This document shows, in pieces, positions 1 through 32,000 of a stretch of DNA of 32,000 nucleotides (positions within the stretch are counted from its first letter, which is position 1; each line of letters opens with the position of its first letter). The position numbers and the translations under genes are program-made. The stretch spans positions 1,890,001 to 1,922,000 of the forward strand of contig OY780959.1 of NCBI GenBank assembly GCA_963675915.1. Reading direction: 5' to 3'. Origin of the DNA: Coprobacillaceae bacterium. Its GTDB lineage: Bacteria > Bacillota_I > Bacilli_A > Erysipelotrichales > Coprobacillaceae. The notes under the pieces were generated by a model, which searched no databases, had not been told where the DNA came from, and worked only from the letters and a program-made list of their open reading frames with translations.

Positions 1-106
1 TGTCGACGAAATCAAAGTACGAGTTTCTAACAAGTATGTCAAATTCATCGAATACCGGGAACGCTCATTTGTCAAACGGATTTCTCGCGCCTTCATCCAC
101 TCATGA
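1..106 (+). CDS. 3' end of an upstream CDS (partial); the C-terminus resembles NAD kinase
   Basis: The frame starting at position 2 is open to TGA at 104-106 and reads ...VDEIKVRVSNKYVKFIEYRERSFVKRISRAFIHS. Its stop overlaps the next ATG (ATGA). The tail pattern and the position upstream of an RluA-family gene resemble the Bacillus ppnK-yjbO arrangement, recalled from memory. Confidence 0.35.
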   Translation, partial: VDEIKVRVSNKYVKFIEYRERSFVKRISRAFIHS

Positions 107-948
107 TTTTTTCAGTTGATAAACCGATTCTGCTCCGGGATTTCCTGGTGGAAGCCGGACTTTCTCGCAAGCTGATCAAAGATATCAAATCCCAAGGTAA
201 GATTCTGGTCAATAACCAGGAAAAAACCGTCAGACATTTCCTGGAATCAGGAGACGTGCTTGAGTTGGTGCTCCCTGCTGAAAAATGCGATATCACCCCA
301 ATCGAAATGCCGCTTGATATCGTCTACGAAGACGAATATTACCTGGTCATCGACAAACAGCCTGGCCTGGCCTGCATTCCAACCAAAAGTCACCATGACA
401 ATTCCCTGGCCAATGCGATTTCATGGTATTATCAGCTAAACAAGATTCCCTACACCATCCATTTTGTCAACCGGCTCGACCGGGAAACCCAAGGACTGAT
501 GCTTGTTGCCAAAGACCGTTTTTCCCATTATTTGCTTTCAAAAGATATCAAACAGGTTAAACGGGTGTACCACGCCCAGGTCAGCGGCACCCTGACATTG
601 CCTTTGACAATTGATAAACCGATTTACCAGATAGACACCAATATGAAAAGAGTTATCGACTCGAGAGGCAAGAAATCGATAACCCATGTAAAACCACTTT
701 GGCATTCCCCGACCACCACCCTGGTCGAGTGCATCCTGGATACTGGAAGAACCCATCAAATCAGGGTTCATCTCGCCTCGATCAATCATCCGCTGGTATC
801 TGACGCAATATACAACGAGGAAAAGTCCGGGACGATGTATCTTCGATCAGTCGAATTGGAGTTCATCCATCCCTATACCGGTGCCACAATCACGATAACC
901 AGTCCCGACAGACCAGAATATCAAAACAAACAAAAAGACGATCAATGA
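103..948 (+). CDS. RluA-family 23S rRNA/tRNA pseudouridine synthase with an N-terminal S4-like domain
   Basis: 281 aa. Carries the motifs VNRLDRETQGLMLVAKD (catalytic Asp) and GRTHQIRVHLASINHPLVSD, plus an S4-like N-terminus LRDFLVEAGLSRKLIKDIK. Confidence 0.9.
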   Translation: MIFSVDKPILLRDFLVEAGLSRKLIKDIKSQGKILVNNQEKTVRHFLESGDVLELVLPAEKCDITPIEMPLDIVYEDEYYLVIDKQPGLACIPTKSHHDNSLANAISWYYQLNKIPYTIHFVNRLDRETQGLMLVAKDRFSHYLLSKDIKQVKRVYHAQVSGTLTLPLTIDKPIYQIDTNMKRVIDSRGKKSITHVKPLWHSPTTTLVECILDTGRTHQIRVHLASINHPLVSDAIYNEEKSGTMYLRSVELEFIHPYTGATITITSPDRPEYQNKQKDDQ

Positions 949-952
949 TCGT

Positions 953-1414
953 CTAATTTGCAGTATTGTTTTGATATTCTTTTTTCAGCTTATCCCATTT
1001 TTTCCCTGGATTGAAATGAGGGCAATCCTCACTTGGAATTTTACATTGTGCTAAACGTCGTAGTTCGCGCGGGATGAAGACACGAATTTCCTCTGAGTTG
1101 TAACCGACCTGGAAACGTCGCTCATCAATCATTATCGGTCTTTTCAAAACTGACGGATTTTCCTGGATGAACGTTATCAATTCATTAAATGACATTCCGT
1201 CAAGGTCGATATCGTTTTCTTTTATGATTTTAGAACGTTTTGATATAATATCATCAGTGCCGTTTTCACTGCGTTCCAATAATTCTCGCAACTCCGCTTC
1301 ACGTAGTATTGTCGAGAAAATATTTTTTTCAACGTAGGGAATATTATGTTCTTTCAACCATGCTTTAACTTTTCTACAACTAGCACAGCTAGGTGCTGTA
1401 TATATTCGAATCAT
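953..1414 (-). CDS. spx: Spx/ArsC-family redox-sensing transcriptional regulator with a C-terminal extension
   Basis: MIRIYTAPSCASCRKVKAWLKEHNIPYVEKNIF has the CxxC switch, and LKRPIMIDERRFQVGYNSEEIRVFIPR tracks Bacillus Spx closely. AGGAGGG RBS upstream. Confidence 0.85.
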   Translation of the reverse strand: MIRIYTAPSCASCRKVKAWLKEHNIPYVEKNIFSTILREAELRELLERSENGTDDIISKRSKIIKENDIDLDGMSFNELITFIQENPSVLKRPIMIDERRFQVGYNSEEIRVFIPRELRRLAQCKIPSEDCPHFNPGKKWDKLKKEYQNNTAN

Positions 1415-1689
1415 TAAAATCCCTCCTATGCTATATTATGACACGAATCAAATTCAAATAAAATGATTTTTTTTCATTTAATCAAATTTATATGAAATTA
1501 CACCAAATTATGAACTTATGTCTTTTTGATATGATTTTTGGCTCAATTGTCACCTTGAATCCGATGATAATTCGATTATTATCGATATATCATCTAATAA
1601 TAAACTACACTATCTAATCATCAATTTCAACAACTATTTACGATTTTTAACCCAATAAATATTGTTTCCTGTCATACAGGCATTATTTG

Positions 1690-1698
1690 TGATATACT
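1690..1698 (+). promoter_or_regulatory. Extended -10 element (TGaTATACT) upstream of trpS
   Basis: TG at 1690-1691 and TATACT at 1693-1698, about 32 nt before the trpS ATG. The -35 is weak. Confidence 0.35.
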
Positions 1699-1729
1699 AT
1701 TAAATATTGATTAAAGGAGAATCTCTATC

Positions 1730-2716
1730 ATGAAAAGAATGCTTAGTGGAATTAAGCCGACTGGTAAAGTAACTCTTGGAAATTACCTGGGAGCTATCAA
1801 GCCATTCGTCGAATATCAAGATGAATATGAAATGTTTGTTTTCGTTGCAAACCTTCATTCAATGACAATATATGTCGAACCAAAAGAATTGCGTGAGAAT
1901 ACTAAAAATCTAATTGCCCTTTACCTGGCAGCTGGACTTGATCCAGAAAAAGTAACATTGTTCCTGCAATCAGACGTCCTCCAACACGCCCAACTAGGAT
2001 GGTATCTGGGCTGCATGGTTTCCATGGGAGAATTGTCACGGATGACTCAATATAAAGACAAGGCTTCAAAAGGCGAGTCAATCGGAGCCGGAATCTTCAA
2101 CTACCCATCTTTGATGGCGGCGGATATCCTGATGTACGATCCGGACTATGTACCAGTCGGGATTGATCAAAAACAACACTGCGAACTGGCCCGAGATTTG
2201 GCCCAACGCTTTAACAGCCGATACAGTGATACATTCAAATTGCCGGAACCTTTGATTCCAAAAATCGGCGCAAAAATCATGGACCTCCAAAATCCAACCA
2301 AGAAAATGTCCAAATCAGCCGAAAATCCAAAAGGGTGCATCTACATTCTTGATGATGTAAATGTATCTAAAAAGAAAATAATGTCGGCAGTTACCGACAG
2401 TGATGGCATCATCAAATACGACCCTGAAAACAAGCCAGGTGTCTCTAACCTTTTGGAAATATACACCACTTTGACCGGTACTCCTATTTCCGATCTTGAA
2501 CAAAAATACGACGGTTGCGGTTACGGCGTGCTTAAAAAGGATCTAGCCGAAATTCTAGGAACCCGTCTAGAAGAAATCCAAGGACGATATAAAGATATAA
2601 TAAGTGGAAGCTACATCTCCGACGTACTGGCTGACGGAGCTGCCAAAGCATCGATATTGGCAAGAAAGAAGTTAGCCAAGGTCGAACGCAAAATGGGAAT
2701 CACCATGAAAAAATAA
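1730..2716 (+). CDS. trpS: Tryptophan--tRNA ligase
   Basis: 328 aa class I aaRS. GIKPTGKVTLGNYLGA sits in the HIGH-region position and a KMSKS motif is present. Length and overall pattern are typical of TrpRS. GGAGA RBS. Confidence 0.95.
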   Translation: MKRMLSGIKPTGKVTLGNYLGAIKPFVEYQDEYEMFVFVANLHSMTIYVEPKELRENTKNLIALYLAAGLDPEKVTLFLQSDVLQHAQLGWYLGCMVSMGELSRMTQYKDKASKGESIGAGIFNYPSLMAADILMYDPDYVPVGIDQKQHCELARDLAQRFNSRYSDTFKLPEPLIPKIGAKIMDLQNPTKKMSKSAENPKGCIYILDDVNVSKKKIMSAVTDSDGIIKYDPENKPGVSNLLEIYTTLTGTPISDLEQKYDGCGYGVLKKDLAEILGTRLEEIQGRYKDIISGSYISDVLADGAAKASILARKKLAKVERKMGITMKK

Positions 2717-2719
2717 GAA

Positions 2720-2750
2720 AACGGTTGTCTGATGACAACCGCTTTTTTCT
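2720..2750. terminator. Bidirectional rho-independent terminator between trpS and the convergent membrane-protein gene
   Basis: Stem CGGTTGTC (2722-2729) pairs with GACAACCG (2734-2741) around loop TGAT. It is followed by CTTTTTT on the + strand and by TTTTCTT on the - strand. Confidence 0.8.
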
Positions 2751-2755
2751 TGTTT

Positions 2756-3568
2756 TTACCCCAGGAAGACCAAATAGACTCCAGCCAAAAAAGATATTAT
2801 CGCCACTACCGCAAGCAAGTCTCTTCTTACTAGCTGCTTGTACAGTGCCGTGGTAAAAAAAGTCAAAATCGCCACAATAACCATAACCGCTATTGAACCG
2901 ACCAGAGAAGGCATGACACTGAAACTGTTGCCATACTGGATGAAAGTTGTAATCATATAGTTGAAGGTAGCGACAGCAAGAGCCAAATAGCCGAATTCAA
3001 CTATCAGTTTCAACTCGTATTTTCTTATTTTCAAAACCAGATATGCCAGAGCCAGAAAAGAAATCCCCGGATAGATTGCTAGGATTGATACCAACCCGAC
3101 AACGACCCCATCGGATATCCGCAGCGCGTTTTTGACATTCTTTCCGTTTTTGATCATTGAACCAAACAGGATTACAATCGCACTGATCAAAAGACCCACT
3201 CCGATATAACGGTTATCCAAAGCCAGCGAATAACCCAGGCGGCCCAAATACAATTGAGCCAGCAGATTTATCATAGCAACCGCAATCAAAGCCATCGCAT
3301 AATTGAAATTCTTGCGGGTAATCGACCGATTGCTTTTATCCCCCAAATATTCAACCATCCCCTGGAAATGATTGATCAAGGCCCAGTGGTATTTGTAGAT
3401 CAAGCCCATGATCACCCCCACCGAAACCAGAATTGAAGTCGTCGTGAAATTCACCACTTCCCCACTACTTCCAAACATTTCTTTGACAACGTGAATGCCA
3501 CCAAGATAATCCAGCGGCAAGACAGCAGTTATTCCAAAAAGGATTGAAATCACAATATAATAAACCAT
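2756..3568 (-). CDS. Polytopic membrane protein, UppP/BacA-like in length and layout but with degenerate catalytic motifs
   Basis: 270 aa with about 8 hydrophobic segments. GITAVLPLDYLGGIHVV lies where UppP has EGLTEFLPVSSTGH, and AIYPGISFLALAY lies where UppP has PGxSRSG. AGGAG RBS. Confidence 0.45.
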   Translation of the reverse strand: MVYYIVISILFGITAVLPLDYLGGIHVVKEMFGSSGEVVNFTTTSILVSVGVIMGLIYKYHWALINHFQGMVEYLGDKSNRSITRKNFNYAMALIAVAMINLLAQLYLGRLGYSLALDNRYIGVGLLISAIVILFGSMIKNGKNVKNALRISDGVVVGLVSILAIYPGISFLALAYLVLKIRKYELKLIVEFGYLALAVATFNYMITTFIQYGNSFSVMPSLVGSIAVMVIVAILTFFTTALYKQLVRRDLLAVVAIISFLAGVYLVFLG

Positions 3569-3596
3569 CTCTGTCAGCTCCTTTAAAATCTATAAA

Positions 3597-3623
3597 TAAA
3601 AAACTCAAGTAATTTACTTGAGT
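3597..3623 (-). terminator. Rho-independent terminator ending the tRNA operon
   Basis: On the minus strand: ACTCAAGTA-AAT-TACTTGAGT (9-bp stem) followed by TTTTT. Confidence 0.8.
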
Positions 3624-3635
3624 ATCTTTTTCTAT

Positions 3636-3711
3636 TGGTGACCCGTACGGGATTCGAACCCGTGAATGCATGCGTGAAAGGCATGTGAGTTAACCGTTTC
3701 TCCAACGGGCC
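3636..3711 (-). tRNA. tRNA-Glu (anticodon UUC)
   Basis: The reverse complement reads GGCCCGTTGG...CATGCCTTTCACGCATG...GGTTCGAATCCCGTACGGGTCACCA. Anticodon loop CTTTCAC; CCA encoded. Confidence 0.9.
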
Positions 3712-3714
3712 ACA

Positions 3715-3790
3715 TGGCGCTTGAAGTAGGACTCGAACCTACGACCGCTCGGTTAACAGCCGAGTGCTCTACCAACTGAGCTATTCAAGC
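3715..3790 (-). tRNA. tRNA-Asn (anticodon GUU)
   Basis: Reverse complement GCTTGAATAGCTCAGTTGGTAGAGCACTCGGCTGTTAACCGAG...GGTTCGAGTCC...CCA. Anticodon loop CTGTTAA. Confidence 0.9.
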
Positions 3791-3793
3791 AAT

Positions 3794-3867
3794 TGGAGCG
3801 GGTGATGGGAATCGAACCCACGTAGTCAGCTTGGAAGGCTGAAGTTCTACCATTGAACTACACCCGC
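3794..3867 (-). tRNA. tRNA-Gly (anticodon UCC), copy 3 in transcription order
   Basis: Reverse complement GCGGGTGTAGTTCAATGGTAGAACTTCAGCCTTCCAAGCTGA...GGTTCGATTCCCATCACCCGCTCCA. Anticodon loop CTTCCAA. Confidence 0.9.
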
Positions 3868-3892
3868 AATTTGCGTTTGGTATTAAATATAA

Positions 3893-3966
3893 TGGAGCGG
3901 GTGATGGGAATCGAACCCACGTAGTCAGCTTGGAAGGCTGAAGTTCTACCATTGAACTACACCCGC
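3893..3966 (-). tRNA. tRNA-Gly (anticodon UCC), copy 2
   Basis: Sequence is identical by eye to 3794-3867. Confidence 0.9.
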
Positions 3967-3993
3967 ATATTTGCGTTTGATATTAAATTATAA

Positions 3994-4067
3994 TGGAGCG
4001 GGTGATGGGAATCGAACCCACGTAGTCAGCTTGGAAGGCTGAAGTTCTACCATTGAACTACACCCGC
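3994..4067 (-). tRNA. tRNA-Gly (anticodon UCC), copy 1
   Basis: Sequence is identical by eye to 3794-3867. Confidence 0.9.
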
Positions 4068-4076
4068 ATATTTGAA

Positions 4077-4165
4077 TGGTGCCCAGGGACGGAGTCGAAC
4101 CGTCACGGATTTTAAGGTCCGCAGGATTTTAAGTCCTGTGCGTCTACCAATTTCGCCACCTGGGC
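4077..4165 (-). tRNA. tRNA-Leu (anticodon UAA), long variable arm
   Basis: Reverse complement GCCCAGGTGGCGAAATTGGTAGACGCACAGGACTTAAAATCCTG...GGTTCGACTCCGTCCCTGGGCACCA. Anticodon loop CTTAAAA. Confidence 0.9.
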
Positions 4166-4180
4166 CCTAAAATATATAAA

Positions 4181-4256
4181 TGGTGACCCGCAGGCGACTC
4201 GAACGCCTGACCCTCTGATTAAAAGTCAGATGCTCTACCGACTGAGCTAGCGGGTC
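4181..4256 (-). tRNA. tRNA-Lys (anticodon UUU)
   Basis: Reverse complement GACCCGCTAGCTCAGTCGGTAGAGCATCTGACTTTTAATCAGA...GTTCGAGTCGCCTGCGGGTCACCA. Anticodon loop CTTTTAA. Confidence 0.9.
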
Positions 4257-4261
4257 AAAAA

Positions 4262-4337
4262 TGGCTGGGGTACCTGGATTCGAACCAGGGAAATGACAGA
4301 GTCAAAGTCTGTTGCCTTACCGCTTGGCTATACCCCA
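4262..4337 (-). tRNA. tRNA-Gln (anticodon UUG)
   Basis: Reverse complement TGGGGTATAGCCAAGCGGTAAGGCAACAGACTTTGACTCTGT...GGTTCGAATCCAGGTACCCCAGCCA. Anticodon loop CTTTGAC. Confidence 0.85.
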
Positions 4338-4346
4338 ATAAAAAAA

Positions 4347-4430
4347 TGGTGGAGGAGGGCGGATTCGAACCACCGAACCGAAAGGAACTGAGTTACAGTC
4401 AGCCGCGTTTGGCCACTTCGCTACTCCTCC
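4347..4430 (-). tRNA. tRNA-Tyr (anticodon GUA), long variable arm
   Basis: Reverse complement GGAGGAGTAGCGAAGTGGCCAAACGCGGCTGACTGTAACTCAG...GGTTCGAATCCGCCCTCCTCCACCA. Anticodon loop CTGTAAC. Confidence 0.85.
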
Positions 4431-4435
4431 GTATA

Positions 4436-4511
<76 letters not shown>

Positions 4512-4524
4512 GTAAAAAATAAAA

Positions 4525-4600
4525 TGGTGGGGGTTAACGGGCTCGAACCGCTGACCCTCTGCTTGTAAGGCAGATGCTCTCCCAACTGAGCTAAACCCCC
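4525..4600 (-). tRNA. tRNA-Val (anticodon UAC)
   Basis: Reverse complement GGGGGTTTAGCTCAGTTGGGAGAGCATCTGCCTTACAAGCAGA...GGTTCGAGCCCGTTAACCCCCACCA. Anticodon loop CTTACAA. Confidence 0.9.
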
Positions 4601-4618
4601 GTTTTTTGCTACCCTGAT

Positions 4619-4647
4619 ATATTATCAAACTTTCACTCATTAGTCAA
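4619..4647 (-). promoter_or_regulatory. Sigma-A-type promoter of the tRNA operon
   Basis: Minus strand TTGACT (4647-4642), a 17-nt spacer, then TAATAT (4624-4619), about 15 nt upstream of tRNA-Val. Confidence 0.7.
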
Positions 4648-4998
4648 CAACTTTTTTGAAAGTTTTTGATGACCCGGAACCACTATGCGGAGTTCAATCT
4701 CCGTTCGCATTCCCCTCGGTCAAGGCGCTATATCAATATACACTAGATACTATGGGATTGCAATAGTTTTCGTGAAAAAAATGAATTTTCTTCTTAGCTG
4801 ACATGTTCATCGCCCAGCAGTCCCGTTTTCATAAGATCCAAACACCGGATTCTGAGCAGGAATTCTGCCACTGCTCTATTCAATATATATACACGAAATT
4901 TACCTTTCATTTCTTCAACAATCCAATCACTTTGATTACATGTTACAAATGGGACTCCCATTTTGTCAAAATTTATTCAATTAACTGTATACAATCTC

Positions 4999-5027
4999 TT
5001 GATTCTTGCGAATACTTGGTGTATATT
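4999..5027 (+). promoter_or_regulatory. Candidate promoter of the HisC-family aminotransferase gene
   Basis: TTGATT (4999-5004), a 17-nt spacer, then TATATT (5022-5027). GGAGGG RBS at 5044-5049. Confidence 0.5.
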
Positions 5028-5054
5028 TGAGGAAAGTTCAATGGAGGGTAAATT

Positions 5055-6128
5055 ATGAACGTAAATGATTTATTTAGAAATTATATCAAAGATGCTGTCG
5101 GATATACTCCAGGCGGTAAACCTTTGCCACCTGCCCCTGAGGGAACACCATTTTCAAAGCTCAACGCCAATGAAAATATGTTGGGGCCAAGTCCAAAAGT
5201 TGTAGAAGCAATGAAGGAATCTCTTACCAATATGCACTTGTATCCAGGTAAGGAAACTGCGAAAACACGTGATGCTATTGCTGCTTATCACGGTGTCACT
5301 GCAAGCAAAATCAATTTGGGGGCTGGTAGTACAGCATTGATTTGTGCTTTGCATGACATGTTCCTTAATCCGGGTGATGAAGTTGTTGCAGCTGATCCTA
5401 CTTATGTTGCTTATCGTATTTTGGCTTCTCGTCAAGGTGCTGATGTGGTAAAAATTCCTACTAAGGATTTCGCTTGTGATCCTAAAGCAATGCTTGAAGC
5501 AATCACCGAAAAAACAAAACTGGTTTGTATTGTTAATCCAAACAATCCGACCGGTGCTAAAATCACCAACGAAGAATTGCATTACTATTTTGACAATGTA
5601 CCTGATCATGTTATTACCATCGTTGATGAAGCTTATATCGACTGGATTGATGATAACGGCGAAACAGAATCAGCTATTCAATATGTTGACACTCACAAAG
5701 TTGTCGTTTTAAGAACTTTCTCTAAACTGTTCGCTTTGGCAGGTCTGCGCTTCGGTTATTCTATCGCCAGCGAAGAAATCGCCGAACGTCTGACTATCTT
5801 CGAATACAACTACAGCCCTAACCGTTTGGTATTGAAAGCTGTTCGCGTAGCTTTGGAAGACACTGACTATATCGCCCGTTCAGTCGCAAACAATACTCAA
5901 GGAAGAAATTACATCTATGATGCTTTATGCCAATATGACTTCGAAGTTGTAAAATCATATACAAGTTTCATCTATTTCAAGCCTGACCGTGATCCTGAAC
6001 AATTGCTTATGGATCTCAACCAAAAAGGTGTCCTGATTCGTCCATTCGGAGAATATCTTCGAGTAAGTATCGGCCGTCCTGAACAAAACGAACAATTCGT
6101 GAATGCTTTAAAAGAAATTATGGCATAA
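5055..6128 (+). CDS. hisC: Histidinol-phosphate aminotransferase family (class II PLP aminotransferase)
   Basis: 357 aa. Carries KLNANENMLGPSPKV (the HisC signature SxNENPxGPSP) and RTFSKLFALAGLRFGY (PLP lysine motif). No other his genes are nearby, so the substrate is uncertain. Confidence 0.8.
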   Translation: MNVNDLFRNYIKDAVGYTPGGKPLPPAPEGTPFSKLNANENMLGPSPKVVEAMKESLTNMHLYPGKETAKTRDAIAAYHGVTASKINLGAGSTALICALHDMFLNPGDEVVAADPTYVAYRILASRQGADVVKIPTKDFACDPKAMLEAITEKTKLVCIVNPNNPTGAKITNEELHYYFDNVPDHVITIVDEAYIDWIDDNGETESAIQYVDTHKVVVLRTFSKLFALAGLRFGYSIASEEIAERLTIFEYNYSPNRLVLKAVRVALEDTDYIARSVANNTQGRNYIYDALCQYDFEVVKSYTSFIYFKPDRDPEQLLMDLNQKGVLIRPFGEYLRVSIGRPEQNEQFVNALKEIMA

Positions 6129-6135
6129 TTATCAA

Positions 6136-6161
6136 GGCAGTGCTCCGGCACTGTCTTTTTT
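6136..6161 (+). terminator. Rho-independent terminator after the HisC-family gene
   Basis: GGCAGTGC-TCCG-GCACTGTC stem (one G-U pair) followed by TTTTTT. Confidence 0.8.
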
Positions 6162-6430
6162 ATCGCCATCCGCCAAATAAACGCCCTCTATCCGACAATA
6201 GCCGGCTTTCATCACCTGGTTATCCAAGCATTCAAAACAGCGCTTAAATCCCCTCATTTTAAACAATGATCACCACCCATTCAAAAAGCCATCACCACCA
6301 GCCGCTCTTAGTGCTCAGTCGTTGCGGATTGCCGCCATCCTCATTCACATATATTCCCATATATCAAATTATTGTTGAGTTTCAAGGCTTTTTTTGATAA
6401 AATAAACAAGTAAAAATCAGGAGGATTTAT

Positions 6431-6853
6431 ATGGAATCTATTAAGAAATTTGCTAAGGAAATAAGTATCTTCGGCCTGGTACTGGTAATCTTCATCGGAT
6501 TATTCATCTTTCGTAATTTGACCCACGAGGACGTAACCACAATATCACAGGCTGATGTTACCAATAAAATGGAAGCCGGTGACAGTTTCGCACTTTTCGT
6601 AGGGGATAACAGCGACGCCAATGTTTACGGCTACATCACCGAAGTGGTGGAACCATTCCTTCAAGATCATTCAGGGACTCAAATCTATTTCCTGGACACT
6701 CAAGCCATGGAAAATTCAACAACTTGGATCAAGGAAACTTTTTCAACAACAAACGGCTCACAACCACAATATTTTGTAATTGAAAACGGAGTTGTAGACC
6801 GCACCTATGCCGGTACGGTATCATATATCCGTTTAAATCAATTGTTTGACTGA
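6431..6853 (+). CDS. Small N-terminally membrane-anchored protein, possibly a thioredoxin-like fold without a CxxC
   Basis: 140 aa. One TM segment (ISIFGLVLVIFIGLFIF). The beta-alpha-beta spacing FALFVGDNSDAN...IYFLD...QPQYFVIENG looks Trx-like. GGAGG RBS. Confidence 0.4.
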   Translation: MESIKKFAKEISIFGLVLVIFIGLFIFRNLTHEDVTTISQADVTNKMEAGDSFALFVGDNSDANVYGYITEVVEPFLQDHSGTQIYFLDTQAMENSTTWIKETFSTTNGSQPQYFVIENGVVDRTYAGTVSYIRLNQLFD

Positions 6854-6871
6854 TAATATCAAACCTACCCA

Positions 6872-6902
6872 AGGATTTGCTTTTGAAGCGAGTCCTTTTT
6901 TT
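6872..6902 (+). terminator. Probable terminator after 6431-6853
   Basis: AGGATT (6872-6877) pairs with AGTCCT (6891-6896) (one G-U pair, 13-nt loop), followed by T-run 6897-6902. Confidence 0.45.
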
Positions 6903-6943
6903 GATACAAAAAGCCGCCACCTTTTAAAGTGACAGCTTCTAAA

Positions 6944-8146
6944 TTAGTTGATATCATCCCCACAGAATTCGTGAGTTAGTTTACCCAAATAGCTGATTCC
7001 ATTGACAATTTGTTCTTCAGTCGGAATCGAGAAATTGATTCTTACCGAGCGGCTAGCTTCTGGATTTTCCAGACAGAAGGCACTACCAGGTACAATGGCA
7101 ATATGTTTTTTTGCCGCTGCATCGACAAAATCCTGTAAACTGACATAGTCAGGCAATTCGAAATAAAGGAACATTCCGCCCTCAGGTTCAGCGAAAGTGA
7201 CATCCTCATGGAATGTTTCCTTCATTGTTTTATACATCAAAGCACATTTTTTGGCATATAACGCACTCAGACGGCTGATATGTTCATGCATGTCGGTTTC
7301 TTCCAGGAATTTGGCCATTGTCAGCTGAGTCCAGATCGGAGTTGAACCATCGATCAAACCTTTTTGGACAACCGCTTTTTCAATGATTTCCTTAGCCCCA
7401 CAAAGCAGTGCGCAACGCATTCCCGGTGACACTATTTTTGAAAGTGAAGCCGCATATAATACATGTCCGGTCTTATCAAATGATTTGATTGGAGGTACGT
7501 CCTCACCCAAAGTTCTCAAGTAACCATACGGATTATCCTCAAGAATGATGACATCGTATTTGACAGCCAGATCATAAATCGCTTTTCTGTTTTCAAGCGA
7601 AGTTGTATATCCAGTCGGATTGTTGAAGTTTGGAATTGTGTAGAAGAATTTAGGCTTAGGCTTGCTTGCCATTGCCGCCTCCAATGCTTCCAAATCAACA
7701 CCGTCTTTTCCCATGGCAACTCCTTTGATGATTGCTCCATTAGAAATGAATGACGAGAATGCTCCCGGGAAGGCTGGATCTTCACTCAAAATAACATCGC
7801 CTTCATCAAGGAAAACTTTCGAAGCAATGTATAACCCTTGAGTAGATCCTGATGTAACTAAAATTTCATCAGTATCATCAAGAACATCAAAATCCATATT
7901 AATGAATTTTCTCGCTTGATCGCGAAGCTCATCACGTCCGATACTAGCCCCATATTGGAAAACTTCAGTATCGTATTCTTCAATTACCCTTTTCGAGATA
8001 TCTGCAAGTTTCTTTGACGGAATCGCTTCTGGATCCGGGAAACCTGCTGCGAAAGAAATGAAGCCCTCCCCTTGGGCATTGGTAATTGCTGCTCTGATTT
8101 TATTTGGTTTTGATTTTTTTACTTTTGATGCATATTCAAATGACAT
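6944..8146 (-). CDS. PLP-dependent aminotransferase, class I (ARO8/LysN/2-aminoadipate-type)
   Basis: The track ORF starts at 8194, but AGGAGA plus a 7-nt spacer precedes the ATG at 8146 (MSFEYASK...). Motifs: VTSGSTQGL, IPNFNNPTGYT, ILEDNPYGYLR, ASLSKIVSPGMRCA (PLP lysine). Confidence 0.85.
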   Translation of the reverse strand: MSFEYASKVKKSKPNKIRAAITNAQGEGFISFAAGFPDPEAIPSKKLADISKRVIEEYDTEVFQYGASIGRDELRDQARKFINMDFDVLDDTDEILVTSGSTQGLYIASKVFLDEGDVILSEDPAFPGAFSSFISNGAIIKGVAMGKDGVDLEALEAAMASKPKPKFFYTIPNFNNPTGYTTSLENRKAIYDLAVKYDVIILEDNPYGYLRTLGEDVPPIKSFDKTGHVLYAASLSKIVSPGMRCALLCGAKEIIEKAVVQKGLIDGSTPIWTQLTMAKFLEETDMHEHISRLSALYAKKCALMYKTMKETFHEDVTFAEPEGGMFLYFELPDYVSLQDFVDAAAKKHIAIVPGSAFCLENPEASRSVRINFSIPTEEQIVNGISYLGKLTHEFCGDDIN

Positions 8147-8212
8147 AATATTTTCTCCTGTTATATATATTTCTATTAATGGTATTGAATTCATTCAGCA
8201 GGTCATAATAAA

Positions 8213-8236
8213 AAACCTATGATAGCTCAAAGGTTT
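8213..8236 (-). terminator. Weak terminator-like hairpin about 65 nt upstream of the aminotransferase start
   Basis: On the minus strand, AAACCT pairs with AGGTTT (6 bp, 12-nt loop), followed by TTTATTAT. The stem is AU-rich, so this is tentative. Confidence 0.3.
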
Positions 8237-8367
8237 AAAAATATAAAATTCAATATCGCCGCCACCATTAAATGCGACATGCGACTAAGAAAATTCCCCT
8301 AAAAACCTTACTGTCTGAGTTTTTTTGATATAGATTAGATTGATGAATCAACATCAATCTAAGGATT

Positions 8368-8406
8368 TAAAGTAAATGGTCAAATTATGGCTGACCATTT
8401 ACTTTA
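8368..8406. repeat. Perfect 15-bp inverted repeat (hairpin) with a 9-nt loop
   Basis: TAAAGTAAATGGTCA (8368-8382) and TGACCATTTACTTTA (8392-8406) are exact reverse complements. Confidence 0.9.
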
Positions 8407-8430
8407 TCTCACTTAGTTCCCCCAATATTT

Positions 8431-8888
8431 TTCTTACTTATGGACCAATGTATTTGGCGTATACATCGGCTGGCACCACGTTCGGAATAGGGATAGTTAC
8501 GCCACTACTAGTAAGAAACATAGAGATACAATAATTAAATACTGACACTATACAAGGATGGGTGATTAAATTTAGTACTGTTCCTTTTACCTAGTAACAG
8601 CGGCAGACACGAAGCCCGCAACTATCTGTATGGGATTAGGGCTACCGAGGCGTACAATAGCCCAATACCCATGATTGTAATCGGAATTTCCAATACCCGT
8701 ACCCGACGCCGTAGTGTGTGGAAAGGCGTAGTCGAGTTCAACCCTAGTATTGCTTGTGATAAGTTAAAATCATTACATTAGATTAGTTGTATAAGGATTA
8801 TTTAATAAAAATGGTTAGGTACTTGATATTTTAATCCTTATCACAAATCAACTTTTCACGGTAGTTGGCAGCCAACCGCGACAGTTGA
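8431..8888. ncRNA. Candidate structured noncoding RNA of unknown class (strand unresolved, minus slightly favoured)
   Basis: No ORF of 60 aa or more. The G+C-rich core is 88/180 over 8581-8760. Perfect helices: 8431-8438/8510-8517; 8455-8461/8498-8504; 8630-8634/8668-8672 enclosing 8639-8644/8658-8663; 8706-8710/8725-8729; 8754-8759/8841-8846 enclosing 8792-8800/8832-8840; 8848-8853/8883-8888 enclosing 8864-8868/8872-8876. Confidence 0.35.
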
Positions 8889-8992
8889 GTCAGTCAGATA
8901 AATATGAACCTCGCTTGTTAATATGTCCCTTCTAGCAATTTAATTCCCAATAGCCACATAACAGAAATCCTGGAACCGAGAAGGATTCCCCT

Positions 8993-9685
8993 CTAACCCA
9001 TCTCGATGTTTGTTTTTGCAGTCTTGCGTCCACGTCCCGGTTTCGACAAATATCTTACCAGCAGTGAAAGCGAGAAGTTTACTGTGAAGTAGATCATGAT
9101 AAGCACACCGTATGTGAATACTTTTTCTGGAATGGTCGTATATTGAGCCATAACCGCACGTCCTTGGTAAATCAAATCTGCAATTGAGATCGTTGCCAGG
9201 AATGAAGTATCCTTGATGATTGTTATCAATGTTGACAATAATTGCGGTGTAACCGCTCTAACCGCTTGTGGCAAGACAATGAATGTCAATGTTTGCGGAA
9301 AGTTAAACCCTTGTGATGCTGCAGCTTCATATTGGCCCTTACTGATTGCATTCAGTCCAGATCTCATCGTTTCACAGATGATGGCACTGAAGAAGAACAC
9401 AAACATCAACATGACAGCTGTATATGGCGGCAAGCCAAAACCTTTTGTGATCCCGAAGCGTCCGAATAAAATCCACAGCAGCAACGGTGTATTACGATAA
9501 ATTTCGATAAACATTGTTCCCAAATATGCAATAGCTTTTGGCGCATAGTTGATAACCAAAGCCAACACAGTCCCTAAAAGGAAACTGAAGAAAATTGAAA
9601 GAATCGCAAATTGTAATGTAGTTAATAGCCCGTCTAGAAAATAACTGATATTCCCCGGGGTTAAAACCGTACTAATTAGTTCCAT
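8993..9685 (-). CDS. Polar amino-acid ABC transporter permease (HisM/GlnP family)
   Basis: 230 aa, about 5 TM segments, with the EAA-loop motif YEAAASQGFNFPQTLTFIVLPQAVR. Confidence 0.9.
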   Translation of the reverse strand: MELISTVLTPGNISYFLDGLLTTLQFAILSIFFSFLLGTVLALVINYAPKAIAYLGTMFIEIYRNTPLLLWILFGRFGITKGFGLPPYTAVMLMFVFFFSAIICETMRSGLNAISKGQYEAAASQGFNFPQTLTFIVLPQAVRAVTPQLLSTLITIIKDTSFLATISIADLIYQGRAVMAQYTTIPEKVFTYGVLIMIYFTVNFSLSLLVRYLSKPGRGRKTAKTNIEMG

Positions 9686-9697
9686 ATGCGTTCCCCC

Positions 9698-10417
9698 TTA
9701 AGCCAGACTTTTTTTTTTCAATTTTTTAGACTTTTTAGTTGATGAGTATCCAGAAGCGAATTTTTTCTCCAAGTAACGAGAAAGCAATGTCATTGGATAA
9801 CACATCACGAAATAGATGATTGCCGCAACCATGTATGATGGTCCTGAGAATCCGGTGTAAGCAGTCCAAGAATGGGCTTGATACATCAAATCATGAATTG
9901 CAATTGTTTGCAATACGGCAGTATTCTTAACGATTCCGACAACTTGTGTTGTAATTGGCGGAATGATGATTCTAACAGCTTGAGGCAAAATGATATAACG
10001 CATCGCTTGGACCCTAGTAAACCCTTGCGATGCCGCCGCTTCATTTTGTCCTTTATTGACAGCCTGGATCCCAGATCTGACGATCTCTCCGATGTACGCG
10101 CCGTGGTAGAAGCCAAGTACAACCGAACCGACCCAAAAGCCATCCAGTGCCCGTCCCGCAAGAGATGGGATAATGATGTAATAAATAAAGAATAATAAAA
10201 TCAAGATTGGAGTATTCTGTAACAATTCAACGTAAATTCTTGAAAAGGCCCTGAAGAATAAACTTTCTGTTGTTGCCAAAACCCCAATTAGGACCCCGAA
10301 TACCATCCCGATTATCAAGGCAATTATCGCCGCCCTTAAGCTGACGGCGATAAAAGAATTAATAAATGTCGGAAATTCTTGTATTGCTTGATCGAAGCCC
10401 CTAAAGATTAGGAACAT
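9698..10417 (-). CDS. Polar amino-acid ABC transporter permease (second subunit)
   Basis: 239 aa with EAA loop NEAAASQGFTRVQAMRYIILPQAVR. A paralogue of the adjacent permease. Confidence 0.9.
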   Translation of the reverse strand: MFLIFRGFDQAIQEFPTFINSFIAVSLRAAIIALIIGMVFGVLIGVLATTESLFFRAFSRIYVELLQNTPILILLFFIYYIIIPSLAGRALDGFWVGSVVLGFYHGAYIGEIVRSGIQAVNKGQNEAAASQGFTRVQAMRYIILPQAVRIIIPPITTQVVGIVKNTAVLQTIAIHDLMYQAHSWTAYTGFSGPSYMVAAIIYFVMCYPMTLLSRYLEKKFASGYSSTKKSKKLKKKSLA

Positions 10418-10424
10418 TTAAATC

Positions 10425-11369
10425 CTATTCTTGATCGATATGGAAATAAGGGCCATATTGTTCATCCAAAGTATCTGGTGCTTCTTGTGTAGGGAATCCC
10501 CATGTTTCTAACCATCCAGCGATTGATCCGTCTCCCCAGAATGTACGTACTTCATCTTGAACAAATTCTGTCCATTCTAAATCTTCATCAACTGTACCAT
10601 TGTTATAAACTGTAACGATACCTAATGGTTGAGGTGCGAACATGTCTCCAGCAGCTGTTTCAGCGAAGATTTCCAATGTATCATTTAAGTAAGATTTCAA
10701 GTAAGTGTAGTCTACACACCATCCATCAACGATTCCTGAATCTAATGCGATCAAGATTTCATCAGTAGTTGAGTATTCCATGATTTCAATATGTTCATCA
10801 ACTTGTTCTTGAGTCCATCCTAGTTCAGCAATAGCATATTCATCAGTTAACGCAGCTCCAGAAGTTGTTCCTAAACCGATTGCGATTTTAACTGGTTCAT
10901 CAGAATCCAAGAAGTCCATAACCCCACCTGGGTATACACCTTTTTTAGTCATTACTGAAACCCCATCATTGAAGTAAGCTGAAGAACAGTTCCATTGCTC
11001 TGCACGTTTAGGAGTATCTGTATAAGATGCAGCAACCATATCGATTGATCCTTCATCCAGCATAGATACACGAGTTTGTGCGTTTACTTTTGTATAAACT
11101 ACTTCGATTGCTCCGTCTTCCAGACCGTTTGCAGCTTCAATATCATCAGCGATACGTTCACTCAAATCAACCTCGAAACCTTCTAATTCCTTAGTAGCAG
11201 TGTTTTCTAATGCGAAACCGATTTTGTCAGTTGAAATCCCGACATTCAACTCGCCTGTTTCAATGATTCTTTCCATTACTGTCATTCCACTTGTGTCCGC
11301 CCCTGAACTACAACCGGTTAATAACATCGATGCTAACAATAACGTACTTCCTACTTTTCTTGAAATCAT
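10425..11369 (-). CDS. Amino-acid ABC transporter substrate-binding lipoprotein (family 3 SBP)
   Basis: 314 aa. Signal peptide with lipobox LLTGCSS. Acidic mature domain. Sits inside the ABC operon. Confidence 0.8.
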   Translation of the reverse strand: MISRKVGSTLLLASMLLTGCSSGADTSGMTVMERIIETGELNVGISTDKIGFALENTATKELEGFEVDLSERIADDIEAANGLEDGAIEVVYTKVNAQTRVSMLDEGSIDMVAASYTDTPKRAEQWNCSSAYFNDGVSVMTKKGVYPGGVMDFLDSDEPVKIAIGLGTTSGAALTDEYAIAELGWTQEQVDEHIEIMEYSTTDEILIALDSGIVDGWCVDYTYLKSYLNDTLEIFAETAAGDMFAPQPLGIVTVYNNGTVDEDLEWTEFVQDEVRTFWGDGSIAGWLETWGFPTQEAPDTLDEQYGPYFHIDQE

Positions 11370-11392
11370 AATCTTTTCTCCTTTTTCTCTCT

Positions 11393-12118
11393 TTAGTGTC
11401 TTATAATTTTTCCTAAGAAATCCTTAGCGCGATCAGTTTGGGGATTATCGAAGAATTCTGTTGGAGTTCCTTCTTCTACAATCATTCCCTCATCCATAAA
11501 TACTACTCTATCAGCTACAGCTTTGGCGAATCCCATTTCATGGGTTACACAAATCATTGTGATATTTTCTTTAGCCAATTCAACCATAACATCCAATACT
11601 TCCTGAACCATTTCCGGGTCTAATGCACTGGTAGGTTCATCGAATAAGATAATTTTACTTTTTGTACATAACGCTCTAGCGATTGCAACCCTTTGTTGCT
11701 GTCCTCCGGACAACTCTTCAGGGTAAGCTTGCTCTTTGCCTTTGAGCCCAACTCTTTCCAATGTTTGCATCGCCAATTCGTCAGCGTCCCATTTGCTAAC
11801 TCCATGCAACTTGATTGGTGCCAATGTCAAGTTTTCTAAAACCGTTAAATGCGGATACAGATTGAACTGTTGGAAAACCATCGAGACGTTGTCCCGGACC
11901 ACCTTGGTTTTGTTCTTTTTGGTGACTTTTTCATCACCGATAGTAATTTGCCCTGATGTCGGTTCTTCTAAGAAGTTAATGCAACGTATAGTAGTTGATT
12001 TACCCGAACCAGACGGACCAAGAATAACTAATTTCTCGCCTTCAGCAACATTTAAATTCACATCTTTTAACACGTGAGCGTCACCGAAGAACTTATTGAT
12101 ATTCTCTAGTTGAATCAT
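11393..12118 (-). CDS. Amino-acid ABC transporter ATP-binding protein (GlnQ-like)
   Basis: 241 aa. Walker [10 protein letters not shown], signature [15 protein letters not shown], Walker [12 protein letters not shown]. Confidence 0.95.
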
Positions 12119-12150
12119 TTAACCACCTGCTCTCTTTTGTTTATGGCTAT

Positions 12151-12179
12151 ATATTAGCAAAGCAAAACCACCTTGTCAA
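12151..12179 (-). promoter_or_regulatory. Near-consensus sigma-A promoter of the amino-acid ABC operon
   Basis: Minus strand TTGACA (12179-12174), a 17-nt spacer, then TAATAT (12156-12151). Confidence 0.7.
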
Positions 12180-12409
12180 TAAGAAATTATTATTATAATA
12201 AGATATTTTCTTTATAAATGTGTTATTACCACAATTATATAAGAAATGGGTATTAAAGTGGCCAAAAAGGGACTGATATCATAGTTTTTGCTATCAGAAA
12301 TTACCTTTTTTTATTATTAATTATCATTTTTTTACAATCTTTAATAAATTTTGATAATTTTTTTTTACAATTTATTGCCTCGGTTAAAAAAACTGTTTTT
12401 TCTTTAAAA

Positions 12410-12444
12410 TTTAAAAGCACCCCGATCCCAAAGGACCTGGATGC
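12410..12444 (-). terminator. Rho-independent terminator after the PanE-like gene
   Basis: Minus strand GCATCC-A-GGTCC-TTTG-GGATC-G-GGGTGC two-tier stem followed by TTTTAAATTTT. Confidence 0.6.
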
Positions 12445-12469
12445 CTGATTTTTCAATCATATGATATGT

Positions 12470-13396
12470 CTACTGGTAAAACATTCCCTCATTCTTCTCT
12501 TCACAGACTTTGATTGCGTGATAAACGAACTCATTGATCGGAGTCGGAATATTTTGCTCCTTACCGAATCTGATTACACTACCTGAGAACATATCGATCT
12601 CCGTCTTGGTTTTTGAATTGAGATCCTGCAAGGTCGAAGGCTGATTATTGAAAGGAATCCGCTTGTACTTATCTTGCTGTTCTTCAATATCCTGATATGT
12701 AAGTCCAATCCCTTTGGACATCGCAATATCCACCACCTCTTTCATCAACATGATTCTGACATGGTTGATATTGTCGCTGACAGTGAAAGCCCCAAACGGC
12801 ACTCCAAGAAGCGCACAAGACAGGTTTTCACCGACATTACACATATACTTATGCCACAATGACTTGATCATATCCTCATCATTAACATATTTGATGTTGC
12901 ATGCATCAAATATCTCATTGATCCTCTTCACTCTTTCACTCAATGTTGTATTGGTCTTTTCTCCGAAGAATACTCGCCCTGTATTTTCGTCGAAATCAGC
13001 TTTCCCGTCTTTTACCTGATTGCTTACGCGCATATAAGAGTAAAGGACATTATCCTTGCCATAGACCTCCATCGCTCTTTCATCGGCCTCGACTCCGTTA
13101 AGTACCGCCATAATCTGAGTATCCTCTTTAACGAAGTTCCTGATTGATTCCAAAGCCAGATCCAAAGCCGGATACTTTACCGCCACGATGACAAGATCCG
13201 CCTTGAACAAATCATATGAAGGTTCCAATACCCTGAAGTTGTAATGTTTGTCATTTATTGTCAATCCGTTTGTCTCTATTCTTTTTTTCCGGGCCCCCTC
13301 GGCAATTACGACAAAATTGTCATCCAAACCATCTTGCAGCCTTCCGGCAAAGAAAGTTCCCATGGCGCCAAGTCCCAGTAATGCAACTTTTTTCAT
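12470..13396 (-). CDS. panE: 2-dehydropantoate 2-reductase family (PanE/ApbA) oxidoreductase
   Basis: The track ORF starts at 13468, but AAGGAGGG precedes the ATG at 13396 (MKKVALLGLGAMGTFFAGRL, a Rossmann motif). The C-terminal STLQDL...KTEIDMFSGSVIRFGKEQNIPTPIN matches the ApbA_C pattern. Confidence 0.75.
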   Translation of the reverse strand: MKKVALLGLGAMGTFFAGRLQDGLDDNFVVIAEGARKKRIETNGLTINDKHYNFRVLEPSYDLFKADLVIVAVKYPALDLALESIRNFVKEDTQIMAVLNGVEADERAMEVYGKDNVLYSYMRVSNQVKDGKADFDENTGRVFFGEKTNTTLSERVKRINEIFDACNIKYVNDEDMIKSLWHKYMCNVGENLSCALLGVPFGAFTVSDNINHVRIMLMKEVVDIAMSKGIGLTYQDIEEQQDKYKRIPFNNQPSTLQDLNSKTKTEIDMFSGSVIRFGKEQNIPTPINEFVYHAIKVCEEKNEGMFYQ

Positions 13397-13588
13397 ATAA
13401 ACACCCTCCTTAGTTGATATGATTTTATCATAATGAAAATTATTTATCATGTCAAATACTTTCCCCAAGATTAATAAAAGATTTTTTTAGGCCCACTTTA
13501 ATTAATAAAATTAAGCAATATTGCCGTTTTTATTAATTTTATTAATCAATGTCCGTTTGGAGTCGACTGCGCTTAAGCTTTAAGTCAG

Positions 13589-13618
13589 AAAAAAAGGTTT
13601 ACCCCCATTGGATAAACC
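13589..13618 (-). terminator. Terminator after alr
   Basis: Minus strand GGTTTA pairs with TAAACC (11-nt loop), followed by T7. Confidence 0.5.
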
Positions 13619-13652
13619 CTCCATCTCCACTAGTTGATTGGCGGGAATGGCT

Positions 13653-14720
13653 TTATTTTTTATATACTCTTGGGATTCTTTTGATCAGGCAGATTATCTC
13701 ATAAGAAATTGTATCCAGTTCCTTTGCCATCGAATCAAGCGAGATATGATCCCCAAATATTTCAACCTGGTCTCCGACCCCGATGCTATCATCAACCCGG
13801 ACCATGCATTGGTCCATACACACCCGACCGACGATCTCGTAGTATTTTCCTTTGATGAATACTTCCCGTCCCTGATTCTTACGGATAAAACCATCGGCAT
13901 ATCCAATCGGGATTGTGGCAATATATTCATCTGTCATCGCCGTATATGTCATTCCATATCCGATTTTGGTTCCTTTGGCTATTTTCTTGACCATCACCAC
14001 ATTTGAAAACAGCGACATTACCTGTTTGAACTTGCCGCGATGCTTCCCAGCCGGATCAAGACCATACATGGTAATTCCGATTCTTCCAAGGTTACTTATT
14101 TTTTCATCATGATAGAACATACCAGCGCTGTTATTGCAGTGCATATATTTGAAATTAAGCCCTTGGGTCATTTCATAATACTTATCAAGTTGCTTTTGAT
14201 ATTCAAGATTATCACCATCTGCAGTGGCAAAGTGAGTGAAAACCCCTTCGATTTCAAATTGACTTTCATTGATATCATCCAAAAGTTCATCAAGTTGCTG
14301 CTTGGTTTGCAGGCCAATCCGACTCATCCCGGTATCCAGCTTGATGTGGATTTTAAGGGGATTATCTAATTTAAATGACTTTATCAGATAATAGTATTCC
14401 AATGATACAATCGTTAGCGATATGCCATATTTGATTGCCAGCTCGATTTCTTCACGTCTGGTCGGAACCGCCCCGAGTACCAGGATGCCTTTTTCAATAT
14501 TCAGTTCCCGAAGTTCAATCGCTTCTCTGAGCGTGGCCACCGCGAACATCTCCAAATATGGGATATCATTAATATATGTGGCAACCTCTTTGAAACCATG
14601 ACCATAGGCATCCGCTTTGATGACCGCCATCAACGGCCTTTTGAAGTCTTGATGAACCATTTCAATATTCTCTTTTAATCGCTTTAAATCAATTACTGCA
14701 TAACTATCTCGCATCAACAT
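13653..14720 (-). CDS. alr: Alanine racemase
   Basis: 355 aa. PLP-lysine motif AVIKADAYGHG. The C-terminal GYADG and VGRVCMDQCMV motifs are typical of Alr. Confidence 0.9.
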   Translation of the reverse strand: MLMRDSYAVIDLKRLKENIEMVHQDFKRPLMAVIKADAYGHGFKEVATYINDIPYLEMFAVATLREAIELRELNIEKGILVLGAVPTRREEIELAIKYGISLTIVSLEYYYLIKSFKLDNPLKIHIKLDTGMSRIGLQTKQQLDELLDDINESQFEIEGVFTHFATADGDNLEYQKQLDKYYEMTQGLNFKYMHCNNSAGMFYHDEKISNLGRIGITMYGLDPAGKHRGKFKQVMSLFSNVVMVKKIAKGTKIGYGMTYTAMTDEYIATIPIGYADGFIRKNQGREVFIKGKYYEIVGRVCMDQCMVRVDDSIGVGDQVEIFGDHISLDSMAKELDTISYEIICLIKRIPRVYKK

Positions 14721-14749
14721 TTTCTAAATCCCCCTATTGAAAAAGCGAA

Positions 14750-15370
14750 TTAACAGATAAATTCGCTCATTTCTCCAGTTTCCTTATTTATTCTAACCCG
14801 ATTCTTCACCAGTTTAAGCATCGGGATGTCACTTTTTGAATCAGAATATCCATAAGAATTGTCATAATCGATTGCCAGTCCCTCTTGATCGAGAACTTCC
14901 ATGATCCGGCGGACTTTTTCCTCGCGCTTGCAATTCTTACCGATCACAATATTGCTTAATTTACCATTAATCTCTTTGGTTTTGGTTCCCGAAAGAAAAT
15001 GGTAAGGCAAATCAGTTTTCAATAGATAAGCCTCTATACTCGCCGAACATATATAAATATAATAACCCTCTTCATATTGCTTTTTCAGCGTCGCAACTAC
15101 GTTAGGGTAATATTTCGGTTTGATGACTTTATCGTAGAAACTTTGAAGCTCATTGTCGCTCATCCAGCGGACCGGTCTTAGCCAGATGCTTTTGGCTTTA
15201 TTGATCGGACACAATTTCAATTTGTACCCGATGAAATAAATCGCAATCGGTATCACGCTCAAGATGAAAAGCGGACGTTTCTTTATCCCATATAAAAATA
15301 TGTAATATCCTGAATCCCCATGAATCAGGGTATCGTCAAAATCGTAAAAAGCAAATTTAGATGTATTCAT
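14750..15370 (-). CDS. HAD-IB family hydrolase with one hydrophobic segment
   Basis: DxD motif FAFYDFDDTLIHGDS; later SASIE and GYSDSKSDIPML motifs. The ATG at 15370 overlaps the deoD 3' end by 14 nt (the track used an upstream TTG at 15388). Confidence 0.7.
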   Translation of the reverse strand: MNTSKFAFYDFDDTLIHGDSGYYIFLYGIKKRPLFILSVIPIAIYFIGYKLKLCPINKAKSIWLRPVRWMSDNELQSFYDKVIKPKYYPNVVATLKKQYEEGYYIYICSASIEAYLLKTDLPYHFLSGTKTKEINGKLSNIVIGKNCKREEKVRRIMEVLDQEGLAIDYDNSYGYSDSKSDIPMLKLVKNRVRINKETGEMSEFIC

Positions 15371-16067
15371 AAGCAGTCTTAAGGGCAATCTCCATCATAT
15401 TTCTAAAACCAGTCTGACGCTCTTGAGGGGATAAATACTCGTCAAGCACCAGGGAATCCGATACAGTCAATATGCAAAGAGCCGATTTTTGCAGTTCAGC
15501 CGCAATCGTGTACAAAGCATATGACTCCATTTCCACACCAAGAACACCCATTTGCGCCCACTTGTCCACCGGTGAATTCTTGCTGTAGAAAACATCGGAA
15601 GACAGGATATTACCGACTTTATAGTTACATCCCTGTTCCTTGGCTTTCTGATTGGCAATATCCAGAAGTTCAAAAGTAGCCGTAGCCGAGAAAGTACCCG
15701 GCAATTGATAGTGGTGGGCAAAATTGGAATCAGTAGATGCTCCAATAGCCAAAATCACATCATTGACATGGATATCTTTGACATAAGCTCCACAACTTCC
15801 GATTCTGATAATCGCCTCAACCCCGTATTGGGTGTATAATTCGTAAGAATAAATTCCAATCGAGGGCATTCCCATTCCTGATCCCATTACTGATATTTTT
15901 TTACCGTTGTAAGTACCGGTATATCCAAACATATTGCGGACTGTATTGAATCTGACAACATCCTCAAGATAATTCTCGGCCACAAATTTCGCTCTGAGCG
16001 GATCGCCCGGCATCAATACAATTTTAGCGATTTCTCCTTGTTTCGCTTCATTATGCGCTGTAGACAT
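15357..16067 (-). CDS. deoD: Purine nucleoside phosphorylase, DeoD type
   Basis: 236 aa. IAKIVLMPGDPLRAKFVAENYLEDV, GMGMPSIGIYSYEL and VEMESYALY are characteristic of the hexameric PNP family. AGGAGG RBS. Confidence 0.9.
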   Translation of the reverse strand: MSTAHNEAKQGEIAKIVLMPGDPLRAKFVAENYLEDVVRFNTVRNMFGYTGTYNGKKISVMGSGMGMPSIGIYSYELYTQYGVEAIIRIGSCGAYVKDIHVNDVILAIGASTDSNFAHHYQLPGTFSATATFELLDIANQKAKEQGCNYKVGNILSSDVFYSKNSPVDKWAQMGVLGVEMESYALYTIAAELQKSALCILTVSDSLVLDEYLSPQERQTGFRNMMEIALKTAYEYI

Positions 16068-16081
16068 TTATTTTCCTCCTA

Positions 16082-16543
16082 TTATTGGGCAATGAAATAG
16101 TAGCGACCTGCCACCAGTTCATCTCCCAGTTCCTTTCCATTGATTGCTTTTTTCATATCACTGATCAATTCATCTTCATCACCATAAGAAAAGCCTAATT
16201 TGGCGAAATAACCATCAAGCGAGATGAATGGACCATAGCCGTAATTTTCCTCTTCATAGCCATCGAGGCGATTGATGGTATCATCATAGATTTCCTTATT
16301 ATCAAGATCATCGAGACTGTAAGTATTGATGATGATATGGTCTTCAAATTCCGTTTCAATTGCCGGAATTGCGTAATCGATAAAATCATCGCACCTTGAA
16401 CATCCTTCGACATAAAAATAATTAAGGGTATAAGTGCCGCTGAGTTCCTGCTGGTCATCATCCGATTGAAATATCGTACAACCCGCCAGCAATGCCAGTA
16501 TCAAGACAAAGCCTAATATTTTCTTCATTTTAATCACTGCCAA
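16082..16543 (-). CDS. Lipoprotein with a CxxC motif, possibly thioredoxin-like
   Basis: Lipobox LLAGCTIF; YFYVEGCSRCDDF. The start is uncertain (TTG at 16543 or ATG at 16528). Confidence 0.55.
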   Translation of the reverse strand: MAVIKMKKILGFVLILALLAGCTIFQSDDDQQELSGTYTLNYFYVEGCSRCDDFIDYAIPAIETEFEDHIIINTYSLDDLDNKEIYDDTINRLDGYEEENYGYGPFISLDGYFAKLGFSYGDEDELISDMKKAINGKELGDELVAGRYYFIAQ

Positions 16544-16757
16544 TCGTTCAAGAACAACTGGTTTCCTTTCTAAACATAATTGATTTTAAAAACCAACTCC
16601 CTCTAGTCACTTTTCGTGATTTGACAACCACTCAAAAAGCCGAATGCAATATTGGTTTCCAACTATAAATCATTATACATGTTTTCAACTCAAAATTAAA
16701 CACCCACAAAAGATTAACTGTCAACCGAGCGGCAATTCTTAAGATTTACTAAACATA

Positions 16758-16786
16758 TTGACACCAATTAGAGAAAGAAGTATAAT
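16758..16786 (+). promoter_or_regulatory. Perfect-consensus sigma-A promoter for the hypothetical-NfeD-SPFH operon
   Basis: TTGACA (16758-16763), a 17-nt spacer, then TATAAT (16781-16786). This predicts a leader of about 110 nt. Confidence 0.7.
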
Positions 16787-16902
16787 ACCAGTAAGATAGA
16801 TAATAAAAATAATTTTTATAATTTAGACACTATCTTTGAATTTGTAAAAAAATTCTTGTCTATTACCTAATATGATAATACAATTGAGAAAGGATGGATA
16901 TT

Positions 16903-17268
16903 ATGGACTTCAACTGGTCAACCAGCGAAAGCAATCGCAAAGCTGTTACCATAACCGAATCAAATATAACTTTGAACACCAACGCCAGCAAACATTTCCA
17001 AAATGTTTCTTATGTCCTGCTTGGCGTTAATAGCGAACAAAAACTAGGCATCAAACCAGTCGACAAAGAAGCAATCAACAACAATTACTACCCCAAGGAA
17101 CAACTGCATCACCTGTCGGTCGGGAAGAGTTATATGCGCGTTTCCAATAAAAGTTTCATTAGAGAGTTAAATGAAAGATTCGATTTGGGTCTGGATAGTC
17201 AAAAATCCATCAAACTGTCAGCCCATTTTGATGTGGTCCATCAAATTTTGTTGGTCGACTTGAAATGA
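16903..17268 (+). CDS. Hypothetical protein (121 aa), no family recognised
   Basis: Open frame with coding-like composition. The ATG at 16903 has better spacing to GAGAAAGGA than the ATG at 16894. It is the first gene of the NfeD/SPFH operon. Confidence 0.55.
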   Translation: MDFNWSTSESNRKAVTITESNITLNTNASKHFQNVSYVLLGVNSEQKLGIKPVDKEAINNNYYPKEQLHHLSVGKSYMRVSNKSFIRELNERFDLGLDSQKSIKLSAHFDVVHQILLVDLK

Positions 17269-17308
17269 TCTTATTGAATCAGTTTAAAAACGAAAGGAAG
17301 ATTTAGCA

Positions 17309-17749
17309 ATGTACACAATATTATGGTTGATAGTACTAATTGTCGCAATCATTTTTGAGGCCATCACAGTTGACCTGGTGTCAATCTGGTTTGGCCTGGG
17401 CGCGTTAGTCGCTCTGATTCTTGATTTATTAAATGTCAGTTTTGGTATTCAGATTGCAGTATTCACTGTCATCACAGTCGTTTCATTGGTGGTAACTAGA
17501 CCAATGGCAAAGAAATACCTTAAGACAAACGTCGTAGCCACGAATTCCGACCGTTACATCGGAAAACACGCACTCGTGACCAAAAGCATTTCTCCAGATA
17601 AAAAAGGTGAAGTTTCTGTCATGTCTTCTATCTGGAGCGCATCAAGCATTGACAACACCACAATCGAAAAAGATGATTATTGCGAGGTTGTGGCAATCGA
17701 AGGTGCTCATTTGGTAGTCAGGAAATTGTCCAAAGAAAGCGAGGAATAG
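17309..17749 (+). CDS. NfeD-family membrane protein
   Basis: 146 aa. Three N-terminal TM segments plus a C-terminal OB-like domain (GKHALVTKSISPDKKGEVSV...VVAIEGAHLVVRK). Sits immediately upstream of the SPFH gene. Confidence 0.85.
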   Translation: MYTILWLIVLIVAIIFEAITVDLVSIWFGLGALVALILDLLNVSFGIQIAVFTVITVVSLVVTRPMAKKYLKTNVVATNSDRYIGKHALVTKSISPDKKGEVSVMSSIWSASSIDNTTIEKDDYCEVVAIEGAHLVVRKLSKESEE

Positions 17750-17752
17750 AAA

Positions 17753-18685
17753 ATGGACCAATTATTAAAATTTGTTTTATGGGGAATCATCGGCTTGATC
17801 ATCCTTGTAACCATTGCAAGAACAATCAGAATCGTCCCTCAGTCAAGGGCATACGTAATCGAACGTATTGGGGCTTATGACCGAACATTGTCAGTAGGAT
17901 TGCATGTTCTGATCCCGTTTGTAGATCGTCTGGCCAATAACATTTCACTCAAGGAACAGGTTGTCGATTTTCCACCACAACCAGTTATTACCAAAGACAA
18001 CGTAACGATGCAAATCGACACCGTAGTTTATTTCCAAATTACCGATCCGAAACTTTTCACTTATGGGGTTGAACGTCCGATTAACGCTATCGAAAATCTG
18101 ACTGCAACCACCTTAAGAAATATTATCGGGGATTTGGAACTTGATGAATCACTGACTTCACGTGATATCATCAACTCAAGCATGAGAAGCATTCTTGATG
18201 AGGCAACTGACCCGTGGGGAATCAAAGTTCACCGGGTTGAAGTCAAAAACATCATTCCACCACGCGATATCCAAGAAGCAATGGAAAAACAAATGCGGGC
18301 TGAACGTGAACGTCGTGAAGCCATCCTCCGCGCTGAAGGTAAAAAGACCGCAGCCGTTTTGGATGCCCAAGGGGATAAAGAAGCAACAATTCTTCGGGCA
18401 AACGCACGAAAAGAAGCACGTATCGCCGAAGCTCAAGGGGAAGCTGAAGCCATCAGATTGGTATTTGAAGCCCAATCTCGTGGGATTGAATACATCAACG
18501 AGGCAAACCCTCAAGAAGGATACATCAAACTGCAAAGTTTCGAAACCCTTCAAAAAGTCGCTGACGGAAAAGCAACCAAGATCATTATTCCTTCAGAGAT
18601 CCAAAACCTTGCCAGCATGGCAACTTCTATAAAAGAATTCATCACCGATGAAAAACCTGCCGAAGCAAAGCAAGAACAAAAATAA
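17753..18685 (+). CDS. SPFH/band 7 (stomatin-like) membrane protein
   Basis: 310 aa. N-terminal TM segment, RIVPQSRAYVIERIGAY, DTVVYFQITDP, and an Ala/Glu-rich coiled-coil tail. Confidence 0.9.
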   Translation: MDQLLKFVLWGIIGLIILVTIARTIRIVPQSRAYVIERIGAYDRTLSVGLHVLIPFVDRLANNISLKEQVVDFPPQPVITKDNVTMQIDTVVYFQITDPKLFTYGVERPINAIENLTATTLRNIIGDLELDESLTSRDIINSSMRSILDEATDPWGIKVHRVEVKNIIPPRDIQEAMEKQMRAERERREAILRAEGKKTAAVLDAQGDKEATILRANARKEARIAEAQGEAEAIRLVFEAQSRGIEYINEANPQEGYIKLQSFETLQKVADGKATKIIIPSEIQNLASMATSIKEFITDEKPAEAKQEQK

Positions 18686-18718
18686 TCAAATAAGATTTCC
18701 CATTTACGGCGTCTTGCC

Positions 18719-18739
18719 GATTCTCGGGGAATCTTTTTT
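18719..18739 (+). terminator. Terminator after the SPFH gene
   Basis: GATTC-TCGGG-GAATC followed by TTTTTT. It overlaps an alternative 8-bp hairpin (see findings). Confidence 0.5.
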
Positions 18740-18843
18740 GATTCCCCGGTACCAAATGATAGAATTTTGAACTTAATTTTCACATCATCATTAACACCGG
18801 GAATCATTATATGATATAATTATAGAATATTCGGAGGTTTTGT

Positions 18844-21800
18844 ATGGATTTGAATAAGAAGCAACTAAAAAGTCTGATGACTTTCTATAATTATAAGGCG
18901 GCATCATCTTTGGAAAAATTCCAAAAAGTTAAAGAGATCAAGGTTAACCAAAAAAACGGTGGATACCAGATCAGCGGTCAGATTGAACAGCACAAGGACA
19001 CCTTCGCGCCCGTTGCCAGCGTCGACTCTGATGGCAAAATCAGCCATTTCACCTGCAACTGCACCCGCCACAAGGACGACCAAATTGCCTGTCCCCACAT
19101 CGGCGCCTTGCTAATAAGGTTCGCCAAACTTGACAGCAACATCACCCTTCCATACCACAACGTTGTCAGCGACAGTTATCAAGAACGCCTCCTCGAGGTC
19201 CAGGAGATCTTCAAAAGTCTGAGAATTTCCGAGATGAAGCAAAAATCCGTTTCGCTGATCGACACCTATAAGGAAGAGATTCTCGAGGCAACGGCCAAAT
19301 TGGATACCGGCATCAATATTTATCCGCTAATCACCATTGATAAAAGCGAAGAAATAAACATTGAATATAAAATCGGAACCAACCGTCCTTATGTTATCAA
19401 ATCCTTACCGCAATTCATTGACAGTTTCAATACCAAGGCCAAGGTGAAATACGGCAAAGAACTGATTACCAATCATGAAAACGACGACTTCACCAAATTC
19501 GCCCGCAATCAAATTGAATTCATCAAGGAAAATGTGGCTACCGATGACCAAATCGGGCGTTATATCTACATTGACAATGACAACATCGATCTTTTTTACA
19601 ATACATATTCCAAATTCGACAATCCTTTTGTCAAATTCGTCGATAAGACTCCAAAAGTCATCAAAGTTAAAAAATCAAACTTTGAAGATTATGACGAATT
19701 CTCAATTGATAATCTGCCCGGTCAAATATTATTCGGGCACCGTCATATATATCATTTGATCAGCAATAATCTTTACCGTTACTCATTGATGGCATCTAAT
19801 GCGATTAAATCATTTCTTGGTAAAATCCTCGATGAAAACATTATTGTCTTCAATGACGACAAGACAAATTTCGGAAAATACATTATCGACAGAATTTCAC
19901 CGTATATCGAACTGGTTGATGACGACTATGACGATTATCTGACCGATGATGTCTACTGTCAGGTGTACGCCGATATTGATTTCGACAACAGTTTGCGGAT
20001 TGATCTCAAATATGTCGACGACACCGATAAGGAAATTTCCAAACCGGAACTTGAAAATTACAACCTTCCGATAAACATTTCCTCAACTCACAACCTCCTT
20101 GAAAAGGACCTGGGCTATGACGAAAAACGCAATGCCTACATTCTCAAAGATGAAGGAAAAACAATCAGCAACTACATTAAACAGAAATTGCCCCGCCTCA
20201 AAGAATTTACCGAGGTTTTCGTTTCCGATGCCATTGCCAGTCTCCAGAAGAGTTCCAGCACCGCTTTGAGCGTTGGAGTCAAACTGGAAAACGATTTGCT
20301 TCAGCTTAATTTTGATGCTTTGGGAATTTCCCAGGAAGAGGTCATCGATATTTTGAAATCATATCGAACCAAACGTTCATTCCACCGCTTGCAAAACGGT
20401 GAGATTATTGACCTTGACGACCAGAATATCAAAGCTGCCAATGACTTGATCAACGACCTGGATATCGACCTTGATGACATCGAAGATGGTTCTATCATCC
20501 TCGACAAATCCCGCTCATTATATCTTAACAACCTGATGGATGAATCAGTTTTGTCAATCAAATCCCGCAATGATGCTTTCGATTCTTTGATTACCGGTAT
20601 CACGGATGTCGACTCATCCAGCTTCGAACCACCGGAAAAATATCAAGATATTCTAAGAAACTACCAAAAAGAAGGTTTCCGTTGGCTGAAAACTTTGGAA
20701 CATTATGGTTTCAATGGAATACTTTCCGATGACATGGGGCTTGGTAAAACCTTGCAGGTTATCGCCTTGTTGGAGTCGAACCGGAGTCCAGATAACACCA
20801 GCATCGTAATCACCCCGGCAACCCTGATTCTCAACTGGCGCGATGAAATCGCGAAATTCACCAACAACCTCAAGGTACTTTGTGTCCAGGGGGCCGTCAA
20901 AAACCGGATCGAGGATATCGCCAAGTGCGAGGAATATGATGTCATTTTGACCTCATATGACTACATCAGACGCGACAGCAAATACTATGAAGACATCATG
21001 TTTGACTATGTCATTCTTGATGAAGCCCAATATATCAAAAATCAAAAAACAAAAAATGCGAAAGAAGTCAAGAAAATCCGCAGCCACCATCGTTTGGCAC
21101 TGACCGGAACCCCAATCGAAAACTCATTGGCCGAACTGTGGTCAATCTTCGATTTCTTGATGCCGGAATACCTGTTTAGATACAGTTATTTCAAACGTAA
21201 TTTTGAAACTCCAATCGTCAAGAACCAAAACAAGGAAGTTACCAAACGCCTGCAAAAGATGGTCGAACCATTTATTTTGAGAAGAACAAAGGCGCAGGTA
21301 TTGAAGGAACTTCCGGAGAAAAGCGAAAACAATATCCATATCCGCTTCAACGACGAGGAGAAAAACATCTATCTCGCCAACTTGGTACAAGTCAACAACG
21401 AACTTCAGACAATGCTTCAGGGCGAAACATTCAACAAGATGCGGGTACTGGCAATGATGACCAGGCTCCGCCAGCTCTGTTGTGATCCCCGTCTGGTTTA
21501 CGAGGAATTCCTCGAACCTTCAAGTAAGTTGCAGGTCTGCATGGATCTTATCGGAAACGTCGAGCAAGATAACGAAAAAGTTCTGGTCTTCTCTTCATTC
21601 ACCTCAGTCCTGAATCTAATTGAACAGGAACTCGAACAAAGCGGGATCAGTTACTACAAATTGACAGGTGCAACTTCGAAATCCAAAAGACATCAGCTTG
21701 TCAACAATTTCCAGGTTGATGACACAACTGTCTTCTTGATTTCACTCAAGGCCGGAGGTACCGGATTGAACCTGACATCCGCCTCTAATGTCATCCACTT

Positions 21801-22038
21801 TGACCCTTGGTGGAATCTGTCGGCCCAAAACCAGGCCACTGACCGTGCTTATCGAATCGGCCAGAAAAATCGGGTTCAAGTTTACAAACTGATAATGAAG
21901 GATTCCATTGAAGAAAAAATTCAAAATTTACAGCAGCAAAAAAATGATCTAGCCCAGCTATTCGTTGAAAACAACGAAGGATCGATCACATCGATGAACC
22001 CTAACGACATTATCGAACTATTCAAGATTGATGATTAA
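18844..22038 (+). CDS. SNF2-family helicase/ATPase with an N-terminal SWIM zinc finger
   Basis: 1064 aa. SWIM motif CNCTRHKDDQIACPH. SNF2_N motifs DDMGLGKT, DEAQYIKN and LTGTPIENSLAELWSIFDFLMP. Helicase_C motifs GGTGLNLTSASNVIHFDPWWN and QATDRAYRIGQ. Confidence 0.9.
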   Translation: MDLNKKQLKSLMTFYNYKAASSLEKFQKVKEIKVNQKNGGYQISGQIEQHKDTFAPVASVDSDGKISHFTCNCTRHKDDQIACPHIGALLIRFAKLDSNITLPYHNVVSDSYQERLLEVQEIFKSLRISEMKQKSVSLIDTYKEEILEATAKLDTGINIYPLITIDKSEEINIEYKIGTNRPYVIKSLPQFIDSFNTKAKVKYGKELITNHENDDFTKFARNQIEFIKENVATDDQIGRYIYIDNDNIDLFYNTYSKFDNPFVKFVDKTPKVIKVKKSNFEDYDEFSIDNLPGQILFGHRHIYHLISNNLYRYSLMASNAIKSFLGKILDENIIVFNDDKTNFGKYIIDRISPYIELVDDDYDDYLTDDVYCQVYADIDFDNSLRIDLKYVDDTDKEISKPELENYNLPINISSTHNLLEKDLGYDEKRNAYILKDEGKTISNYIKQKLPRLKEFTEVFVSDAIASLQKSSSTALSVGVKLENDLLQLNFDALGISQEEVIDILKSYRTKRSFHRLQNGEIIDLDDQNIKAANDLINDLDIDLDDIEDGSIILDKSRSLYLNNLMDESVLSIKSRNDAFDSLITGITDVDSSSFEPPEKYQDILRNYQKEGFRWLKTLEHYGFNGILSDDMGLGKTLQVIALLESNRSPDNTSIVITPATLILNWRDEIAKFTNNLKVLCVQGAVKNRIEDIAKCEEYDVILTSYDYIRRDSKYYEDIMFDYVILDEAQYIKNQKTKNAKEVKKIRSHHRLALTGTPIENSLAELWSIFDFLMPEYLFRYSYFKRNFETPIVKNQNKEVTKRLQKMVEPFILRRTKAQVLKELPEKSENNIHIRFNDEEKNIYLANLVQVNNELQTMLQGETFNKMRVLAMMTRLRQLCCDPRLVYEEFLEPSSKLQVCMDLIGNVEQDNEKVLVFSSFTSVLNLIEQELEQSGISYYKLTGATSKSKRHQLVNNFQVDDTTVFLISLKAGGTGLNLTSASNVIHFDPWWNLSAQNQATDRAYRIGQKNRVQVYKLIMKDSIEEKIQNLQQQKNDLAQLFVENNEGSITSMNPNDIIELFKIDD

Positions 22039-22067
22039 TCTTTGAAAATATACTTTGGAGAAATACT

Positions 22068-22691
22068 ATGACCAAAAAATTAGGAGTGCCCAAATATCAT
22101 AAAATCGCAATTGATATTGCTTCAAAGATCGCAACCGGCGATCTTTTGGAGGGCGACAAAATATACGCAAGTTCAACCCTGGCCGGACGCTATGCCGTTT
22201 CGAGCGAAACCGCTCGCCGCGCCATCCATATTCTGGTTGACCTGGGAATTGTCTCAGCTAAAAAAGGAGCCGGAATATATGTGACTTCTTTTCCCAAGGC
22301 AGTCGATTATATCCAGCAAAACAAAAGCATCACAACCCTGATGGACTTGCGTGATGAGATGTCCGCCAGCGTATCAAGACAAAAAAAAGAATTGGAATAT
22401 TTCAATGAAAAAATGAACGAGCTGTTGGAGCGGACTGAAAATCTCCGTTCCGAAAATCCTTTCATCCCCCAACAGATTCACCTCACTGAAGATGCATTAC
22501 ATCTGGGGGAAACTATTGGAGAAATGGCTTTTTGGCACAACACCTTGGCGACAATCGTAGCCATTCGTCGCGGGGATACCCTGATTATGTCACCTGGTCC
22601 TTATGAATCAATCCAAGCGCACGACACCGTATTTTTCTTTGGGAAAAACGAATCATTGCAAAAAGTGAAACTTTATTTTTTTGGTGAATAA
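22068..22691 (+). CDS. GntR-family transcriptional regulator with a C-terminal TrkA-C (RCK_C)-like domain
   Basis: The N-terminal wHTH LAGRYAVSSETARRAIHILVDLGIVSAKKGAGIYV is seen directly. The TrkA-C call on the C-terminal half (GETIGEMAFWHNTLATIVAIRRGDTLIMSPGP...DTVFFFG) is from memory. Confidence 0.7.
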   Translation: MTKKLGVPKYHKIAIDIASKIATGDLLEGDKIYASSTLAGRYAVSSETARRAIHILVDLGIVSAKKGAGIYVTSFPKAVDYIQQNKSITTLMDLRDEMSASVSRQKKELEYFNEKMNELLERTENLRSENPFIPQQIHLTEDALHLGETIGEMAFWHNTLATIVAIRRGDTLIMSPGPYESIQAHDTVFFFGKNESLQKVKLYFFGE

Positions 22692-22700
22692 CAGAAAATA

Positions 22701-22730
22701 AAAAAATAGGTCTTTCGACCTATTTTTATT
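22701..22730. terminator. Bidirectional terminator between the GntR gene and convergent opuAC
   Basis: AAAAATAGGTC-TTTC-GACCTATTTTT, with A/T runs on both sides. Confidence 0.8.
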
Positions 22731-22738
22731 TTGGTTTT

Positions 22739-23611
22739 TTATCCAAGCCACGCATCAACAGCATCAGAATTTTCATCGATCCATTGCTCTGCTGCAGCAT
22801 CTTCCGCCATACCATCATTGATATATTTTTCAATAGTACCAATTTGGTTATCGCTCATCGAGAATGCTTCCATCATTGCTGTAACTTCCGGATTTGCTTC
22901 CGCAAAGTCCGCATTAAGCAAAGTATGGATTTGTTCTTCAGCTCCAAAAGAACCTTGTGGGTCTTCGAGATACTTCAGATCAAACGAAGCGAACATCCAG
23001 TGTGGAGACCACCCGGTAATCGCAATCCATTCATTATCTTCATACGCTTTTTCCAGTGAGGCTACCATTGCCGCTTCACTACCTTGAACTAAAGTTGTCG
23101 AGTCAAGGCCGTACGTTTCAATAGCGCTTTCCGTTGCCGACATGATTCCAGCCCCCGGATTTATTCCGATAATTTGGTCGTCGAATTGATCGGCAACCGC
23201 ATTGAATTCGTCCATCGAATCAATAGTCACATAAGATGGGACAGTAATTCCGATTTTAGCTGATTCTTCATACCAGACACCGGCATCATATAAATCATCT
23301 TGATATTCATCCCAATAAGTGGCATGGGTTACAGGTAACCAGGCATCCATGAAGATATCGACATCCCCTTCAGATAGACCAACGAACAATGGCGCGACGT
23401 CCAATTGAGTCAGTTCAACATTATATCCTTGTTCTTCTAGAATATTGGCCCAAATATTTGTGACCGCCACACATTCCGCCCAGTTAACATAACCGATTGT
23501 GATGGTCTCTTTCCCATCAGTAGATGAGTTCGAACACCCGGCCAAACCTACTGTTGCCATTGTTGCCGCTAATGAACCGGCAATTAACTTGTTAAATTTC
23601 TTAGTAAACAT
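22739..23611 (-). CDS. opuAC: Glycine betaine/proline betaine ABC transporter substrate-binding lipoprotein
   Basis: 290 aa. Lipobox LAGCSNS. Aromatic-rich (W/Y) OpuAC-type domain. Last gene of the opuA-type operon. Confidence 0.85.
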   Translation of the reverse strand: MFTKKFNKLIAGSLAATMATVGLAGCSNSSTDGKETITIGYVNWAECVAVTNIWANILEEQGYNVELTQLDVAPLFVGLSEGDVDIFMDAWLPVTHATYWDEYQDDLYDAGVWYEESAKIGITVPSYVTIDSMDEFNAVADQFDDQIIGINPGAGIMSATESAIETYGLDSTTLVQGSEAAMVASLEKAYEDNEWIAITGWSPHWMFASFDLKYLEDPQGSFGAEEQIHTLLNADFAEANPEVTAMMEAFSMSDNQIGTIEKYINDGMAEDAAAEQWIDENSDAVDAWLG

Positions 23612-23626
23612 TATATTCCTCCTTTT

Positions 23627-24463
23627 TTATTTATCATCAACTTGCATGGATTTTCCAATCCCTTGTAAGATACGATCCAAAATAATCGCCATGATTACTA
23701 CAGCAATACCGTACTCGAATCCCATCCCGTTTTTCAGTTGGGAAATGGCTTGCAGTACGCCTGCTCCTAATCCACCGGCACCGATCATCGCCGAAACGAC
23801 AACCATCGATAATGCCAACATCATGGTCTGGTTGATCCCTGTCATGATTGTCGGTATCGCCACCGGCAATTGAATTTTCACCAGTAATTGCATTGGAGTA
23901 CACCCGAAAGATTCCCCAACTTCAATCAAGTCTTCAGGAACTTGACGAATCCCCAAAGCTGTCAGCCTGATAATCGGAGGCATCGCGAAAATTACGGTTG
24001 CGAAAATCGCCGGTACCTGACCAATCCCAAACATTAACAACGCTGGAATCAAGTAAACAAATGAAGGCATCGTTTGCATGAAATCGAGCACTGGCATGAT
24101 CACCCGGTAGAAACCTTGGTTTTTACCCGAGAGAACTCCAAGTGGAAATCCAATCACCATTGAAATCAATGATGAGAATAAAACCAAGACAAACGTCTCA
24201 ATAAACGCCGGCCACAGATCAAGGTTCCAAATCAGGAACAACCCCAATACTGAACCAATCACAAATTTAATTCCATTTGTCTTGAATGCCAGAATCGCCA
24301 CAAGAATCACAATTACCCACCAAGGGATTGCTCCAAGCGCGCCACTGACAATATCGATGACTTCCGAAAACGCATCTGAGAACAAATCCAGGAAAGGTCC
24401 CCAGGCATCTTTCATCCAATCTACAAATCCATCTACTACTTCAGCTACTGGTAATTTATACAT
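23627..24463 (-). CDS. opuAB: Glycine betaine/proline ABC transporter permease
   Basis: 278 aa polytopic protein with the OpuAB/ProW-like loop EVGESFGCTPMQLLVKIQLPVA. The start overlaps the opuAA stop by 8 nt. Confidence 0.9.
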   Translation of the reverse strand: MYKLPVAEVVDGFVDWMKDAWGPFLDLFSDAFSEVIDIVSGALGAIPWWVIVILVAILAFKTNGIKFVIGSVLGLFLIWNLDLWPAFIETFVLVLFSSLISMVIGFPLGVLSGKNQGFYRVIMPVLDFMQTMPSFVYLIPALLMFGIGQVPAIFATVIFAMPPIIRLTALGIRQVPEDLIEVGESFGCTPMQLLVKIQLPVAIPTIMTGINQTMMLALSMVVVSAMIGAGGLGAGVLQAISQLKNGMGFEYGIAVVIMAIILDRILQGIGKSMQVDDK

Positions 24464-25676
24464 TTACTTCACCACCTTCATTTTGAGCCAACGCTCCAAG
24501 TACCCCACTTCTGACTACCAGTCCCAATAGCTTGTTGTTTTCATTAACAACTGCTAAAGGCAAGCTGGAAGCCGCCGCAGTTCCAATCAATTCGCTGATC
24601 GGGGTAAATTCATCCACGATCGGAGTTTCAGGGAAATCAACCCCTTCAAGGGTTTTGACTTTTTGATCTCTGAGTTTGACAGCCTGTTCAACTGTCAAAA
24701 GACCTTGCAACTGCATTTTCTTATTTACAACAAAGATACTTGAAATCCCGTTGCTTTTCATCAATTCCAAAGCAACTCCAGGGCCGCTGGTAACTCGGAC
24801 AGTCGCTTTCAATTTTTTCATTACATCCTTGGCAGTCAGCACTTTGGTCAAATCGACACCACGGATGAATTTTGCGATATAATCATCAGCCGGATTATCG
24901 ACAATCTCTTCTGGCGTACCAACTTGGATCAAGGCTCCATCTTTCAGGAACGCTACCCGATCTCCGATTTTTAACGCTTCATTCAAGTCATGGGTAATGA
25001 AGATAACTGTCTTTTCACTGTTTTCCAACAGTTCCAAAAGAAGATCCTGCATTTCCTCTCTAATAAGCGGATCCAAGGCACTAAAAGCCTCATCCATCAG
25101 CAAAATATCCGTGTTCGAACACAATGCCCGAGCCAGACCTACCCTTTGTTTCATCCCCCCTGATAATTCATGAGGATATTTTTCTTCCCAGCCCTTGAGA
25201 CCGACTTGTTCCAAAGCCACTTTGGCGTCTTCAATGCTTTCAGCCTTGTTTTTCCCTTGTATTTCAAGACCGAATAAAGTATTGTCGAGCACCGTACGGT
25301 GTGGCAGCAATGCGAATTGCTGGAAAACCATCGCCATATGAGTCTGGCGGAATTGTCGTAATTTTGGTGCATCAAGCTTAGTGATATCAACACCATCTAC
25401 AATTACTTCCCCTGATGTTGGTTTCAACAAGCGATTCAAACATCTCAGAATCGTCGATTTTCCGGAACCTGACAGCCCCATCAAGACAAACATTTCCCCT
25501 TTTTTTACTTCAAAACTTACATCGTCAACACCAATGGTGCTTCCGGTTTCCTTGAGTACATCATTTTTACTTTTACCCTGTTTTCGCATCTTCAAAGCTC
25601 TTTCAGTATTCTTACCGAAAACTTTGAATAAGTTGTTAACTACAATTTTATTCTCAGTTGTATTTGTGTTATCCAC
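24456..25676 (-). CDS. opuAA: Glycine betaine/proline ABC transporter ATPase with tandem C-terminal CBS domains
   Basis: 406 aa. Walker A GLSGSGKST, signature LSGGMKQRVGLARAL, Walker B LLMDEAFSALD, then a CBS-like C-terminal ~130 aa. GTG start with an upstream GAGG. Confidence 0.9.
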   Translation of the reverse strand: MDNTNTTENKIVVNNLFKVFGKNTERALKMRKQGKSKNDVLKETGSTIGVDDVSFEVKKGEMFVLMGLSGSGKSTILRCLNRLLKPTSGEVIVDGVDITKLDAPKLRQFRQTHMAMVFQQFALLPHRTVLDNTLFGLEIQGKNKAESIEDAKVALEQVGLKGWEEKYPHELSGGMKQRVGLARALCSNTDILLMDEAFSALDPLIREEMQDLLLELLENSEKTVIFITHDLNEALKIGDRVAFLKDGALIQVGTPEEIVDNPADDYIAKFIRGVDLTKVLTAKDVMKKLKATVRVTSGPGVALELMKSNGISSIFVVNKKMQLQGLLTVEQAVKLRDQKVKTLEGVDFPETPIVDEFTPISELIGTAAASSLPLAVVNENNKLLGLVVRSGVLGALAQNEGGEVNV

Positions 25677-25718
25677 AGTTTTTTAATACCTCTTTTCTTT
25701 TTTAATCGTAACAACTTC

Positions 25719-25747
25719 ACAATAACACAAAGTTGTACCTTTGTCAA
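25719..25747 (-). promoter_or_regulatory. Candidate opuA promoter
   Basis: Minus strand TTGACA (25747-25742), a 17-nt spacer, then TATTGT (25724-25719). Confidence 0.5.
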
Positions 25748-25820
25748 ACGTAACGATTTCATTAAATTCATTACAAAACAAAAACGAGTACCGCAAAAAG
25801 GACTCGCTTTATTCAATATA

Positions 25821-26663
25821 TTATTTGGAAATTCTCTTAAGAAATAGATTTTTAAGGAAATTGATTCCTGATTTGAACAGGCCATAAAAATATATTCCAT
25901 AGGCATAAAACCAGATTGTTTTGTACTCCATTGATTCCGATTCCCGGGAAAAGACATCATTGATGATGTATCCCGCATAAATCGCTGTGGCGATAAAATA
26001 CACCGAAATCAAACCCAACAAGATCGATGACAAGGGACCATATAAAGTTTCATAACGGGTCGTGTAGTCCATGATGTTGAACAGCATAATCCCAATTGCC
26101 ATAATCATTAAGCTGGTAACTACCGAACCAATCAAGCCATAAGTCCAATGTTGCTTCTTGAAACTGAACGAACGATACATCAAATAAAATGCAACAATAA
26201 AAAGAATGAAGTTAAGCAACCTGGTTGGAAAGTAATGGAAAACGTTGATCAAAGTAATCGTATCCATGATGACGATTGATATTGCATAGAGAACAAAGGC
26301 TTTGATCCTAATCAAAAAATTCGGACATTCAAAATTCTCATCAACCTTGCTGATCAGCATGAACGAATAAAAGCTGCGGCTCGCCAGAAAAAGCGAGGCA
26401 ATGATGGTGACAATCAGTGAAAACCCTGATCCATAGTCGGTTTCAGAGACATAGTCAATTAGCGGAGCCACCAACTCTTCTGGAAACAATTGGTACAGCG
26501 CTACCATCATCTCGGCATAACTGGAAAAAGTCAGACTAAAAGCGATGATAACCACGATGATTGTCGGAAAAATAGCCATGAAGATACTAAATGACAATGA
26601 GTAACGGAAAAGCACTCCCTCTTCGGAGAAAAACCTTTTATACGCAGTTACGACATTTTCCAT
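25821..26663 (-). CDS. YihY/BrkB-family integral membrane protein
   Basis: 280 aa, about 6 TM segments. The N-terminal pattern KRFFSEEGVLFRYSLSFSIFMAIFPTIIV resembles YihY-family proteins (from memory). Confidence 0.55.
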   Translation of the reverse strand: MENVVTAYKRFFSEEGVLFRYSLSFSIFMAIFPTIIVVIIAFSLTFSSYAEMMVALYQLFPEELVAPLIDYVSETDYGSGFSLIVTIIASLFLASRSFYSFMLISKVDENFECPNFLIRIKAFVLYAISIVIMDTITLINVFHYFPTRLLNFILFIVAFYLMYRSFSFKKQHWTYGLIGSVVTSLMIMAIGIMLFNIMDYTTRYETLYGPLSSILLGLISVYFIATAIYAGYIINDVFSRESESMEYKTIWFYAYGIYFYGLFKSGINFLKNLFLKRISK

Positions 26664-26674
26664 ATCAGTTCTCC

Positions 26675-27670
26675 CTACAGACGATCGAGTTTCAAATCAC
26701 CTTTTTTGATCCATTTAGCCCGCTTGAATCCCTGGTAGATTACCAGATTGACAATAGCCGGCAATACGATTGTAAACATGACAACAATTAAAGTTTTGTT
26801 ATTGCCCATATACTCAATGGCACTAAGCGGTCCGACCAGTCCGGCCGTCCCCATTCCCGAACCGATTGCATTGGCCTGGATATTGAAAAGAACAATCCCA
26901 ATCGGGCTTAATATCGCCCCGGTTATAATCGGAGGAAGCCAAATCAGCGGATGTTTGACAATGTTTTTGAATTGCAGCATGCTGGTTCCAATTCCAATCG
27001 CAATAACATCCCCGATATCATTGTCATCATATGACATGATGGCAAACCCAATCATTTGGGCGCAGCACCCAATCAAGGCAGCTCCAGCCGCCAATCCTTC
27101 CAGACCAAGCATGATTCCAATCGCCGCCGATGATATCGGCGCGGTTAGCGCCATTCCCATGATAACAGCCACGATGATTGACATAATAAAAGGTTGCATT
27201 GTAGTCCCTGAATTAATGACCGCTCCGGTCCAAGAAATAAATCCAGCCACATAAGGCGCCACAAACATGGTCACCAAACCCGATGAAACAATCGCAGTCA
27301 ACGGTACCAAAAGAATATCCACTGGGGTTTTCCCTTGAACAAATTTGACCAATTCCACTGCAACCAAAGTTGCAATGTACGCCCCGACCGGATTACCGAT
27401 TGCCAGGTTTCCACCCGAAATCGTTCCCGCCCCAATTGCCCCGGCAATTATCGCCGAAATCAGATTCAGCCCCTTGGCTTCAATCGTAAAAGCAATTCCG
27501 GCCCCGATGGCAGGTCCCATCAGATATGATGCGATATTTCCCCATTCAACCAAAATAGCCAAATTGAGATAGACCCCAATTTGTTTCAAGATTGTCCCTA
27601 CAATCAGACTGGCAAAGAAACCATAAGCCAGACCGTTAAGACTTTTGATGAAATAATTTTGTTTCCCCAT
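26675..27670 (-). CDS. Polytopic Gly/Ala-rich membrane protein, possibly PTS EIIC-2-type transporter
   Basis: 331 aa, about 10 TM segments. The N-terminus LNGLAYGFFASLIVGTILKQIG and the repeated GxxxG-rich helices support a tentative family call, made from memory. Confidence 0.4.
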   Translation of the reverse strand: MGKQNYFIKSLNGLAYGFFASLIVGTILKQIGVYLNLAILVEWGNIASYLMGPAIGAGIAFTIEAKGLNLISAIIAGAIGAGTISGGNLAIGNPVGAYIATLVAVELVKFVQGKTPVDILLVPLTAIVSSGLVTMFVAPYVAGFISWTGAVINSGTTMQPFIMSIIVAVIMGMALTAPISSAAIGIMLGLEGLAAGAALIGCCAQMIGFAIMSYDDNDIGDVIAIGIGTSMLQFKNIVKHPLIWLPPIITGAILSPIGIVLFNIQANAIGSGMGTAGLVGPLSAIEYMGNNKTLIVVMFTIVLPAIVNLVIYQGFKRAKWIKKGDLKLDRL

Positions 27671-27680
27671 ATTCGCTCTC

Positions 27681-29024
27681 CTAAGTTAAATTTTTAATCC
27701 AGTCGCCACGTTTATAAAGATATATCCCGGCAACACTTTTGACGAACTCGACCCCCTCGACGACAAAATACAACGGAATCAATTCGATTGCTGTAAACGA
27801 AAGTGTTGTCGACAACGCCATTGATATGATCATGAATCCGGAATCCAGGATAAACGTATTCTTGGTATCTCCGCCCGAGCGAAGAATGAAGAACACACAA
27901 ACCGTGACCCCATTGGCCATAACCCAGAATGATTTATATCGCAGACAAGTTATCACCATATTTGTCGTTTCCGGTTTAAGATTGTAGAATAACGGCACAA
28001 TCGGCGCCAACACAAAGATGATTGTTCCGATTCCAGCCGCCAGCATCAATGACAGAATGATCAATCTGAGTGAATTGGCCTGGGCTTTTTCAAGTTCATT
28101 AGCCCCCAACTCATTCCCGATCATTACCATTACCGCACTGCTTATCCCGGCAAAAATAACAAACAGCAAACTACCGATCGTATCAATGATACTGATACCG
28201 GCAACCAAGATTTCATCGGTTCGCATATAAGCCATGAACACCACCGTTGTCCCGGTCGTGTAGATAATTTCATTGATGGTCAAAGGGACAACTTTGTTGA
28301 TCATTCTTCCGATGATTTCAAAATTCAGGCGCACCAGCTGGGTAACCCGGATCCTGAAATAATAATTTTTGAAGTTCAGGCAATATAAGTATAACCCGAA
28401 TTCCACCAATCTTGCAATCAAAGTGGCTAAACCGGCCCCTTCAACCCCTAATTCCGGCAAACCGAAATTACCATAAATCAAAACATAGTTCAGTCCTGTA
28501 TTAGTCAATACGGAAACTATTCCGATCATCAGCGACAATTTTACGATTTTTACCGAGCGTAAGTTAGTAGAGATTGCCAATGACACCCCAAACGGGATAT
28601 AGGTGAACTTGGCAAACTTAAGATACTGCAACGCCGCTGCAATTATCCCTTCATTATCAGTGAATAGCAACAGTAATTGACGGGGGAAAAACACCAAAAG
28701 GGTTGTGAATAAAAATCCCACCATCAATGAGGCCACAATTGTAATGTCGAAGGATTCCTGAACCTCTTTGTCTTTTTTTGCACCGAAATATTGAGCGACA
28801 AAAATACTGGCCCCGCCGGCCAAACCGAAAATTAACGAAAAATTCAAAATATAAAATCTGTTTGCGGTGGAAACTGCTGTCAAAGCAACCTCACCCAAAC
28901 TACCTATCATCACATTATCCACCAACGACACGAAGGACGTGACAAATTGTTGCGCCATAGTCGGCAATGCGATAGCCAGGAACCCCAGATAGAATTGGCG
29001 GTTCCCAAAAAATTTACTCTTCAT
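27681..29024 (-). CDS. MATE-family efflux transporter
   Basis: 447 aa, 12 TM segments. The N-terminal LAIALPTMAQQFVTSFVSLVDNVMIGSLG is typical of MATE. Confidence 0.85.
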   Translation of the reverse strand: MKSKFFGNRQFYLGFLAIALPTMAQQFVTSFVSLVDNVMIGSLGEVALTAVSTANRFYILNFSLIFGLAGGASIFVAQYFGAKKDKEVQESFDITIVASLMVGFLFTTLLVFFPRQLLLLFTDNEGIIAAALQYLKFAKFTYIPFGVSLAISTNLRSVKIVKLSLMIGIVSVLTNTGLNYVLIYGNFGLPELGVEGAGLATLIARLVEFGLYLYCLNFKNYYFRIRVTQLVRLNFEIIGRMINKVVPLTINEIIYTTGTTVVFMAYMRTDEILVAGISIIDTIGSLLFVIFAGISSAVMVMIGNELGANELEKAQANSLRLIILSLMLAAGIGTIIFVLAPIVPLFYNLKPETTNMVITCLRYKSFWVMANGVTVCVFFILRSGGDTKNTFILDSGFMIISMALSTTLSFTAIELIPLYFVVEGVEFVKSVAGIYLYKRGDWIKNLT

Positions 29025-29125
29025 GATATTCCCTCAAATCCAATTTTGACCATGGCGCCGGATATCAATCGGCATCAAAACTGGATATCAACTTTAATTT
29101 ACGCCCGAATACCCGGGCGATGATA

Positions 29126-30301
29126 TTATTTTGTAAGCAACTTAGTGTAAAAAATTTCCATCAATGTCGCCCCTACCGGAGCGGTAACAATAATTGATAT
29201 AACCGCAACTGTCAGAACAATTTCCCCGCAAGGAAGCCCCATTGCCAGAGGCAATCCCCCAATCGCTGCTTGAACGGTCGCTTTTGGCATATAAGCAAAA
29301 ACAGTGAAAAGCCGCTCTTTGCCGTTGAGATTGGTTTTGATCAGACTGATTAGAACTCCCACAATCCTGAATAGCAACACCCCGGCAATCAATAATACGG
29401 CAATCGGCCCGGCATCCAAGGCATAATCAATATTTACCGTCGCCCCTACCAGGACAAAAAGAATCACTTCGGCACCAACCCATAATTTGGAGAACTTTCC
29501 TGACAAGCGACGAGAAACCTCATATTTACGCTGTTGAATCGCACCTCCCAAGGCCATGACCGCCAGCAGACCGGAAAAACCGATCATCCCGGTCATTTGG
29601 TGTTCCAAAGTCACCAACAAGAAGGAAACCGATAAGATAATTACAACTTTCCCGGTGTCCCTGATATGGAATTTAGTGAAAAACCAGGTCAGTATCAAAC
29701 CGGATATAATTCCACCTGATAACCCTAGAATTATCGACGTCGGAATGGTTAGAAAGTGACTCGGCGTAATCGTTCCTCCTTGAGCGAGACTGACAAAAGC
29801 CGTGAATAGAACAATGACAAAAACATCATCGACTGAAGCTCCCGCCATAATCATCTGTGGCACACTCTTGTTCTTGCCATAACCGTTATCCATCAACTTT
29901 AGCATCATCGGCACAATAACCGCAGGCGAAACCGCAGCTACGACAGTTGCCATCACCATCGCTTCAATGGTCGATATTCCCAACAGCCGTGGCGCCAAAA
30001 GAACCATTCCAACTATTTCGAAAACAGCCGGAACAAAACACATCAAAATTGCCGGACGGCCAACTTTTTTAAGATCCTTGATATCCAGATTAAGACCTGC
30101 CCGGGCCAGGATGATGATTAAGGCTATTTGGCGCAAATCGGTGGAAACCTCCAGGATTTTCGGATCCAACAGATTTAGCACATAGGGCCCCAACAATATC
30201 CCGGTAAGCAACATCCCCAGCAGACGGGGCATCTTCAGTTTTTCAAATAATTTCCCCAAAGACATTCCAATAAGCAAAATCAATGCAAACGACAATAACA
30301 T
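29126..30301 (-). CDS. Cation:proton antiporter (Na+/H+ exchanger family)
   Basis: The track ORF starts at 30415, but AAAGGAGA plus a 6-nt spacer precedes the ATG at 30301 (MLLSFALILLIGMSLGKLFEKLKMPRLLGMLLTGILLGP, a typical CPA N-terminus). Confidence 0.8.
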   Translation of the reverse strand: MLLSFALILLIGMSLGKLFEKLKMPRLLGMLLTGILLGPYVLNLLDPKILEVSTDLRQIALIIILARAGLNLDIKDLKKVGRPAILMCFVPAVFEIVGMVLLAPRLLGISTIEAMVMATVVAAVSPAVIVPMMLKLMDNGYGKNKSVPQMIMAGASVDDVFVIVLFTAFVSLAQGGTITPSHFLTIPTSIILGLSGGIISGLILTWFFTKFHIRDTGKVVIILSVSFLLVTLEHQMTGMIGFSGLLAVMALGGAIQQRKYEVSRRLSGKFSKLWVGAEVILFVLVGATVNIDYALDAGPIAVLLIAGVLLFRIVGVLISLIKTNLNGKERLFTVFAYMPKATVQAAIGGLPLAMGLPCGEIVLTVAVISIIVTAPVGATLMEIFYTKLLTK

Positions 30302-30533
30302 GTAAATTCTCCTTTTTATGAACAAACGATAACCGGAATGATCAATCGACCATTTCACCGCCAATAAAGTGGCAAAAAATCCGCTCACAATCAACAGTAA
30401 TTTCCGATATCCCAAAATATTTCTACGGCATAGATTATAACACCACTTCCGTTTTTTTTAAACACCAATCAACGATTTACTTGATTCGATATCCATCAAT
30501 TATCGGACTCTATGCCATAATCAATAAAAACAC

Positions 30534-30557
30534 AAAAAAAACCCTGCCTAAGCAGAG
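30534..30557 (-). terminator. Rho-independent terminator after tRNA-Ala
   Basis: Minus strand CTCTGC-TTAG-GCAGGG (one G-U pair) followed by T8. Confidence 0.75.
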
Positions 30558-30571
30558 TCTCATTTTTATTT

Positions 30572-30647
30572 TGGTGGAGCCTAGCGGGATCGAACCGCTG
30601 ACCCCCTGCGTGCAAGGCAAGTGCTCTCCCAGCTGAGCTAAGGCCCC
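30572..30647 (-). tRNA. tRNA-Ala (anticodon UGC)
   Basis: Reverse complement GGGGCCTTAGCTCAGCTGGGAGAGCACTTGCCTTGCACGCAGG...GGTTCGATCCCGCTAGGCTCCACCA. G3-U70 is present. Anticodon loop CTTGCAC. Confidence 0.9.
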
Positions 30648-30671
30648 AAAACAATAATAAATATTAAATTA

Positions 30672-30748
<77 letters not shown>

Positions 30749-30776
30749 ATAATTTATATATTAAGCAAACAATTAA

Positions 30777-30853
<77 letters not shown>

Positions 30854-30872
30854 ATCAACTGACTGCCTGTAT

Positions 30873-30901
30873 ATAGTACCATACACAAATGCCATCGTCA
30901 A
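30873..30901 (-). promoter_or_regulatory. Promoter of the tRNA Ile-Ile-Ala operon
   Basis: Minus strand TTGACG (30901-30896), a 17-nt spacer ending in TGg, then TACTAT (30878-30873), about 20 nt upstream of tRNA-Ile. Confidence 0.65.
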
Positions 30902-31157
30902 CACATTTTTTAAAAAAAAATTCTTTTTTAAAACAGGTTCAAATCAATTGAAATTTTAACTCGACTCAGGCCTCAAACCCGGGTAATTTTGATTCGATTT
31001 TTTCACCAGTTTGGCTCTGATTGAACCAGTCCTCGCCAGCTAAAATAGACCCATTTTTTTACGATGAATAATTACATTAATTGGCATTGATTAAATCTAT
31101 TAATCAATCATATAAATTATATTAATGATAAAATAGTGGCAATGTGATAAATAATTA

Positions 31158-31185
31158 TTGTATTAATGTTCTACTTTGATATAAT
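31158..31185 (+). promoter_or_regulatory. Candidate promoter of the terminal aminotransferase gene
   Basis: TTGTAT (31158-31163), a 16-nt spacer ending in TGa, then TATAAT (31180-31185). GGGGAG RBS at about 31211. Confidence 0.5.
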
Positions 31186-31222
31186 CATTTCAAAGATATT
31201 ATATAAAAAAGGGGAGATTAAC

Positions 31223-32000
31223 ATGGACTTTAGATTTTCAAAAAGATTCAACGATTTAACACCTAGTATGATTCGTGAAGTTCGCGTCAAAGCGGCTGGA
31301 CCGGGGATGATTGACTTTTCGGTCGGTCGTCCGGCCAAAGAGGTATTTCCAGAAGAAAGAATCCGCAGCTTGTCTGATAAGATACTGGCAGAAAATATGT
31401 ATGAAATCTTGCAATATGCCAGCAAAACTGCTGATGACGATCTGGTCATTGAATTGAAGAAATTTTTTAACAGCATCGAGAATATTGTGACCGACGATGA
31501 TGATATCATGGTTACATCAGGTTCAGGGGAAGGTTTGGAGTTGGCATCCAAAGTATTCTGTGACGAAGGCGACTCAATCATTGTTGAAGATCCAAGTTTT
31601 GTAGGGGCACTTAACGGATTCAAAAGCAATGGGGCAAAATTAATCGGGGTACCACTCGAAAGTGACGGATTAGATCTAGATTTGTTGGAAAAGGCCATGC
31701 AGACCAAGCCAACACCAAAATTGCTATACATCATTCCGACCTTTCAAAATCCCAAATGTTTTACCACTCCATTAGAAAAGAGAAAAGCAATTTACGAGCT
31801 ATGTCTTAAATACGGGGTTATGATTTTAGAAGACAATCCTTATGGTAATTTACGCTTTAAAGGTAAGGCCGTTCCTTCATTTAAAGCTTTGGATACTGAA
31901 GGTATCGTTATTTATCTGGCAAGTTTGTCAAAAATCATCTCACCGGGAGTACGTGTCGGGACTGTGGTTGCCAGAAAAGAAGTTGTAAATAAATTTTCTA
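31223..32000 (+). CDS. PLP-dependent class I aminotransferase (ARO8/LysN-type), 5' part; paralogue of 6944-8146
   Basis: My own translation from the ATG at 31223: MDFRFSKRFNDLTPSMIREV...VTSGSGEGLELASKVF...IPTFQNPKCFT...ILEDNPYGNLRF...ASLSKIISPGVRVG. The frame is open to the window end, so it is absent from the ORF track. The 31171-31734 minus ORF lies antisense to it. Confidence 0.85.
   Translation, partial: MDFRFSKRFNDLTPSMIREVRVKAAGPGMIDFSVGRPAKEVFPEERIRSLSDKILAENMYEILQYASKTADDDLVIELKKFFNSIENIVTDDDDIMVTSGSGEGLELASKVFCDEGDSIIVEDPSFVGALNGFKSNGAKLIGVPLESDGLDLDLLEKAMQTKPTPKLLYIIPTFQNPKCFTTPLEKRKAIYELCLKYGVMILEDNPYGNLRFKGKAVPSFKALDTEGIVIYLASLSKIISPGVRVGTVVARKEVVNKFS

Follow-up and report, generated by a model that had tools for sequence, protein, structure and literature searches.

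The aspC motif consists of a three-stem junction and one more stem directly before the start codon of an aminotransferase gene, and it combines few conserved nucleotides with a wide environmental distribution (SRC-45-1). The candidate RNA described here was found in a 32,000-nt stretch of DNA (the window), between the last permease gene of an ABC transporter operon and a gene for a PLP aminotransferase. Homologous elements are present in four further lineages (L002, L003, L030 and L025), giving five sequences including the window. The candidate shares with the aspC motif a multi-stem structure upstream of a putative amino-acid aminotransferase, a proposed amino-acid-related signal and the lack of a validated ligand. 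However, it ends 80-319 nt before the ATG, has near-invariant blocks of 21-25 nt and is present in five lineages only, its invariant block being missing as an exact pattern from JGI metagenome contigs and GTDB representatives. The two may be distinct, the published description of aspC differing in position, conservation and abundance; the aspC name was not among the Rfam 15 matches of the window or its relatives, the presence of that motif in Rfam 15 being unconfirmed.

OLE, ROOL and GOLLD are large ‘ornate’ bacterial RNAs, and OLE is embedded in an operon. Like them, the present candidate is a Bacillota RNA of several hundred nucleotides lodged among the protein-coding genes of an operon; it has unpaired blocks that are conserved, and neither a terminator nor a promoter of its own is obvious. 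However, no Rfam match to OLE, ROOL, GOLLD, HEARO or raiA was obtained even at E <= 10, the gene neighbourhood is a different one, with no tRNA or prophage genes next to the element, strong conservation covers only ~205 nt and the distribution is far narrower. The element always lies beside the same two genes, and its 5' part gives structure z-scores of -2.4 to -3.5. Position and synteny favour a putative cis-acting leader inside the operon over a free-standing large ncRNA of the OLE, ROOL or GOLLD kind.

Two other systems invite comparison. T-box leaders are likewise long, structured Bacillota leaders before genes of amino-acid metabolism or transport. In them the conserved T-box sequence forms an antiterminator bulge ahead of an intrinsic terminator. 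A T-box was rejected here: the sequence GGUGGNACC is missing from all five gaps (regular-expression search), there is no terminator consensus and no Rfam T-box match was obtained. An AGAGA-type Stem I loop is absent from four of the five gaps, with one stray AGAGA in the linker of L030. EAR (eps-associated RNA) is an operon-internal processive antitermination element of Bacillus that acts in cis downstream. The present element is similarly a structured RNA between the genes of a long operon, but it has no Rfam match, and in its relatives no terminator that would need reading through lies downstream; an antitermination role for it would be pure conjecture by analogy.

At the gathering threshold, Rfam 15 matched only tRNAs elsewhere in the window, and at E <= 10 the segment 8050-9100 drew only chance snoRNA, miRNA and sRNA matches. 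The gaps of L003 and L025 also gave chance matches only, and seven whole loci gave nothing at gathering level. The families missed include ROOL, GOLLD, OLE, HEARO, raiA, T-box, the known riboswitches, RNase P, tmRNA, SRP, 6S and group I/II introns. The element matches no catalogued RNA family, in agreement with an earlier reading of the window made from sequence alone (the sequence-only reading), which had assigned the region to no known class; this holds for the window and the relatives alike.

Borders and composition of the gap

The gap at the minus-strand permease to aminotransferase junction spans 846 nt (8147-8992). No ORF of at least 60 aa starts within it, the longest being 54 and 52 aa, and its longest stop-free frame is 71 codons; borders and ORF content agree with the sequence-only reading. 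That reading had also called it the longest non-coding gap in the window, which is correct for gaps without an annotated gene or RNA; the gap at 3569-5054 is longer, but is filled by 11 tRNA genes. The reported G+C counts proved exact, at 88/180 in 8581-8760 and 6/60 in 12301-12360. The image of a G+C-rich island in an AT-rich genome survives only in part. The gap region is G+C-rich relative to other spacers only: the gap has 36.5% G+C and the conserved core 43.8%, about coding level, against 25.6% in the comparison spacer 12119-12469, but the window as a whole has 40.9% and does not point to a strongly AT-rich genome, which leaves the signature weak.

Perfect inverted repeats are enriched in the gap over dinucleotide shuffles, with 4 of at least 10 bp (0.56 expected) and 6 of at least 9 bp (2.0 expected). 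Compared with shuffles, the whole gap folds better on both strands, with z = -6.2 for the minus and -4.3 for the plus strand. The perfect helices noticed earlier are real, but they sit where conservation is poor or the sequence is particular to the window (8368-8406, 8335-8362 and 8754-8846): the 15- and 11-bp helices are in the lineage-specific part, two 10-bp helices are in the variable 5' part and none is in the core.

A decayed protein gene or the remnant of a mobile element (an IS end, a group II intron fragment or a MITE) is a very improbable source of the region. The window-specific 3' part, with its perfect 15-bp and 11-bp hairpins, does resemble an insertion. However, no second copy was found in the window or the loci, blastn of the gap against plasmid and phage collections gave no match, no intron- or IS-associated Rfam family was found, six frames are closed in five of five homologues and the position is kept across lineages. 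The eight longest gap peptides had no Pfam match at E <= 1, and the region does not look like a decayed protein gene. Two candidates were tried and rejected: a protein-gene remnant, every core frame carrying 1-9 stops in each of the five homologues, and, for the core only, a repeat or mobile-element origin, there being one copy per locus and none repeated in the window.

The conserved core and its support

All four homologues occupy the same junction, and their flanking proteins are 68-70% (permease) and 73-74% (aminotransferase) identical; homologues extend beyond near-identical strains. The five carriers are related uncultured gut-type bacteria (Erysipelotrichaceae) of one narrow clade. Core length is nearly constant, at 203-210 nt in five of five homologues, and the distance from the core end to the aminotransferase ATG is 80-116 nt in four of four relatives and 319 nt in the window; nhmmer found one core copy per locus in the loci examined. 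Alignment shows that the element is conserved, in the same position between the same two genes in each locus examined. The element is missing in L004 and L006, where the aminotransferase gene runs divergently from the transporter operon, and beside the more distant permease homologues L026 and L038. In synteny walks along distant aminotransferase (L004-L007) and permease (L026-L029, L038) homologues, the element was lacking or the contig was too short. Exact-pattern scans for the invariant block gave 0 matches in viral contigs, 7 in JGI metagenome contigs and 10 in GTDB representative genomes, the latter two sets all unrelated chance matches on inspection; such scans rule out exact-block copies only, the source genome lies outside the GTDB set and the L030 genome carries a variant block.

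Table 1. Features of the transporter–aminotransferase locus, in window coordinates
Feature	Position	Strand	Remarks
Conserved ~205-nt core domain	8467-8669	minus	MAFFT alignments A4, A5; nhmmer; RNAalifold
Hairpin P1, UUGGGCUAUUG-UACGCCU-CGGUAGCCCUA	8637-8665	minus	7-nt loop L1 at 8648-8654
Proposed pseudoknot, 3' strand	8472-8478	minus	predicted partner of loop L1
P2 5' strand, AGAUAGUUGCG	8617-8627	minus	pairs with 8491-8501
P2 3' strand, CGUAACUAUCC	8491-8501	minus	pairs with 8617-8627
P3 5' strand, CUGUUACUAGG	8590-8600	minus	pairs with 8502-8512
P3 3' strand, ACUAGUAGUGG	8502-8512	minus	pairs with 8590-8600
P4 5' strand, AAGGAACA	8579-8586	minus	pairs with 8513-8520
P4 3' strand, UGUUUCUU	8513-8520	minus	pairs with 8579-8586
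Block 2, AAUUUAAUCACCCAUCCUUGU, C/U-rich, near-invariant	8552-8572	minus	apical loop of P2-P4 arm
Window-specific 16-nt insert between P2 and P3	8601-8616	minus	not in relatives
Loosely conserved 5' part	8670-8992	minus	
Linker, core to aminotransferase, in the window	8147-8466	minus	320 nt vs 80-116 nt in relatives
Stop of last ABC permease gene	TAG 8993-8995	minus	
Start of PLP aminotransferase, presumed regulated gene	ATG 8144-8146	minus	Shine-Dalgarno AGGAGA 8154-8159
PLP aminotransferase gene	6944-8146	minus	
Operon promoter: -35 TTGACA, -10 TAATAT, palindromic operator TTATTATAATAATAA	12147-12201	minus	conserved, alignment A7

In the core, hairpin P1 is accompanied by a nested arm of three helices (P2-P3-P4) that bears a near-invariant block of 21 nt at its apex, and the P1 loop is likely to form a pseudoknot with the 3' tail (Table 1). 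P1, in which 23/25 nt are identical to the relatives, has 11 pairs with 96% of cells paired; both sides have changed in 3 of these pairs, and wobbles are G.U on the minus strand only. It is a near-palindrome. P2 was predicted by RNAalifold from an alignment built without structural input, and 6/11 of its pairs have changed on both sides; for example, AUAG/CUAU becomes GUGG/CCAC in L025. P3 has an invariant centre, ACU.G / C.AGU, with covarying pairs on either side and both-side changes in 4 pairs, its register in the window being set by hand. In the case of P4, a helix is found at the corresponding position in five of five sequences, which are unrelated there and were aligned by position only. 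P2 and P3 are long-range helices, with strands 100-130 nt apart and with compensatory changes. The arm carries an additional P4'/P5 in the relatives, and the 16-nt insert of the window is able to fold as a small GC hairpin. Block 2 is identical in the window, L002 and L003, and has 4/21 differences in each of L030 and L025.

Complementarity makes pairing of L1 with the 3' tail, as a pseudoknot, likely. In the relatives ACGCCU can pair with AGGCGU; in L025 the pairing is GGCGCC with GGCGCC, an A-U to G-C change, and in L030 a C-to-U change in the loop yields a G.U pair. The window version is weak, at 4 bp (GGUG with CGCC). Block 2 could also pair with an ACAAGGA motif on its 5' side, a match noticed by eye in L002 and L003; L030 and L025 have no compensatory change there, and this pairing is not claimed.

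On the MAFFT alignment, made from sequence only, RNAalifold gives the core a consensus energy of -36.7 versus -9.9 +/- 3.0 in column shuffles (z = -8.9) and recovers P1, P2 and P3 without manual input; the antisense strand gives z = -4.95. The curated alignment has 90.7% of 289 cells paired and both-side changes in 25/67 pairs, a count reached by 0/500 shuffles, and the sequence-anchored helices have both-side changes in 15/40 pairs, versus 1-4 with partners slid; these are pair counts from a hand-fitted alignment of five distinct sequences in one narrow clade, and not R-scape statistics. By these counts, helices P1-P3 covary, and the comparison points to a structured RNA encoded on the minus strand. 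The covariation expected by the sequence-only reading is present in P1-P3 (pair counts, n=5), but the longest perfect helices that it had listed are outside the core. The window core folded alone is of ordinary stability (z = -0.58). The lesson is that the eye-catching longest perfect hairpins are lineage-specific, and that a thermodynamically unremarkable core is visible only by comparison with relatives.

Conservation could also reflect a function of the DNA itself, such as an internal promoter or operator of the aminotransferase gene or binding sites for a regulator, or be neutral residual similarity with incidental helices. The near-palindromic P1 would be usable by a dimeric DNA-binding protein, and in a narrow clade some conservation is possibly phylogenetic inertia. 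We consider this decidedly improbable: pairing cells hold 40 G.U versus 7 A.C, a strand-specific excess, compensatory changes are found in the long-range P2 and P3, and spacers flanking at the same divergence are mostly unalignable, the operon promoter excepted. A promoter consensus was not found in L003, which argues against the DNA-level version. A global-identity comparison of spacers was set aside, the measure being too noisy for use.

Upstream of the core, the 5' part has three shared features: GGGAAYC, which follows the permease stop directly; AAGGGA, located within 8920-8933; and a long hairpin (arms 8791-8800 and 8832-8841) with the loop motif AUCAAGUACC at 8818-8827, for which the relatives have AUCCAGCACC. 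Its consensus-structure signal is weak (z = -2.4, five sequences), and with L002, L003 and L030 only it is z = -3.5 vs +1.1 antisense. BLAST-level similarity of the 5' part to L025 or L030 was not found. About 525 nt are positionally homologous, with strong conserved structure only in the 205-nt core. The large structured RNA that had been proposed for all 846 nt is borne out for the ~205-nt core and, loosely, the ~320-nt 5' part, but ~220 nt of the 320 nt on the 3' side have no counterpart in the relatives.

A proposed leader of the aminotransferase gene

The operon promoter and its operator are strongly conserved across lineages. No promoter conserved across lineages was found in the gaps, no gap contains a terminator consensus, the gaps of L002, L003 and L030 have no U-runs of at least 6, and neither a promoter nor a terminator consensus flanks the element in L002 or L003. 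With neither a terminator nor a promoter in the relatives' gaps, the RNA is probably part of the operon transcript, which would in all likelihood start at the operon promoter. Minus-strand read-through from the ABC operon, suggested earlier, is plausible on these grounds. The weak terminator that had been placed at 8966-8987 did not hold up: the hairpin there (7 bp, 12-nt loop) has no U-run and does not fit a terminator consensus.

Our best, though tentative, reading, held at a little under an even chance, is a new cis-acting, riboswitch-like leader of the aminotransferase inside the operon. A sigma-A promoter with a palindromic operator (~12150-12200) would drive the ATPase, the binding protein and two permeases, and transcription would continue, with no terminator, through the RNA (8467-8992) into the PLP aminotransferase gene. 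The ~205-nt core would be the functional heart, in which the 7-nt loop of P1 would pair with sequence lying directly 3' of the domain and an almost invariant C/U-rich 21-mer sits at the tip of the P2-P3-P4 arm. As a sensor, the core would bind a partner linked to the imported amino acid, either a small molecule or a protein, and its folded or unfolded state would set the amount of aminotransferase relative to transporter.

As in riboswitches generally, a conserved, structured, aptamer-like domain lies on the sense strand in the putative leader of a gene, its end being 80-116 nt before the ATG in the four relatives. A conserved expression platform was not found in the five gaps, nor was a terminator/antiterminator pair. 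Segments complementary to the Shine-Dalgarno sequence exist in each sequence, but different strands are involved from one lineage to the next (L002, P3a; L003 and L030, P5b and the P1 loop; L025 and the window, nothing convincing), and shorter ones occur at chance level. Sequestration of the Shine-Dalgarno sequence by the P1 loop was tried and rejected: ACGCCUC can pair with GAGGCGU in L002, L003 and L030, whereas L025 and the window lack this pairing, and the match is possibly coincidental. Some observations sit uneasily with a leader. The window core lies 319 nt from the ATG, its pseudoknot has only 4 bp and its folding energy is not unusual (z = -0.58), and the ~320-nt 5' part is unusually long for a riboswitch.

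It is possible, though we would lean against it, that the core and the ~320-nt 5' extension together hold the aptamer of an undescribed riboswitch class or of another ligand- or factor-sensing RNA, which from within the operon would set aminotransferase output against that of the amino-acid importer. The near-invariant apical 21-mer and the loop-to-tail pseudoknot would then make up the binding pocket. A class of operon-embedded large ncRNA with anti-SD-like seed loops would be equally novel. If real, this would be an RNA family outside Rfam 15, from a poorly studied uncultured branch of the Erysipelotrichaceae, and a complex RNA placed between cistrons instead of at the operon start. Orphan riboswitch candidates tied to amino-acid transport and transamination are rare, and such candidates have historically led to unrecognised metabolites or control logic. 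Immediate importance is limited by the narrow distribution and by a mechanism that is only proposed.

Structured RNA inside an operon without a terminator could instead serve mRNA processing, stability or insulation, directing RNase cleavage or protecting the flanking segments and uncoupling their stoichiometry without sensing. The many stable hairpins, some of them lineage-specific, would suit such an element, but stabiliser hairpins need no 21-nt invariant loop, pseudoknot or compensatorily maintained 205-nt architecture, and we regard this reading as improbable.

The element could also be a stand-alone or processed trans-acting ncRNA of ~500 nt for which, as for OLE, the operon is no more than a place of residence. 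The single-stranded, C/U-rich motifs of the element, namely block 2 (AAUCACCCAUCCUU), ACGCCUC in the P1 loop and, in the 5' part of the relatives, CCAUCCUAAUCC, would then be seeds for purine-rich ribosome-binding sites, or protein-binding sites. The large size, the several near-invariant unpaired C/U-rich blocks and the missing expression platform are consistent with this, as is the window, where ~220 nt with a terminator-like hairpin and promoter-like sites separate the RNA from the gene, as would suit an independent RNA with a gene behind it that has its own promoter. However, no promoter or terminator consensus flanks the element in L002 or L003, synteny is strict, with a fixed distance of 80-116 nt to the aminotransferase start in four lineages, the element is missing where gene order differs, and it is single-copy. 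A trans-acting RNA seems unlikely, though it deserves weight beside the cis-acting leader.

In the window lineage, the extra ~220 nt may have been inserted between core and gene, and the coupling there may be altered. The linker contains the two longest perfect hairpins of the gap, at 8368-8406 (15 bp) and 8335-8362 (11 bp), as well as the terminator-like AAACCU..AGGUUU followed by U6 at 8205-8236 and the promoter-like sites. At its border with the core lies a further hairpin (8445-8469), with the loop ACGCCAA.

The gap, its homologues and its conserved part

The 846-nt gap between the last ABC permease gene and the aminotransferase gene (window 8147-8992) is flanked on both sides by minus-strand genes and contains no ORF of at least 60 aa. 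Perfect inverted repeats of at least 10 bp are enriched in it (4 versus 0.56 expected). The description of the gap as ORF-poor and structured, made in the sequence-only reading, is upheld. Against dinucleotide shuffles, the folding energy is -238.5 kcal/mol on the minus strand (z = -6.2) and, more weakly, -191.3 on the plus strand (z = -4.3). Base counts in that reading agree exactly with our recount, and its claim of a G+C-rich gap holds relative to other spacers, such as 12119-12469 at 25.6% G+C; the compositional context is milder than stated, however, as the window has 40.9%, the whole gap 36.5% and its best-conserved part 43.8%.

Homologues can be found by a synteny walk from the aminotransferase and the adjacent permease. 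The aminotransferase has a 100% identical counterpart on a metagenome-assembled contig, and its nearest named relatives are Erysipelotrichaceae. Four further distinct gap versions were recovered, all at the same permease-to-aminotransferase junction: L002 (569 nt), L003 (605 nt), L030 (598 nt; Erysipelotrichaceae MAG GCA_028698185.1) and the most divergent, L025 (about 617 nt). The gaps of L031-L037 differ from that of L030 by at most 2 nt. An exact-pattern scan for the invariant 18-19-mer in viral, JGI metagenome and GTDB representative collections gave chance matches only. Together, these results indicate that the proposed element is real outside near-identical strains and, as far as seen, restricted to one small clade. 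It is absent from relatives with an aminotransferase of ~50% identity, where the ABC operon is divergent with only ~190 nt between, and from permease homologues of at most 62% identity. In L004:3808-4000 and L006:3815-4000, two more distant relatives, the same aminotransferase and ABC operon point away from each other across a shared spacer of ~190 nt, a layout suggesting that the two functions stay linked across rearrangements. In L025:3001-5505 (Logan SRR11702756), the second permease is called as a 193-aa fragment and the aminotransferase as 179 + 158 aa; these broken calls reflect either assembly frameshifts or pseudogenes, and the locus retains an intact RNA core.

Alignment of the five sequences reveals short near-invariant blocks in fixed order, separated by variable segments with indels of lengths not divisible by three. 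The unit with strong conservation, here called the core, measures 203-210 nt in every lineage and lies at 8467-8669 (minus strand) in the window. The 5' part (8670-8992, 323 nt) shares motifs alone with the relatives, and BLAST detects no similarity between it and L025 or L030. In this variable part, UUGUGAUAAGGAUUA (8832-8846, minus strand) can pair perfectly with either 8791-8800 or 8754-8763, giving two alternative 10-bp helices that exclude each other. The 3' segment (8147-8466) is 320 nt long versus a linker of 80-116 nt in the relatives; some 220 nt of it have no counterpart there, and no other copy exists in the window. Since this segment holds the two longest perfect hairpins of the gap (15 and 11 bp), the helices that give the gap its structured look are mostly lineage-specific. 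The folding energy of the core alone is unremarkable (z = -0.58).

Features of the gap and its neighbours (window coordinates)
Feature	Position	Strand	Remarks
ATPase, polar-amino-acid ABC operon	11393-12118	-	
Binding protein, ABC operon	10425-11369	-	
Permeases, ABC operon	9698-10417 and 8993-9685	-	8993-9685 is the last operon gene, upstream of gap
GGGAAYC	directly after permease stop codon	-	shared motif of 5' part
AAGGGA	5' part	-	shared motif
Long hairpin	5' part	-	loop AUCAAGUACC in window matches AUCCAGCACC in relatives
P1	8637-8665	-	GGGCUAUUG / CGGUAGCCC, loop UACGCCU
P2	8617-8627 with 8491-8501	-	closes arm
P3	8590-8600 with 8502-8512	-	
P4	8579-8586 with 8513-8520	-	aligned by position only
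P4' and P5	relatives only		further helices
Block 2	8552-8572	-	apical region carrying AAUUUAAUCACCCAUCCUUGU
Pseudoknot (model)	P1 loop with segment 11-13 nt 3' of P2	-	
Hairpin	8445-8469		loop ACGCCAA repeats ACGCC of P1 loop
Perfect hairpin, 15 bp	8368-8406		window-specific 3' segment
Perfect hairpin, 11 bp	8335-8362		window-specific 3' segment
Weak terminator-like hairpin with U6	8205-8236		3' segment, which also holds promoter-like sites
PLP aminotransferase, 400 aa	6944-8146	-	downstream of gap; good AGGAGA ribosome-binding site

Could the core be the remnant of a gene or mobile element? This is extremely doubtful: stop codons interrupt the core in all frames and in 5/5 homologues, six-frame peptides of the gap have no Pfam match at E <= 1, the window holds no second copy of the gap, and blastn against plasmid and phage collections gave no match. 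Known RNA families were searched as well. At gathering level, Rfam 15 finds only tRNAs elsewhere in the window and nothing in the gap; at E <= 10, the gap region gives chance snoRNA and miRNA matches only; the homologous regions of two relatives, L003 and L025, likewise match by chance only, and seven whole loci have no match at gathering level. The initial impression that no RNA class could be recognised in the gap agrees with these scans.

Structure of the core

From a purely sequence-based alignment, RNAalifold predicts P1, P2 and P3. When the columns of this alignment are shuffled, the consensus energy of the core stands out in the sense orientation (-36.7 versus -9.9 +/- 3.0, z = -8.9) and less so in antisense (z = -4.95). 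Corresponding values for the 5' part are z = -2.4 sense and +0.72 antisense with all five sequences, and -3.5 and +1.1 with L002, L003 and L030 only. Compensatory changes can be seen in L025: A-U becomes G-C in P1, AUAG/CUAU becomes GUGG/CCAC in P2, and ACGCC/GGCGU becomes GGCGCC/GGCGCC in the proposed pseudoknot. The closing pairs of P1 are U-A or C-G, and a C-to-U change in the loop of L030 yields a G.U pair in the pseudoknot. Block 2 is identical in three lineages, with 4/21 positions differing in each of the other two.

Pair counts were taken from A6, a structural alignment of the five cores that was fitted by hand and covers a single clade. Across all helices, 90.7% of 289 cells are paired and 25/67 pairs have changed on both sides; 0/500 shuffles reach the observed values on all five measures, and slid-partner controls give 30-48% paired cells and 5-8 such pairs. 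Restricting the count to P1, the pseudoknot, P2 and P3 gives 90.6% of 192 cells and 15/40 pairs (slid partners: 33-47% and 1-4), with 0/500 shuffles on four of five measures and 29/500 on the remaining one, further pair types. Least secure in the model are the register of P3/P4 in the window and the window's pseudoknot of 4 bp. In A6, G.U cells outnumber A.C cells by 40 to 7, which settles the strand as gene-sense, the window's minus strand. A selected RNA-level structure in 8467-8669 is, in our judgement, highly probable; that the conservation acts instead at the DNA level is very unlikely. The interpretation first given to the gap is partly supported: a structured RNA is present that is real, conserved and of no known class, but it is smaller and placed otherwise than the 846-nt gap suggests.

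Operon context and possible function

Upstream of the ATPase gene, at 12147-12201 (minus strand), lies a promoter of sigma-A type that is strongly conserved (-35 TTGACA, -10 TAATAT). Ahead of it stands a perfect palindrome of 15 bp: the window has TTATTATAATAATAA (12187-12201), the relatives have TTATCATAATGATAA, and the two half-sites have changed in a symmetrical way. A DNA-binding regulator probably uses this palindrome as its operator. Within the gap, no promoter is conserved across lineages, the terminator consensus is absent from all five versions, and runs of at least 6 U are missing from L002, L003 and L030. We infer co-transcription: in the simplest reading, one transcript would run from the ATPase through the binding protein, both permeases and the RNA to the aminotransferase.

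In four lineages, the core lies 80-116 nt before the aminotransferase start. Its constant size, its fixed position and its presence only where the aminotransferase follows transporter genes fit a cis-acting sensor, and a role as cis-acting regulator of the aminotransferase is a tentative reading to which we give slightly less than an even chance. Such a core would sense a signal, likely the transported amino acid, its oxo-acid or a protein, and set aminotransferase expression relative to the importer. In the window lineage, the extra 3' segment with its promoter-like sites and weak terminator-like hairpin may have altered this coupling, and it could be an insertion that supplied the aminotransferase with its own promoter.

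No conserved expression platform was found among the five sequences. Three lineages have almost the same sequence, AACCAGUUCAGGAGGCGU, in the SD region of the aminotransferase (L002:4983-5000, L003:4983-5000 and L030:3774-3791, with GGCAU in L030). The L002 and L003 versions include AGGCGU, which repeats the 3' strand of the pseudoknot and is able to pair with the P1-loop ACGCCUC; AACCAGU, similar to the P5 5' strand, also lies in the SD region. This could be a switch that sequesters the SD, but neither L025 nor the window shows it. Complements of the SD region occur in every sequence and comprise 9 bp with P3a in L002, 8 bp with P5b in L003 and L030 (plus P1-loop ACGCCUC with GAGGCGU), and 6 bp with P3a in the window; the pairing segments vary by lineage, and the shorter of them do not exceed chance expectation. 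The main alternative, a trans-acting or processed ncRNA whose conserved C/U-rich loops serve as seeds or protein sites, is rather unlikely; one lead is that block 2 resembles the 16S 3' end, AUCACCUCCUU, with CA inserted. An element for processing or stability is quite improbable.

Among known systems, orphan riboswitch candidates for amino-acid genes would be nearest in mode of working. The published aspC motif, compared by description only, also precedes aminotransferases; OLE shares operon embedding and nothing else, and the element fails every T-box feature tested. We class the element as a new RNA family among conserved structured intergenic or leader RNAs of unknown ligand, a member of no named family, and a cis-acting operon-internal leader is more likely than a free large ncRNA.

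Other features of the window

Arrays of tRNA genes lie on the minus strand at 3639-4600 (11 genes) and 30575-30853 (3 genes). A 140-aa ORF at 6431-6853 (plus strand), unmatched in Pfam and NCBIfam, keeps its syntenic position in all relatives. The ~75 nt before its ATG (6348-6424) are conserved, with 76-77% identity to L025 and L030, and may reflect a true ORF start further upstream or a conserved leader.
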